In this document: positions 1-64,000 of the stretch, piece after piece
How the letters are laid out: each line of letters starts with the position of its first letter
How positions within the stretch are numbered: the stretch's first letter is position 1
IMG/VR virus record: IMGVR_UViG_3300020231_000201
Reading direction: 5' to 3' (one strand)
DNA length: 64,000 bases
From: an uncultured virus (IMG/VR IMGVR_UViG_3300020231_000201)
Taxonomy: Duplodnaviria; Heunggongvirae; Uroviricota; Caudoviricetes
Translations under genes and position numbers: made by a program
Notes under the pieces: generated by a model
The model's database searches: none
What the model was told of the DNA's origin: nothing
Seen by the model: the letters and a program-made list of their open reading frames with translations, nothing else

Positions 1-1437
1 CAAGGTATGCGTGGAGGAGGAAAATCAGTCCTTGATGAGATGGCAGCCGAACAATTGCATCTACAAGGATGGACAATTCTTGATCTGTTGGGAGCTAGAA
101 ATGGAGAGAATTTATTTTGGGCAATAAACAAAAATCACAAGGAAGAATGGAGAAAAAAATGTATTCAAGATCCCAGCCTGAAAGGTTTGCCACACTGTCA
201 ATGTAATAGAAGTTACCCGATCACAGTTTTAATTCCTGAATACATGGAGTTTGATAGAAAATTATTAGATAAATTCAATGAAATATATCTTACAAAACCA
301 CAGTATGTTAGATACTGCAAAGAAAATAGGTTCGTTCCAGAATGGGATAGCAAAAAACCTCCAAGATGGGATCAAATAAATACTAAGTGGCAACCAAAAA
401 TAAGATTAAGATTACTTCCTGCACCTACAACAACCGGTTCAAACAAACAGTTAATAGAAGAAATTTTTTGGAACGCAGTTGTAGAAGCTAGAAAAGAAAG
501 AAGAATAATCTGTATGAATCCAATGTTTTTTCCAAACGAGTATCATAAATTTAGAATATTGGAAATAATTATTCGTAGTCTTGGAAGAATGATGTATACA
601 CACTTTCGACCATTAACAGAAGAAGAAGTTGGCAAACCAAGATCACAATGGACTAAATTTCAACGAAACCATCATAGAGTTTGCGTAGTAATGCGAGAGT
701 TCGGAGAAGTTACAGCAGCAGTATTAAAAGGAGAAAACCAATCTACATTGGCAAAGAAAGCTCTACTAGATTACATTCGTCAAACTCGCCATTACAATAT
801 TTCATTAATTGGCGATTATCAAAGACCTGACGATGTTTTTTCTGGAATCAGAGATCAGGCCGATATCTTCATTCTAAAAAGATCTCCACGAAAATTATTA
901 GGTGATGCTTGGAAATGGATATTCGATGATATAGAAAAACGTAGAGAGAAAATAATTTTCAAGTATGGATTACAACGTGGTACGGAAATTGCCGACAATG
1001 TGATCCCAAAGATTCAGGAACTAGGAAACAATTATGCTTATGTTGTATACATTAATGACAAATACAAACTGTGGAAAATCAATACACCAAACTTTCATCA
1101 CAAAGATAGAGAAGATCATTTTGAAGTTGTAACAGGATTAAAGTGGGTTGAAAAAGCACACGGAAAAATCAATCTAAAGAACGTAGCTAAATCAGCAGAA
1201 AAGAATCAAGAGGATGCACTAAAAGATTCTTGGGAATCTAAGATGTATGAAGTGATTAGAGGAATGGCAAGACCACTTTCACCTAAGAAACCAAAGAAGT
1301 GGAGTTTAGTATTTGAAGAAGTTGCAGAGATGGTTGGTAATGGTGTTTTAGATATGCCATCTACATGGTCCACTGCCGATGCGATGCGAAAATGGTTTTC
1401 AAGAAAGGAAAAGAAAATGTTAGCTCCACTCAAATAA
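1..1437 (+). CDS. P-loop ATPase, FtsK/HerA superfamily (A32/Zot-like), putative genome-packaging ATPase; 5'-truncated by the window edge
   Basis: Frame is open from base 1: QGMRGGGKS = Walker A. VCVVMREF is Walker B-like. IRQTRHYNISLIGDYQ matches the R-x-x-RH...Q arginine-finger/sensor motif of A32-like ATPases. Confidence 0.7.
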   Translation, partial: QGMRGGGKSVLDEMAAEQLHLQGWTILDLLGARNGENLFWAINKNHKEEWRKKCIQDPSLKGLPHCQCNRSYPITVLIPEYMEFDRKLLDKFNEIYLTKPQYVRYCKENRFVPEWDSKKPPRWDQINTKWQPKIRLRLLPAPTTTGSNKQLIEEIFWNAVVEARKERRIICMNPMFFPNEYHKFRILEIIIRSLGRMMYTHFRPLTEEEVGKPRSQWTKFQRNHHRVCVVMREFGEVTAAVLKGENQSTLAKKALLDYIRQTRHYNISLIGDYQRPDDVFSGIRDQADIFILKRSPRKLLGDAWKWIFDDIEKRREKIIFKYGLQRGTEIADNVIPKIQELGNNYAYVVYINDKYKLWKINTPNFHHKDREDHFEVVTGLKWVEKAHGKINLKNVAKSAEKNQEDALKDSWESKMYEVIRGMARPLSPKKPKKWSLVFEEVAEMVGNGVLDMPSTWSTADAMRKWFSRKEKKMLAPLK

Positions 1438-1947
1438 TTGATGTCATAGTTACTTCCATTACAATATTATGCAAGAGTACTGCAACCAATCCAAGCTAAC
1501 AAAGATAATGGAAAAGTTCTTTGCAAAAACTATGTTGTCGAATACATTTGTTGTTGATTAGACCTACCCATTTGGAAAAATTCCCGTCAAGACACATTCG
1601 TTCAGATCTTTTTTTATAATTGATTTTTAATTGGTTTACGACTAAACACATTTGAAATATCTTAAGGTCGGTTTGTTCGGGCATAAAGTGGGCGGATTGC
1701 TGACCTATGTGTCCGAAATTTTTCCTCGTCAAAGGATCGATCCAGGTCAGGACACCGGACACCTGTCCACTATATAGGGCAGTGATGTGGGCGGTGTCCT
1801 GTTTAGATATTTCAAAAAACTTTTTCTTCCTTTTTGTATAATAGTGAAACAGAAGTATCAATCGTTGGCGTATGTGTCGCGCATATGAGGTTTATGTGAG
1901 AACATTAGTGTTAATATCAAATGTATATTGGTATGTTGGAGGTCAAA

Positions 1948-2053
1948 CCACCTCCAGCTAGCTTCCACCCTATGATTGAATAATTACTTTTACGAATAGA
2001 AAGTCCACCTCAAGCTAGCTTGATCTCATTAATTGAAAAACTACTTTTACGAA
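1948..2053. repeat. Two imperfect tandem copies (57-bp period) with AGCTAGCT palindromic core, upstream of ParB-like gene
   Basis: ccacctccagctagctt...tacttttacgaa (1948-1996) and ccacctcaagctagctt...tacttttacgaa (2005-2053); caagctagcttg at 2011-2022 is a perfect 12-bp palindrome. Confidence 0.85.
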
Positions 2054-2103
2054 ATAATTATTGACAACTATTTCTTTTATACATAGGATTAAAGCTAACA
2101 ACG

Positions 2104-3048
2104 ATGTCACAAAAAACCACAACGGAAACTTCTCAAAAGACAGCTCTCAACTCAATCAAAATAGTTGATGCAGAATTGATCAAAAAGATTGATGCAGAAA
2201 TGGTTGAACTTTTCATCTCAAAAGAAGAACAAGAAACATTAGATGATGATGTAATTGAAGAAGGTCGTTTGATAAAATCAGCAGAAGAGATTGGTGGACA
2301 ATACATTCCAATTGCAGTTGCATACTGTCCGACTGATCCTACAATGCAAAAGAAACTTGACGGTAAAGACAATCCCAACTACAATCCAGAATCCTACTAT
2401 CGTGTTCATGGCAGAATAATTGATGGACGACACCGATACTTGAACGCAAAAGGTAGTGGAACTAAATGGGATATTACTTACTTCAACATCAAAGACTTTG
2501 ATCACTATGCAAAACTAAGAAAACATCTTGACCAAAAGAAAACTCCAAACAAGAAAGAAAATGAAGTTTTCTTTGAACAAGTTTGTAAACACAAGTTTGA
2601 AGTTCTTGGTATACCAATCGAAGATATCTGTAAACTAGTAGTTGATGAATATGCAAACACGATGTCAAAACCTGCAATCCGAAGTTACATTCCTTCACAA
2701 TACAAGGACTCGAAGATGGCAGCGATACGACAAGGTGCAACAAAGGAACTTGAAGAAACAGTTGCAGGTAAAAAGATTGCAGAGAAACTAAAAAAGAAAA
2801 CAGGAAAAGAACTGTCAAAGAAAGATAAGGAGATAGAAAAACTTCACACAGAAGAAACCGAAAACCTCAACAAGATTATTGATCTCGAAACGCTAATCAA
2901 AGGTCGAGATGAGATTGTAAAAGAATACAATGATCTACAACCATTCCTTTCCGCAGTTCACACAGTAAAGGTAGAAGGAGCTGATATGCAAGTTGAAGTC
3001 AAAATGGATTTGACAAAAAAGGAAATTATTGTGAAACAGATAAAATGA
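2104..3048 (+). CDS. ParB/Sulfiredoxin-like domain protein with C-terminal coiled coil
   Basis: GRIIDGRHRY motif (DGxHR of the ParB/Srx fold); TTTATA about 25 nt upstream; T-tract after the stop. Confidence 0.7.
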   Translation: MSQKTTTETSQKTALNSIKIVDAELIKKIDAEMVELFISKEEQETLDDDVIEEGRLIKSAEEIGGQYIPIAVAYCPTDPTMQKKLDGKDNPNYNPESYYRVHGRIIDGRHRYLNAKGSGTKWDITYFNIKDFDHYAKLRKHLDQKKTPNKKENEVFFEQVCKHKFEVLGIPIEDICKLVVDEYANTMSKPAIRSYIPSQYKDSKMAAIRQGATKELEETVAGKKIAEKLKKKTGKELSKKDKEIEKLHTEETENLNKIIDLETLIKGRDEIVKEYNDLQPFLSAVHTVKVEGADMQVEVKMDLTKKEIIVKQIK

Positions 3049-3095
3049 CTGTCAAAATCCCTCACTTCTTTTTTTATTTTGGATGGTGTTAAACA

Positions 3096-3383
3096 ATGAG
3101 TCATAAAGGAATTATTGGAATTATTATTGTTGTATCAGTGATTGTTATTGGGGGTTATTCTACAATGGCGTTAATAGAACAACAAGAACCAATACAAGTC
3201 TTAATCAATTCTATTCAACAAGATATAACAGAAAATATTTCATTATCTGATGAAGCAATCGTAAAGAATCTAGTGGGAGATCTCACTAACGAAAGGGGAA
3301 GAATTAACACAGTTAATGGAACAAACCATCATGTAATAATTGATGATGGTATAGGAGTAGAAGGAACTGTTGCACAAGAATAA
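3096..3383 (+). CDS. Small membrane-anchored protein
   Basis: N-terminal hydrophobic helix IIGIIIVVSVIVIGG. Confidence 0.7.
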   Translation: MSHKGIIGIIIVVSVIVIGGYSTMALIEQQEPIQVLINSIQQDITENISLSDEAIVKNLVGDLTNERGRINTVNGTNHHVIIDDGIGVEGTVAQE

Positions 3384-3673
3384 TGGATGGAATAATTATT
3401 GATCCACCAATTGCTAAATTAATAATTAACGGAGAAAGAAAATATGATTTTAGAAAATCAAAACCGCCTAATGATAAGAAAGGAGTTCCACTATATCTAA
3501 TAACAGATGATTTCGTTTTAGGAGAAATTATGATTACCTTAGCTCGGTATAATCAATTAAAACATTGTTACTATTGGGAATACCGAGTTATGAAAAAATA
3601 TCCAAAATCAAAAAAGATAATTAACATATTTAAAAACGGAGATTGGGGAAAGGACATCGATATTGGCGAATGA
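3383..3673 (+). CDS. ASCH/PUA-like domain protein
   Basis: IIIDPPIAKLIINGERKYDFR resembles the ASCH signature (P-x-A-x-x-I-x-x-G-x-K-x-x-E-x-R). Confidence 0.6.
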   Translation: MDGIIIDPPIAKLIINGERKYDFRKSKPPNDKKGVPLYLITDDFVLGEIMITLARYNQLKHCYYWEYRVMKKYPKSKKIINIFKNGDWGKDIDIGE

Positions 3674-3866
3674 AGAATCATGGGATGAGTTTTTAACAAG
3701 ATTAAGAATTAATGCGAAAAATGGAGGTTCATATTGTTTCGAGTGTTCAATTATGTTTGATACGGTAATCGAATCTCGAAAACATGATTTTGAAAAACAT
3801 TATGATTATGCCTTAGAACAATGCGGTGACAAGAAAAAATTAATTGAATGGATGAATCTAAAATGA
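3663..3866 (+). CDS. Small C2H2-type zinc-finger protein
   Basis: CFEC-x12-HDFEKH spacing. Confidence 0.5.
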   Translation: MANEESWDEFLTRLRINAKNGGSYCFECSIMFDTVIESRKHDFEKHYDYALEQCGDKKKLIEWMNLK

Positions 3867-4177
3867 AACTGCAAAAATCATTCTACGCTAGATGTGTAAT
3901 GGCTTCCATTCAAATTGCGATGATCGTAACTGCGATATTATACACCGGAATTGACGAAGCTGAATTTGAAGAATCTAGGGGAGAAATATGTAAAGAAAGA
4001 GAAGAAATCACTGGATTCTGTCTAGAGTATGAAGAAGTTGTCTTTGAAAAGATTAATCCATTTTTAATATTTCTATTAATTGGTATTGTTAGTTTCTCTT
4101 TAGCTATGAATATTAAAGAACTCAGATCAAAATACAAAATTGCCAAATATGGAACAAATTGGAGAGATAAGATATGA
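3863..4177 (+). CDS. Two-TM membrane protein
   Basis: Two hydrophobic segments; start placed at the ATG overlapping the upstream stop (track start 3848). Confidence 0.6.
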   Translation: MKLQKSFYARCVMASIQIAMIVTAILYTGIDEAEFEESRGEICKEREEITGFCLEYEEVVFEKINPFLIFLLIGIVSFSLAMNIKELRSKYKIAKYGTNWRDKI

Positions 4178-4956
4178 TAGAACAACAAATCCTTGATGGA
4201 TTTCAATTAGACAAAGTTACCCCATCAAAACCTGTTTTATTAATTGGAGATTGCATGGAAATTATGAAATCATTTCCTGTATTGTCAGTTGATCTGATTA
4301 TTGACGATGTTGGCTATGATGATTTAGAAAAAGATCGATCAATAGGAACAACAACAAGGCTTACCGAAAAGACTGGAACTAAATGGTATAGACTGACATC
4401 ATACTATGATACAATTCCAATATATTCACAAATACTAAAAAGAAACCGTCACATCTATTTTTGGCGACCAGCTATTAACAAGGGTTCATTACAAAACTGG
4501 AATGTATTGTTAGATACACAGGGAGTCATGTCAAAAAATAATTTCAAACTAAGAAAGGTAATTCCTGTTAAGAAAAATTATAGAGGAATGGGATATAGTT
4601 ACAATGCACGACACGAAAACATTTTGTATGCAATAAAGGGAAATGCAAGGCAGTTAAATGATCTAAATTATCCAGATATATTTGATGTAAAGTGGAAGCA
4701 TCCACAAAGTTTGGATAAAATACACACATCAGAAAAACCAATAGAAGCATACAAAATTATGATTGATAATTCATCTAACAGAGGAGAAATAATTTTAGAG
4801 CCTTTTGCTGGATCATTTCAATCCGCACTTTGTAATATAAAATACAGAATGGGAAGAAAAGTTATTGGTATTGAAATAGATGAAGAAAATGCAAAAAAGA
4901 CAGCAGAAAATTATGAAAGAGTTACTAAGAAAAAATTAACTGTGCAAAGGTTGTAA
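4174..4956 (+). CDS. Site-specific DNA methyltransferase (N4-C/N6-A, beta class)
   Basis: GDCMEIM; degenerate motif IV DLIIDDVGY; HTSEKP; motif I ILEPFAGS; GIEID. Confidence 0.85.
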   Translation: MIEQQILDGFQLDKVTPSKPVLLIGDCMEIMKSFPVLSVDLIIDDVGYDDLEKDRSIGTTTRLTEKTGTKWYRLTSYYDTIPIYSQILKRNRHIYFWRPAINKGSLQNWNVLLDTQGVMSKNNFKLRKVIPVKKNYRGMGYSYNARHENILYAIKGNARQLNDLNYPDIFDVKWKHPQSLDKIHTSEKPIEAYKIMIDNSSNRGEIILEPFAGSFQSALCNIKYRMGRKVIGIEIDEENAKKTAENYERVTKKKLTVQRL

Positions 4957-5166
4957 TTGATAACGGTAAATAGTATTTTTACGAGTTGCATACAATTTAT
5001 TCACAAGTTTCAAATAAGTTGAACTCATTTCAGTATGAAGTCCTCGCACATATTTTTCTTGTTGTCTAGCTTCTTTTGGACAAGTAATAATATCCAAATC
5101 TTTTTCAGCAATTTCAATTTCGGCTGCAAGTGAAGCTATCTTCTCTATTTCATTCAACAATAACAC
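4936..5166 (-). CDS. Hypothetical protein
   Basis: Last gene of a four-gene overlapping minus-strand run (4936-5798). Confidence 0.55.
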   Translation of the reverse strand: MLLLNEIEKIASLAAEIEIAEKDLDIITCPKEARQQEKYVRGLHTEMSSTYLKLVNKLYATRKNTIYRYQLQPLHS

Positions 5167-5365
5167 CCAAGTTAGTTAAAATTTTTACATATTTCTTTAA
5201 GACTTTTTGTTGATTTTCAGTTGAGGCAAAACCATGAACATTAGCAACTTGTTGCCAAGCATCAACTAAAGAAACTATTTCAGGATAGATTTTTCTTAGT
5301 TCTTGTAGATTTTTTAATATAAAATTAATATCCTCATTCATTTTGTTTTTCTCCCATTCTGCCAA
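5150..5365 (-). CDS. Hypothetical protein
   Basis: Overlapping minus-strand run. Confidence 0.55.
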   Translation of the reverse strand: MAEWEKNKMNEDINFILKNLQELRKIYPEIVSLVDAWQQVANVHGFASTENQQKVLKKYVKILTNLGVIVE

Positions 5366-5577
5366 ACTAATGGCTTACTTGGTTGGAATTTAAATTTACA
5401 AAGTTTACAGTAACCTTTCTGTCTTACATATCCTTTCTTGCTACATCTAGGACAGATAGAGTAAACAGTTTTCATGTCAGTAGTAATTTTCTCCTTTTTC
5501 ATTACTACACGATTATTTAGTCTACGAGTAATTCGCTTGGTGTCGTTTGCATAATCTTTCTTATTGAATACACTCAA
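5338..5577 (-). CDS. Small zinc-ribbon protein
   Basis: CPRC...CKLC. Confidence 0.6.
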   Translation of the reverse strand: MSVFNKKDYANDTKRITRRLNNRVVMKKEKITTDMKTVYSICPRCSKKGYVRQKGYCKLCKFKFQPSKPLVWQNGRKTK

Positions 5578-5798
5578 AATCCAAACCAGCTTCTACTTCC
5601 AGATTCTTTGGCTTTAGGATTTGATTTTAGAATTTCTTTACCCTTTGCAATAACTTTTTCACCTTCAGAAGCAGTGTTACATTTTCTTTCTTCTTTTACA
5701 ATTGTAACTTTTTCTGGATCGTTCTCACCATCAATTACTTCGACATCATTTAGAAGAACTATCTCATCTTCGTCAGTTTCTATTTTCTCCTTCCCCAA
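5574..5798 (-). CDS. Hypothetical protein
   Basis: First gene of the minus-strand run; stop overlaps the next start. Confidence 0.55.
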   Translation of the reverse strand: MGKEKIETDEDEIVLLNDVEVIDGENDPEKVTIVKEERKCNTASEGEKVIAKGKEILKSNPKAKESGSRSWFGF

Positions 5799-6001
5799 GA
5801 TTTTTTGATAAAACTATTTTAGTAATAAAAGTAGCGATTCTATGATGGAGTATCGATTATGGTGTTCAATTCTTATATGGCTGGGCATAAAAAAAATAAG
5901 ATGCCAACAGATGAGAGTTATGACAGAAGAACAGGCTTTGGAATTTCGAGAAATTATGAATGGCATACCACTAAATATGTTGGATTTAGCTGGAGAGAAT
6001 T

Positions 6002-6550
6002 ATGCCTGGTCGGTTAAACAAAAGAGAGATCGATCTTTACTATCCTGCATTAATAATACGAGATGGAGAATATTGTCGGCTTTGCGGATCAATGCCAAGC
6101 GAACTAAAAGTCGATAAATTAGAAATTCACGAAATAAAATATGAAAGACCGTTAAGACTTATCAATATGTGCATACTTTGTCATGGATGCAATCATCTTC
6201 AAACTCTAAACAAGGAAAACATTGAAGGCGGAGAGGCAGTTCCAGTAACATATCGTGCAAGTAGAGTTATTCACCCAATCTTTTTAGAATATGTTTCTAC
6301 CAAAATGCAAAACTCAATCAAAGACGGTTGTGATTACAATAAACTTCTTGCAGATGCGTGTCTATATACAGGAATGAGAAAACAAACAATTCAAAATTGG
6401 CTTTTCCCTCTCTATGAAGGAGAAACTAGTCCATACATAATGTGGGGAGATCGATTATACCTCAAAGGTCGAGAACCAAGAGGAAAGATGCAAAATCTAC
6501 CAACAAGAGAAGAAGAATTATCAGAACAAAATCAACAAAAATTGAAATGA
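6002..6550 (+). CDS. HNH endonuclease-like protein
   Basis: RDGEYCRLCG...LEIHEI...NMCILCHGCNH. Confidence 0.75.
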   Translation: MPGRLNKREIDLYYPALIIRDGEYCRLCGSMPSELKVDKLEIHEIKYERPLRLINMCILCHGCNHLQTLNKENIEGGEAVPVTYRASRVIHPIFLEYVSTKMQNSIKDGCDYNKLLADACLYTGMRKQTIQNWLFPLYEGETSPYIMWGDRLYLKGREPRGKMQNLPTREEELSEQNQQKLK

Positions 6551-6754
6551 TGGCAACCCTTCCGATACAAACAGGAAGAAATGTTTGAGGCATAACATCC
6601 TGCGATTCTGGAAAGGCTACCACCAATAAAAAATGATTATGATTTAACAATATTACTGACAATTTATCAGTAAATGTTGTGTAGTTAATTTAACAAAAAT
6701 GAATGATAATCTATACTAGTTCATCTTTTCCCTCTTGGAAATCGTCACTTCTCA

Positions 6755-7972
6755 ATGAGGCATAACACAGTATTAGTAATTCCACTAATAGCAGTTCTCA
6801 TGCTATCTTTTGGAGTTATTTTTGAACCACAAAACGCATATGCTGGAATCCCCGAAGTAGATTGCTCGGAAGGAGAGACTTCACTCAAAGCTCCGCCAGT
6901 AGTAACATCAATTGTTCCTACCTCGGATGGTGCAGTAGTTGATTGGACACAAGCAGAATTAGATGTTGACATTAGCTTCTTTTTCTTCAGCTTCCATCTA
7001 CTATGTGCATTTCCACATCACTTTGAGATAGAAGTAACAACTTCATTACCAGTATTAGGACCATTCCTATTTGAAGATGATACAATTCCAGGTGGAGATA
7101 GTGGAACATACACTCTCACTGATCTCGACTGTGGAACAACGTACTTCTTTGATATAGACGGACTTTGGAGAACACCATTCTTCTCGGAAACATTCTTGGG
7201 TGGATTCCATATTGACGGTGCGGATGAAACTTTCACAACATTACCGTGTGGAGGTAGCGGTGGTGGTGTAGTAGGTCACTTTGTAAACAATCAACAACCT
7301 AGTATCGGTATAACCGAAAGCGGTAAACGAGTAGTTGATGGTGGAATCACAGTAACAACAGGAACTATATCAAAAACTGTTGATGCTGACTTTTTCCATA
7401 CACCATTCCCATTGATACAAGCAGAAATTGGGCAACCAATTGACTTTGTATTTGTCATATGGGATGATCGACTAGATAACATCAAACAATTACAGGTTGA
7501 ATTCGGTAAGGGAAAAGTAGGTGAGTCTTTCACGATGGAACACTCGGCTATTTGGAAAAGAGATGTGATGTCAGGAGTTGTAACCGTAACCCATGATCCA
7601 ATGTTTAAAGACGTTATCATGGAAAAAATTGCTGACAAACCTTGCAGAACAGGATCAACAAATTGTACTGTAATTCATGTAAGACTAACTCCCACACAAG
7701 CAATAGTCGGAGATGTAGTCTTTGGAGTTAATATCTGGGATCAAGCTGGTAATGCAGTAACAACTTTCTTCAATGACGGAATCCAATTTGGAACAGAAGA
7801 AGATGTAATAGATGAAGAACCAACATCAACAGTAGTTGTCAAAAAACAATTACGAACAGATGATGGATGGGGAAACATCGACAAGCGATATTCAGAAGCT
7901 TTTGCTATGAAACTAGCATGGCATAATGAACAGGTTCAAAAGAAAGTAATCGAATTAGGATATGTATTCTAA
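6755..7972 (+). CDS. Secreted/surface protein with FN3-like domain and beta-rich C-terminal domain
   Basis: Signal peptide ending NAYA; YTLTDLDCGTTYFF is FN3-like; Gly linker; C-terminal part is in the style of Nitrosopumilus exported proteins. Confidence 0.7.
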   Translation: MRHNTVLVIPLIAVLMLSFGVIFEPQNAYAGIPEVDCSEGETSLKAPPVVTSIVPTSDGAVVDWTQAELDVDISFFFFSFHLLCAFPHHFEIEVTTSLPVLGPFLFEDDTIPGGDSGTYTLTDLDCGTTYFFDIDGLWRTPFFSETFLGGFHIDGADETFTTLPCGGSGGGVVGHFVNNQQPSIGITESGKRVVDGGITVTTGTISKTVDADFFHTPFPLIQAEIGQPIDFVFVIWDDRLDNIKQLQVEFGKGKVGESFTMEHSAIWKRDVMSGVVTVTHDPMFKDVIMEKIADKPCRTGSTNCTVIHVRLTPTQAIVGDVVFGVNIWDQAGNAVTTFFNDGIQFGTEEDVIDEEPTSTVVVKKQLRTDDGWGNIDKRYSEAFAMKLAWHNEQVQKKVIELGYVF

Positions 7973-7981
7973 TTCATCAAT

Positions 7982-7990
7982 CTTTTTTTT
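7982..7990 (+). terminator. Oligo-T archaeal-type terminator
   Basis: cTTTTTTTT directly after the 7972 stop; similar tracts near 3068, 15506 and 23610. Confidence 0.5.
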
Positions 7991-8012
7991 AAGGTAACAT
8001 TACCTTAAGGAC

Positions 8013-8111
8013 ATGATCAACTATCTATCCAAACGTTCTCTAATCATAGCAATTGTATTGAATGTTGGAATAATTGTTGGTAGTGTTGCAGTTGGTTGGA
8101 TTATCAAATGA
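8013..8111 (+). CDS. 32-aa single-TM peptide (not in ORF track)
   Basis: MINYLSKRSLIIAIVLNVGIIVGSVAVGWIIK; preceded by the inverted repeat TTAAGGTAA-ca-TTACCTTAA (7989-8008). Confidence 0.5.
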   Translation: MINYLSKRSLIIAIVLNVGIIVGSVAVGWIIK

Positions 8112-8407
8112 AATGTGTCCATTCTTGGTCCATTCTTTGTGTTCAAGTGAAATGAATGTGTCCATTCCTAGTGTCCGTGTGTCCACAGTCGCCTGGATTT
8201 TAGGACCATCATGTTTTCGTGACTAAATTGAGGCGACTTTTAGGCACAAGTTGAGGCGACACACACGCCATACCCATAGTATATGCTAGACAACATTTCA
8301 TGGACTGACTAATCAATAACTGACCTAAGACCTTGTGAGCTACCTTTGCTAAACCCAGCTCAAATACCTAGCTCAACAACTTGCTTAGCAACCTATTGAA
8401 CGAGTTA

Positions 8408-8445
8408 CTAAGCAAAGATGCTAAGCAAAGATGCTAAGCAAGATC
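8408..8445. repeat. 13-bp tandem repeat, about 3 copies (ctaagcaaagatg)
   Basis: ctaagcaaagatg ctaagcaaagatg ctaagcaagatc. Confidence 0.9.
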
Positions 8446-8835
8446 TAGGCGACTATTATTCGTAAATTCACTCGACAGAGAGAGAGAGAAAGAGAGAAAG
8501 GAAAACACGAACACGATCATTTGGTATACCATTTAATGAGTAATTATTGAGTTCCGTGCCTTAAATCACTGAACGAAGAAAAAGAAATAATTGTGGAGGA
8601 GAAATCTGTTGAACCCTCGATATCAATAAGATACTCCCCATTCCTCCACAAGAAAAAAATTATGTAACAAGGATGAAACAAGGATTACCTAGTCTAAACC
8701 CCAAGATCCTAAACGGTTTTAAAAACAAGAACATTAATGAGAATGATTGTAGGAAAACTCTCAATAATGTCAAAGTATGGCATTAGCTGTACGCCCAAAA
8801 CTTACAATCTCCCCTCATAATAGGTGAGGGGATTC

Positions 8836-8933
8836 ATCTTGCAACATAAAAAAATAAGTTGGCATCAAATGGAATACTCACAACAATCTTGCAACATAAA
8901 AATAAGTTGGCATCAAATGAATACTCACAACAA
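8836..8933. repeat. About 50-bp tandem duplication
   Basis: atcttgcaacataaaaaaataagttggcatcaaatggaatactcacaaca followed by a copy 3 nt shorter. Confidence 0.95.
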
Positions 8934-8950
8934 CTCGTAATTGTAATTTG

Positions 8951-9030
8951 ATTGGGATTTCATCAAGTCACTAGCAACAAACCTTTCAGAAATGAAGTAA
9001 CTTGAATCCCTTACCCAATGTCTAGCCAAC
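8951..9030 (-). ncRNA. Candidate structured RNA motif, copy 1
   Basis: Minus strand: auuggg-UAAGGGAU-ucaaguuac...gugacuuga-UGAAAU-cccaau. The G.U pair works only on this strand. A second copy with compensatory stems lies at 10098-10169. Confidence 0.5.
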
Positions 9031-9064
9031 TTAAAAAACCAAACGATGAACTATAATACTAACC

Positions 9065-9772
9065 TTAGTGTTTAATGTAACTGACAAAAAAGACATCTTC
9101 ATTCCAGCAATCCCTACAAGAACCACAATATCCATGAGTGATATTATGACGACCATTCTTCACTTCAACCGTTTTTGTATGAGCTAAACAAGTAGGATTT
9201 TTTGTAACAACTGCTGAAACCTGAACATGAAGTTGTTTTGCAAGTTCAATTGGAGGATCACGATCAATCATATGTGCTGATAAAATAATTTTCAAATTAG
9301 CAGGTTTCACAAATCCAAGTTCACGAAAATTCCTAATCATATCCCATTCTCTTGTTGGAAGCCAATGCAAACAATCAGGTGTTTTTAGACAAACTTCAAA
9401 AATTTTTAACAAATGCCAAAGTCCTTGAATATCTCCAGAATCATGCCATCTGAAATATGCAAGTTTATACGACTTTATCAAATAAACCAAAGCATCAACC
9501 CAATGAGTTTTTTTCAAAGTTCGAAATCTGCGTTCTTCAGCAGGAGCTACCTGATTAGTGAAATGCCATCCTTTCATAGCATAACAAACTTCACAGGTAG
9601 AACCAGGTACTTTCACTAAAGTCGATCCAGTAATACACCTTGTAGCAGGAATGGAGTAGCAATAAGTAGGAATTTTTGTTGGTTTGGACAGGCCACCAAT
9701 ATAATCAAGAGCTTCTTGATTAGTACGAAACTCAAGTTTGGCACACTTCCTCTCACGGACTACTTGCATCAA
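9065..9772 (-). CDS. GP88-like phage protein (Cys-rich, possibly Fe-S/radical-SAM-like)
   Basis: GGLSKPTKIP; C-x13-CEVCYA; YFRWHDSGD; HWLPTRE; C-terminal CGSCRDCW. Confidence 0.75.
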   Translation of the reverse strand: MMQVVRERKCAKLEFRTNQEALDYIGGLSKPTKIPTYCYSIPATRCITGSTLVKVPGSTCEVCYAMKGWHFTNQVAPAEERRFRTLKKTHWVDALVYLIKSYKLAYFRWHDSGDIQGLWHLLKIFEVCLKTPDCLHWLPTREWDMIRNFRELGFVKPANLKIILSAHMIDRDPPIELAKQLHVQVSAVVTKNPTCLAHTKTVEVKNGRHNITHGYCGSCRDCWNEDVFFVSYIKH

Positions 9773-10097
9773 CTAATTTCAAAGTAGTTTATGACTAACC
9801 TTTAGATCATCATACTCTCAACAATACAACTAAACAGTCAAAAAAATTCCATTTTATACTAGTATGGCATGGCATCAACCACTGTATATTATTGGCACAC
9901 AATAACTCCAGTGGATGCCATACTATTTTTGACAAAACAAAATATATCCATTTTACATTGTAGGGTTAAAGAGGCTCTTTTCTAAGAGCTTATCTTGTAG
10001 TCGTCTTTAAACCGCCAAATGACTTCGTGTACGTCTTCCCCTTGATAGTGTATGTCAAGGGGAGAAACTTTATTTCATAAGAAATTATAATTTCATG

Positions 10098-10169
10098 GTT
10101 GGTTGCTAGAATGTGGTTAAGGGATTCAACACTACTTTACCAAGCGATGTTCTGTTGATGAAATCCACA
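10098..10169 (+). ncRNA. Candidate structured RNA motif, copy 2
   Basis: ugugg-uUAAGGGAU-ucaaca...uguuga-UGAAAU-ccaca; same conserved internal loop as copy 1. Confidence 0.5.
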
Positions 10170-10174
10170 CAGCT

Positions 10175-10282
10175 CTCGAAGAACTCTTGTGAACTTTCTT
10201 CTTTGTGAAGTCAATTGATGCGACCAACAATCCCTCGAAGAACTTGTGAACTTTCTTTTGGAAGTCAATTGATGCGACCAAC
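10175..10282. repeat. About 55-bp imperfect tandem duplication
   Basis: ctcgaagaac...gtgaactttctt...gaagtcaattgatgcgaccaac at 10175-10228 and 10234-10282. Confidence 0.95.
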
Positions 10283-10318
10283 CAAAACTTATTTTAGAAT
10301 CAGGCTCTCAAGAAAATA

Positions 10319-10552
10319 GTGGCAACCACCTATCCAAAATATCCTAGTCAAAACAAACACAATAGGGCAGCCCTCTATTTTGACGATGAAATGATGCTAA
10401 AAATAACTGAAGTTGTTTCCCGAATGATAGACCAATCTGGAAAAAATCATAACATTTCAGATGCAGTAAGATATCTAATTACAGAAGGATTAAAAAACTA
10501 CGAATTTTATTCAAGATACAATGCAAGAGTTGATTTCATCAGCCCGAGGTAA
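10319..10552 (+). CDS. Ribbon-helix-helix DNA-binding protein
   Basis: ALYFDDEMMLKI...NISDAVRYLITEGL has the RHH pattern. Confidence 0.6.
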   Translation: MATTYPKYPSQNKHNRAALYFDDEMMLKITEVVSRMIDQSGKNHNISDAVRYLITEGLKNYEFYSRYNARVDFISPR

Positions 10553-10931
10553 ATGGCCTTATCCTCTAAATACCATAAAAATTAATGAATTTAACAAACT
10601 AGGAAAAAACGATCAAACCATACAAGTGCAAATTAGAATTGAGGCATTAGAGAAAATTCTTGTGAAGAAACATTTGAAGGGAATGATAAAAATTGAACTA
10701 GGCGAAGAACCAACATCAAAAAAAAATATTCGATATCTGAATCGAATGATCACTACAATCAGGGGAGAGGTAACTGCAACTAACATCATACTAGAGTTGT
10801 ATGAAATAATTGTTAAAATAAAAGGCGACCAAAAATCCATTCATAAGGAGATTTTTAAAGCCCTTGACAATGCAGTTCCTATTTCAAGCATAAGACGAGT
10901 ATTAAGCCAATATAGAAGGGGCATCCTTTAA
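10521..10931 (+). CDS. Hypothetical protein, possible C-terminal HTH
   Basis: 136-aa ORF; VPISSIRRVLSQY resembles a recognition helix. Confidence 0.45.
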   Translation: MQELISSARGKWPYPLNTIKINEFNKLGKNDQTIQVQIRIEALEKILVKKHLKGMIKIELGEEPTSKKNIRYLNRMITTIRGEVTATNIILELYEIIVKIKGDQKSIHKEIFKALDNAVPISSIRRVLSQYRRGIL

Positions 10932-10934
10932 GGT

Positions 10935-10947
10935 AACAAGGTATACC
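10935..10947. promoter_or_regulatory. AACAAGGTATACC operator-like site, copy 1
   Basis: Identical 13-mer at 17925-17937 and, inverted, at 23627-23639; all intergenic. Confidence 0.55.
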
Positions 10948-11010
10948 CCATTCACTATATTTTTTTTAATTCGTTAATGCAATTTTTTGATATTCATTAG
11001 TTGATAAACC

Positions 11011-11937
11011 ATGAACCAGCGTGGTTTTAGGTTGCAAAGTCAGGAATATGCTAAAGTTATCGAAGATCCAAAATCACTGATTGATAATGTCTTAGAAAAA
11101 CATTACCAAACTCCACAAATCAAATCAAAAGAAATGTACGAAGATGTAATCAATTATGCAAATCGTCAAATGACTGAACATGATTATTTTAAAATGAAAG
11201 AAAAGTATGATGAAAAAGTTTTCTGGAATTTATTTTTTGAAGGATCAAAGGCTATGTGCGAATTGACAGAAAGATCATTCAAGGATGAAAGAGTTGAAAG
11301 AGAGATGATTAAAAAAGGAATCCATCCACTTTTAGTAAATGAAGAAGAAGCAAAATATTTCCACTCTAAAGAATTTGGAACTCATTCACCAGTAATTGCA
11401 ACACATCACATCAGAATTGGAACACCACATGGAATTTCAAGAACTGAACCTGGTTTGTTGTCAGATCTTTACAAGTGTGGATATCTGCAAGACCTTACGG
11501 TTGAAGCTCTTATCGCATATGCACTTGAAGAAAAAGGCAGAGTAATTAGAGTTGACACAGCAAAAAAAATGTGTAAGGAAATTAACAAACAACGTAGAGA
11601 TCAAGTAAGCAGTTTAGTTGATGGCAGAACAGGAGAAGATAAAATGACAAAGAAAGTTTTAGAAATTATTTCCAAGAAAGGAATGGCTGAACATTGGAGT
11701 TTTGAAAAGGTAAACAATTATGGAAATCAGGGAAGAAAAATGTGCAAACTTGTGCAAGACGACTTTGGGAAAGAAATAGGAAACATGATTGTAAAACAAA
11801 ATTCAGAAAATACTATTCAAACAGCAGAATTAGCTGTTAATCACATGGAACACATTTGTAAATCATTAGGTATCGCAGTTGATGATATGATTGCAGTTGC
11901 ATGGTATAAGATAATGGGTAGGAAAAAGAAAAAATAA
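11011..11937 (+). CDS. Hypothetical protein (308 aa), first gene of the basic-protein operon
   Basis: Long ORF; TAATG coupling to the next gene. Confidence 0.8.
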   Translation: MNQRGFRLQSQEYAKVIEDPKSLIDNVLEKHYQTPQIKSKEMYEDVINYANRQMTEHDYFKMKEKYDEKVFWNLFFEGSKAMCELTERSFKDERVEREMIKKGIHPLLVNEEEAKYFHSKEFGTHSPVIATHHIRIGTPHGISRTEPGLLSDLYKCGYLQDLTVEALIAYALEEKGRVIRVDTAKKMCKEINKQRRDQVSSLVDGRTGEDKMTKKVLEIISKKGMAEHWSFEKVNNYGNQGRKMCKLVQDDFGKEIGNMIVKQNSENTIQTAELAVNHMEHICKSLGIAVDDMIAVAWYKIMGRKKKK

Positions 11938-12248
11938 TGCCAGCTCCTTTTAGAACTAAATCACAACTCAAAGCTATTCATGCAAAGACCAATGCAATTA
12001 GATCAGGTGTAAGTAAAAGAGAATTATTTGAAGCTGATGTTCAACGCATAAAACTGGCAAGAGAGGAAGGTCGAGATGAAGGAGTTACACCACTGTTTGA
12101 TTTAGCAGCAAATCTCAGAAATATATCAGACGAAAGAGCTTTAGAGAAAGCAAGTGTAATAATAGCCTTACAAAGGGATAAGGAAGCAAGAGAATCTTTC
12201 ATTAAAGAAAACGCACTTCGTAGAAACCAACAAAGGAGTTTTACATAA
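11937..12248 (+). CDS. Basic protein with leader motif A (QLKAIHAK)
   Basis: MPAPFRTKSQLKAIHAK; shares GVSKRELFE and FIKENALRR with 13990. Confidence 0.8.
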   Translation: MPAPFRTKSQLKAIHAKTNAIRSGVSKRELFEADVQRIKLAREEGRDEGVTPLFDLAANLRNISDERALEKASVIIALQRDKEARESFIKENALRRNQQRSFT

Positions 12249-12682
12249 TGCCATTTGTTACACTTACCGACAAGAGAAGAATTTTTGTAAGAAACGCAAA
12301 GGAAGGAATTTCAGTTAGAGTACAAGACATTTACGGTCCTGAAATTGCTGCTGATCCCAAAGTTCAATCAGCAGGATCATTTGAACAAGCTCAAAGAATT
12401 GCAAGAGAACGAGTAACATCAAAGCACAGTGTTGGATTCATCAGTCCTCAAAAAGCAAAAGAGATTGGAGTAAAGGGCATGGAATTCAGAGAACGCCCAC
12501 CAAGTCCAGTTAATGTAAAGTTTTCAGATGAACTTTTCTTAAAGAATTTACAAGAAAAAGTAAAAATGGAAAAACAAGAAGAACTAACAAAAACTTCTAC
12601 TAACATAATTTCTGATAAGGCTTTGCTAAAAGCCGATGAATCTAAGGAAAAAATGCTTACAAAACAATTGAGGAATATCTGA
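12248..12682 (+). CDS. Protein with leader motif B (FVTLTDKRRIFV)
   Basis: Translationally coupled; beta-hairpin-like leader followed by GIS. Confidence 0.75.
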   Translation: MPFVTLTDKRRIFVRNAKEGISVRVQDIYGPEIAADPKVQSAGSFEQAQRIARERVTSKHSVGFISPQKAKEIGVKGMEFRERPPSPVNVKFSDELFLKNLQEKVKMEKQEELTKTSTNIISDKALLKADESKEKMLTKQLRNI

Positions 12683-12726
12683 TGTTTCTAGTCTTTACAA
12701 ATAAAATTTCAAGGAAGTGAGTCTTT

Positions 12727-13077
12727 TTAGCCAGAAAAAGATCAAAAGAGGAAGTTGCAGCAATTCAAGCTAAAAAAAATGTAACTGGATTAACATTTTC
12801 TGGACTTATAAAAACTGTTGAAGATAATGACAGAAGTAAAGACACACTCGATATTACTACAAATCAAGACAACTCATTAAAAGAATTCCCAAAAAAAGAA
12901 TTCAGGTTGTGGGTTGTAAAAGAACCAAATTCAAGTGAAAAACTTGGAGGTTCGGAAACAGTTGTTAGATCACAACATTATGGACAAGCAGTTGATGATT
13001 TCATTATTGATTGGAATAAAAGAAAAAGATTGAACAGAACAATCGGATATCCAGTAGTACAAGGGAACAAAATCTAA
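12727..13077 (+). CDS. Leader-motif-A protein lacking a canonical start codon (TTA); not in ORF track
   Basis: 116-codon open frame (L)ARKRSKEEVAAIQAKKN...GNKI, parallel to MARKLGKEEVAAIKA...GEKI; SD-like GGAAGTGA 6 nt upstream; TAATG coupling downstream. Confidence 0.65.
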   Translation, partial: LARKRSKEEVAAIQAKKNVTGLTFSGLIKTVEDNDRSKDTLDITTNQDNSLKEFPKKEFRLWVVKEPNSSEKLGGSETVVRSQHYGQAVDDFIIDWNKRKRLNRTIGYPVVQGNKI

Positions 13078-13316
13078 TGGCACGAAAATTAGGAAAAGAA
13101 GAAGTCGCTGCAATTAAAGCTGGTCGAAATTTTCAGTTTGGTGTTAAAGGATTTAGTAGACATGATAAACCTGAACCTGAAATTGTGAGTGGTAGAGGAA
13201 TGTCTAGTCTAGGAGAACCATTCACTGTAAAAGAACAAAAAAGAATTAAACAAGAAGCATTATTTAACGCACAACTATCGGGAAAGAGAAAAGAACTAAC
13301 GGGGGAGAAAATCTAA
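13077..13316 (+). CDS. Basic protein with leader motif A (EVAAIKA)
   Basis: Shares SGRGMSSLGEPFTVK with 16133. Confidence 0.8.
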   Translation: MARKLGKEEVAAIKAGRNFQFGVKGFSRHDKPEPEIVSGRGMSSLGEPFTVKEQKRIKQEALFNAQLSGKRKELTGEKI

Positions 13317-13673
13317 TTGGGGCTATTCAGTAAGAGAACACCAAAACAGGTTGCTGCAATCAAAGCTAAGGAGAGATTCAAACTAAGAGCAGGAATACTT
13401 GGAGATGAAAAGAAGGCCGTCAAAGAAAATAGATTAACAATTGAAAGTCAAATTAAGAGAAATAATAGAGGAGATCTTTCTCCACAAGAACAAGCAGTAA
13501 TTGTAACTGCTAACCGTTCATCAAAAATTGAGAAGGGAGATCTATCCGAATTACCAAGAGGAAATAGGAATGAACAAACTGCACTTGTTTTGGATAAACA
13601 AAGAGATAAGCTACTCAAAGAAGAACAAGAAATTGACTTTAGGAAAGACAAATTGGAGGTTCAAGCGAAATGA
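13317..13673 (+). CDS. Basic protein with leader motif A (QVAAIKAK)
   Basis: MGLFSKRTPKQVAAIKAK. Confidence 0.8.
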   Translation: MGLFSKRTPKQVAAIKAKERFKLRAGILGDEKKAVKENRLTIESQIKRNNRGDLSPQEQAVIVTANRSSKIEKGDLSELPRGNRNEQTALVLDKQRDKLLKEEQEIDFRKDKLEVQAK

Positions 13674-13990
13674 TTGATAATGAAAAATCAAGAAAAAAAT
13701 TCTTCGCAACATTAAACAAATCAAACAAATCAATCAGTATCAAATCACTTGAAATGGTTGAAGTTTTGAATAAAGGAAGTTTGGCAAAAGGAATCGATCC
13801 TTCCGAATTTAACATTGAACGACTAAAAGGAACAGATGATTTAGTTGTACGAGAAAAAGGTCAACAACACGGAGTCATTACAACGGCAGATGATCTTGAT
13901 CGTGTGTTAATACACCTTGAACAGCAAAAAAAGGCTCGACTAATTCAAGAAGCCCCACAAAAATCTAAGCAGAAGGGGTTGCAACTTTAA
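13670..13990 (+). CDS. Protein with divergent leader motif A (SRKKFFAT)
   Basis: Coupled ORF within the array. Confidence 0.7.
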   Translation: MIDNEKSRKKFFATLNKSNKSISIKSLEMVEVLNKGSLAKGIDPSEFNIERLKGTDDLVVREKGQQHGVITTADDLDRVLIHLEQQKKARLIQEAPQKSKQKGLQL

Positions 13991-14382
13991 TGGTTAAATT
14001 TTTTATAGACAGTAAGGGGAGAGTACGAAAAATTAATGATAATGATCTGGAAATTTTCAAACAAATGAAAGGAATAACTATGGAATTAGAAGTGAATAGA
14101 GCAAAACGAGCTGGAGTTTCAAAAAGAGAATTATTTGAAAGAGATATTTTTGATAGAAAATTAGGTAGCCTGTCTTCATCAGACAGAGAAATCGTTATGA
14201 CAGGAATTGGATCGGGCAGAATTCAGATTGGAGATATTGTTGAAGGTGCAACAAAGAAAAATGTTACAAGTGCAAAAGCTTTGGATGATGCTTTGGAAAA
14301 CATCAGCGCAGCAAGAGCTCTTAGATTAAATCCTGAAGCCAAAAGACAATTCATCAAAGAAAACGCACTAAGGAGAACTTAG
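13990..14382 (+). CDS. Protein with leader motif B (FFIDSKGRVRKI)
   Basis: Paralogous blocks shared with 11937. Confidence 0.8.
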   Translation: MVKFFIDSKGRVRKINDNDLEIFKQMKGITMELEVNRAKRAGVSKRELFERDIFDRKLGSLSSSDREIVMTGIGSGRIQIGDIVEGATKKNVTSAKALDDALENISAARALRLNPEAKRQFIKENALRRT

Positions 14383-14383
14383 T

Positions 14384-14857
14384 ATGGCACTTACTAAAGA
14401 ACAACTACGAGCTATTCATGCAAAGAAAGGTTCTAGCGGAATTTCATCTCGATCTCACAAGACTGGTAATAAACAAATTACGATAAAGACTAAGCCAAAG
14501 AAAGCCCAAGTAAGAATTCCAAAAATTGTAATTCCTAAAGGCGATATCAGATCTCATCTTACCGAAGAAGAAATTGGCGAATGGGAAAAAGCAGCCGGTT
14601 CAGAATTAATTAGTGCAGAAACAGGAAGATTTGAAGGAAGAAACACTGTTGAAGTAAAATTCCAAAACGGAGAAGAATGGTTTGAGTTCCAAACAATGAA
14701 GGAACAAAATGATTGGTTTTCAAATTACTATAATGGATTAGATATTCCAAAAGTAAAAGAGGGTAAATTTGTTGAACTAGATCATCCAAAAATTGAGGGC
14801 TACGTTACTTTAATGTCAGGACTTTCATTGTTCAAGGACAGGTTGATGGAAAAATGA
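14384..14857 (+). CDS. Protein with leader motif A (QLRAIHAK) and acidic C-terminal domain
   Basis: MALTKEQLRAIHAKKGSSGISS. Confidence 0.8.
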   Translation: MALTKEQLRAIHAKKGSSGISSRSHKTGNKQITIKTKPKKAQVRIPKIVIPKGDIRSHLTEEEIGEWEKAAGSELISAETGRFEGRNTVEVKFQNGEEWFEFQTMKEQNDWFSNYYNGLDIPKVKEGKFVELDHPKIEGYVTLMSGLSLFKDRLMEK

Positions 14858-15264
14858 CTAAGAAACTTTCTAGAAAACAAATGAGAGCTATTCATGCTAA
14901 AAATTATGTAGGAATTGTAGTTATTAGGAAAGGAAAAACTCGAAACGCAGATACTTTTGTTAATGATAAACCAATGACTTCAACACAAGCATTTCATTCC
15001 GCAGCAGTAAAAAGTTCTATTGAACTTATGAAGCCTAAATACAAAATTGGTTCAAAGAGATTTGCATTAGCAATAAAGAAAAAAGATCTAAACGACTTTG
15101 TAGAAAAACAGAAAGTTCCAAAGAAAAATCCAGGTCCATTCCTAATAGCTGAAAAGACAAGAGGAGGAAATGAAAAATTAATAGCTAGATTAGGACCAAA
15201 AGGCGAGACACCTGAAGTAATTATAGGAGAACGAAAATTTTTGGAGAATAAAACCCCATTTTAA
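14854..15264 (+). CDS. Basic protein with leader motif A (QMRAIHAK)
   Basis: MTKKLSRKQMRAIHAK. Confidence 0.8.
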   Translation: MTKKLSRKQMRAIHAKNYVGIVVIRKGKTRNADTFVNDKPMTSTQAFHSAAVKSSIELMKPKYKIGSKRFALAIKKKDLNDFVEKQKVPKKNPGPFLIAEKTRGGNEKLIARLGPKGETPEVIIGERKFLENKTPF

Positions 15265-15274
15265 AGTGATAGTA

Positions 15275-15505
15275 ATGGTTCATAAAAGATCAAAAGCACA
15301 AAACAGAGCTATACACGCTAAGAAAGGCGGTGGTATTTCTTCAACACAACTTACAGCATATGATGTTGCAGCCAAGAAAAAAGTTCACATCTTAAAACCA
15401 ATGGCTGTTAAGTTGAAAAACGGAACATGGGCAATTAAAGGAAAGAGTTCTGCAACTGGAAACACTGTCTTTAGACTTGTCGGCAAGACAAAACCGACAA
15501 TCTAA
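15275..15505 (+). CDS. Leader-motif-A protein with DUF5679-like small beta domain
   Basis: QNRAIHAKKGGGISS then AYDVAAKKK...MAVKLKNGTWAIKGKSSATGNTVFR, DUF5679-like but without cysteines (track start 15266). Confidence 0.7.
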   Translation: MVHKRSKAQNRAIHAKKGGGISSTQLTAYDVAAKKKVHILKPMAVKLKNGTWAIKGKSSATGNTVFRLVGKTKPTI

Positions 15506-15517
15506 TTTTTTTGCTAA

Positions 15518-16132
15518 ATGGCTAATCTAACTCCAGAGCAATTGGCAGCGATGTTCTCAAAGGAGGAGATCAGTAGAGGAATCTCATCAAGTGATATTTC
15601 ATTAAGATTAAAAGAATTTGGAATTAAAAGAGAGAAACGATTAACTCCACAGGAAGAATTCAAACAAAGAGATGTTTTAGTTATTCCTGAAAGACGACAA
15701 AGAATAGAAATATCTCAAAGTGTAAGAGATAAATTTTTGCCACCTACAATGAAAGAAATTACAAGAGAAGGAAAAATAATTACAGTTCGCAAAAGAAAAT
15801 TCGGACCACTTGATCCTGATCTGGAAGCTAGTGAAGCACAAAAAGAAGCTTTGTTGAATATAACTGGAAGATCCCAAAGTCAAACAACAAGGGGAGAAGC
15901 AGCAGCACAATTCAATGTTCTCAATAGACAAAGATCAATGGATCTTGTAACAGCAATACAAGGGCAACATTCAACAGATCCAGAAGTACAAAGATTGGTT
16001 GGAGGTTTAACTCCAGAACAAAGAGCTCAAGCAAATGAGATTCTCGAAAGAATAGCTAACAAAAAAGCTGTTTCGTCACCATTAATGTTACCTTTCCGTG
16101 ATGTGAAAAACGTATTGAAGATGGTGAAATAA
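15518..16132 (+). CDS. Protein with leader motif A (QLAAMFSK)
   Basis: MANLTPEQLAAMFSKEEISRGISS. Confidence 0.8.
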   Translation: MANLTPEQLAAMFSKEEISRGISSSDISLRLKEFGIKREKRLTPQEEFKQRDVLVIPERRQRIEISQSVRDKFLPPTMKEITREGKIITVRKRKFGPLDPDLEASEAQKEALLNITGRSQSQTTRGEAAAQFNVLNRQRSMDLVTAIQGQHSTDPEVQRLVGGLTPEQRAQANEILERIANKKAVSSPLMLPFRDVKNVLKMVK

Positions 16133-16351
16133 ATGGCGATCTTCATTACAAAGAATGGCAAAGTGTTACGAATTCCAGATAAAATAAGTAAAAGACAAAA
16201 AGAAATTGTTGAAGAATTTAATCAAAGAGATATTATAATTAGTGGTAGAGGAATGTCCAGTTTAGGAGAACCATTTACTGTAAAAAAACCATCAACAAAG
16301 ATTAAAGATTCAGATCTAATGCGTATGCAAAGAGAGGCAGGATTTAGATAA
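16133..16351 (+). CDS. Basic protein with leader motif B (FITKNGKVLRI)
   Basis: Shares SGRGMSSLGEPFTVK with 13077. Confidence 0.8.
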   Translation: MAIFITKNGKVLRIPDKISKRQKEIVEEFNQRDIIISGRGMSSLGEPFTVKKPSTKIKDSDLMRMQREAGFR

Positions 16352-16839
16352 TGTTCAGATTACTTTTATTTCTACCAATTTTGGCTGTTTCATTATTTGT
16401 AATTGATGATGCACAAGCCCTTAGCTCATTCATTGGTAGTTTTGAAGGAATGTATGACGAGAAGATGATCAATGCGGTTGGCGAATTTAGAATCAATAAT
16501 GATATTGGAACATATGTTTTAGTTGGAACGTTTGAAAATGATGGCATAGATAGGTACAACCCAAACTGCCAGAAAATTGTTGGCGATTTAGTCCTAGAGG
16601 GAACAGATAGAAAAATAATTCTCGATTTTACTGGAAAGAACTGCAAGTACGGATTAACTTCCTATGTAATAGGAACTTTTGAAACAGATGGTGGAGAAGG
16701 AAGAATAACATTTGTGGCTGATCATCATAATAATACTGTGGAAGGACAACTAAAAGGAGTATTAAATGAAATTCCTGAACAAGTAAACCATGAAGTAGTG
16801 ATTAACGATTCAATAAAATTAACAGGAGAAAAAGAATAA
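16351..16839 (+). CDS. Secreted beta-rich protein
   Basis: Signal peptide ending DDAQA; Gly/beta-strand-rich with two Cys. Confidence 0.7.
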   Translation: MFRLLLFLPILAVSLFVIDDAQALSSFIGSFEGMYDEKMINAVGEFRINNDIGTYVLVGTFENDGIDRYNPNCQKIVGDLVLEGTDRKIILDFTGKNCKYGLTSYVIGTFETDGGEGRITFVADHHNNTVEGQLKGVLNEIPEQVNHEVVINDSIKLTGEKE

Positions 16840-17798
16840 TGGCTGACAAACCATTCTTTGATAAAAGAGGAAGGCTTCTTCCAAAAAGACAATTGGCAGC
16901 AATTTTCGCCAAAGCTGAAAGACAAGGAATACCTGACACAGAAATTAATGCAGCAAAACTCACAAGTATCAACGATGAAATTATTGCAGGGAGAAGAACT
17001 AATGAAGATGAAAATAAAGTAATTGATAAGGCATTACAAAAAATTTTTAATGTAAAACCCAAAGTGACTATAACAAAAATTGATCCAGCATTATTATCTA
17101 GGGGAGAAAGAAAAACAATCAGATCAGGACAGCCATTGAGAGTAATAGATGTTATAAGAAAATTATCAAATTCTAATGACATAACCCATGCTGAAGCAAG
17201 ACGATTACTCGAAACATCAAATTCTATTCCACCAGGTATTTCAGATGATGCAATACTTCAACCATCAAGAAAACTCGCTGTAACTAAAAAAGATGATGAA
17301 GCAGCAATACAAGAAATAGTTGAAAAATTTGATAAAGCGAAGAAAAGTGAACCAATATTATCAAAAAAAGTTATATCGAAAATTACTCCAAGTAAAGTTA
17401 TTCAAAGGAAAATTTCTGATGCGGCTTTAAGAAACGCATTAGATAAACAAAGAGAGTTAGTGAAAACTACAAAAAATTTAGCAGAACAAACGGAACTTCT
17501 ATCAAAAATTTCTGATGTTCAGGATAAAAGAGCTGATCAGCAGGATGCAAGATCAGATTTACTTGAAAAAGAGATAGAAAAAGAACAAGAAAGAAAAATT
17601 GAAGGCGGAGTGAAGGAATCCCCATTGGTAATACCTGGATTAATTTCAGGATTAGATCCATTAAAAGTAACAACTGAACAAACTGTTAAGGATAAAATTC
17701 GTAGAAGGGCATTAGATATTGAATTTATTGAAGGGAAATCCCCTCAAGAAGCTATGGACCAAGCAAAAATTGAAGTAGTTAGGCAGATTACCTCATAG
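16839..17798 (+). CDS. Coiled-coil protein carrying both leader motifs (FFDKRGRLL + QLAAIFAK)
   Basis: MADKPFFDKRGRLLPKRQLAAIFAK. Confidence 0.8.
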   Translation: MADKPFFDKRGRLLPKRQLAAIFAKAERQGIPDTEINAAKLTSINDEIIAGRRTNEDENKVIDKALQKIFNVKPKVTITKIDPALLSRGERKTIRSGQPLRVIDVIRKLSNSNDITHAEARRLLETSNSIPPGISDDAILQPSRKLAVTKKDDEAAIQEIVEKFDKAKKSEPILSKKVISKITPSKVIQRKISDAALRNALDKQRELVKTTKNLAEQTELLSKISDVQDKRADQQDARSDLLEKEIEKEQERKIEGGVKESPLVIPGLISGLDPLKVTTEQTVKDKIRRRALDIEFIEGKSPQEAMDQAKIEVVRQITS

Positions 17799-17952
17799 CG
17801 TTTTTGTTAAGTAGATTCCTAACTTTTTACTTAATTAAGTGATTTTACTTAACGAAAGGCGGAGAGCCAGTTTTCGCAAATTAGTGAACGAATTTTAACC
17901 AAAGTACACTAAGTACACCAATGGAACAAGGTATACCTGTGGTTGATGCCTT

Positions 17953-18222
17953 ATTGAAGAAAAGCCTGTAAAACGACCTATCAAAGTCATAAAGAGTTTC
18001 ATAACTTGGGTAAAGCACGTTTCAACTGACGAGGACTTTCCCTTTCCCTACGTCAGTTCCTACATTACTATCGCAGCAAAAAGATTAGCTGAACAATGGG
18101 ATCATGCTAAGAAAGATCCTGAAACCAAATCCAAGTTCATTGAGGAATTAAAAAAAGATGCAAAAGAACTTCGTGAAAAGGGCTATCTTCAAAATCCAAG
18201 AGGAGTTGATAATGAAGAATAA
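17953..18222 (+). CDS. Probable 89-aa protein without ATG/GTG/TTG start (ATT?); not in ORF track
   Basis: Open frame IEEKPVKRPIKVIKSFITWVKH...QNPRGVDNEE; its end contains the RBS of the next gene. Confidence 0.45.
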   Translation: MEEKPVKRPIKVIKSFITWVKHVSTDEDFPFPYVSSYITIAAKRLAEQWDHAKKDPETKSKFIEELKKDAKELREKGYLQNPRGVDNEE

Positions 18223-19549
18223 TTTGTGGGCAATACAATTTATCTCAATTAATGTTATTGTTTGGTTAGCTATCTATGGATCTCTTTCTATCGTTGATGA
18301 TGCGTTTGCACAAGTAGGTAATTTTGAAATCAATGTTCCACAAATTAAAGAACCGCCAAAGTGTTCAATAGTGGATATCAAAGCTGATAAAGCATACATT
18401 CCTTTTCAAATTAAATTATTCCATGATTTTTCAAGGGTAAACGATATTAGTTTTGAACAGATAGGAAATTCAATACCAACCACGAATACTTCTCCACAAG
18501 TAATGATCTTTCAAACAACTTTCGTTGATGAATACCAGGTTCATGCCGAAGTGAATTTTGATACAGATAAAGTAAGAGCCATATATATTGAAATTTGGTC
18601 ACAAAACAATCCATCATTTACAGAAACAATTGCTTTTGAAGGATTATCATTTTGTAGAACCTTCAATGTAGTAACAGCAGAAGCACCAAAAATTCCAACT
18701 AGAACAGAATTGATCGGTGAACAAGCTGAAAGAGCATTTGAAGAAATGCCACTAATTAAAAATGCAATTAACAGTAATACGGCAGCACTTAGCTCTTCAA
18801 TTATTTGGATGTTCATGGTTGTAGTTGCTGCACTAGCTGTTTCAGCAGGACAATTTTTTGCATACGTTGGTAGAAGGAGAAAAGACAGGAAACGAGGAAC
18901 TGCATTTGATAGCATGATAAAAGTAGGTTCAAAATACATAGCAGATTTCAAGAAGGAACACACAGAAATCAAGAAACAAAGATCAAATGAAAAAAAACAG
19001 ATGGATAGTTTTCTTGATATGGCAAACGTAGAATTTCGTACACTTCTTCAGGAATTGAGAAAAAATAACAATCTACCTGAAAGGGCTGGATTACAAACTG
19101 ACAATATTGGTGTTGATAATATGGAAGAAGAAGCAGAAGCAAGAAGTTTACTTAGAAAAATCTACGAATCTACTTCAGATGAGAATCTTCAAAAATTTAT
19201 GAAATTCTTTAAGGATAAAACAGGAAAACTTGCAAAACGACACCAAGAATCACTAGTTGATGAAATAACAAAGAGAGAGACTCCAATTACAGATAAAGAA
19301 ATTAAAACTCCAGATTCAATATTAGATGATGATCAATTAACAATAGAAGATGCAGATGTAGTAATTCAAGAATTTGGTAAGGAACGTTATAGAAAACTAG
19401 ATGATGATCAGTTAAGATTACTTTACAGGGCTTTTGATTCAAAGTATAGAAAAGATCCACAGCAAAAATATTCTCATAGACTTTACAAAATCAGTGAGAT
19501 TCTAAACATTCGGGCAAAAGAAAAATCTAATGGAGTTAAAAAGAAATGA
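18212..19549 (+). CDS. Type I membrane protein: signal peptide, ectodomain, TM, cytoplasmic coiled coil
   Basis: Signal ending DDAFA; TM IIWMFMVVVAALAVSAG followed by RRRKDRKR; start moved from 18158 to the ATG after AGGAG. Confidence 0.8.
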   Translation: MKNNLWAIQFISINVIVWLAIYGSLSIVDDAFAQVGNFEINVPQIKEPPKCSIVDIKADKAYIPFQIKLFHDFSRVNDISFEQIGNSIPTTNTSPQVMIFQTTFVDEYQVHAEVNFDTDKVRAIYIEIWSQNNPSFTETIAFEGLSFCRTFNVVTAEAPKIPTRTELIGEQAERAFEEMPLIKNAINSNTAALSSSIIWMFMVVVAALAVSAGQFFAYVGRRRKDRKRGTAFDSMIKVGSKYIADFKKEHTEIKKQRSNEKKQMDSFLDMANVEFRTLLQELRKNNNLPERAGLQTDNIGVDNMEEEAEARSLLRKIYESTSDENLQKFMKFFKDKTGKLAKRHQESLVDEITKRETPITDKEIKTPDSILDDDQLTIEDADVVIQEFGKERYRKLDDDQLRLLYRAFDSKYRKDPQQKYSHRLYKISEILNIRAKEKSNGVKKK

Positions 19550-19749
19550 AGTTCGAGATTGGTTGTACTAGTTGTGGGGCAATAAATCGAAGTTCAGTTC
19601 CTATTCCGTCAAAGAATGATGGAGTAGACTTTACCTGTTGGAATTGTGAAGGTATGTTACTTACGTTTTATTCAGATGAACATTTCATGGGCAAAGCAAT
19701 TCAATCTTACATAGAAAAGAGAAATCAATCAAAGGTGATTAAGAAATGA
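19546..19749 (+). CDS. Small zinc-ribbon protein
   Basis: CTSCG...CWNCE. Confidence 0.65.
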   Translation: MKFEIGCTSCGAINRSSVPIPSKNDGVDFTCWNCEGMLLTFYSDEHFMGKAIQSYIEKRNQSKVIKK

Positions 19750-20876
19750 TTTCATCTTGGGCAGTAACACTCCAAATAGTTTTAGAAGATTTATTCCCAC
19801 AAAGTAGTTCAGATTTGGGAGTTGAAGTTGCAACACCATACTTGCCCTATGTCGGATTCGCAGTACTGCTAATTATTGCATTTTTGGCTCTTAGAGTTTA
19901 CAAAAACTTTTCAGCATATCCAAATGATGATGAGGAAAGAATTGGTAAAGTGAATTTTATATGGATGGGGCATTACAAATTTACTGGAAACGTTTCAAGA
20001 TGGACAGAACCACTTGATGAAACACAGTTAGAATTTTTGGAATCAGATCCAAAATATTCAGGAGGAATCTCGAAAATTTTAGATTTGGTTCAAAAGAAAA
20101 AATTATTTGTGTATCAAATGAAAATTTCCGAATGGGATGATGCCTTTGATATTAAGGGTAAAAAAGAAGCGTGGGTTATAATTTCATCGGCAGATATAGG
20201 CCATCCAGATTACTCATGGGAAGATACTAAGGGAGAATTCAATTGGGGAACAATGCGAAAGGAGAAACCAAAGTATGTAGTTTGTTATGAGGATTCAAGA
20301 TATTTTGATGTTCCAAACATTGAAGGAAACATTATTGATGTTATGGTAATATCTCCAATTCCAAGAACAACAATAGGAGATACTGGAGTTAATAAAATTG
20401 GAATTGATGAAGAAGAATTAAGCCATGTAAGTCACACACTAAAAGTAGAAAATTTACAGGAGATGAAAGCACTTGCAAATATTATTCCATATCTAATTCC
20501 TCTTGCTGAAACTACCGATCTTATAAAATCAAAGAACATTCAGGTCCGTGAATACAGAAAACTTGTGGAAGATCGAGATAACGTAATTAACAAATTACAA
20601 AGAGATGGAGATGAAACTAGAATAGTTGCAGCAGAAAAGCCAATCATCGGAGAAGAAGCTCCACCGCTTCCAGAACCACCTGGACATCCGTGGGCTTGGT
20701 TTGCAATATTTGGAGTGGCAGCAATTATTGGTTACAAACTTCCTCCAAGTATTGCTGCACTACAAGGACTAAATCCAGATATTGTTGCAGTATTAGCTCT
20801 TGTAGTTGTAGGAGGAATCTATGCTTTGACTCACAAGAACCGATCTAATCAACAAAGTACGATGGTGGAAACATGA
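19746..20876 (+). CDS. Membrane protein (N-terminal TM, coiled coil, two C-terminal TMs)
   Basis: Hydrophobic segments and a Pro-rich linker. Confidence 0.8.
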   Translation: MISSWAVTLQIVLEDLFPQSSSDLGVEVATPYLPYVGFAVLLIIAFLALRVYKNFSAYPNDDEERIGKVNFIWMGHYKFTGNVSRWTEPLDETQLEFLESDPKYSGGISKILDLVQKKKLFVYQMKISEWDDAFDIKGKKEAWVIISSADIGHPDYSWEDTKGEFNWGTMRKEKPKYVVCYEDSRYFDVPNIEGNIIDVMVISPIPRTTIGDTGVNKIGIDEEELSHVSHTLKVENLQEMKALANIIPYLIPLAETTDLIKSKNIQVREYRKLVEDRDNVINKLQRDGDETRIVAAEKPIIGEEAPPLPEPPGHPWAWFAIFGVAAIIGYKLPPSIAALQGLNPDIVAVLALVVVGGIYALTHKNRSNQQSTMVET

Positions 20877-21262
20877 TGTCGATAGAAGATAACTCTGCAA
20901 GAGAATTTGAAAAACTTGCTCAAGAAATAATTGATAAACTTTGTGAAGAAAATTCCATTCCAAAAATCCCTGTTGAATACAATGATACACTACCACAGAT
21001 TACAGCAGTAGCGATGTTCATTCCTAGTGAATACAAAATTGAGATTACAAAACTAACTAATGGTCACGGATTAGTGCATGAGTTTGTTCATTATATTCTT
21101 GAATTACTTACACAGCAAGATTCATTAAATGAGAATTTCACCGAAAGAGCTTCACTTTATTACGAATATGAAATGAGGGATAAAAAAAGAAAAGTAGATA
21201 CTGCCATGAAAGAAAAATTTGATCGGTTAGATAAGCAACAGGAACAATTGATGAAACAATGA
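20873..21262 (+). CDS. HEXXH zinc-metallopeptidase-like protein
   Basis: GLVHEFVHY plus a downstream E (LNENFTE). Confidence 0.6.
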   Translation: MMSIEDNSAREFEKLAQEIIDKLCEENSIPKIPVEYNDTLPQITAVAMFIPSEYKIEITKLTNGHGLVHEFVHYILELLTQQDSLNENFTERASLYYEYEMRDKKRKVDTAMKEKFDRLDKQQEQLMKQ

Positions 21263-21591
21263 CTGGAAAAATTTTTGTTACAAACAGAGGTTCGATAGAA
21301 AACGGTAAAATTCTAGAAGAATTTGGAATCGTAACAGGGGCAATTGCACCTTCAAGATTCATTACTAAAGACATCATGGCAAGCATTAGAAATATTTTCG
21401 GCAGAGAAATGAAAGAGTATACAACTATGATCTATAAGGCAAGAGAAACTGCGACTGAAAGAATGATTGAAGAAGCTAGAAAACTAGATGCAAATGCAGT
21501 TGTAAATGTTAGATATATGGGAACAGGAGTTTCACAAGGTTCAGCCGAAATGATGGCGTATGGAACTGCGGTGAGGTATGAACCAACATGA
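21259..21591 (+). CDS. ybjQ: YbjQ/UPF0145 family protein
   Basis: GIVTG...DIMASIRNIFGREMKEY...ARETATERMIEEARKLDANAVVNVRY...MAYGTAV. Confidence 0.9.
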   Translation: MTGKIFVTNRGSIENGKILEEFGIVTGAIAPSRFITKDIMASIRNIFGREMKEYTTMIYKARETATERMIEEARKLDANAVVNVRYMGTGVSQGSAEMMAYGTAVRYEPT

Positions 21592-22055
21592 TCCAACCAC
21601 TTATTACAACAATGCTAATCCTTCCAATTCTAATTGGAATTTTATCTGTAGATGCCGATGGAAACAAGTTTGGAGTAAGAGATTGGCTAAAAGAAAATGT
21701 ATTATCAGATAGAGTAGTAGATGCACTACAAAGTTATATTGGCACTTATGATTATGTAGGAAACCAAACAGATCTAAATCAACCACTCCTAGATATTCCA
21801 AGTCAAGCCGATAATAGTATTGATGAATTTACTTCAAATGTTATTGATGGTGTAGTCTTTATTATTCTACAAGGGAGAGATTTTGGAATTTGGATTGGTA
21901 TGTCAATAGCACCATTTCATTATTTAATCGCAGTTGTAATGACATTTTCATTCGCATTTCCTATGATGTGGTTATACATAATTGGATTCTTTTACATAGT
22001 TATTAGTGAAAATAAGGAGATTAGGCAAGAAATTTTTAGGAGAAAAAATAAATGA
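21588..22055 (+). CDS. Membrane protein
   Basis: Several hydrophobic segments. Confidence 0.7.
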   Translation: MIQPLITTMLILPILIGILSVDADGNKFGVRDWLKENVLSDRVVDALQSYIGTYDYVGNQTDLNQPLLDIPSQADNSIDEFTSNVIDGVVFIILQGRDFGIWIGMSIAPFHYLIAVVMTFSFAFPMMWLYIIGFFYIVISENKEIRQEIFRRKNK

Positions 22056-22696
22056 GTCAAAGGGAAGTATACAAAAATGACTATACAGAAGATGAGTTAG
22101 AAAATCTCAAACACAAGAAATGTTGGTGTGGAAAACCAAGACAGGAGTTTGACAAGTTCATGCGAGTCTATTGTTGCAAGTCACACAGGGAACAATGGTA
22201 TGAACGGACTATCTCATGGACATTCTTTAGAGATAGGTATATCAAAGAACATGGAAAAAAATGTGTAAAGTGCGAAACAACACCAAACTCAATTAAAGGA
22301 AACCATGCTAAAGAGGTAAAAGATTGGTATAAGCAAATCAAATCAGAGCCAAAACTAATGGAGTTAGTAGAAGAAGAACGGATAAAAAAATTAAATGAGA
22401 TTGAAGAATCATATGGAAAAATTTTTGATGAAAACCAAATGATAGATGATACTTTTCATTATGGCTACACCAACAGAACAGAGCCAGGCGTTCCAGAATA
22501 TCCCAAAGAAGATCACTGGGCAGAGGAAAGATTTGAAGTAGATCACAAACTTGCAGTATCTCTTGGCGGAGATATGTGGGATAAGAAAAACCTACAGGTT
22601 CTCTGTGTTAAATGCCACAAGGTTAAAACTTCAGAGGATATGAAAAAACTCAAGGCAAAAAGAAGAAAATTAGTGAGGTTTGATGATAATGAATGA
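22052..22696 (+). CDS. HNH endonuclease
   Basis: CVKC...EVDHKLAVSLGG...NLQVLCVKCHKVKT; N-terminal CWCG/YCC zinc module. Confidence 0.85.
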   Translation: MSQREVYKNDYTEDELENLKHKKCWCGKPRQEFDKFMRVYCCKSHREQWYERTISWTFFRDRYIKEHGKKCVKCETTPNSIKGNHAKEVKDWYKQIKSEPKLMELVEEERIKKLNEIEESYGKIFDENQMIDDTFHYGYTNRTEPGVPEYPKEDHWAEERFEVDHKLAVSLGGDMWDKKNLQVLCVKCHKVKTSEDMKKLKAKRRKLVRFDDNE

Positions 22697-22834
22697 TGAA
22701 CAGTATTATGAAATTGAAAAGCACCTAAATGAAGGCAAACAATGGATGGAAATATACAAAATATTCTCATATTGGTTTCCAAGTTCGACAGCACTAAAGA
22801 AAAGTTTCGCAAGATACAGGCAGAGGTATAACAA

Positions 22835-23593
22835 ATGAGCTCGTTTGATGAAGCCAATATTCAGGATCTAGTCGATCAGGTAACTCAATTCCAAGACGAC
22901 TTGGAAGAAAAACAATCAGAACTTGATACGGCACAAGCAGGTATTGAGGAATTTTTGTCAACTGCAACCGATCCAAACGACTACAAAGTTACCCATAAAA
23001 TTTATCAGTACGATATAAAAAATCAGAAACAATGGTTCAAGCATACCAAGATTTTTGATTCACATCTCATGCACATTTATCCTGTGATAGAAAATCTCGT
23101 TGAAAATCTATTTACAAATACAAGGAGTGCAGCAAGAGCTCAAACTAAACCTATCAATGAAACACCACAGCCAAGTGATAACCCAAATCAACAACCAATA
23201 ATGCCACAACAAATACAGGAATCAGCCTTAGAGAAATTAAAAGGGGCATTTGGAAGAAAAACCACAATTGAGGAAGAATTAGATCCGTGGCAAGGTAATT
23301 ACGATTTGATGCAGGAGGCAAAGGCATATCCAAAGACTTGGAGAACTCTAAAAAGATTACATTCAACAAATATCATTAGAGCAAAAATATTTCCAGGTTT
23401 GGCTAGTCAGGAAAATACGAGGGATATTGAGATGTATTATCTTACTTCAAGAGTTGAATCAAGTATGGCGACAATGATAGAACGAGGAAGAACCATTCTT
23501 AGAGATAACGATACAGAAAGAGTTGCAAGAATACTTGGACAGTATTACCAAGCAAAAGAGAAACACAGATTAGATTTCACTCCTCCTCCATGA
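22835..23593 (+). CDS. Hypothetical protein with acidic N-terminal coiled coil
   Basis: 252-aa ORF with GAGGT RBS; T-tract after the stop. Confidence 0.75.
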   Translation: MSSFDEANIQDLVDQVTQFQDDLEEKQSELDTAQAGIEEFLSTATDPNDYKVTHKIYQYDIKNQKQWFKHTKIFDSHLMHIYPVIENLVENLFTNTRSAARAQTKPINETPQPSDNPNQQPIMPQQIQESALEKLKGAFGRKTTIEEELDPWQGNYDLMQEAKAYPKTWRTLKRLHSTNIIRAKIFPGLASQENTRDIEMYYLTSRVESSMATMIERGRTILRDNDTERVARILGQYYQAKEKHRLDFTPPP

Positions 23594-23704
23594 TCGGCAA
23601 TCCAAATGATTTTTTTTTGACTAATAGGTATACCTTGTTGATAAAATGCGTATTTAATGTAATAATCAGATTGAAAACGAATTGGATTGTAGAGATGTTA
23701 CCTA

Positions 23705-24631
23705 ATGGTTACATTTAGAGTAATTGATAATAAAATTCGACCAATGGGTTCTGGAGTTTCATCAAGCTCAATTGGAGCTCCTTCAAGATCAACAATTACT
23801 GGAGCTCTTCCAAAAACATCAGCACCTCTTTCTGGAGGAATTATTGGAGAAAAACACGCAATAAACAGGTTACTTGAGGGAGCTAAAAAGAAAAAAGACG
23901 AAGCAATCCAATCAATTAGAGAAACAAAAGCATCAGAACGAGCAAGAGATAATGATGTGGTCGTTGAAGAAGTTGAAATAGAAAGAAAAGAAGTGTCAGA
24001 ACAACAACAAGGTAACATCAACATACTTAAAGAAAAATTAAAAGAGATCGCAATTGGAAAAACAAAAAAACAAAAAGAAAAAAATCTTGAAAAGAAAAAA
24101 TCAATTAACGATACTCTTGATAAAATTATAGACAATAAATGGAAGGTTGATAATTTTAATATTTCAAATCCAGAAATGGCATTAGTTCTTGAAGCAAAGT
24201 TTGGTGGAAGTAAGGAAGCCATGAAAATTTTACGATTAATATCTGAAGGAGATTACAAAAAGGCAAAAAAACTACTGGAAGAAAAAAATGAAAGATTTAA
24301 CGAAGCATTTGCTGAAAAATCTAAACAGGACTCTAATGAAGCAAAGGAAGTTCTAAAAGACGTAGGATTTACTATTAACACAAGAGGATTATACATTCCT
24401 ACAGAAAAAACAAAAGAAATTGCTACTACTGAATTCAATATACCTGATCTTGATGCTGAAGAAATTGCAGAAACACAGGTATCAGTTCCGCCTAAACTTT
24501 CTCCAACAGAAGTTGCAATACTTAGCAAAACCGAATTGGGTAGAAAAAAATTAAGAGAGTGGGGCTTTGCAAAGCCAGTTGGCGCAACTCTACCATCAGG
24601 CGCAGTTCTTTCGGGGATAATAAACATATGA
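23705..24631 (+). CDS. Coiled-coil protein with leader motif B (FRVIDNKIRPM) + GVSS
   Basis: 308-aa ORF. Confidence 0.75.
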   Translation: MVTFRVIDNKIRPMGSGVSSSSIGAPSRSTITGALPKTSAPLSGGIIGEKHAINRLLEGAKKKKDEAIQSIRETKASERARDNDVVVEEVEIERKEVSEQQQGNINILKEKLKEIAIGKTKKQKEKNLEKKKSINDTLDKIIDNKWKVDNFNISNPEMALVLEAKFGGSKEAMKILRLISEGDYKKAKKLLEEKNERFNEAFAEKSKQDSNEAKEVLKDVGFTINTRGLYIPTEKTKEIATTEFNIPDLDAEEIAETQVSVPPKLSPTEVAILSKTELGRKKLREWGFAKPVGATLPSGAVLSGIINI

Positions 24632-24656
24632 CTGTTTTAAAGCGGAGTAGATCAAA

Positions 24657-25481
24657 GTGGGAATAGGATCTTTAGCCACAATCGTTATCGTCTTAGTAAT
24701 TTTCTTCTTTGGTATGTCGACTTTTACAGATGCGTTTGATGAATTCTTTAAAGAGGGAGAAGATAAAGAAGCAAACAGAGTTACTGGAAATACAGTAACA
24801 CAAGATACGGATGAAGTTTGTGACTTGCGAGTTACATTTGGTGTTGAATGGGATCTAGATCGTCAAGCCAGGTTCTCAAACCTAAACCCATTTCCAACAG
24901 CAGAACATTGGTATTCAGGTGCATGGACAAGCTCGGGTAATGAAAAAATTGTGACTTATAGTTGGTTCAACTGCAAGGAAGTCCAAGCATTATCATTTCT
25001 TGATCTATTACCAAGATTTACAACAAGTAATAAATTTCTAAGCTTATTGGGTAATTCTGCATTGAATCTAGTTACCAGTTTCCCTTCAACAGTACAATTT
25101 ACTCTTGAAGGAAAGTTATTGGATAGTGCCAGAAGTCTTATAGATAGAAACGATAATGTAAAATTTGAAGAGGATCTTAGTTTCGATTTAGATTTTGTTG
25201 ATCTTCCAGTTGAAGAAAAAGTAAGTTGGGTTGTAAGGGGAGTAAAAAGTGATGATTACCGTTTGGAAATTACCATTGATGATCGTCAAATAAATGATAT
25301 GATAACTGGAGAACCTATTTTTGTAATAATTTGTCGAGAAGGTGTTGATGTAGTATTCCAAAATAAAACATTCAAAGACGTTTGGCTATCAGCCCCACAT
25401 TTAGGCGACTTTGTATTCTTCCCAGAAGACATCACAATTCCAGTTGCAGTTGGCTGTGGGGCAGTTGGTAGTGGTGTTTGA
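24657..25481 (+). CDS. Membrane-anchored exported protein, paralog 1
   Basis: N-terminal TM; VCDL..WFNC..LIDR..DDY..IND..GEP..IC blocks shared with 25482. Confidence 0.75.
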   Translation: MGIGSLATIVIVLVIFFFGMSTFTDAFDEFFKEGEDKEANRVTGNTVTQDTDEVCDLRVTFGVEWDLDRQARFSNLNPFPTAEHWYSGAWTSSGNEKIVTYSWFNCKEVQALSFLDLLPRFTTSNKFLSLLGNSALNLVTSFPSTVQFTLEGKLLDSARSLIDRNDNVKFEEDLSFDLDFVDLPVEEKVSWVVRGVKSDDYRLEITIDDRQINDMITGEPIFVIICREGVDVVFQNKTFKDVWLSAPHLGDFVFFPEDITIPVAVGCGAVGSGV

Positions 25482-26342
25482 TTGTCATTTGAACAACAAC
25501 AACCAAGAAAAACTGGCACAGGTCTAGGAGTTGGAGTTATTCTTTTTTTCATTATGGGATTTATCATTTTTTCAGTTTACACAGATGAGGTTAATGAAAC
25601 AATTTCTGACATTCAAACCGGTGCAGAAATAGCTAGTACAATCAAAGGGTTCACCGATCTCTTACCATTGAGTCTCGCCAATGTTCCAGTTGAGGGAGAT
25701 GTAATCTGCGACCTAGATTTACAAATTCCAATTCTATTAAGCAATAGAGCATTTTTTGGTTCGACAATGGCTGATGTAATTACAGATGAACTTGGAACAA
25801 AGTTACCTGCAAACGAAATTGCCGAATTTCTTGACAAGCCAGAATTTCTTTACATACAAATTGAAAACGTGCCTAATCCAACTTTTGAATGGAAAAATTG
25901 TTTTAACGAAGGTCAACCTGGAATTGCTTCACTAATACCAATTTTCAATTCCCAATTGGCTTCTGAAAAATTAAGCCTACTTAGTTTCAGCGAAAATACA
26001 AGAACCATAAACCCAATATCCGTTGATTCGCCTGATCTCCCACTTCCATCATTTACAGAATCAAGTGATATTTCAGTTGCAATTTCTGGAAAGGATGATA
26101 GAGGATTATTTTTAATTGACAAATACAACAAAGCCGTATTTTTGAGGACCGTTGTTGTTCAAGACGGACTCACATATCCAGTATTAGAAACATTGAGATT
26201 TACAATTGAAAATACAAAAGCAGATAATTATAATATTTCCCTAACTTCAAGAAATCCAATTAACGAAAATCGTATTGGAGATCCAGTTACAATTAGAATT
26301 TGTGGATTAAATTCCGACTTAACTCAAAAAACTCAATGCTAA
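25482..26342 (+). CDS. Membrane-anchored exported protein, paralog 2
   Basis: N-terminal TM; ICDL..WKNC..LIDK..DNY..INE..GDP..IC. Confidence 0.75.
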   Translation: MSFEQQQPRKTGTGLGVGVILFFIMGFIIFSVYTDEVNETISDIQTGAEIASTIKGFTDLLPLSLANVPVEGDVICDLDLQIPILLSNRAFFGSTMADVITDELGTKLPANEIAEFLDKPEFLYIQIENVPNPTFEWKNCFNEGQPGIASLIPIFNSQLASEKLSLLSFSENTRTINPISVDSPDLPLPSFTESSDISVAISGKDDRGLFLIDKYNKAVFLRTVVVQDGLTYPVLETLRFTIENTKADNYNISLTSRNPINENRIGDPVTIRICGLNSDLTQKTQC

Positions 26343-26519
26343 TTTCTTTTATCCCACATATTATTAATTTTTGATGATGCCACTTGGTTAGAGAAATTAT
26401 TTGGATAACGTCAGTAAAATGTGTTGTTTGTGGAAAAACTGGAAAAGTTCTAGATCCAAATGATCCTGAAAAACAAATCAAATGTTTGAACTGTGGCGGT
26501 TATGGAATGATAACAACGC

Positions 26520-26960
26520 ATGGAAAAACAAAAGCTGATTAGTTTGCCAAAGCAAAGGCAAATGTGTAAGCATTGTGAAGTGTATTACGAAGAAACAAAA
26601 TATCAAGAACATATGCTAAAGGCTCATCAAGAAATTATAGAACCAAGTAAAGAAGATGATGAACAAAATTATTGGTGCTGTCCAATTCATAAAAAACCTG
26701 TTACATTTGAAAAACACTGTGAAGAATGTGGAGGATTTCTAATCATAATTAAAAGAAATGCCTTTAATGAATGGACAAATCAAATGCAAAAATTAAACGA
26801 TCATTCTCACAAATGGATTAAATCAAGGTTTAGAAAATCTTGGATCGATGCACATTGTTTGTATTGTAATGAAAAACCGCAGGATTTAGGAATACAAGAA
26901 AAATCAAATGGAATATTAATTAATTATCTAGGACAGGAGGAAATAATTGACTGTAATTAG
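26520..26960 (+). CDS. Multi-zinc-finger protein
   Basis: CKHC..H..H, CPIH..CEEC, CLYC. Confidence 0.65.
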   Translation: MEKQKLISLPKQRQMCKHCEVYYEETKYQEHMLKAHQEIIEPSKEDDEQNYWCCPIHKKPVTFEKHCEECGGFLIIIKRNAFNEWTNQMQKLNDHSHKWIKSRFRKSWIDAHCLYCNEKPQDLGIQEKSNGILINYLGQEEIIDCN

Positions 26961-27423
26961 ACGATGTATCTTTAAAGATCCAGATGAATCCCTTGCAGGT
27001 ATTCTAACTTATGAAAGAACTTTATCAGTCACAGTTTACAGAACTTCATTTACAGTATATTCTTGCATGGGAAGTAGACACCACGAATCACATCTAATTA
27101 GAATTGAATATGGTCAAGTTATGAAAAATGATTCAAAGAAGCCAAAACTAATTGCAAAACAAACAAATCCGATCCCATTAGAAAAACGAGCAAGATTATT
27201 TGGTAAAGACATCATGTATTGCCCAATTGGTAAATGTAAATTGAAACATCAGAAAATTCTTACGGAAGATCTGAATGATATCAGTCAAGATATTTACAGA
27301 TGCCCTGGTTCAGTAAAGGCAAATCATCATGGTCATTACATGAAAGTATGTCATGGCTTTTTACAAGGAAACTTTCCTGAATCACAAAAAGTAGGTATTC
27401 TAATTATAACAATAGAAAAATGA
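26947..27423 (+). CDS. Cys/His-rich hypothetical protein
   Basis: 158-aa ORF overlapping the upstream stop. Confidence 0.6.
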   Translation: MTVIRRCIFKDPDESLAGILTYERTLSVTVYRTSFTVYSCMGSRHHESHLIRIEYGQVMKNDSKKPKLIAKQTNPIPLEKRARLFGKDIMYCPIGKCKLKHQKILTEDLNDISQDIYRCPGSVKANHHGHYMKVCHGFLQGNFPESQKVGILIITIEK

Positions 27424-27452
27424 TTTAACGTCCTATGCGCACATAAGACGAT

Positions 27453-27509
27453 TTAATAGGATCTCTTTTTAGAAGATTTTTTCTTGGCTTTAGATTTTTT
27501 CTTAGCCAA
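27453..27509 (-). CDS. 18-aa Lys/Ser-rich peptide (not in ORF track)
   Basis: TTG start, MAKKKSKAKKKSSKKRSY, 6 nt downstream of the 38-aa basic peptide. Confidence 0.45.
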   Translation of the reverse strand: MAKKKSKAKKKSSKKRSY

Positions 27510-27515
27510 TTTTAT

Positions 27516-27632
27516 CTATCTTCGTTTTCTTTTTTTAGCAGCCTTCTTTCCAGCTTTACTTCTCTTAGCAGTATTTCGCTTTCGAGTTCTTGCAGCCTTT
27601 TTTCCAGCAGCCCTTTTTTTTGCACTAACCAT
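27516..27632 (-). CDS. 38-aa protamine/histone-H1-like basic peptide (not in ORF track)
   Basis: MVSAKKRAAGKKAARTRKRNTAKRSKAGKKAAKKRKRR. Confidence 0.7.
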   Translation of the reverse strand: MVSAKKRAAGKKAARTRKRNTAKRSKAGKKAAKKRKRR

Positions 27633-27847
27633 TGATTCTTCACTAGATAATTGATTTAAGTAACTTACAAGTTCACAAAATTACAGTAAAGGATCAAAGG
27701 TTGATTACTGCAATTGGTTGCCTTCATCTGCTAGAGGTATAGCAACCAACAGTCAAGTTACCCACACGACAGGAATTCACCAAAATTCCTATTCCTGTCA
27801 TTAATTTTGACAGAAATTTTTATCAATGATTCATTCTTTACTAACTT

Positions 27848-28024
27848 ATGGTCACAAAGGCCCAATTGAGAGCTATCCATGCAAATAAAAAACGCAAGTT
27901 CACTGTTAGTGGAGAAAAACTAATTCTAAGAATCAAGGAACAGAATAAAAACAAACCAAAATCAAAACAAGTGAATCCATTTGCATTGGCAACTGCAAAA
28001 GGTTATCGATTAAAGGGCAACTGA
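27848..28024 (+). CDS. 58-aa basic protein with leader motif A (not in ORF track)
   Basis: MVTKAQLRAIHANKKRK...VNPFALATAKGYRLKGN; TTTATCAAT about 20 nt upstream. Confidence 0.75.
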   Translation: MVTKAQLRAIHANKKRKFTVSGEKLILRIKEQNKNKPKSKQVNPFALATAKGYRLKGN

Positions 28025-28090
28025 CAATAAACATGGTCCACCGTTATCAGTACGGATAACTGCAATTTTCAGATCTCCAGGTGTTTGGTC

Positions 28091-28168
28091 CAACATCACC
28101 CCCCTAAGTTTCATGCAACTACACCCCCCCAAGTTTCGTGCAACTACACCCCCCCAAATTTCGTTCAA
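28091..28168. repeat. 25-bp tandem repeat x3 with oligo-C core (iteron-like)
   Basis: caacatcacccccctaagtttcatg / caactacacccccccaagtttcgtg / caactacacccccccaaatttcgtt. Confidence 0.9.
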
Positions 28169-28284
28169 GTTTAAGGCGATTTCATGCCTGTTTTAGCCTT
28201 AATTTTAGTTCACTTCCTGACACGCTTAGGCTTCCTTTTACGGTTCTCTATGTGTTCTTTTTAGCGATTTTTAATCATCTCTCA

Positions 28285-28330
28285 ACCAGCTCTTAACCAG
28301 CTCTCAAAACCAGCTCCCTATGCTAGCTCC
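28285..28330. repeat. Short direct repeats aaccagctc x3 plus a variant
   Basis: aaccagctcttaaccagctctcaaaaccagctccctatgctagctc. Confidence 0.8.
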
Positions 28331-28394
28331 CTCCTGACTTTTTCAACGGGTTGAAACGCTGGTGTTAAATATCTTGGGAGATTAACTACTGGCA

Positions 28395-28829
28395 TTGACT
28401 TCTCACAAATCAGCTATCCATAGCGATAGCCATGAAGGGTTATTCACTACTCCTGACAGCTCTCAAGAGGCTAGTCAAAAATGTGATACCAAATTGCAAA
28501 CTGATCAAGCACACAAGCAAGTCTTTGATAAGAAAAAAAACAGATTAGTTTGGAAAGAAGAAAAATTTGTTGCAATCTTTCCTGTTGATTCAGGAAGGGG
28601 AATGTCCAATTTAAATTCAAATTGGAATATTAGCAACGAACCTTTATTCAAGAAAATTGTTTCAGAAGATTCTGCAACTGGCGACAGAATAGAATTTAGG
28701 AACAAAGGAACTAAACTCAAATACAGAAAAACATTTGAGCAAGACGGTTCACTAAGAAAATCTCACAAATTGAATCACAATCATTTTGTGTTAATACGCA
28801 ACTTCAAGAAAAAGGAGAGTAAGAATTGA
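28395..28829 (+). CDS. Hypothetical protein, first gene of the putative early region
   Basis: 144-aa ORF, TTG start. Confidence 0.65.
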   Translation: MTSHKSAIHSDSHEGLFTTPDSSQEASQKCDTKLQTDQAHKQVFDKKKNRLVWKEEKFVAIFPVDSGRGMSNLNSNWNISNEPLFKKIVSEDSATGDRIEFRNKGTKLKYRKTFEQDGSLRKSHKLNHNHFVLIRNFKKKESKN

Positions 28830-29194
28830 TAGACACTCTTACATCTACAATAGCAAGAATCCCTGAAACATTTATCGGGAATAACAAAAAAGCAAAACTT
28901 AGAAAATCGAAAAAGACAAAGGAAATTTCAGCACAACTAGGAAGGGGAAAATCTGCAATCCTCGAAGCAAAACCAAATCTTAGAAAATCAATCATAAAAA
29001 CCCAAAAGGTAAAACCTAAGAAAGCATGGTTTCAACAACTCCGTATAATCTATGCAATAGATTTTGCAATCTACGGAAACAAACTTCATGCACTAGAAGT
29101 TTCAAAATGCTATCGACATTCATTCGAACTTGCGAAAGCAAAAATCACACAATTAGAGAAAACGCAAAAACTCAAGGCGGTAGTTACAAATTGA
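28826..29194 (+). CDS. Basic hypothetical protein
   Basis: AAGGAG RBS; overlapping TTGA junction. Confidence 0.65.
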   Translation: MIDTLTSTIARIPETFIGNNKKAKLRKSKKTKEISAQLGRGKSAILEAKPNLRKSIIKTQKVKPKKAWFQQLRIIYAIDFAIYGNKLHALEVSKCYRHSFELAKAKITQLEKTQKLKAVVTN

Positions 29195-29425
29195 GTAGCC
29201 AACAAATGATTGAAGCAAGAGCATTACAAATCAAGATACAGCGAGTTCATAAGAGAGCTCACGAAATAGCTTGCAAATATGTTATTGCAGAATTAGGTCG
29301 AGGAATGAACAATATCAAGCAATAGATGAAAGTTTCATTCGATATTGAAACAGGAACAAGAAAATGTCAATTCTGCAATCGTTCAATCGGCATGGGCGAA
29401 TTTTGTAGAAATTGCATTGAGTGAA

Positions 29426-29461
29426 GTTGACAGGAATTTCAGTTAATTCTGGATTCCCAAC
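29426..29461 (+). repeat. 36-nt hairpin repeat, copy 1
   Basis: GTTGACAGGAATTTCAGTTAATTCTGGATTCCCAAC. Confidence 0.95.
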
Positions 29462-29593
29462 TTTTGAACATTCGGGAGAACCGTTATTGAACAAAGCTTA
29501 TTTCAGAAAATCTATGTATTTCAGAAAATGGTAGTGGGTATGCAGTTTGAACAGTAATTGTTCAATCCCTACTACCATACAAAAAACAATGAA

Positions 29594-29629
29594 GTTGAAA
29601 GGAGTTTCAGTTAATTCTGGATTCCCAAC
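29594..29629 (+). repeat. 36-nt hairpin repeat, copy 2
   Basis: GTTGAAAGGAGTTTCAGTTAATTCTGGATTCCCAAC. Confidence 0.95.
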
Positions 29630-29751
29630 TTTTTAGATAGAGAACGGTAAAAGTGCGATATTTTATTACTTTGAGAAATTCATTTCTACATTGTAATCCA
29701 TATTGCCACCAAACTCTATCTAGTCAAAATGGAAATTAGGAGATAATAAAA

Positions 29752-29943
29752 TTGTCTACACAAGTATATGTTATAAAAAACCCAAAAGCCCCACGTTCAT
29801 TTGCACAAGTAAAATGTATTTTTGCAATCGGAAAGGCATTAAATTATAGCGAAGAAAAAATCAGAGCTTTACAAAAGAAAGCAGTAACAAAAGGTCAAGC
29901 ATCAGCTATGATCAAACAGTTGAAAAAAGTTCAATCAATTTAA
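29752..29943 (+). CDS. Small basic protein
   Basis: AGGAGA RBS; SFAQVKCI...TKGQASAMIKQL resembles small helical phage domains. Confidence 0.65.
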   Translation: MSTQVYVIKNPKAPRSFAQVKCIFAIGKALNYSEEKIRALQKKAVTKGQASAMIKQLKKVQSI

Positions 29944-29946
29944 GAA

Positions 29947-29982
29947 GTTGACAGGAAATTCTGTTAATTCAGTTTTCCCAAC
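29947..29982 (+). repeat. 36-nt hairpin repeat, copy 3 (compensatory substitutions)
   Basis: GTTGACAGGAAATTCTGTTAATTCAGTTTTCCCAAC. Confidence 0.9.
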
Positions 29983-30071
29983 ATTCTAAAAAAAAGCAGA
30001 ACTATGAAGCCGAAGCTAATGCAGAAGCTAATGATTAATTCTGTCAAAAATGGAAAAGGAGAATAAAAATT

Positions 30072-30350
30072 ATGGCAAATTTTGAAAGTAAGAACGGCAA
30101 GCTCTTTATTGATGGAAAAAAAGTTCTCAAAGGCTGGGAATCATTTTCAGGTTGGTATTGGTTTGCAACAGAAAAAGTCCAAGTTCAAGAAGATGAATTT
30201 TCTGATCATGATCAAATATGGTTTGGTTTTGTTCAAGGACTTGAAGAAGAATGGGGAGATTTCGCACAAGCCGAAATTGAAGCATTAGGAAAAAATAAGG
30301 TATGGGAAATCCCAGCTAAGAACTTATCATTTAGTGGTAGACGAAATTGA
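30072..30350 (+). CDS. DUF2958-like protein
   Basis: GWYWFATE...WFGFVQGLEEEWGDF...EIEAL. Confidence 0.7.
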   Translation: MANFESKNGKLFIDGKKVLKGWESFSGWYWFATEKVQVQEDEFSDHDQIWFGFVQGLEEEWGDFAQAEIEALGKNKVWEIPAKNLSFSGRRN

Positions 30351-30745
30351 TGTTCAATATATTCAATCGAAAATCAGATCACGAAAAGAATCTTTACATT
30401 TTAGAAAATACACATGACGGAAATGAGTTAGCTCCATGCCACCTTAGTTTAGTTGAAGGTTCATCAAATCACAACTTGAGTAAAAAAGGCAGAAAAGCAT
30501 TAACTGATCTTTACAAAAGTGTAATTTCAGGATATACAAAACCATTCTATCACGGTGTTGAAAATATGACACAAGACCTTGAAGGCTATATCTATTGGAA
30601 AGAAATCAGAATTGAGCATTATAGTTTTGACGAATATGAAGAAGCTGATATTGCAATTAAAAAACTGGAAAGTGAATGTAAAACAATAGAATCAAAAGGA
30701 CTTGAAGTAACAAGCCTAAGATTATCTGCATTGTGGAGTAAATAG
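30347..30745 (+). CDS. Hypothetical phage protein
   Basis: 132-aa coupled ORF. Confidence 0.7.
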   Translation: MMFNIFNRKSDHEKNLYILENTHDGNELAPCHLSLVEGSSNHNLSKKGRKALTDLYKSVISGYTKPFYHGVENMTQDLEGYIYWKEIRIEHYSFDEYEEADIAIKKLESECKTIESKGLEVTSLRLSALWSK

Positions 30746-31473
30746 ATAATTGACACAAATGAAAAACGTAAAAGGCGATCATTTATGTCCGATCTGTAAA
30801 CTGGGAAAAGAATACAACACAACTACCTGTAATAGTATTATGACACATGGTTCAAAATGGAATGTATAGATGAATAAAAATCCTCATGTAGCATATAGTC
30901 AATATATAGAATTATTAAAAATGATACCAATACAGGATCTTGAATTAGCATTAATAACACAACAAGAAAAACAAGCTAAAGCAGAATATCAAATTCAATT
31001 TTTATCTGAAGAACTTGAAAGAAGGGATTTAAAATGAAAAACAGTCTAAGAGATTTAGAATTAATTGATTTAGATAAATTCTATTCTGAAATCAACAAAG
31101 TGTTTAGTCCTGATGAAGCGAATAAAATCGCTAAAGTAATTCATAGTTGTTATGAAAATTGAATTTCCACGAAGTAGTTGAGATGTGGACAAATAAAACA
31201 AAAGATGAAATTTGTTATAATTGTTCATTCAGTTTTAAAAACGGCTTATGCCCATGCAGAATTACTCACATAAATCAACATTGTGAAAATTATTGGAAAA
31301 CAGGGAATTTTGAAATTTGAGTCAAATTCCAAAAGAAAGTCTAAGAGATTGGATAGTTGAAGATCTTCAGAATGTTTTTAGCAAATTTTTTGATGATAGA
31401 TATTCAATATTTGATGATTTAGAAATATTGGATCATATCGCAGATAATATTAAATCATTATTAAAAAAACGAA

Positions 31474-31509
31474 GTTGACAGGAATTTCAGTTAATTCTGG
31501 ATTCCCAAC
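31474..31509 (+). repeat. 36-nt hairpin repeat, copy 4
   Basis: Identical to copy 1. Confidence 0.95.
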
Positions 31510-31547
31510 ATTCAAAAAAAATGGAAAATTTTAGGAGATAAAAAATT

Positions 31548-32018
31548 ATGCCTGAAACGATTGAAAAAATAGTCTTACAAAAGACTACTAATACAAAACT
31601 CATCAAGTTTGGCGTATTTCGTTCTGAAAATGGAATTGAAATTATTGCAGAATCAAAACCATTTGAAAATTTCTTTAAACGAAATAAACTAAACACAGAT
31701 GAAGTAAAGTGGGAAGGAACACAACCATATAATTATCCAAATGGTCTTGACGACAATACTGTCGCACTATTACATTATTGGAAAAAAGGTTTGTTTACTG
31801 ACCGAGAACATACCAAACCAAATCTCTCATTTTTAAGAGCAAAGGGATTAGGAACTGGAAAAACATTTGTTATTACAGATTCGATTTATTCTAAAACTGA
31901 AATTGCAAGATTCACAAAAAATGCAAGAGAAGAAATCAAAAAATTCTTCGATCAGTTTATGAAACCTGTTAATGTTTCAGTAGAAATCGTTTTTACGATT
32001 AATGACGATACGGAGTAA
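31548..32018 (+). CDS. Hypothetical protein upstream of amidoligase
   Basis: 156 aa; AGGAGA RBS. Confidence 0.75.
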   Translation: MPETIEKIVLQKTTNTKLIKFGVFRSENGIEIIAESKPFENFFKRNKLNTDEVKWEGTQPYNYPNGLDDNTVALLHYWKKGLFTDREHTKPNLSFLRAKGLGTGKTFVITDSIYSKTEIARFTKNAREEIKKFFDQFMKPVNVSVEIVFTINDDTE

Positions 32019-32021
32019 AAT

Positions 32022-32900
32022 TTGTCACAGCATAAATTATTGTTAGGACATCTTTCACAAAGCAAAACTCCTGTATCACTAGACAATATAATGGAGTTTG
32101 TTGAAACTTGGGAAGCAATAATACCAAGATCAACAATTCGTGCAAGACTAGCTGAATTAAGATTAAAGGATCAGATTTTTCAAAATCCAGATAGTCATTT
32201 ATTTTCAATTAAAACAAGAGAACAATTAGAAACACAATTTGCAGGAAGCATACAATGTGTAAATCTAGTTGGGATAGAATTAGAAGGCGGTTGGGATAAT
32301 AGACCGCATAATTTTCATGGCGATCCTTCTGTAAGTTGCTCAGGAGCTATTGTTGGAGAAACAATTAGTGATCCAATGAAATTATCAGAAGCAATAGCAT
32401 GGACAACTAAAAACTATCCAGATTACTCAAATCGAAGCTGTGGAATTCACGTTCATCTTAGTTTCTCAAATAGACTTGCATATATGCAAATGCTAGACAA
32501 GAAATTTTATGAACAAGTATTTTTACCACAAGCAGAAATTTGGGGCAAAAATAATAAAGTTAGAGAAGGTTCTGCATTTTGGGATCGATTAAGTGGAAAT
32601 AATAGATTTTGCTTAAAAGGTTTTGAAGGCGAGAAACAAGCAAAACTTAGTTCAAAAAATGGAATAAGATATAGACATCTAAACTATTGTTGGAATCTTC
32701 ACAATACGTTAGAGTGTAGATTATTCCCATGCTTTCAAGCTAAAGAAAAGGGAGTTCCGAAATTAGCTCATAACGCAATTAAGTTCTTTTATCATCTTGC
32801 AAATAATTATTTGAAGGCACAAAAAGCTGAACCAAGAGTGGTTGAAGAAATCACAGTTGATGTTCAAGACGAATCACAGGAAACTAAGATATGTGTGTAA
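32022..32900 (+). CDS. Putative amidoligase (COOH-NH2 ligase, Amidoligase_2-like) with N-terminal HTH-like extension
   Basis: GIELEG, DPSV, ETIS, SCGIHVHLS, RYRHLN, TLECRLF. Confidence 0.8.
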   Translation: MSQHKLLLGHLSQSKTPVSLDNIMEFVETWEAIIPRSTIRARLAELRLKDQIFQNPDSHLFSIKTREQLETQFAGSIQCVNLVGIELEGGWDNRPHNFHGDPSVSCSGAIVGETISDPMKLSEAIAWTTKNYPDYSNRSCGIHVHLSFSNRLAYMQMLDKKFYEQVFLPQAEIWGKNNKVREGSAFWDRLSGNNRFCLKGFEGEKQAKLSSKNGIRYRHLNYCWNLHNTLECRLFPCFQAKEKGVPKLAHNAIKFFYHLANNYLKAQKAEPRVVEEITVDVQDESQETKICV

Positions 32901-33718
32901 TAATTAATTGTGTAAATGAATTCCCAAGTTTAGCAACATTAGAAAGTGCAGAACAAATGAATCCGCATGGAGCTGGTGTAGCTTGGGTAGAAAATGGTAA
33001 AGTAAAATACAAAAAAGGAATTGATTTAGATGCTAAGAAAATTTTTGAAATGACAAAGACATTACCGCTTCCAGCGATAATACATTTCAGAATTGCAAGT
33101 ATAGGAAAAATAATTCCTGAATTGTGCCACCCATTTCCAATTAACGAAAATGCCGATCTAACACTAGAAGGAATTTCAGATTCAGTTCTGTTTCATAATG
33201 GAACTTGGTCAGATTGGAAAAAAGCCATTGAAGATTCAATAAGTAAAAAGCAAATACCATTTTCACTTGCTAACCAAGAATGGTCAGATTCAAGAAGTAT
33301 GGCTTGGTTAGCTGATAAATTTGGAGTAGATATTTTGAAAAGAATTCCATTAGGAAATAAAATTTCTGTATTAACTCCAAAAGGAATTATAACATTTGGG
33401 AAATTTGTTAGTGTAGGTAAATTTTCATGCAGTAATGATTACTTTACGCCAGCTACATGGGATCTTGAAAATGTAAATTATTACCCACACAATAGAGTTC
33501 CAGTAAAATCAAAATCAAAATTAAATTCAAAGCAGAAAAAGAAATTAAAAAAGAGATACGAAAAATCAATTCAGCAACAAATTGATAAAGATGAATCATA
33601 CACGATTTCAAACGAAGATGATGATTACAACAAAGCCAAAGAAGAACTGTATGATGATATGAGCATAGTTGCAAAACAGTATTTCGATAAGAATATCGAT
33701 AATGGAAATAGGAGATAA
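32891..33718 (+). CDS. Class II (Ntn) glutamine amidotransferase
   Basis: N-terminal nucleophile MC, NPHGAG, HFRIAS, CHPF, LFHNG, SDS. Confidence 0.85.
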   Translation: MCVIINCVNEFPSLATLESAEQMNPHGAGVAWVENGKVKYKKGIDLDAKKIFEMTKTLPLPAIIHFRIASIGKIIPELCHPFPINENADLTLEGISDSVLFHNGTWSDWKKAIEDSISKKQIPFSLANQEWSDSRSMAWLADKFGVDILKRIPLGNKISVLTPKGIITFGKFVSVGKFSCSNDYFTPATWDLENVNYYPHNRVPVKSKSKLNSKQKKKLKKRYEKSIQQQIDKDESYTISNEDDDYNKAKEELYDDMSIVAKQYFDKNIDNGNRR

Positions 33719-33724
33719 AAAATT

Positions 33725-33949
33725 ATGACAAAACAAACATTAGCATACAATTTATTAAATGATGGATTAGTTACTCGAGTAGATACTGATAACTTTCTTG
33801 TAGGAGAAAAACAGTATAAAGTAAGACGAGAAAACAACGACAAATATTTTTACGAATTCTTTTGCAGTTGTCCTGCATGGAAATTCGATAAAGACCATGA
33901 TTGCAAACATTGTATTGCAGTAAGATTATTTGAAAAACAAGGAAATTAA
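33725..33949 (+). CDS. SWIM zinc-finger protein
   Basis: CSCPAW...CKHC. Confidence 0.8.
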   Translation: MTKQTLAYNLLNDGLVTRVDTDNFLVGEKQYKVRRENNDKYFYEFFCSCPAWKFDKDHDCKHCIAVRLFEKQGN

Positions 33950-33950
33950 A

Positions 33951-34280
33951 ATGTCAAAACAATTATTAAAATTTAATATTACAAAATATCTTCTTGATGC
34001 AAATCAAGATAGCTGTCCTTTAATCGAATTAGAGGTATGTTGTAATATGACAACACACGAAGAAATCAGAAGATTTCCTTCAAAATATGAGAGATTAAGT
34101 TGCAGGAAAATTTTGCAATTCGTTGGAGATGATCCTAATAGATTAATCATTTACCCATTAGACAATCAAAAAATGAAACTAAATATAGTGATCTATAAGT
34201 TACTTGATCAAGGTTGGGGTTTAGCAAGGATTGGAAACTTTTTAAATAGTTACCACGAAGAAAAGAAACAAAATGACTAA
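33951..34280 (+). CDS. Hypothetical protein
   Basis: ORF (track start 33930; ATG at 33951 more likely). Confidence 0.55.
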   Translation: MSKQLLKFNITKYLLDANQDSCPLIELEVCCNMTTHEEIRRFPSKYERLSCRKILQFVGDDPNRLIIYPLDNQKMKLNIVIYKLLDQGWGLARIGNFLNSYHEEKKQND

Positions 34281-34365
34281 AGTTAAAAGAAAAAATCTAA
34301 GAGAAGAAGCATTTGAGGAATTAAATGCAATTCAATTAGATTGGTATATTAAAAATTATTAAAAA

Positions 34366-34689
34366 TTGAGCCATTACATTATAGCAAAAGGAAATATTGA
34401 ATTCCCATTGAAAATTGAAAAGCACATTATAGGATTAATTTTTACAGAAATGAACAATGACGATTCATTTTATCAATTAGATCGTTCAAGCGGAAACAGA
34501 TTTGAAAGAATTGATTTTGAAATGGGCGGAACAAATGGAATTGATTATGATCCATTAGATAAAATCAAAGATAGATGTATTGAACTTGGTTGCAAAGAAG
34601 ATTTAGAAATTACAACTTCTGAATATGTCGAATCTCAAGGAGAAGGTTATCACTTTGAAAATATCGTGGATTGGTTACGAGAAAAATAA
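34366..34689 (+). CDS. Acidic hypothetical protein
   Basis: 107-aa ORF. Confidence 0.65.
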   Translation: MSHYIIAKGNIEFPLKIEKHIIGLIFTEMNNDDSFYQLDRSSGNRFERIDFEMGGTNGIDYDPLDKIKDRCIELGCKEDLEITTSEYVESQGEGYHFENIVDWLREK

Positions 34690-34842
34690 TGTATTTTAAC
34701 ACATTATGTTTAACAATAATCTCAATGATAATTGGCGGATCTGCAAAGGTCTATGCTATGGGATTAATATTTCAGTAGGCATGAAATGTTTAAATAAATT
34801 ATCAATAAATAAAAAAATGGAATTACTAGGAGGTAATTGAAT

Positions 34843-35586
34843 ATGAAAGCGTATAGAAATGTAGAAATAATTTCTGGCAAAAATGCAATACCTGTAAAGG
34901 TTTGTGGTATGACAGAAAAAGAACAAAGTATTTTCAGCAATACTTGTCCTCATTGTGAGGGTTCAGTAGGATATGAAAACAAATGTCAAGGCGAATGTGG
35001 AAAAATTATCCCTTATGCAGAAATAGCTAAAGGATATACCACAATGAAAGATGGCGTAGAACAAAAAATTCTGTTCAAAAAAGAACAGATTGACCAACTA
35101 AAATCACTCGAACAACAAATCAAAGTGATCGGTTCAATGCCATACGATCAAATTGACATCAGAACAATAGGAGAAGGTTACTACATCTTACCTAGAAAGT
35201 TAGAACCAAAAAAGAAAAACTCTCCAGATTCAAAACAACCTTATTGTGCATTAGTAAAAGGTTTAGAACAAACTGGAAAAGTTCTTCAAATCAAATACAC
35301 ACTTTCAGGAAAAGAAAAACTAGGAATCTTAACCGCACAAAACGGTTTAATCATTCTCAAGAATGTTGTCTATGATGAACAACTAAGAGAATGTGACGAA
35401 GAACCAACTGTAACATTAAAACCAGCAGAAATAAAGTCGGCAAAAAACTTCATTGACGCACTAAAACAAACTGATCTCACAAAAGTAGAGAACGAGTATT
35501 CAACTGCGATTGAAGAATTGCTAGCTGGAAAAGTTCCAGAAATTGTTACTGCAAGACAATCAGCAGGAATGGATTTCTTCGAGTAA
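34843..35586 (+). CDS. ku: Prokaryotic-type Ku DNA end-binding protein
   Basis: AYRNVEIISGKNAIPVKV...CPHCEGSVGYENKC...IPYAEIAKGY...GYYILP...PYCALVKGL parallels bacterial Ku (GLVNIPVKLY...IVKGYE...YYL.P...Y.LL..AL). GGAGG RBS; track start 34837. Confidence 0.85.
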   Translation: MKAYRNVEIISGKNAIPVKVCGMTEKEQSIFSNTCPHCEGSVGYENKCQGECGKIIPYAEIAKGYTTMKDGVEQKILFKKEQIDQLKSLEQQIKVIGSMPYDQIDIRTIGEGYYILPRKLEPKKKNSPDSKQPYCALVKGLEQTGKVLQIKYTLSGKEKLGILTAQNGLIILKNVVYDEQLRECDEEPTVTLKPAEIKSAKNFIDALKQTDLTKVENEYSTAIEELLAGKVPEIVTARQSAGMDFFE

Positions 35587-35593
35587 CTAAAAA

Positions 35594-36424
35594 TTGGTTA
35601 AAGTAGCAAAGCCTGAAAAAGATGGCAAGATACAAACCAATGAAGTTGATAAGTTACTTGGAAAAAAGTTCGCTGATTATATTGCAGAACCAAAACTAGA
35701 TGGCGAAAGATGTCTAGTTCAAAAAGAAAACGATAAGATCACACTAGTTCGAGAAAACGGTAATGTGAAAAACTCACACTATCCAGAACTAGTGGATTTT
35801 TTTTCTAACCTAAACTTACCAAATAAAACAATCATAGATGGTGAAGTTGTTGTTTTGAAAAATGATTTTCATGCAAACTTTAACCAACTTTTGAATAGAC
35901 AAACAACTGGATCATTAAGACAGAAACTTCTCTTACAGCAACTACCTGTTACATTCATGGGTTTTGATATTCTCAAGTATGATGGGGAAGATTTGACAAG
36001 AGAATCTTTTGAATACAGGCGATCTATTCTTGAAAAAACAGGAGCTAGAGTAATGCCTCAATTCAATCCAAAGGAAATACACCCATTAATTGACAAATAT
36101 GAAATGGAAGGCGTAGTAGTAAAACTGAAAACTGCAAAATATTATGACGATAAGGCACAGATAAAACTGAAGGCTTGGGAAGAAGATGATTTCAAAGTCA
36201 CAGGATTCGATACATCTGAAAGTAGATTGATCTCGGCATTACATATTGAAACATTTGATGGCGTTGATGCAGGTAAAGTAAACTATACTGGCTATTCAGA
36301 TACAGAAGAATGGGCTAAAAAAGTTGTAGGAATGATAGCGGTAGTTCGTTATTTGAAATACACAGATAACACAGGTAACAAAAAGAAATTCCCTGTGTTA
36401 AAGGAATTACGGGAGAAAAAATAA
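35594..36424 (+). CDS. lig: Minimal ATP-dependent DNA ligase (adenylation + OB domain)
   Basis: Motif I EPKLDGER, III IIDGEVV, IIIa FMGFDIL, IV EGVVVK, V IKLK. Confidence 0.92.
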   Translation: MVKVAKPEKDGKIQTNEVDKLLGKKFADYIAEPKLDGERCLVQKENDKITLVRENGNVKNSHYPELVDFFSNLNLPNKTIIDGEVVVLKNDFHANFNQLLNRQTTGSLRQKLLLQQLPVTFMGFDILKYDGEDLTRESFEYRRSILEKTGARVMPQFNPKEIHPLIDKYEMEGVVVKLKTAKYYDDKAQIKLKAWEEDDFKVTGFDTSESRLISALHIETFDGVDAGKVNYTGYSDTEEWAKKVVGMIAVVRYLKYTDNTGNKKKFPVLKELREKK

Positions 36425-36530
36425 TGGAAGATGAATCTCAAGATGAATCTCAACAAAGAGGTAGAGGAATTTGTCGATCTTGTAAAGAGATGAAGAATGA
36501 TGTCCTTGCAGATAATGGATATTGTTCTGA

Positions 36531-39500
36531 TTGCGACTAATGACTGAACAAGTAAATCAAGAAGAATACTTACAGAAATGTTTGCGTGACTATTTGAATG
36601 ACGACTTTGTAGTAGAAGAATCTTTGTTCCTATTCAGTTATCTAATCAAGAATGGGATCGCAAATACTTTAACGAAAAAAATTAGAGATACTGCACAACA
36701 TCTTATCAATGTTGATTGGATTAATGCAGATGGTAAAGTGTTGATTGGAATAGAAGAAGCAAGACAACAAACAGCAACAGCACAAGACGAAATAGATAGA
36801 GAAAATGAAACCAGCTTGTGAATATGAATTTGATCTTGAAGTTGAAATTATGAATACGAAAGTCAAATGTTCTTTATGTGACATGGAATTTATCAAAAAC
36901 GATCCTTTGATAGAACAAAGGAAAAAAAGACATGAAGAAAAACACACAAGGGGCTGGAATTATAAAGGCAGGGAAAACGGTGGCGGTAACAATACCATTG
37001 GATCTGTCCATTGGATTACAATAGGAGAATAAAATTGAACGATAAAGAATTATCACAAATTAGTTATCACGAAGATAACACAATACCAAAAAATAACATA
37101 TCAATAATACCAAAAATACGCAAGAAAAAATTGCAAGACATAACTGGATTGATGGCATACACTCCAGAACATGATAAAATTATGAACACACAATTAGAAG
37201 TTGTAAAGAATGTTTATTGTGGGAAAAGCAGAACACCTTACTCACATGGTTCTGGATCTATTAAAGCAGAAGGCGGATTTATGGACTATGGAATTTGGGA
37301 AGGATTTATTTTTTCAGTAGCAGTTCCAAAAGAAATTGGATTGAAAGGTTATGAATCCCCAGATCACGAAGGCTATGTCCACCCAATAAGAAATGATAAA
37401 ATTAGAAAACTTGCAGTAGAAGCTTCTGGAGATGAAGCAGAATCAATAATGGTTGAAGGAATGTTTACAACAGTTGTAGATAGTCCTCGCCACAAAGATA
37501 ATTGTAGATTTGGATTTAAGAATCAAGAAGATGCAGAAAAATTCATTGGATTAATAGAGGAGAATAAAAAATGAGCATTAGTATATACAGAGATAGTAAA
37601 TGTCACGATAAAAATTGTGAAGAATGTCAAGGAACAGGATTCTTTTACATTACAGATGAAGATTTTTTCAAATGCGAAGAATGTTTTGGAACAGGCTTTG
37701 TAACAAATGAGTAAAATCATTAGAAAATTTCCTGACGAATTAACTTTCGATCAGTTTGACGACATGAGTTGGGAATCAAAACAGTTTGGTTTAGACGATG
37801 ATCGTTCACTTACCGATATTGTTGAAGATGTAATTGCATACGCATTGGATAACAAAGGTCAAATCTACACACAGGTAGATGGCAAAACAGATAGAGTTTA
37901 TTCCAAAGGACTAAGATGGATTAATCGCACAGGACTTTACGAAGTCGTTACAGGCGAGGATTTTGAGATAGATAATAATTGATCGAAGCGATTAAAGAGA
38001 TAGAAAGTTATCTCAATACATTAAAGGAAGATCAAAAGCAACGTGAAATAAAAGTTGCCAACTTCAAGAGATTCATTCAAGCAGATGATCCAGAAGGTTT
38101 GGTATCAGTAGGAAAAACACTCATACAACTAAAGCAAGAATTTCAAATGGTTAGAGAGTTCATCTTTAATATTGAAAACGCTTTGATACCAATAAGGAGA
38201 ATTAATAATTGATTCTCAATACAATCAAAAATTTACTTGTTGGAAATAAGATCACAATGAATGGAGAATCGTTTGAAGTTTTAGACGATTGTTGTGGTCA
38301 TGGAAATGAAAATGTAATTTGTTGTTCTCATACTTTACGAGGAAACAATTACGTTGAAACAGATCCAACAAACACATTCAGTTGTGGTTCATGCAAAGGG
38401 AAAAAATTATTCCCAGTTTGCAAACAATGTTTCATAGAGTATAGAGGCGTATAGAAATGATAAGCGAACCTACAAGATTAAGTAAAATCGATCTTGAACA
38501 GATTACTTACCACGAAGATAATGTCATACCAAAAGACATCAAGAAAACACGCAAGTCGAAAAAATCGGCTAAGTCGAAAAACGATGAACAAGCCAGCATA
38601 ATAGAAGAACATTTTGCAAGACGAATGGAAGCAAGAACACGAACACCAAGTTTACAAGTTAATGATCTATCAGATGAATCATCTTGTCAAAATCCTGATT
38701 GCACAGCACTAGCTTTTGGAGGTCTTCATGGAAATGGACTTTGTAGTGATTGTTATCAAGCAACAATAATGACAAGAAGAACACCGAGTAGAAGATAATG
38801 ACTAAAAAGATGAATAGAAAACTAATACTTCCGCAAGAACTAACTGCACAACAATTTTTCGATTTCTCTTGGGAAGATCACAAGAACTGGATTCTCAAAG
38901 TTAAGAAACCAAAATTCCCGTTCTTCATACACCTTTACAAAAAGGCTGGACAATCAAAAGAAATTGGATCAGCAGTAATTAACGTTGCAGTAGTAATAGA
39001 TACCAATGGTCGTTCTCCACTTGATTCTGCCAGAGGAATCATAGAAAAGTTCGATCCAGATTACTACTTAGTGTTAGCAGAAGGTTGGGCAAAGTTTCAT
39101 GACGTTAAGAAAAATACTGAAACACATGATAAATTTCTGGAAAATTACAAGTATGGCGACATACAAAAATTGAAAGAGAAGGTTGAGGTAATGCAAGTAA
39201 CTGGAAAAAGCAAAGATGGAAAACACGAATACCAAAAGACTATGAGAATAGTTAGAAACGAATCAGATGAAATCATTGACTTTGTTGATCTAAGAAAAGT
39301 ATTTGGTGAATCACTCAAGGGCAAGACGAATAAATTACCATGAAGAAATGTGACGGTTGCGAAGGCAGAGGATATTTCCATATTGCAGGAACAAAAAGAA
39401 ATTGTAATGCGATTTGTGGAAAATGCAAAGGCACAGGAAAGATCAAGGTCTTTAGAAATTGACTCCACCTAAATTAACAGCGTTCGGAAATAGAGTTACA

Positions 39501-40465
39501 ATAAAAAGTGAATTAGATATGATAATTCAACTTCTAAGTATCTCACATAGAAATTATATTACAATTGACGAGTTATTAGAACTTCGTCATAAATGGAAAA
39601 TTGAGGATAAAAAATTATGAAATATAAATACACAGTAGAATTTGAATCAGAACATGATTTGCTCGCTGAAGGAGATGGTAATTATGATCCAATAGATATC
39701 ATTGAACCTAGTGTGCAAGTAGTAACTGCTGACAAAAATGGTGTTGGTAGTTGGTGGTATGGCACACCAAATTATGCAATAGAATGGAAAATTATTAAGA
39801 AAGAGGAGATAAAAAATTGATTACATCGATCAAGGGTTATGAATTTGGTAGATTACTAGGACTAATAGAGCAAGTTAGACTTCATTCAGAAAACTTGGAG
39901 TTAATTAATGACTTTGTTATGAAACTAGAACCAAAGATAATGTGTACTTCTATTGAAGATGATCTCCCAATTCAAACAGGAGATGCTTGTAGCTTCATAA
40001 AATTACTACAAGATGCAGTAAGCAGATTAGATGATTTCACGAAAGAGTTGGAGAAAGAAAATTGAAGTTTGAATTAGAAATACATTACAGCGAAACAAGA
40101 ACCAAGAAAGGTTTCGTTGAGATAGAAGCAGAAAATGAAACAGAAGCAGAACAAAAATTTTTCGATACTGATCCCGATGTTGATTATGAAGATACAACAG
40201 ATGAACGAGGCGGAGGAACAGATATCGAAGTGTACCATGTAAGGAGTATGGAAAAATGAAAAAATTAGACGAGAATCGAATACCAAACATTGACAAAGTA
40301 AAGATCATTGAAGATGGTAGAGGATTACGAATTGAGTTTGGTAATAATACTCACTTTGTTGATAAACGAGATTTGTTTAACTTACCGTCATGGAATGATA
40401 GGATAGACAATAGAAATAAAACATTAAGGAAACTTGATGAAGGAACTAGGAGAATAAAAAAATGA
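36531..40465 (+). other. Run of at least 12 small co-oriented hypothetical CDS (36531, 36805, 37011, 37707, 37979, 38209, 38457, 38798, 39617, 39817, 40062, 40256) plus sub-60-aa ORFs
   Basis: Overlapping start/stop junctions and GGAGAATAAAAA-type RBS; no recognisable families. Confidence 0.7.
39340..39462 (+). CDS. 40-aa DnaJ-type (CxxCxGxG)2 zinc-finger microprotein (not in ORF track)
   Basis: MKKCDGCEGRG...CGKCKGTGKI. Confidence 0.6.
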   Translation: MKKCDGCEGRGYFHIAGTKRNCNAICGKCKGTGKIKVFRN

Positions 40466-40977
40466 AAGAAGATGAATCAATGACACAATTAGAAAGCCAA
40501 TTTGAATACATCTTAGATTTATTCAGGCAATACAAAGATGAAAACGAACCCGAATTAAAAAACGAAATAAATGGTTTTAGAATCATCTTGTCAAAAATTG
40601 GGGATAAATAAATTGAAATCTTGGATTAATCAAAAAGAATCATGGGAATTAATTAATTACCATATTCAACAGGCAAAAAAAATGAGAGAAGAAAATTGGT
40701 AGTATCAATTTGGTCACATAATGGAAATGATTATGTGATAACATCACAAAAGAAAAATGAAACTTTTGAACAAGTTAGTAAAAGACATCATAAAAAAATG
40801 ATGAAAGGAAAAGGAGAATAAAAAAATGAAAGAAGATTATTATGTTACAGTCGGAATCAACCATCACGACAATAAATTTGATGGAAATATTCAAAGATTC
40901 TTTTTGAATGGACTTAACGATTCTCAATCACAGATGCTATGGGCATTATTGAGAGGATTACAAAAGGTAAATAAAAA

Positions 40978-42225
40978 ATGAATGACGAAATTATTAGAAC
41001 AACAGTTCTTTCAATAGGAGAGAACAAAGGATCACCAAGAATTTGGCAGGAAGGAAAATTTCTAGCCAAAGCAGAATTCAATCAAGGCGATCCAATTAGA
41101 ATTACATACATGGAGGATAGAATCCTCATTACAAAGGATGCAGATGGCGACCACATAGTTTCAAAAAAGAAAAACGTTCCTCTCATAGACATCAACAACC
41201 AAAAAATTAAAGAGGTTTTTGATCTCACTAGACAAGTTCAAGTGGTAGTCAAGATTGCACAGATTGAAATCAGAAGAACTTATCGTAATTGGAAAATTTC
41301 GACTCGGAAGAAAGACGGTTCTTCAGCACACTTGTTTTCAGGCGGAGGTCTATTAGATTATTCAGCAAAATTAGCTGGCTTCTCTACAAAGTGGGCAGTT
41401 GAAATAAACGATAAATATGCAGATGTTTGGCAAGCTAATCACAAAGGAACAATGCACAACTGTCCAATATCAGAATTGGATTTAGATCTTTTAGAACAAG
41501 TTGAGTTACTGACAGCAGGTGTTCCATGCGAACCATTCTCAATAGCACGACAGAACCAACAGGACTTAGCATTTCACAAAAACGCTAACCTTAGTATGTT
41601 CTTACTAATGGTCATTGAGAAAATCAATCCAAGAACAATCATCTTGGAGGAAGTTCCGCAGTATTCAAAGTCGGAGATCGGCATGGCAACTATTGAAACT
41701 ATCAAACAGATGGGTTACAATGTAGAATGTAAAATTCTCAAGGGAACGGACTTTGGAGAATTGATGGTTCGGAAACGAGTAGCAATTGTTTGCACTACGC
41801 CCCCTGATACACCAAACTTTCCAGAGGAAAATCCGATCTCACGCACAATGGATGAAGTTCTATTGGCGACAGAGGATTCCAGATGCAATTGGTTTGCAAT
41901 AACAGATAAACAATGGTTAAAGAATCATTGGGAACAACAAAAAGCTAAGGGAAATAATTTCCATAGTCAAATAATTACAAGGGATTCAACCTATGTTTCA
42001 GCAATTACAAGACGATACTTTGCTCAACAAGGATCAAATCCAATAGTAGCACACCCAACTAAACAAGAGGTTTACCGATGGCTAGAACCTATCGAAGTAA
42101 AACGGTTAATGGGTTTGCCAGATGAGTACGACTTGGGAGAAACTAAAACACTTGCAGGAGAAGTGCTAGGTCAAGGCGTACTAGTGGAAGTATTCCGAAA
42201 GGTAATACAGGAGAATAAAAATTGA
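40978..42225 (+). CDS. DNA (cytosine-5)-methyltransferase with N-terminal AbrB/SymE-like extension
   Basis: Motif I LFSGGG, II WAVEI, IV AGVPCEPFS, VI ILEEV, VIII RKR, IX RWLEPIEVKRLMGLP, X GQGV. Confidence 0.9.
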   Translation: MNDEIIRTTVLSIGENKGSPRIWQEGKFLAKAEFNQGDPIRITYMEDRILITKDADGDHIVSKKKNVPLIDINNQKIKEVFDLTRQVQVVVKIAQIEIRRTYRNWKISTRKKDGSSAHLFSGGGLLDYSAKLAGFSTKWAVEINDKYADVWQANHKGTMHNCPISELDLDLLEQVELLTAGVPCEPFSIARQNQQDLAFHKNANLSMFLLMVIEKINPRTIILEEVPQYSKSEIGMATIETIKQMGYNVECKILKGTDFGELMVRKRVAIVCTTPPDTPNFPEENPISRTMDEVLLATEDSRCNWFAITDKQWLKNHWEQQKAKGNNFHSQIITRDSTYVSAITRRYFAQQGSNPIVAHPTKQEVYRWLEPIEVKRLMGLPDEYDLGETKTLAGEVLGQGVLVEVFRKVIQENKN

Positions 42226-42423
42226 AAAGAATAGTAGAATATAGAAACGAAACAATCGTAGAAGAAAGCAAAGTTTGTGAAGGCTGTGGCATTGATTACT
42301 ATGGCTGTACTGAACATTGTGGAAAATGCACGACAAAGGATCACGAAGGAGAATAAAAATGAAAATATATGATGAAATCGATCTTGAAAATCATTACGAT
42401 TTGTTAATCGAGGAGTTAGTAAA

Positions 42424-42729
42424 TTGACACAAGAAATAGATGTAAAACTTCTAAACAAGAATAGAAAAATAATTAGTAAGAGAATAGATTTTCTCAACAA
42501 AGATATTAGAAAATTAATCAGTAACGCAGAAAGTTACATTAAGACTCTCGATCCAAAAACAGAATTAATTTTTGAAGATGTAACTGTAAGAGAGTGGAGA
42601 TGTGAACAATGCGGTTCAACAGAAATCCATGACGTTAGTATGGATTCTGATTCAGAAGATAATGCAACGGATTGCGGTTTTGAATGTGAAAAAGGTCATT
42701 TCAATTTCGTAAGAACGGAAAGATACTGA
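42424..42729 (+). CDS. Zinc-ribbon protein
   Basis: CEQCGS...CEKGH. Confidence 0.6.
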   Translation: MTQEIDVKLLNKNRKIISKRIDFLNKDIRKLISNAESYIKTLDPKTELIFEDVTVREWRCEQCGSTEIHDVSMDSDSEDNATDCGFECEKGHFNFVRTERY

Positions 42730-42971
42730 TGGTGTTATTAATAGAATGTAGAATCTGTAACCAATTAAAAACAGATTGTTTAGATGGAATTTGTGAAAAC
42801 TGTTTAGATAAACATAAACCATACAAACAACTAATTGATTCAGCTAACAAGGTTCAGGATTACATTATTAATTCTGAAATGGGAGGACAATTAGACAGGA
42901 CTGATCCATTTTATAGAACTTGGAACGGATTAGAGGAATTAAAAATAAAGTTCGAGGAAGAAGGAGAATAA
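42729..42971 (+). CDS. Small zinc-binding protein
   Basis: CRIC...CENC. Confidence 0.6.
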   Translation: MVLLIECRICNQLKTDCLDGICENCLDKHKPYKQLIDSANKVQDYIINSEMGGQLDRTDPFYRTWNGLEELKIKFEEEGE

Positions 42972-42975
42972 AAAA

Positions 42976-43752
42976 ATGAGTAATAAATTAAAAGAACTAT
43001 CACAGTTCAGATTTAAAATAGAGCAACCAGCTTTAGAGCAGATTCTAAAGAGTATAGATTGCTTTGCAGAAGAAGTAACAATCAAACTCGACAAAAATGG
43101 TTTGAAATTTGAAACAATGGATGCAAGTCATGTAGCATTAATTTCAGGCGAACTTCCAAACTCACTGTTTGAAATTTATGAAGTCGATAAAGATGTTAAG
43201 TTTGGCATAGTAGTCGATGAGATTCTAAACATTGTAAAGGACTTTGATAGAACCGAAACAATCGAGATCAAATTGCTACCTAATGCAACAAGTATTCAAC
43301 TATCAAGAAAGGAAGTAAAATACAAAGTACGAATACTTGAACGATCTGATACTGAAATTCCAACTCCCAAACTAACTTTCAATGCTACAATTAGTCTTGA
43401 TAGTGAAACAGGAGTTAGTCAGTTCACAAAGTATCTCAAAAAGATTCTAACTGTAAGTCCTTACATTACTATCAACACAACAAGACAAAAGGGATTCTTT
43501 AGAGGATCTGGAGATATTGGCGAAGTAACAATCGACTTTGAACAAGGAATGGATTGGCTTGATAAAGTAAATTCAAAAACAAAAAAGGCAGAATCAACTT
43601 ACTCACTTGAATACTTACAACCATACTTCAAAACAATTTCAAAGTTGAAAACCAGGTTTGACTATGATACAAAAATGCCGATAAGAATTCAAAGTGAAAT
43701 TTCAAAGGTTGGAAGGCTAGACTTTTACTTAGCCCCGAGAGTAGAAAATTGA
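42976..43752 (+). CDS. pcn: PCNA sliding clamp (archaeal type)
   Basis: MDASHVALI, FEIYEV, GSGDIGEV, YSLEYL, C-terminal FYLAPRVE; 258 aa. Confidence 0.93.
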   Translation: MSNKLKELSQFRFKIEQPALEQILKSIDCFAEEVTIKLDKNGLKFETMDASHVALISGELPNSLFEIYEVDKDVKFGIVVDEILNIVKDFDRTETIEIKLLPNATSIQLSRKEVKYKVRILERSDTEIPTPKLTFNATISLDSETGVSQFTKYLKKILTVSPYITINTTRQKGFFRGSGDIGEVTIDFEQGMDWLDKVNSKTKKAESTYSLEYLQPYFKTISKLKTRFDYDTKMPIRIQSEISKVGRLDFYLAPRVEN

Positions 43753-46613
43753 CAAATGCAGAAGTATTAATTCAATGCCTACTAGATAACAAGTTGGTTA
43801 CGACAAGATTTGACAAATTCCTTAACCAACAAATGATAGAAATTACTCCATTAGGAATTGAAATCCATTCAGTTCTTAACAAGTTGAAAACGACTTCAAA
43901 AGAATCAGAAGAAACTAATCAATATGCAGGAGAAAAATTAGAGGAGGAGGAAACCTGATGCCACTGTATAGAACTTACAAAAGAGAAATAATTGTTAAGG
44001 ACATGAAAGAATTTAGAGAGATAGAAAGAATGTTAGACGAAGTAATTTCTAATATTCCTGAATTGGAGGATGAAATTGAAACCTAAAACATACACAACAC
44101 TATGCTCACAATTTTTTGATAACGTAACAAACATGGACAACGATCTCGAACATGATCAATACGAAGAAATGAGTGCAGAAAATGACATGATAGAACAGTT
44201 TATGATTTTAGAAGGAAGGAAAAAATCATTTACTAATTGGCAACAGCGATGCTATGTGGAAGTTCAAGCAAGAGCAGATGGGATATGAACCAATTTCCAA
44301 AATTTAGGCGATCTCATTCGGTTGGTCTAGCGGTGGACTCGGAATGAAAAGAGGATTTACAATCGAAAAGATTATGCTTGTTCCTCATGGTTCAGGACAT
44401 AACGATACGATTGTAGTGGTGGAACGTAAGTTCCAAAAAGGAGAAAATAAAAATGAAATTTGAAATAGAGTTTATCAAATCTCACTTGGAAGCAACTAGT
44501 GGAACAGTTGAGATAGAAGCAGAAAATGAAACTGATGCAAGAGATTTGTTTTCAGGTGGAGATTACAAAGATGAAACAGTAGTTTGGGAAAGAACAAAAC
44601 AGTTTGACTATTCTACACAGATCGAGGACATTAAGGAGGTTGAAGATTGACTAAAACAATAAAATCAAAAGATATTGAGGATGAATTTACACAATATCAA
44701 GGAATGACTTGTAACAAATGTGGAGAAACAATATCAAACGACTTTGGCGATATGAAAAGTCACTTGGAATCACATGACATGGAGATCGAAGATTGAAACT
44801 TAGTTCTTATGAAATCAAACTAATCTTTAATGTTTTAAAAAACCCTGAACAATTTAAAGCGAAAGTTGGTATAAATGGTGAACCAACTAAATTTGGTTGG
44901 GGATTTGGAGATGCAACAGAACAAGAAACATTTGATCTTTTAATTGAGGAATTCAATAAGGAGATTGAAGATTGACTAATTTTCTTTCAGCAAAAAACAT
45001 TCATCAAGGTTCAGAATTACTAGAAGGCCAAAACTTTGTAGTATTGATCTGTGATATTGATGATATAAAACAAAAAATAAAAGATAATGGCGACCAGCTA
45101 ACCACAAAAGAAATCAAGGAGGTATATGACCTGGCAAAAAGAAAATTGGCAGATCTTCTCATGGAAGATTTTTGGTTTGGCTTAGATGCCCTTATCCGAC
45201 AGGTAAAGGATGATTGACCGTTCAAAGAAACGAACAATCTGTTATATCCAATGCCAGTCAAAATAGTATAGTAGAACAAGTGGAATTACGGAGAGTAATA
45301 TTATGTTCAAACTAATAATGATAGCAGTGGTTTTAGGTTTTCTATTATCGACAGCAACAGCTTTTAGCGAAGTAGAAACTTACCAAGATGCAATACCCGT
45401 CTTAGAAACAATAGGACAAAACTTGTATCAAACATTAACAACAAGCGTTGAATTCATTCAAGGTGTAATTGAGATTTGGAGTGTTGAAGGTTGACTAAAG
45501 AAAAACATGACCATAATTTTAAAGAATACGATGTTGAAGGAAAAAGAAAATATGAGATTTATGGTATTTGTAAATGTGGACAAACAATAAAGGCGGAGAT
45601 TTGAATTGGCACAAATGACTACACAAATGACTAATAATAAGCAACAACTAGAACAAATAATGGACTCGGAGATAGAGAACGTTAAACAGATCGTATCAAA
45701 GATTTTTGATTCTGCTGCGATACGAGATTGGCAAATCGTACAACATGGTAGACAGTTTAAAATTTTTATAACATCTGACTATCACTTACCACGAATTTGT
45801 CTAACAGAATTAGAATCAAATGGATATCCTGTTCAAACAATTCATTGTGAACAGAATGTCTTGGAAATTACCATAGGAGGTAAAATAAAATGAAAGTAGA
45901 AGCAATACTAAAAAACACGGATGCAAAAACACTATTCGAGTTATTCAAGAAATACACAGATCAACTTGTTAAGAATACAGAGAGTCTAGGTATCTTTGCA
46001 ATAGATGAACAAGTAAGCAAAAATGTATTTGAAAATAGCGACATTAGATTAGTGATAAAGCAACTAAAGGAGAAAAGAAAATGATAGGAAAAATATGGCA
46101 GAAGCTAAAGGACTTGTATGGTTGGGATCAAAGTCAAGCTTTCTATTGGAAAGACAAGAGAGCATATTACAAAGCCTTAGCAAATGGTTGGAAAAGAAAA
46201 ATGGGCGAAGCAAAAAATCAAGCACAATTCAATCAAGCAAAATTCAGGTATGAAGATTATGAATCTCTATACATGAAAGCTGACTTTAACGTCAAACACT
46301 ACGATACAGATGAAGTAGAACCTGGTTGGAGAAATTAGAATTGGAAAAGAAAACACTAGGGAAAGATAATGATGGCAACGATATTGACATTTTAATTCCA
46401 AATGACAAGGAAGAAAAAGGTATGCCAAATATTTTCGATGCTAGGGATAAAGAAAATCAAAAAGAACCGCCCAAAATTGGAGTCGAAATAGAAACGGTTG
46501 ATGGAAAACTAATTACAAAATATGTTTGTATTCCATGTGGATTCAAAGATGCAGATATGAAAAAATACAAAGCTCATAGATGCAAATCACATACAGAGGA
46601 TGATAAAGATTGA
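43749..46613 (+). other. Run of about 10 small hypothetical CDS (43749, 44070, 44453, 44793, 44972, 45303, 45606, 45890, 46081, 46326)
   Basis: Coupled junctions; 44453 is a paralog of 40062 (VEIEAENET); 45303 has a signal peptide. Confidence 0.7.
44308..44463 (+). pseudogene. C-terminal remnant of a phage-type adenine DNA methylase
   Basis: AISFGWSSGGLGMKRGFTIEKIMLVPHGSGHNDTIVVVERK follows an in-frame TAG, with no N-terminal SAM-binding or DPPY part. Confidence 0.65.
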
Positions 46614-47941
46614 AAAACATTCTACTAGGTCATACTGAATTTGGTCAAGAGATTGAATTGAATACTGACAAGTTCTTGAAACAAAGACTTCTCCTTCAAG
46701 GAATTTCAGGTTCTTGGAAAACAGAAACAATCAAGACAATCATCAAAGGACTAAAGGAAGTAACTCGATCTGATGAATCACCAAACGGTATTCAACAGAT
46801 AATTTTCGATTGGGAAGGAGAGTATCACCCATTAAGAAAATCATTTCCATACATACTACTTGGAGATGAAGGAGAGTTCCCAGTTGATGTAGAGATGGCA
46901 GAAGCTATGGCAATCGAAATTAGAAAGACTAGAGCTTCTGTAATAATTGATCTTTCATCATTCAAAGACCATGAAGAACGACAAGAATATGTTGGAATAT
47001 TTATCAATGCAATATTAGATGTTCCAAAAGACTATTGGAAACCATGCACAGTGGTAATTGATGAAGCACACAACCTTTGTAATCAAAGAGATTCAAGATC
47101 ACTATCTAAGAAACCAATAATACGACTTTGTGAAACAGGAAGGAAAAGATCAATCTCTACAATACTTGGAACACAACGACTTGCAGCACTTGACAAAAAC
47201 GCTTCTGCACAGATGGTCAACAGATTGATCGGTTGGACAGTTGAAGTTCCTGACAGGGATGCAGCAGCACGACTTCTTGGCGGTGGAATAGAAATCTCAA
47301 ACGCAATCAAAGACTTTAAGGGCGGAGAATACTTTGCATTTGGATCTGCATTATCAGAAAGAGATGTACAAAAGTTCAATGTAGTTAAACAAGAAAACTT
47401 TGAAAAAATTGACTTACTGCAAGTGCCACCATTGAATAATTATGGTCAGCAAATATTTGCAAAGATTTCAGATTCATTGAACATGAGTAGTGGAAACATG
47501 AGTAGTGGATTTAAAGTAAATCCAAATGAAAAAGAAACAAACTATTTTAATCCAGATGAAGTTGCGAAACTAATTAAGAACATGGATAAACCTGATTATA
47601 CCCAATTGCATGATGATACCCAATTGCATGATACAGTAAGTGATTCTTTAGCCGATAAAGGTAGAGTTACTTTAACACAATCAGAACTACGAAAGGTAAA
47701 ACTGGAATCATGGAATCAAGCATTTGAGTATATCCTACAAGCTTCAGCAGTAAGAAAAGGGATCTTTAGAAGAAAAATTGATGTTCTCGATATCATCAAA
47801 GTCAAAACAAAACGTAACGAGGACAAATACATTATCAAAGATTATCAAGAAATCTGTAAGAAGTGTAATACCATGTTAGAAGCAAACGAGAAAACTGTTT
47901 GCAATAGATGTATTGCAGATTATACAGAGAGAAGAAATTGA
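46610..47941 (+). CDS. HerA/DUF87-like ATPase
   Basis: Walker A variant GISGSWKT, IFDWEGEY, Walker B VVIDEAH, GRKRSISTILGTQR; C-terminal CxxC-CxxC. Confidence 0.85.
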   Translation: MKNILLGHTEFGQEIELNTDKFLKQRLLLQGISGSWKTETIKTIIKGLKEVTRSDESPNGIQQIIFDWEGEYHPLRKSFPYILLGDEGEFPVDVEMAEAMAIEIRKTRASVIIDLSSFKDHEERQEYVGIFINAILDVPKDYWKPCTVVIDEAHNLCNQRDSRSLSKKPIIRLCETGRKRSISTILGTQRLAALDKNASAQMVNRLIGWTVEVPDRDAAARLLGGGIEISNAIKDFKGGEYFAFGSALSERDVQKFNVVKQENFEKIDLLQVPPLNNYGQQIFAKISDSLNMSSGNMSSGFKVNPNEKETNYFNPDEVAKLIKNMDKPDYTQLHDDTQLHDTVSDSLADKGRVTLTQSELRKVKLESWNQAFEYILQASAVRKGIFRRKIDVLDIIKVKTKRNEDKYIIKDYQEICKKCNTMLEANEKTVCNRCIADYTERRN

Positions 47942-48066
47942 AATGTAAAAATTGTCAAGGCAACGGATTCACAGTTGATGATGGTTACATGATGAAGTAT
48001 GGAATCAAAGATTACGGAGAACATGAATGTGATGTATGTAATGGATCTGGAGAAATAGAAGATTGA
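47938..48066 (+). CDS. 42-aa DnaJ-type zinc-finger microprotein (not in ORF track)
   Basis: CKNCQGNG...CDVCNGSG. Confidence 0.6.
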   Translation: MKCKNCQGNGFTVDDGYMMKYGIKDYGEHECDVCNGSGEIED

Positions 48067-48236
48067 ACCTTACAGGTCAAGGGGCATTACCGCAAAAATG
48101 TCCAAAGTGCAACAAGGCAGATTTGGAATGGGGCGAAAAGATTTTCGATGAATCTATGTCGCAACAATCAAGTTGTCCAAACTGTAAAGCAGAATTTGTA
48201 GAAAACCATAAGGTAGATTATTGGGAGGAATGTTAA

Positions 48237-48635
48237 TTGACTAAACGACTAGAGTATGATCAGTTGTTTATTGCCTTAGCGAATTCTTCAGTAAGAAATA
48301 TGCTAAAACAGATGGGAGATCCAGATGATAAAAGTCCAGATAGAATATGTACTCACGGACAAATGTTAGCTGAATTTGTTTATCAAAGTTCAGATGGTTC
48401 AGAAGCAAACAAACTAAAAAAATCAGGATTGTTTTCACATCATCTACGAAGGCTAGTCAATTTAAAATTGGTAATCAAGGATAACGAAACAGGGTTCTAT
48501 TGGATTACTTTTGCAGGAAAACTAGCTTTGAAGGCTGCAAAAATTTTAGAACAAGCATTAGATGAAAAAACACTTAATGATGTGAACAAGCAAGGCAGAT
48601 TGGTATTCAAGATAGAAAGAAATGACAATGACTGA
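48237..48635 (+). CDS. Winged-helix (ArsR-like) transcription regulator
   Basis: LFIALANSSVRNML...FSHHLRRLVNLKLV...YWITFAGK. Confidence 0.75.
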   Translation: MTKRLEYDQLFIALANSSVRNMLKQMGDPDDKSPDRICTHGQMLAEFVYQSSDGSEANKLKKSGLFSHHLRRLVNLKLVIKDNETGFYWITFAGKLALKAAKILEQALDEKTLNDVNKQGRLVFKIERNDND

Positions 48636-49490
48636 AATATCTAAACAACATGATCTAGCAATCAAGAAAACACAGTGGGCTTTACAAGAAGCATACAAAA
48701 TTGCTGTTCATAATGCAGGAATAACTGATTGGTCAAAGGAAGAAAAAAGAACCTTAAGAAAAAGACAGATAGAGATTGATCAGATCAAAATAGCTAGAAT
48801 ACTTCTGCGAGAACTAAACATAGAATCGAGATTGAAAAATGAATGAAGAAGAAGAAATAGAAAATCATTTACTGTATATTTCCAAAAAAGAAGCAAAATC
48901 TATTCAACGATTTGAGATTGATATGTTGGGAAGATCAAAAGAAAGGTTTACGGACTTTGATGAACTACTCGAAACAAAGAGTTTGGAAAATAAAATTAAA
49001 AACAGAATTGACAGTCTTAGATAACATCAAAGTTAATTTTCTGCATATAGGATATGGAAAATCTCAAACTGGATTTAATGTAAATGATGATGTCGATTAC
49101 AATCAGTTCGAGGTTACGATATCTTACAATGGTAAGAAAATAAAACACCCATACAATGTCGGAACAGTAAATCTCAAAGGAGTAATGAATGAAGTATTGG
49201 AAAATATGTTTAAGATTGATCTGATTGGAAGAATCATTATTGATTGTTATCCATTCAAATCAAAAGAAGAAGTAAAATCATGCTTGGTCAAAAAAGGATT
49301 TGATGAATCAGAAGAATATTATCAACAAGCCTTTGACGATGTAAAGGCACAATCAGAAAAATTCAGAACGTTGTTTAAAGAAACCGATCTGCATGAAATG
49401 AAAAATGAATTAAAAGACTGGCTTAGACTTCATCCAGAAGAAGCTAAGACCTATGGAAAATTGAGAGAGAACTTTGACAAGATGTTATGA
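48622..49490 (+). other. Three hypothetical CDS (48622, 48839, 48912/49008)
   Basis: Coupled ORFs. Confidence 0.6.
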
Positions 49491-49606
49491 ATGTGAAAAC
49501 TACAACCACGTTGATTGTAGAAATGGAATGATTGGTCGAGATGGCAGGGAACAGAAATGTATCTGTGCAACCTGTATTCTTAGATTCAAATCAAGGAGAA
49601 TAAGAA

Positions 49607-50233
49607 TTGGACAAAAGAGCTAATCCTAGAATTACAAATCAAAACCATGTTGAGATGAGATACCAAGACAACGAATCTATGCAAAGAGAGCTTAGAAACT
49701 TTGTCAAAAACAAGTTCTCTGTTTATCTGTTCTGTGGTCAGGAAGATTACTGCACTCTAAATGTTGATGCAGATCCACGTTCTAAAGCTAATTTAAAGAT
49801 GGAAGGATTACAATTCCTTGAAGCTTTAGAAGATAATTCAATTGATGTTTTCATCTATGATCCGTTATTTGTTTTCATTGATGATGAATCAATGGATTCC
49901 GAGGGAAAAATAAGGGATGGATTCTATAATGCAAATGCAAAGGCGTGGGAAAACGCAATGAGAAAGTACGGATTGTCAGAGGAAATAATTACACAGGCAA
50001 AGAAATCTGCGTTATTTGGTCATAACATGGAGCTACAAAGAACGATCTACAAGAAAGTAAAACCAGGTGGCGTGGCAATATCAAAAAGAGGAATGGCAAA
50101 CTGTAACACCATGTCAAAAATTCCTCAACTATACTATGTGTATGATTCAAGACCATCAGCACATATCATCAGATGGGATTGGAAAGAATCAGAGGAAGAC
50201 GATAGCAATCTAAAAAGGAGAACTAAGATATGA
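49607..50233 (+). CDS. Small adenine-type DNA methyltransferase-like protein
   Basis: LFCG, NVDADP, DVFIYDPLF (DPPY-like), KVKPGG. Confidence 0.65.
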   Translation: MDKRANPRITNQNHVEMRYQDNESMQRELRNFVKNKFSVYLFCGQEDYCTLNVDADPRSKANLKMEGLQFLEALEDNSIDVFIYDPLFVFIDDESMDSEGKIRDGFYNANAKAWENAMRKYGLSEEIITQAKKSALFGHNMELQRTIYKKVKPGGVAISKRGMANCNTMSKIPQLYYVYDSRPSAHIIRWDWKESEEDDSNLKRRTKI

Positions 50234-51640
50234 CTTCTAAAGAAGAATATTATAGAAAACACTTTGGCGGTGGACTCTATAAAATATTTTTAGAACAAAT
50301 GAGCAAAGAAAAACTACGCCTGATTAATGAGGTAAAAACCAACGATAGACTAACAATCTATCAGGTGAAACTCTTTAAAAAAAGAGTTGATCTCATTACG
50401 GAGTTAATGGTAACGTACTCTATTAGAATTAAGAAAGATTCTCGTAGAGAAAAACAAATCAAAAATGTATTCGCCAAATATGGAATAGAGGAGAAGAAAA
50501 AATGAATCCATACGCACTAATCAAAATACAGAAAAAGGCAAACGCAGAAAAAACTTTACAGATAAAACAATTGAAGATCGAAGTAAACGCCTTGAAAAAG
50601 GAAGTAGTATGGCTGAAATCCTGCAAGGAGATAAGCACTTGAAATCTGTAATTTGTGATTGTGGAGAATCAAGATGTTTCCCTAAACTATACGCAAATTC
50701 AGTATCTCTTGAGTGTGCAAGTTGTGGAGAAATAATTAGAAACGCTGATCCAAGTATTGCAGAAGCAAGTATGTATATCTACAACCATAACAGAAAAGAA
50801 ATCAAGGAATTTTTTGCAGATGATAAGGAGCTTTTGGTCTTTTGTTTAGAAATAAAGAACACCCAAGAGGAAGAAGAATACAAAAGAAAAATTGGAATGA
50901 CAAGAGATGGAAACGTTGGCCAGTAGTGAAAAAGAGATAGGCACACTACTTGAAAATAATATAAACTGGATTGTTGTAATCCAAATGGAATTACAGGAGG
51001 TAATTTAAAAAATGGAAATTGATAGAGCAGAAATATTCAGAGTAATGAGTAAGTTCCAAAAGATGTTTGAACTTGATGATCCTAAAGGTGATCTTATGAT
51101 TCTGAAATGGGTAGAAGATGGAATGTCATACGACATTATGAAGTTGTATGTTGAACCACCTGCAAACTGCCATCAATGTAGCAAGAATATAAAAGGAGAA
51201 GGAAGAATTGTTGCAAAACAAATTCAAGAAGGAATGTTGTTTTCATATCTTTGTCCTAAATGTATTAAGAGAAATCTCGATACACCAACAGCTTGTACTA
51301 TTGAAAACGTAAATGGAAAGGTCGTATTCAAATGCCCTCACTGTTTATTGACAAGACCTTTCAGTGATGTTAAATTCTTCGCAACACACAACTGCGTGAA
51401 TATAACAATGACAAGAGAGTTTGCAAGTTCAATAGGAGAGGATAAGAATTGAGTATTTCAGATTACAACTTCAAAGGACTTGAAGAATACCAATGCAAAG
51501 TTTGGTTGAGGTTACTGTTTGACTCGATGAAAGATATTGATAACAGAACAATCCGAAAAGAGATAATTGCCCATCCTCACGAATGTAATCATCCAACTTG
51601 TATGAAGGTGGCAGAAGTAATGAGAGGTATAATGAAATGA
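50230..51640 (+). other. Small hypothetical and zinc-binding CDS (50230, 50609, 51012, 51449)
   Basis: CxxC pairs in 50609 and 51012. Confidence 0.65.
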
Positions 51641-52359
51641 GTTTATTACAAATCCATGTAAAGAAGGAATATTATGATCTAATTCCTAGACCTTTAGAAA
51701 CTGAACTCAATGCACTAAGGGAGTCATTGAGAGAAGATGGTCAGCTTGTTCCTATCGTTGTGAATAACAATGGAGTTATTCTTGATGGGCATACAAGATT
51801 TGGAATTTGCCAAGAACTAAAGATTGATCCCATCTATGAAACAAAATCTTTTGAAAACGAAAATGATGAGAGAAAATATGTAATCATAACAAACTTGTCA
51901 AGACGACATCTAAGCCTTGCTCAAAGAGCTTATCTTGTGTTTGCATGGTGGGAAAAAGAAATAAAGATTAGCAGAAAAGCTGGACAGATCAAAGGTGGTA
52001 AAGCTAGAAGGGGCGTAGGAAAATATGCAGGAAAAACAAATGGTAAACTACAAAAAACTCTTGGCAAAATGTTAGGAGCTACTCCACATACTGCATGGAG
52101 TTTGATGAAGATATTTCAAAAGGCAGATGAAGAAACAAAACAACGTTTGAGGGAAGGAGAAATAACTATCGCAACAGCGTATAACACCGTATATGGAACA
52201 CCTGAAAAACTTAGAATCCGATATCCAGAACTATACAAAACCACTCTTAGAAACAAACATAAAATTTGTCTAAATTGTGGAGGAGAAACCAAATCTACTG
52301 AGGAAGAATGTCATGTTCACAGTATGATTTGTTGTACGAAATGTAGGTGGGGAAATTGA
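51637..52359 (+). CDS. ParB/Spo0J-like protein with C-terminal Cys/His module, paralog 1
   Basis: LRESLREDGQLVPIVV...ILDGHTR...NLSRRHLS; CLNC...CHVH..CCTKCRWG; track start 51598. Confidence 0.85.
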   Translation: MSLLQIHVKKEYYDLIPRPLETELNALRESLREDGQLVPIVVNNNGVILDGHTRFGICQELKIDPIYETKSFENENDERKYVIITNLSRRHLSLAQRAYLVFAWWEKEIKISRKAGQIKGGKARRGVGKYAGKTNGKLQKTLGKMLGATPHTAWSLMKIFQKADEETKQRLREGEITIATAYNTVYGTPEKLRIRYPELYKTTLRNKHKICLNCGGETKSTEEECHVHSMICCTKCRWGN

Positions 52360-53117
52360 GCCAAAAACTAGAACTAGATTATTGTGATGAATACTATGAT
52401 CTAGTTCCTAGACCAAACAAAGAAGAAATTAGATCAATTAAGAACTCAATTCTATCAGATGGACAGCTCTCACCAATATTTGTAAATCCAAAAGGAATAA
52501 TCCTTGACGGACATACTAGATGGGAAATTTGTATGGAACTAAGAATCAAACCAATATACATTATAAAGAAATTCAAGACAAAGGAACAGGAAAAAAGATT
52601 TGTAATAATGTCAAATCTAGCAAGAAGAAATCTTACCTTGTTTCAGAAATGTGAATTGGCATGGGATATATTTTTGGTTGAAAAAGAAAAAGCAAAGGCA
52701 AGAACATACTGGAGGCAAAATTATGATCCAGGTCTTATCAAAAAGGGAGATACATTAGAAATGCCAGAGGACTTTAGTAAAAAAGGAACGGCTGCACAAA
52801 TATTTGCAAAGTATTTAGGAACTGGAAAACATAGTATTTCAAAAGTAGAATGGTTATTGAAAAACAGTTCTGAAAAAACCTTACAAGAATTGCGTGATGG
52901 AACAATGGCAATTAATAGAGCATACGATTTTGAAAAAGGTTTATCGTACTTCAAAGCCTCCAATGGTCAAAAAGCAAGAGCAAGAAAAAAGAAAACACAG
53001 GAATACGAAAAAATATGTCCTGAATGTGAATGTGATACAGTTCTAGTAAAAGAGAGAAAGAAACCATGCCATGTTCACGACAAAGTTTGTTGTACTACTT
53101 GTAAGTGGGGATATTAA
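52356..53117 (+). CDS. ParB/Spo0J-like protein with C-terminal Cys/His module, paralog 2
   Basis: SILSDGQLSPIFV...ILDGHTR...NLARRNLT; CPEC...CHVH..CCTTCKWG; track start 52347. Confidence 0.85.
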   Translation: MSQKLELDYCDEYYDLVPRPNKEEIRSIKNSILSDGQLSPIFVNPKGIILDGHTRWEICMELRIKPIYIIKKFKTKEQEKRFVIMSNLARRNLTLFQKCELAWDIFLVEKEKAKARTYWRQNYDPGLIKKGDTLEMPEDFSKKGTAAQIFAKYLGTGKHSISKVEWLLKNSSEKTLQELRDGTMAINRAYDFEKGLSYFKASNGQKARARKKKTQEYEKICPECECDTVLVKERKKPCHVHDKVCCTTCKWGY

Positions 53118-53222
53118 AATGGAAACTTGCATTTGTGATTGTGGTTGCAAAGATCCTCCTGCAAAAAGAGATTGGATGTGTAAGAACTGTTCTGGACAGA
53201 TTCACTTGAAGGATAGAAAATA

Positions 53223-53951
53223 ATGAAGTCTAAAAGAATGAAATCTAAATGGCAGCAATTTTTGGCTGGAGAAATTTCAATGCCATCTTGGGAAAAAAAA
53301 GCACAAAGAGAATACTATCAGAAGAACCGAGAGAAAATCAAACAACAAAAGCTCAAGTGGAGAGATGAGAACAGAGAGAAGATAAACAAAAAACAACGTA
53401 TTAGGAATCAATCACCATCTGTTAAAGAATACAAAAAAAAATGGAAAAAAGACTTCTTAGATAAGAATGGAATTAGATATGAAACGAAGTATTACAACGA
53501 AAACAAAGATAAGATTAACGAAAGAAAAAGAGAATGGACAAAAATTCCTGCCAATAGAGAGCAATACAACAACTACAAGAAAGTAAACTTCCAGAGAAAG
53601 ATTGCAATAAGAAAAAACTGCTTTAGTTCAGTTGCCATATTATGCGTGGATGCTATCGAATCAAATGAAAAGAGAATACCAATTACCAAAGAAGGATTAG
53701 AATTTCTAAGATCTGTTGTAGGCTTTGATCCTTACAAATGGCGACCATCAAAAGAGGAACGAAAAGCATACGATAAGAAAAAGGATAAAGCATATCTTAA
53801 AAAATATGGATTAAAATATCATGCTAAACGCTATCGAGATAAACAAAAGAGATTAGATCCTAATTACAAATGGTATGCTTGGAGAAAAACTCGAACAAAC
53901 TTCAATAAATTAACAGAAGTTCCTTCATTCAAAAGAAAGAGGCGTGTATGA
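53223..53951 (+). CDS. Lys/Arg/Tyr-rich helical-repeat protein
   Basis: Repeated YY.KNREKI / WRDENREKI / YYNENKDKI units. Confidence 0.7.
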   Translation: MKSKRMKSKWQQFLAGEISMPSWEKKAQREYYQKNREKIKQQKLKWRDENREKINKKQRIRNQSPSVKEYKKKWKKDFLDKNGIRYETKYYNENKDKINERKREWTKIPANREQYNNYKKVNFQRKIAIRKNCFSSVAILCVDAIESNEKRIPITKEGLEFLRSVVGFDPYKWRPSKEERKAYDKKKDKAYLKKYGLKYHAKRYRDKQKRLDPNYKWYAWRKTRTNFNKLTEVPSFKRKRRV

Positions 53952-56417
53952 AACAATGACTAAGAATTATCACTACCAAACAAATCTTAACTTCGATAAT
54001 CTTGCATATTTACAGGAACGAACAAAAGACACAGATTCAACATATTGTGGCTGTTCATGTCATGTCAACGGAGAGAAAAATGTTTTTTGTATGTCCTGTG
54101 GTTGTGATTATAGACAGCAAGAAGGACTACACATGATGAAAACATTATTTCCAAAAGAATTGAAGATCATAAAAGACATTCAAACAGGAATGGAGAATTT
54201 AAAATGATCTGTGCTAACTGTGGAAAATATATTGCTAGGCATAGTTTGAAAGATGCACAAATTTGTTTGGAATTCTGTTCACAAAAATTAGGTATGAAAG
54301 AAAAAAATTTGTGCAAATTCTGTAAGCATGAAATTGTAGATGGATTAATGATATTTGACAAACAAAAAAAACCAATTGCTCATTACTCATGCTTCCGTAA
54401 ATCACATGGAATAAGAATGTAGAATTAAGGGAGTTAAGGAAAATGAAAAAATTTGATGATAGAGAAAAAAAACATGACCGAGATGTGAACAAGCTTTATC
54501 TTCATTACAGAAAATTTCTTTCAAAGGAAACCTGCCCAACCTGTAATATAGGACAACCACTAAAAGATATGTTAGAAGTAAGTTATGACAGAAAGAAAAA
54601 AAGAATTATTCATACAAAATGGATTCATAGTGAGGAAGAATGTTATCGTTGGCATCTTTCAGTTATTTTTGCATTAAGAAAAAGCAGAAGCAAGACAGGA
54701 AGAATAATGTCAGAAAAATCTATCGATAAAATACTAACATTTAGTTTGAGAAAACTTAGAAGAATAGATAGAAAATTTACGGAGAGGGGAGAATGACTAT
54801 TTTCAAAGCCTCATACTTTGGTGTTAATCATTGGGATTCAATATCAATCGCAAAAAAAATCAAACAAACTTTCATTGAAAGAAAATTGACAGATAAAAAA
54901 AATATACCATTAGGGAAATCAAAACTATTGATATTTGGCATGAGTGACAAGGGAGAAACTGCATTTATTGTTGAAGGCTTTGACATTAAAAACAAGTTTG
55001 GAATAGTTATCACACTGCCTACAAACAAAAAAGAAATTCGTATTATTGGTGGTCTATTTACTGATAATGCTTCATTGGAAGCTAAATACAACAAGAGTTT
55101 TTCTAATCTAGCAGAAGCTTCCAGATATTTTGAAACAATATTGAGTGAATACGATGAGATGATTCTAAAATGATCCCAACAAAATGTTCAGTATGTGGTG
55201 GAGAACTCGAAGATGTTGGAGGAGGAGCTCTAATGTGCAAGGGTTGTCGAATGGGATTCAGGGATAATGGAAAACCACTTCCAAACATGGAACAAATTTT
55301 AGAAGATGGCATTAAAAAAATGAAAATGTTGAAGAGCTTATATCTAGTATTTCATGGCAAAGAACCAACAAACGAAATCCTTACAAATCTTTATTCATTC
55401 CATGAGCATAGAGTTGTTGGACACCCTGAAACAAAAGATGGATATTGTGAATTCTGTGAAAGGAATTGGGCAAAGCTTTCTGAATCTGAATTCTTTGAAC
55501 AGTTGGGTTATAAGAAGTCAAGGTGGTTTAATGAAGATGGAACTACAAAGGCAGTGAAAACATTTGAAGAAAATAAAGAAGAAATGTTGAGGTAAAAGTA
55601 AATGGAACATTGTCAATTTTGCCAACAAGCTTTTGTAATGAAAAAATATCTTGCTGCACATATCACTAGAAAACACCCTACTGAAAAAGAGGCATAATGA
55701 AACAATCAAAAATTCTATACAAATGGGATGAACCAATACCACTGTTTGATGGATCTTATGCCAATGCAGTAGAGTGGTATAAGTTCTGGCAGAAATGTGA
55801 ATTTGAATTAAGAAATGCAAGAATGTTAAATGATATTCCAAAAATATTCATCTATGAACAAATAGTTCCTCTTGTAAAAAGAGATGGTATAAGATGAAAG
55901 TTTCTCCTCATGTAGCTTTTAAGGGGGAATCAGTTCCGATTCATGTTCCGATTCATCTTCATGGCCCGATGGTATACACACATTCTAAACAAGTAGACAA
56001 GAAGATTTTATATTTCTACATGAATAAAATTTTTACAATCGTTCCATATGACATACCACCTTGCTGTCAGATATTTTATCATTCATGGTTAAATTTCAAA
56101 AAAGAGATTCCTGAATATGCTGAAAAAATGAATCGGCTATCTAAAAATGCTGGAATAATTTATTGTCCAGATTGTATTGCTAAAAAATTGGAGGCATAAT
56201 GAAAGAACAAAAAATTCTCATAAAGATTCATAAAAGAATCGCAAAATTAATTTCGGCAGCAGATGGAGCTAGTTTTGAATACATTACAGGATTAGATGTT
56301 GCCAAACAAATCGTTGAGGAAGAAATCGAATCTAATAAGGAAAGGAAAAACATTCATCATCACGATATTCAAAAATCTTCCAAGTCAATTAGTAAGAAAA
56401 AAGTTCATAGCTTTTGA
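53944..56417 (+). other. Run of small hypothetical, often Cys-rich CDS (53944, 54204, 54443, 54793, 55170, 55697, 55894, 56199)
   Basis: Coupled ORFs with CxxC motifs. Confidence 0.65.
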
Positions 56418-56526
56418 CTCATAGATGCAACTGCTCAATTTGTAAAGACGAATGTAAATCTAAAACTGCCAAATCAGTTTGTATCAGATGTCGGTATGGA
56501 CACCATGATAATCAATTCAAAAGATA

Positions 56527-56733
56527 CTAACCGATCTTCATAACCTTAGATTTTGGAACAAGAAATTTCTTACCACGATACTTTACACAAACCTGGCTTG
56601 GGTTTCCCATATGCCTTTCTTGTAAAATTACCCTTCTATCCTTGTTTCCAGTATTGATTGTCAGATGCGTTCCAATTTTTACATTTCTGCCTTTGATATT
56701 TGCGAACATAGCTCTTCTTTGGTCGTGTTTCAC
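56527..56733 (-). CDS. Basic protein with leader motif A variant (QRRAMFAN) and SH3-like beta domain
   Basis: MKHDQRRAMFANIKG; isolated minus-strand gene. Confidence 0.7.
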   Translation of the reverse strand: MKHDQRRAMFANIKGRNVKIGTHLTINTGNKDRRVILQERHMGNPSQVCVKYRGKKFLVPKSKVMKIG

Positions 56734-57025
56734 AAATCAAAATATCGATTAGATCTTTTTCTATCTAGCTGTCAATAATGTTGAAGGCTTTGATGCAGCC
56801 ATAGTTCAGGGGGCAAGTTGAACCTTTGTCTAAAATTTTCCGATCTACTTATTAAAATTAGGACCATAAATATCTGGATGCCAAATTGTAAATTCTGTGG
56901 GGCCAATATTAAATTAGGCAGAAAATATTGCTCAAAATCTCATGCTACTATGGATAATAGAGAGCATAGAGCCAACCTTTTATTAGGTAAAAAAAGAAGC
57001 AAAAATTAATGGGGAATGGGGAGGA

Positions 57026-57532
57026 TTGAGTTTAACAAAATCTACCGCATTTATTATAGTTGGAATATCACTTGTGGCAATTGGTAGTTTAGGTTTACTA
57101 GGAGTGGCAATTGCCCAAATGGAATCTATGACTATTGTTGGTCCTTCACAGCCATATGTTGATACAGTTTTTAATGTTAGTGTAGATGTAGATGGAGTAT
57201 CAAGAGCCAGTGGCGGTATTTTTAGAACTGTTATGACATTATTTGAAAAGGAAACTGGCAACGAAATACTTGCAGTTCCAGATTTTCTTCGTAGTGGAAT
57301 AAACACAATTCAAATTAACATGATCCCCGATAGAAATCATAAACCATTGATTGAAGGAATCACATATATCTTACAAATTCAACACGTTTACATAATTTCC
57401 CAACACGAATTTATTCCAAAACCATTTAGTGAAACAGGCACAAAATATACAGTCGAAATCAAAGATGGAATATCCTCAAGTGAAAAGGTAAAACCTGTTA
57501 AAGAAAATCTACAAACTCTACAAATTTTGTAG
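57026..57532 (+). CDS. Signal-anchored Ig-like beta protein
   Basis: N-terminal TM; beta-strand-rich. Confidence 0.7.
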   Translation: MSLTKSTAFIIVGISLVAIGSLGLLGVAIAQMESMTIVGPSQPYVDTVFNVSVDVDGVSRASGGIFRTVMTLFEKETGNEILAVPDFLRSGINTIQINMIPDRNHKPLIEGITYILQIQHVYIISQHEFIPKPFSETGTKYTVEIKDGISSSEKVKPVKENLQTLQIL

Positions 57533-58020
57533 ATTAGAAACATTTTTTATCAATAAGTTAAAACGATTAGTATTGAAAGTAATTGGGATTCTTCATAATT
57601 GCAAACAGGTTAAAAGAAAAATTTTCTATGATCCATCAAAATTTGATTACTGCAAACACTGTGGAGAAAGTTTTAAGGGAAAACAGGTTTTGGAATTTGA
57701 GGTTTCTGATTGCCAGTAATCCATACCAATATGGGTTCAGCACAATTTTCAAGATTATCCAAAATGGGAAAAAACCGTTGTTCTAATTGTGATATAGAAT
57801 TAAAATTAGGAGAACCTGCAATAATTTTAAAGAAAGCAAAACGAAAATGGTATTGTGAACCATGTGCGATCAAATTACATATAATTTAAACAAAGTTACG
57901 GTATTGACAAAGCTTAATTAGTGTCATAAGTATACTTTGTTACATGGGGAAAGGAAACGAGAATATTCTCGAACAAATATGTCAAGACCTTGACATTAAA
58001 TCGTTTGAAACAGAATTAGA

Positions 58021-58464
58021 TTAAACAAGACTCATTTTTCTTGTGTAATCATAAACACTAAGGTTAGCTTTCTTCGCTTTTCTAACGATCTTTTTGTATT
58101 CTCGTTCGGTAAATCTTAATGCAATAACTTTTTTTCTGTATGTATGAGAGATGTTTACAATTTCTGTCAGTTTAGGTATAGTGAATTTCCTTCTTTGCAA
58201 ACAACCTATGAACATATCATTAACTTTACTTGTTACAAACCATGATTCTAGGAACATTTCTTTATGAACTGAATAAGAACGAATGAAAAAACGATCAAAT
58301 TTTTTATCATATTTGGTTATCACATACTCCCCATGATGCAGTTTGCATTTGGAATCTCTATTCGGGCATTTTGCAGTTGGAATTATTATAGGAAATTTTG
58401 ATTTTTTCAAGGTTTCAAGAATAATTTTCACTGTAAATTTCCTATCACGAATAGGCAATACCAA
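58021..58464 (-). CDS. Protein with C-terminal MobC/RHH-like DNA-binding domain
   Basis: VIALRFTEREYKKIVRKAKKANLSVYDYTR. Confidence 0.6.
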   Translation of the reverse strand: MVLPIRDRKFTVKIILETLKKSKFPIIIPTAKCPNRDSKCKLHHGEYVITKYDKKFDRFFIRSYSVHKEMFLESWFVTSKVNDMFIGCLQRRKFTIPKLTEIVNISHTYRKKVIALRFTEREYKKIVRKAKKANLSVYDYTRKMSLV

Positions 58465-58557
58465 TAAAATTGATTCGTTCCTACATAACCTTTGATTTAC
58501 ACGTTTACACGCCCTTTCACAACGAAATTTATCAATAAGGAGTGGCTATTTTTAATC

Positions 58558-59037
58558 GTGAAACAAGATGGTCAAAAGATTTCCTTCGGTTCTTTCAGCA
58601 TTATCACAATTCTTGGTATTCTTGGTGTTCTTGGCATGATTCCGATCTCTTATGCCCAAGACTATGGTGAAATTGGTAATGAGTTTATGGACCAACTGAC
58701 TGAAGGAGTTGAGACTGGAATCACATCAATTGACATTCCAGATGAAAACATCATAGATACAACTCAAGAGGAGGTCGATAGCCTGGCACAGTCATTTGCC
58801 GAATGGATAAATTCATTCTATGACTTTGGCAAAAAAACCCACAGTGTTACAGAAGATGCTATGGCAGTTGTAGCTCCTTCTTGGGTTGATGGGATCATAA
58901 TTTCGATTATTGCAGGGGCAGTTGTCGTGTTGATAATGTGGAAAGTGTTCAAGAGAGTGGGTATTCATTTGGCAATTGCATTTGGAATTTTGGCTGCTGT
59001 GATAGTTTTCTTGATGCTTTTAGACTTAAATTCTTGA
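58558..59037 (+). CDS. Membrane protein (signal + 2 C-terminal TM)
   Basis: Signal ending SYA; GTG start 22 nt after TTTATCAAT (track start 58492). Confidence 0.75.
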   Translation: MKQDGQKISFGSFSIITILGILGVLGMIPISYAQDYGEIGNEFMDQLTEGVETGITSIDIPDENIIDTTQEEVDSLAQSFAEWINSFYDFGKKTHSVTEDAMAVVAPSWVDGIIISIIAGAVVVLIMWKVFKRVGIHLAIAFGILAAVIVFLMLLDLNS

Positions 59038-59067
59038 CCTATAATTGCTAAAAACACCTATTTTATT

Positions 59068-59526
59068 ATGAGATCAATGGTAAAAACTGGCTCAATAGCA
59101 TTTGGAGAAACCTTACTAGCTAAATTATTACCACTGGCAATCGTTATTCCATTATGGTTAAGAATTCAAACATTCATTCCTGAAATACAAATACAATTTA
59201 GTATTGAACAAGGGGCATATATGTTAGCAATTGGAATAATTGTAGTTGTAGCCATCATCGAATTTAGAATTTCACAAGGAGCTATAAGAGGATTTGAAAG
59301 TTTGAATCTTGGTTCAGGTCTTGCATTGTTCATTATAGTAGCAGGATTAATTTTATTGGGTTGGATAATTGCAACTGACGTTCAAACATTCTCTGGAACT
59401 TCAACATTTAATGACATTGTATCTGCTTATCTTGGATTCTCTATTCTTATAATTGGAATTCAAGCTGTTAGAGAAATTACTGGAACAAGAAAAGAATTAA
59501 AGCGACAAGGAGCTTCCATTTTTTAG
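59068..59526 (+). CDS. Four-TM membrane protein
   Basis: Hydrophobicity pattern. Confidence 0.75.
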   Translation: MRSMVKTGSIAFGETLLAKLLPLAIVIPLWLRIQTFIPEIQIQFSIEQGAYMLAIGIIVVVAIIEFRISQGAIRGFESLNLGSGLALFIIVAGLILLGWIIATDVQTFSGTSTFNDIVSAYLGFSILIIGIQAVREITGTRKELKRQGASIF

Positions 59527-59545
59527 GTCTAGGATCACATGATCC

Positions 59546-60175
59546 ATGACCGATCTGCTTACTAAACAAAAACTTTCCTTCGCTGAATTTTTTCTTCTTT
59601 TAATTGTGGGTGGTTCTGCACTAGTAATTTTAACTTACAGTGATATAGTCAATCACGATTTCTACGTCTTACCAATTATTTCAGAATGTTTTGCCGAAAA
59701 CCAAAGTGAATTTTGTTTAAACATTAGAGAATTACATGGACTCCCATCAGATGCACACATAACTTTAGGTTCTGCATATTGGAAACTTTTACAGCTTCAA
59801 GCAATTGGAATTGGAATAATGTTGTTTGTTTTACGAGTAGGATTCGGTTACTTGGCAACAAAAAAAATTGACGGGTTACTCATCATCAAAGGTTTCATTT
59901 GGGGAGGAACATTTAGTTTGCTATTTTTATTCGGGTGGCTTGACTTCGGATATTATGTAATACAACAAGAACCAATACCTGAACAATTGCCCTGGTTGGA
60001 TCAAAGTGGAGTTTTTGTTTGGCTGAAGATGTTCGGAACTGATCCTTTAACGGTAGATAGAGGAGATTTGTATTTAGGAATGTTAATCGGTGCTGTGATA
60101 ATTTTGGCAATTTGGATGCTTTTCGTTTACAAATGGAAACAAGTACAAAGAATAGGGAGGCAGATTGGTGTATAA
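59546..60175 (+). CDS. Four-TM membrane protein
   Basis: Hydrophobicity pattern. Confidence 0.75.
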   Translation: MTDLLTKQKLSFAEFFLLLIVGGSALVILTYSDIVNHDFYVLPIISECFAENQSEFCLNIRELHGLPSDAHITLGSAYWKLLQLQAIGIGIMLFVLRVGFGYLATKKIDGLLIIKGFIWGGTFSLLFLFGWLDFGYYVIQQEPIPEQLPWLDQSGVFVWLKMFGTDPLTVDRGDLYLGMLIGAVIILAIWMLFVYKWKQVQRIGRQIGV

Positions 60176-60387
60176 TGGCTAAAGAAGCTGTGTTTCTAGG
60201 ATTAGTAATTAAAGATCCAGTTTGGTATTTGATTGTATATCCATTAATTTTTGCATTGACTTTCGGTGGATTGTTAGCAGGAATTGAAGAATCATTCATT
60301 GATATTTCAGAAACTCTTGCAGCAACGTTCTCAATAGTTTTTGCAGGATTTATAACTTTAATTCTAAGATCGGAGGCTAAGAAATAA
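60175..60387 (+). CDS. Two-TM membrane protein
   Basis: TAATG-coupled start (track start 60112). Confidence 0.7.
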   Translation: MAKEAVFLGLVIKDPVWYLIVYPLIFALTFGGLLAGIEESFIDISETLAATFSIVFAGFITLILRSEAKK

Positions 60388-60701
60388 TGGTAGACAAAAA
60401 CACCAATCGAATTTTATTAATTGCTGGTTTAGTGCTTTTGTTTATCGGATGGCTTAGTGTCTTTACTGGATTTGCAGGATTCATTCTTGCAGAAGATTTT
60501 GAATTCTTCATAGAAATTGAAGATATGCTTTTGATTAAACAGGTAATTACAGAAGAATCAATTCAATTCCAAATGGGAATTAGAATAATCTTTGGGTTCT
60601 TGTTCATATTTCTTGGAAACCAGTTCCTACTCTCAAGTAATTTGGTTAGAGAACGGTTTTGTAGACCATGTATAGATGATGTGAGGAATTTAAAAAAATG
60701 A
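60387..60701 (+). CDS. Two-TM membrane protein
   Basis: Hydrophobicity pattern. Confidence 0.7.
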   Translation: MVDKNTNRILLIAGLVLLFIGWLSVFTGFAGFILAEDFEFFIEIEDMLLIKQVITEESIQFQMGIRIIFGFLFIFLGNQFLLSSNLVRERFCRPCIDDVRNLKK

Positions 60702-60768
60702 CTTGTAATTGCTACAAAGATCTAAATCCAGATGAGCCTCCACACGATCCTAAAATATGCGAGTGTGA

Positions 60769-61056
60769 TTGCCATTGACAAGATTAGGTGGCTTTGGATT
60801 TTTAGATAAACGACATTGTGAAAAGACTTCTTTTATAACTTTTGGTGCATTTGTTGTAGTAATTGTTTTATCAATCATGTTTGTTCAGGCAAACATTCCT
60901 GAAACAGATGTTTTTGGTTTGTTTGATGAACCGATTTCCTATTTAGCAATTGCAGTAGCTTTCACTGTTGGAGGTTATCTAGGAGTTTTGTACTACAGAT
61001 ATGCCAATAAAAAAAGACCACTGTTTATATTAAAATTCTGGAGTGCAGAAGCATAA
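60769..61056 (+). CDS. Two-TM membrane protein
   Basis: Hydrophobicity pattern. Confidence 0.7.
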   Translation: MPLTRLGGFGFLDKRHCEKTSFITFGAFVVVIVLSIMFVQANIPETDVFGLFDEPISYLAIAVAFTVGGYLGVLYYRYANKKRPLFILKFWSAEA

Positions 61057-61334
61057 TGACTTCCACGTTCCCAAAAATAGCATCAGTATCGTTTTTCATA
61101 GGAATATTATTTTTTGCTGGTGGAATATTTTTCCCGAACACATTTGACATTACAATACCTGAAAGAGAACCAAAAGCTTGTATTGCAATATTTCCAATTC
61201 CCCAAGAGTGCTTACCAAATGTAATTGATGGTTGGTTTGCAGTTGGAGTTACCTTCTTTTTGATCGGTGGGTTTTACTTTGTAAAGTCAAACAATGTAAC
61301 CCTAAAGGATTTCAAGAAGATATGGAAACGTTAG
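61056..61334 (+). CDS. Two-TM membrane protein with CIAIFPIPQEC loop
   Basis: Hydrophobicity pattern; Cys-flanked loop. Confidence 0.7.
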   Translation: MTSTFPKIASVSFFIGILFFAGGIFFPNTFDITIPEREPKACIAIFPIPQECLPNVIDGWFAVGVTFFLIGGFYFVKSNNVTLKDFKKIWKR

Positions 61335-61588
61335 AATTTAAAATTGTAAAGACGATCTTTGCAGTTGCATTTATGAGCATGATGTATCTAGTGATGGTAT
61401 TTGGGTTTCAGATTATTGACGGTGAAAAACCTGACACATTAATGAGAATGATATTTGGAATTGTATCATTTGTAATGATGTGGATGGCTTATTCCAAAAT
61501 TGAAAGATTTGCTAAAGAAATTTTAGGTCAAAGTAAAAAGAATCTCGAAAAAGGTGGGGGATTGGAAGATAATTCACTACAAGATTAA
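61322..61588 (+). CDS. Two-TM membrane protein
   Basis: METLEFK start (track start 61232). Confidence 0.65.
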   Translation: METLEFKIVKTIFAVAFMSMMYLVMVFGFQIIDGEKPDTLMRMIFGIVSFVMMWMAYSKIERFAKEILGQSKKNLEKGGGLEDNSLQD

Positions 61589-61651
61589 CCTCTATCCGAA
61601 TTTTATTTTACCTTGATGTTAATTACCATCTTTTTTCATTGATCAACCATA

Positions 61652-61885
61652 ATGAGCAGCAAAACTTGTCTTGGTTCATGTCAAAATTATAGAGCTTTAA
61701 AGCCTGCTGATAATCAAAGCAGATACGAATTAGGTCAAAGGAGATGTACGAAGTGTGGAATTTTTATGACATGGGCAGGAAATTGGTGTCCTTGTTGTGG
61801 TTTTAGATTAAGAACCAAGTCACATTCAAGTAAAAGTAAAAGGGAAGGGAGTGCTATTTTAGATCATAAGAGAAATGCCTACTAG
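61652..61885 (+). CDS. Cys-rich zinc-binding protein of a type common in Nitrososphaeria
   Basis: CLGSC..YRA.KP...RYELGQRRCTKCGIFMTWAGNWCPCCGFRLRTK. Confidence 0.75.
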   Translation: MSSKTCLGSCQNYRALKPADNQSRYELGQRRCTKCGIFMTWAGNWCPCCGFRLRTKSHSSKSKREGSAILDHKRNAY

Positions 61886-62375
61886 ATCAATTACAGCAGC
61901 AGAATTTGGAGCTAGAAATCCACAAGCCAAAGGCGTATTCAGAACTACAAAGAAAGGCCAAAAAATCTTTATCGCTTTTGAAAAGAAACACAAATTCCCA
62001 CAAGGTAATGGAATAAGAATTTTGTTTGGTAGAAAGAAAGGTTCTGATATAACTGGGGAATTAATTTCAATTAAACGAGCTCAAGAAAGAGCAGAAAGAA
62101 AGGAAGGAATAAAACGTGGTGTTGGATTATTTGATAATCCTTTGGCTTCAAATCCAAAAGTTGTAGGCGTTAGAAGGATTGTAAGAAAAACACAACTTGA
62201 AACACAAATTAAAAAATTCCAACAAGGTAAAATTAGAAAACTTAGTAAGAGTGCATTACTAAAAGTACAAAGAAGAGGAGGGGGAAAAATAACTGGAGTA
62301 ATAGTTCAAAATCAGAATCAGAAACTTTTAGGATCGGGTATGATTCTTACAGGAAAAATTATCAAAAAGATATAA
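61875..62375 (+). CDS. Highly basic protein with leader motif B (FRTTKKGQKIFI)
   Basis: K/R/G-rich, 166 aa. Confidence 0.75.
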   Translation: MPTRSITAAEFGARNPQAKGVFRTTKKGQKIFIAFEKKHKFPQGNGIRILFGRKKGSDITGELISIKRAQERAERKEGIKRGVGLFDNPLASNPKVVGVRRIVRKTQLETQIKKFQQGKIRKLSKSALLKVQRRGGGKITGVIVQNQNQKLLGSGMILTGKIIKKI

Positions 62376-62608
62376 TGAAACCCATACTGATCTATTTCAA
62401 AAAATCAGGTGTTGTTGTCGAAAAATGGATAATTGGTGGAGGAACAAAAGTAGGGTTCGCAGTACTACAAAAAACAAAACAGCCTGAAAATATTAATTGT
62501 GAAGCACATGAAAATATGTTGGATATTGAATTTACCAATGAAGGAATCTTTTGTAAAACTTGTGGAGTAAAACTAAAATTAATTCCTCAATGGATTGTTG
62601 GTAGTTGA
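62375..62608 (+). CDS. Small zinc-ribbon protein
   Basis: CEAH...CKTCG. Confidence 0.6.
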   Translation: MKPILIYFKKSGVVVEKWIIGGGTKVGFAVLQKTKQPENINCEAHENMLDIEFTNEGIFCKTCGVKLKLIPQWIVGS

Positions 62609-63314
62609 GTTATTGTCATTCTCCACATTGGGAGGATGCTGATTTTGGAGAAGAACACAAACGAGTTAGAAGAAAAAATCAATGTCTTTGTGAAGACTGT
62701 CAATATTTTTATCAAACAGGAAAGTATAAGTAATAAATTCTTATAAATTCTTTTAAAGAACCACTATAATATTTCTTATTGACAAAATGTGATAACTGCA
62801 AAGAGAGTTTTCATTCAAGATGCACAGGAGGAAATTGTGATTGCAAACATCAGGCTATCGGAGCTGGTGATTCTCCAAACAATTTAATGACAACTTGACT
62901 GAAAAAAAAGAAGAATTTACTTTTGAGTTTGAAGATATCCCAAAAGAGAAATATAACGAATTAGAATCTTTACTGATTAAATATATGGACACAAAAATAA
63001 CAAGAGAAGAATATTTGGATAAAGTAGAGGAACTACTAAATGATTGATGATCCTTATCTTCTTGAAAGGATTGATGATTTCAAAAAGTTAGTTCGCATTT
63101 ATTTTGAAAAGAACTTCGATCAGGAGTTTGCAGAGGAATCCGTGTTCATTTTGAATACAATAGAAACGTAATTTTTAAAACCAACCGGTAATAGGAATAA
63201 CTGGTGGATGGGAGATCATTATTTGGCTAAGATTACCTCCTGTATTTTTTGCCAGGTGATGTGAACCCATTCATCATCGTCTACCAAAGCGACCTAAAGC
63301 TTTTGTTATTGTAT

Positions 63315-63537
63315 TTGAATCGTAAAAATAAGAGTGTAGTCGAATAGGTTGGCGTAGATAAAGGCACTATTCATTCGGAGGCTACACTCTTTTTTCTTTG
63401 ACCTCCAATGTACGCTAATAGCATGGAAAGTATCAATTGAATAATGTAGGTAGCTGGGCATTTACTCTTATAGATCCCTACCCCCTGAACGGTAATTTTA
63501 TAACTTCATGGTCCTGACTATCGGGTAGGTCGATTCA
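63315..63537 (+). ncRNA. Candidate structured non-coding RNA (about 220 nt)
   Basis: UUGAAUCG/CGAUUCAA closing stem; 12-bp stem 63330-63341/63380-63391 with G.U; further nested stems. Confidence 0.4.
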
Positions 63538-63540
63538 AGA

Positions 63541-63855
63541 GTGGGAAATGATGCTTCTATGATTGACGATAGAAAATATCCTATCGTTATGTTTGGAAAC
63601 GAGATGTTTATGGAATTAGAGAAACATGACGATGAAAAAGGTCTAAAATTCTATAATATGTCAGTGGAGAAATTATTCAAATTACTTTACGAACAAAGCA
63701 ATAACAGATTAACAAACATTGAAAAAACAATCTTCAGGGAAGATATGCCATTAAAAGACATTGAAAAGAACTGTGTGCATATGGCAAATTACTTTTACTT
63801 CCTTTGGACCGCAGCAAAAAAAATGAGGTATGAGATGAAGGAAAAAAACAAATGA
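63541..63855 (+). CDS. Hypothetical helical protein (weakly MazG-like)
   Basis: CVHMANYFYFLW terminal helix. Confidence 0.5.
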   Translation: MGNDASMIDDRKYPIVMFGNEMFMELEKHDDEKGLKFYNMSVEKLFKLLYEQSNNRLTNIEKTIFREDMPLKDIEKNCVHMANYFYFLWTAAKKMRYEMKEKNK

Positions 63856-64000
63856 AGAATGAATTAAAATGTTCTCAATGTGGAAAAGATTTACCTGAAG
63901 GAAGATATGGTCATTGTTCAGAAGCTTGTAAGATAACGGAAGAAAACGAGGAAATAACATTAGCATTTTGTATTCCTAGACCTGCACAAAAAATTTCACA

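Follow-up and report, generated by a model that had tools for sequence, protein, structure and literature searches.

Genome setting and layout of the locus

The window, by which we mean the whole stretch of DNA analysed, comes from contig SMUY01108570.1 (98,301 bp), of which it forms the first 64 kb. It encodes PCNA, Ku, an ATP-dependent ligase, methyltransferases, a HerA-like ATPase and ParB-like proteins. Because the named relatives of its PCNA belong to Nitrososphaerota and to a Nitrosopumilus spindle-shaped virus, at ~36% identity, the contig appears to derive from a virus or virus-like element of the Nitrososphaerota group. Its hosts are probably marine ammonia-oxidising archaea, an assignment drawn from this one 36% match. 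The four matching runs that were aligned, all DNA contigs, come from four studies of marine or marine-sediment DNA, and the matches listed include no RNA run. No close protein relatives were found in IMG/VR, and no capsid gene was identified in the window. Pfam was applied to 140 ORFs of the window (57 + 83, the 83 being 80 of 96 listed ORFs plus three added; the 16 omitted are mostly opposite-strand or overlapping). It returned no Cas, integrase, HUH, RNA polymerase, RNA-processing nuclease or Nop-domain family. No tRNA was found in the window with ARAGORN.

Four copies of a short hairpin lie within a rightward run of small genes, which comes after a long non-coding stretch and a TATA-like site. 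The features of this region are as follows.

About 28030-28390: non-coding stretch with tandem repeats at 28083-28316, ~1 kb from the hairpins
28365..28371, + strand: TATA-like site TTAAATA, with no other in the non-coding DNA upstream of the hairpins
29329..29424, + strand: 31-aa cysteine-rich ORF, ending 1 nt before copy 1
29426..29461, + strand: repeat hairpin copy 1, followed by U4
29528..29578, + strand: non-coding cargo hairpin 1 (z -4.16), between copies 1 and 2
29594..29629, + strand: repeat hairpin copy 2, with an AAA bulge and one G.U pair, followed by U5
29633..29723, + strand: non-coding cargo hairpin 2 (z -4.24), after copy 2 and upstream of the gene A RBS
29752..29943, + strand: gene A, 63 aa, without a family; flanked on either side by a hairpin in the window and in related contigs L005 and L006
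29947..29982, + strand: repeat hairpin copy 3, with two compensatory swaps and a G-to-U change in the internal loop
29996..30044, + strand: kink-turn-shaped hairpin with tandem GA at 30006 and 30033, a 3-nt bulge and an AGC/GCU stem
30047..30062, + strand: leader motif AAAATGGAAA with an AGGAGA RBS
30072..31478, + strand: block of seven small ORFs that overlap one another, lying between copies 3 and 4; related strains skip two
31474..31509, + strand: repeat hairpin copy 4, containing the stop of ORF 31317-31478, with the next RBS 23 nt on
31548..33718, + strand: downstream module of a 156-aa ORF, an amidoligase-like ORF and an amidotransferase-like ORF

In the downstream module, the amidoligase-like protein itself does not match PF12224, while 8 of its 17 aligned homologues do; a 60%-identical amidoligase (P0092) is encoded on a 116-kb contig. 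The third ORF, which has no family match, we take from its motifs to be class II glutamine amidotransferase-like. Small basic proteins without a family are encoded near the hairpins, at 28826-29194 and by gene A, and neither gene A nor ORF 28826 received a name from Atlas or representative searches. A scan of 27400-32100 for TATA-like patterns gave six sites on the + strand, of which the five other than 28365..28371 lie within ORFs or at ORF junctions, and 28365..28371 is a candidate for a single promoter of the region. The initial annotation called these genes early, a label that the layout and gene content make probable.

A repeated hairpin and its fold

All four copies begin where the initial annotation placed them (29426, 29594, 29947 and 31474), each with GAA immediately before it, and the intervals between them, computed from the starts, are 132, 317 and 1491 nt. 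Copies 1 and 4 have the same sequence, from which copy 2 departs at 2 and copy 3 at 5 of the 36 positions. Copy 1 consists of a 4-bp helix, an ACA bulge, a 5-bp helix, a UU/G internal loop, a 3-bp helix and a UUAAUU loop. The two double swaps reported for copy 3 are as described, as is the A-to-G change of copy 2, which leaves a G.U pair on the + strand only. The proposed relation to stop codons also holds: a stop precedes the start of copy 1 by 1 nt and that of copy 3 by 3 nt, and copy 4 contains one. A fifth copy is absent from the 64-kb window, where the next-best 36-mer on either strand has 13 mismatches; likewise, an unfiltered covariance-model scan of the window scored the four copies, which belong to the training set, at 73.8-79.4 bits and the next match at 14.5.

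The proposed fold is the minimum-free-energy (MFE) structure of copy 3 within that copy's own 60-nt segment, whereas copies 1, 2 and 4 gain a U.G pair in the internal loop. The stem mostly runs 1-5 weak pairs past GUUG/CAAC, either directly or beyond a 1-nt bulge, so 36 nt marks no sharp boundary. Single-copy folds are only modest relative to shuffled sequences (z -1.65 to -2.57 on the + strand and -0.28 to -1.29 on the - strand), and the case for the element is accordingly carried by repetition and covariation. With 80-nt flanks, a different fold is predicted for copy 3, whose helix then has a probability of 0.13 at 37 C and 0.39 at 15 C; the favoured fold in this context is predicted to pair with the RBS.

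Relatives and covariation

A metagenome scan recovered the source contig and five short related contigs (L004-L008), which bring 10 further copies. The resulting 14 rows represent 12 distinct loci, since an assembly branch has split one locus into L006c, L007a and L008a, and some loci are orthologous. On the structure of the initial annotation, pairing is preserved in 167 of the 168 pair cells of these rows, and both sides have changed in four pairs. None of 500 shuffles matched the paired fraction or the covariation score (the shuffle ignores relatedness), and controls with the structure slid along the alignment were 20-58% paired. Each of the four possible combinations of the two inner swaps is represented among the rows, and in L005b two pairs of the outer 4-bp helix have changed together, turning GTTG/CAAC into ATCG/CGAT. 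Covariation in homologs, which had been proposed as a check, is present as a few events among related sequences. RNA folding energy favours the + strand in 14 of 14 rows. These results support the proposal that selection acts on an RNA structure of the + strand, and from the alignment we regard selection on the structure of the repeat as real.

DNA folding parameters behave differently, favouring the + strand in only 3 of the 14 rows. An alternative function as a single-stranded DNA hairpin for genome entry, replication or a virion polymerase might be suggested by the long non-coding stretch with tandem repeats that lies ~1 kb away (~28030-28390). The DNA folds are weak (-3.4 to -7.0 kcal/mol) and have no + preference, and the position of the copies after stops and before RBSs points to RNA; we consider a DNA hairpin highly improbable.

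Beyond these relatives the element was not encountered in IMG/VR, the phage records or the distant amidoligase loci searched. Two of three DNA patterns had no match in IMG/VR, and the third gave 3 partial matches in unrelated contigs. The covariance model found no convincing copy across 40 distant amidoligase loci. Among phage records there was no amidoligase match, and the repeat gave only chance matches of 17-28 nt. Rfam gave no match at gathering score in the window, and 5 sub-threshold matches across 6 loci.

What is constant and what varies within the repeat bears directly on how it may be recognised. The 4-bp helix, 3-nt bulge and 5-bp helix are found in all 14 rows, and the bulge is always 3 nt long with A as its first base, whereas the internal loop varies in both length and sequence. 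The UUAAUU loop and GGA/UCC are also unchanged in 14 of 14 rows. Invariance of loop and core is what would be expected of an uncut RNA site bound by a viral or host protein, acting in antitermination through U-rich stretches or in control of translation or stability of the next module. The small basic proteins of no family encoded nearby (28826-29194 and gene A) could supply such a partner, and the alternative fold of copy 3 would hide an RBS. On the other side, Pfam gave no RNA-binding or antitermination family among the 140 ORFs, Atlas look-ups of two candidates produced only leads below 0.9, and four copies in 2 kb would exceed what one loading site needs. We hold a bound and uncut site to be unlikely, yet the most probable of the alternatives to the processing reading given below.

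Position relative to genes, and possible termination

Twelve of the 14 rows lie -5 to +15 nt from the stop of an ORF of at least 25 aa (three such ORFs run from a contig edge), and the two rows away from stops come after non-coding cargo. This placement at stop codons would suit a partial terminator or a 3'-end stabiliser, with transcripts ending at the hairpin or trimmed to it and the upstream mRNA shielded from the exosome. A run of 4-6 U follows in 6 of the 14 rows, and the stem-loops of PeSL cassettes terminate transcription according to the available part of PMC2839356. Yet 8 of the 14 rows have three U or fewer, four of them none at all, and genes begin as close as 12-24 nt downstream with no promoter motif between. 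The fixed 3-nt bulge, moreover, would be superfluous in a terminator. A plain intrinsic terminator is not supported, given a U tract of at least U4 in only 6 of 14 rows and a terminator scan that calls none of the four window copies; the broader role in partial termination or stabilisation we judge to be clearly on the unlikely side.

Non-coding cargo and strain-to-strain exchange

The initial annotation stated that the intervals hold structured RNA or genes, and this is so, with cargo hairpins after copies 1 and 2 and genes elsewhere. Among 60-nt segments of the 64 kb, the one at 29521, in cargo hairpin 1, takes 2nd place when composition is corrected for, and cargo hairpin 2 ranks 4th of 179 local structures with z<-3 in 64 kb. 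In a non-overlapping 100-nt z scan the cargo hairpins fall outside the top 20, and the hairpin region as a whole is not enriched in strong local folds (3 versus 1.9 expected). Different hairpins occupy equivalent sites in the relatives (z -1.55 to -4.94 over six segments). Searches with the cargo RNAs for a possible target or source in the window gave only short matches, the best having an E of about 0.02 among the matches listed. A likeness by eye between window cargo 2 and the L008 cargo was discarded when alignment folding gave 0 pairs. Readings of the cargo as H/ACA or TIGR RNAs, judged by the generally known features of these classes, were likewise set aside, as there is no kink-loop, two-sided pocket, regular period or Nop-domain match.

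Exchange is seen between L007 and L008: a 123-nt stretch that is identical in both ends where the repeat ends, the cargo after it is unrelated, and the two contigs rejoin at the kink-turn-shaped element described below. The variable cargo begins at the 3' end of the repeat. Gene order beside the hairpins varies across L004-L008, and the gene before copy 4 is skipped in three of the matching runs (X2, X3 and X7). At the X7 joint, 29313-31467, only 30 letters lie on the short side, and a deletion and a variant neighbour look alike there. Hairpin-free junctions also vary, with 31032-31154 skipped in 3 of 4 runs and 159 letters added at 30746 in 2 of 4; gene shuffling therefore does not need the repeat. 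Recombination may be the cause of the cargo exchange.

These patterns raise the question of whether the repeat is a cassette linker at the DNA level, in the manner of the PeSLs of T4-type phages or the repeats of HF2, serving as a promoter, a recombination joint or both, with the fold secondary. The abrupt change of cargo at the hairpin's end in L007/L008, the differing gene order around the hairpins of L004-L008 and the missing gene before copy 4 are all in its favour. What speaks against it is that genes also come and go where there is no hairpin, that no integrase or HUH family occurs among the 140 ORFs of the 64-kb window, and that homologous recombination would exert no selection for base-pair compensation. 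A promoter repeat is not supported, as no window copy contains a TATA-like match and no sigma-70-like site lies at the copies (16 such sites versus 17.5 expected, which is chance level); repeated TATA-type motifs do occur in distant viruses with the same downstream module (L015, L024 and L043, 3 of 6 loci examined). An integron attC site is defined by RYYYAAC followed by GTTRRRY together with a cognate integrase. In the repeat the two motifs stand in the opposite order whichever strand is read, GTT has disappeared from L005b and there is no integrase family match, so attC was rejected as well. A linker acting primarily as DNA is, in our assessment, improbable.

A kink-turn-shaped leader element

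A second element lies just upstream of the RBS in the window, L005, L007 and L008, and in all four it has kink-turn geometry: a canonical stem, a 3-nt bulge, tandem G.A/A.G and a non-canonical stem. L006 carries a variant in which AA replaces one GA, and a reversed, C/D-box-like form closes the first L006 cargo. The pattern is permissive, with 17 matches in the window on both strands, 16 of them besides the leader element, and hence it is conservation that provides the evidence. No MFE signal accompanies the elements (z about 0 in 4 of 4), as expected from the non-canonical pairs of kink-turns. The adjoining AAAATGGAAA plus AGGAGA also occurs at about 29726-29743, at 31518-31538 and before 33710, that is, at 4 of 37 RBS sites, all within 29.7-33.7 kb.

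L7Ae-bound kink-turns are known from archaeal 5' UTRs and C/D box sRNAs, as described in the available part of PMC5539422, and it is the leader element, not the repeat, that resembles them. The likeness comprises the 3-nt bulge, the tandem G.A pairs, the box C-/box D-like strands and the proximity to an RBS. The leader element differs in being viral and in having its RBS 12-20 nt outside the hairpin. L7Ae is a candidate binder of 29996-30044. The kink-turn-shaped leader and the strain-to-strain exchange of cargo are both new beyond the initial annotation. Exact-word searching of the openly accessible literature found no description of kink-turn RNAs in archaeal viruses.

A proposed CRISPR connection

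The initial annotation had also proposed that the repeat mimics a CRISPR repeat as an RNA anti-CRISPR, and a mini-array can be considered alongside. The length of 36 nt and the GTTG/CAAC ends recall such repeats, and the 9-nt ends match one VI-B and one VI-I published repeat, which agree with the hairpin by eye at 17 and 20 of 36 positions. Nothing beyond these ends matches the published type VI repeats. The ends become ATCG/CGAT in L005b, the intervals of 132-1491 nt are irregular and contain genes, and there is no Rfam match. Repeat motifs were searched in the supplements of PMC10651486 (9 files) and PMC13187072 (12 files), in the portions available; 1 of 6 motifs matched the Racr supplements, within an unrelated II-B repeat among the matches listed. 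The available part of the Racr study has candidates for every type but VI, and the thaumarchaeal systems described in the accessible text of PMC6563490 are type I-B. No matching array was found in 185,579 species genomes, where the one lone match lies in a Bacteroidota contig without similarity to the window. The comparison with known CRISPR repeats, made against published type VI repeats and the Racr supplements, gave no close match. The mimic proposal is largely refuted, and we regard it as having very little chance of being correct. An outright CRISPR array was rejected on its irregular gaps (132, 317 and 1491 nt) and the lack of any Cas family in the 140 ORFs of the 64-kb window. A Racr or solitary repeat unit was rejected because four copies are not solitary and no known repeat in the texts compared is close.

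Proposed processing of one transcript, possibly by EndA

The reading that we favour, at slightly short of an even chance, is that the hairpin marks boundaries in an RNA and is cut there by a nuclease, much as in T7. A single long transcript, running rightward from a start probably near 28365-28395, would cover the region. The hairpin would fold either directly behind a stop codon or between non-coding modules and be recognised by its shape, and cutting would divide the transcript into individual mRNAs and short structured RNAs whose ends are protected. Being near-identical, the copies could double as crossover points at which the following module is exchanged.

As for the enzyme, the host's relaxed (alpha-beta)2 splicing endonuclease EndA is the best candidate, although well short of even by itself; another host or viral nuclease would account for the remainder of the nuclease reading. 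EndA would act on the 3-nt bulge beside the 4-bp helix. According to the available parts of PMC6379350 and PMC7714728, EndA recognises its motif by helix and bulge shape, and the latter source reports that TACK archaea mainly carry relaxed EndA. The accessible literature further describes EndA cleaving mRNA, in cbf5 (introns of 16-44 nt) and in the Haloferax HVO_1309 5' UTR, and cutting rRNA stems in most archaea. In the repeat, the constant 4 bp, 3 nt and 5 bp together with a variable internal loop suggest that shape, not sequence, is kept where EndA would read. EndA cuts leave a 5'-OH and a cyclic phosphate, which would give protected ends.

The earlier suggestion of EndA agrees with the one-bulge geometry in all 14 rows, which corresponds to half of the EndA motif, whereas the canonical two-bulge geometry is missing in 11 of 14. 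At 37 C the bulge is predicted to be unpaired, each of its three bases with a probability of at least 0.75, in 13 of the 14 rows; window copy 3 is the exception. The alternative fold predicted for copy 3 between its flanks also counts against this enzyme. A second 3-nt bulge closed by at least 2 Watson-Crick pairs is possible in 3 of 14 rows, each time through A-U pairs of the U run. Folding predictions at 37 C leave two or more of the three bases that follow the helix mostly paired in 11 of the 14 rows, which would close the second cut site, a point that also favours the protein-bound alternative; these pairs are weak terminal A-U or G.U pairs that vary among copies. One-bulge geometry is itself not rare, with 48 sites on both strands of the window, of which 12 are the MFE of their own segment and 4 of these are the repeats. 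The invariant UUAAUU and GGA/UCC, which a shape-only enzyme would not need, count against such an enzyme and fit a protein-binding site or homogenisation among copies. Exact-word searching of the openly accessible literature found no viral EndA substrate. The full proposal, that host EndA cuts the early transcript at the hairpin and frees mRNAs and strain-variable small RNAs, some of which would capture L7Ae through kink-turns, we put forward as speculative and rather unlikely as a whole.

Comparison with known systems

The closest functional parallel is the early region of T7. As described in the accessible parts of PMC4858673 and PMC1540722, its polycistronic transcript is punctuated by imperfect hairpins that are RNase III sites, whose loops or bulges can confine cleavage to a single strand, with a protective 3' hairpin left behind; a 34-nt minimal RNase III substrate exists (PMC1540722, in the part available). 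Both systems would place hairpins between the genes of one polycistronic early transcript, which is inferred here. T7 sites depend on bacterial RNase III, whereas the host here is likely archaeal; they typically span about two helical turns, and the duplex of the repeat has 12 core pairs plus up to 5, interrupted by a 3-nt bulge. The repeats here, in addition, are near-identical with non-coding modules between them, and cutting has been shown for T7 while we infer it for the window. The repeat most likely works like the RNase III sites of T7.

EndA substrates outside tRNA (the cbf5 intron, the HVO_1309 5' UTR, HBh'/BHL) share with the repeat a 4-bp helix, an inner helix and, on the 3' side of the former, a 3-nt bulge. 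If cut at two sites, the repeat would lose about 32 nt, a length that falls in the 16-44 nt range of cbf5 introns. The differences are that the second bulge or loop of the repeat is mostly absent or predicted to be paired, and that the repeat is repeated, intergenic and viral.

In layout, the nearest relatives are other repeated linkers of viral variable regions, which are already known from PeSLs (PMC2839356) and HF2 (PMC8707807), as far as the accessible portions of both describe them. Like those elements, the repeat is intergenic, with a stop codon before it and an RBS after it; it lies in a variable region and is a site of exchange. The PeSL cassettes of the T4-type phages RB49 and phi1 (PMC2839356, available text) are intergenic stem-loops placed between stop and RBS in a variable region, with strain-dependent neighbours. 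They also combine a sigma-70 promoter with a terminator stem, and there are about 50 of them per genome, whereas the window repeat has 4 copies, no promoter motif, a fixed, bulged and covarying shape and RNA cargo. The class I intergenic repeats of halovirus HF2 (PMC8707807, in the part available) likewise belong to an archaeal virus and lie among early genes. They are TATA promoters for which the accessible text of PMC8707807 mentions no stem-loop or hairpin, while the window repeat is a hairpin without TATA. The repeat therefore sits like PeSLs or HF2 repeats but belongs to none of the known classes, having no promoter, no RNase III evidence and no complete BHB. No description of a promoter-less RNA linker with exchangeable RNA modules was found by exact-word searching of the openly accessible literature.

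Biological significance

RNA processing in archaeal viruses is largely unstudied, and the element described here is short and comes with natural compensatory variants. The exchangeable non-coding modules are candidate viral small RNAs, which, if expressed, would act on probable ammonia-oxidising archaea of marine sediment. Should the repeat prove to be merely a linker or stabiliser, it would be another case of recurring viral gene-cassette punctuation and far less important. If the EndA and L7Ae reading is true, the locus would constitute a Cas-free repeat-and-cargo array of small RNAs, an archaeal counterpart of T7 RNase III processing.

Cargo RNAs and the TGTCAA motif

The structured non-coding RNAs lying 3' of the repeat hairpin (cargo) vary between strains, and two of the short related metagenome contigs, L006 and L007, carry distinct forms:

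L007, about 138-268, reverse strand: a 57-nt hairpin unit duplicated in tandem
L006, 1396-1516: closing stem of 9 bp, one strand box C-like and the other box D-like

By its closing stem and its box C-like and box D-like strands, the L006 cargo at 1396-1516 resembles a C/D-box small RNA; the Rfam C/D families give no match to it. The first L006 cargo terminates in TGTCAA outside the paired stem, as do the kink-turn-shaped elements of the window (motif at 30039-30045) and of L005-L008. This motif is the reverse complement of the beginning of repeat copies 1, 3 and 4, and across the window and L005-L008 no covariation supports its pairing with the repeat starts.

Repeats and folds in non-coding DNA

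Dense, partly bidirectional TATA-type repeats occur in three distant viruses, upstream of the amidoligase module that is also present in the window:

L015, 4356-11285
L024, 12-306
L043, 4518-4673

Within the window, three further regions were recorded:

9837-9934: local RNA fold of highest stability in the window (z -6.7), non-coding, upstream of a leftward GP88-family gene
27755-27850, both strands: strong fold, with z of -3.1 (+) and -3.3 (-), lying upstream of a gene that runs leftward (27516-27632)
28083-28316: tandem repeats of 25-nt and 11-nt units, within about 360 nt of non-coding DNA

The fold at 27755-27850 encloses a perfect dyad, CTGTCA-N7-TGACAG (27795-27813), the first six bases of whose spacer are the six bases of the repeat's loop, and the region is possibly an operator or leader. 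The tandem-repeat stretch may be an origin or genome-end region.

Genes in the window

11937-16132, 27516-27632 and 27848-28024: small basic protein cluster and a 38-aa lysine/arginine-rich protein
34837-36424: Ku and ATP-dependent ligase genes, side by side

The small basic proteins of the cluster have in common a motif resembling 'QL(K/R)AIHA(K/N)', listed as repeat family D3; a Pfam search with these and the 38-aa protein returned no match, and all of them are possible candidates for DNA condensation. The Ku and ligase neighbours make up an end-joining-like pair in a virus that is probably archaeal.
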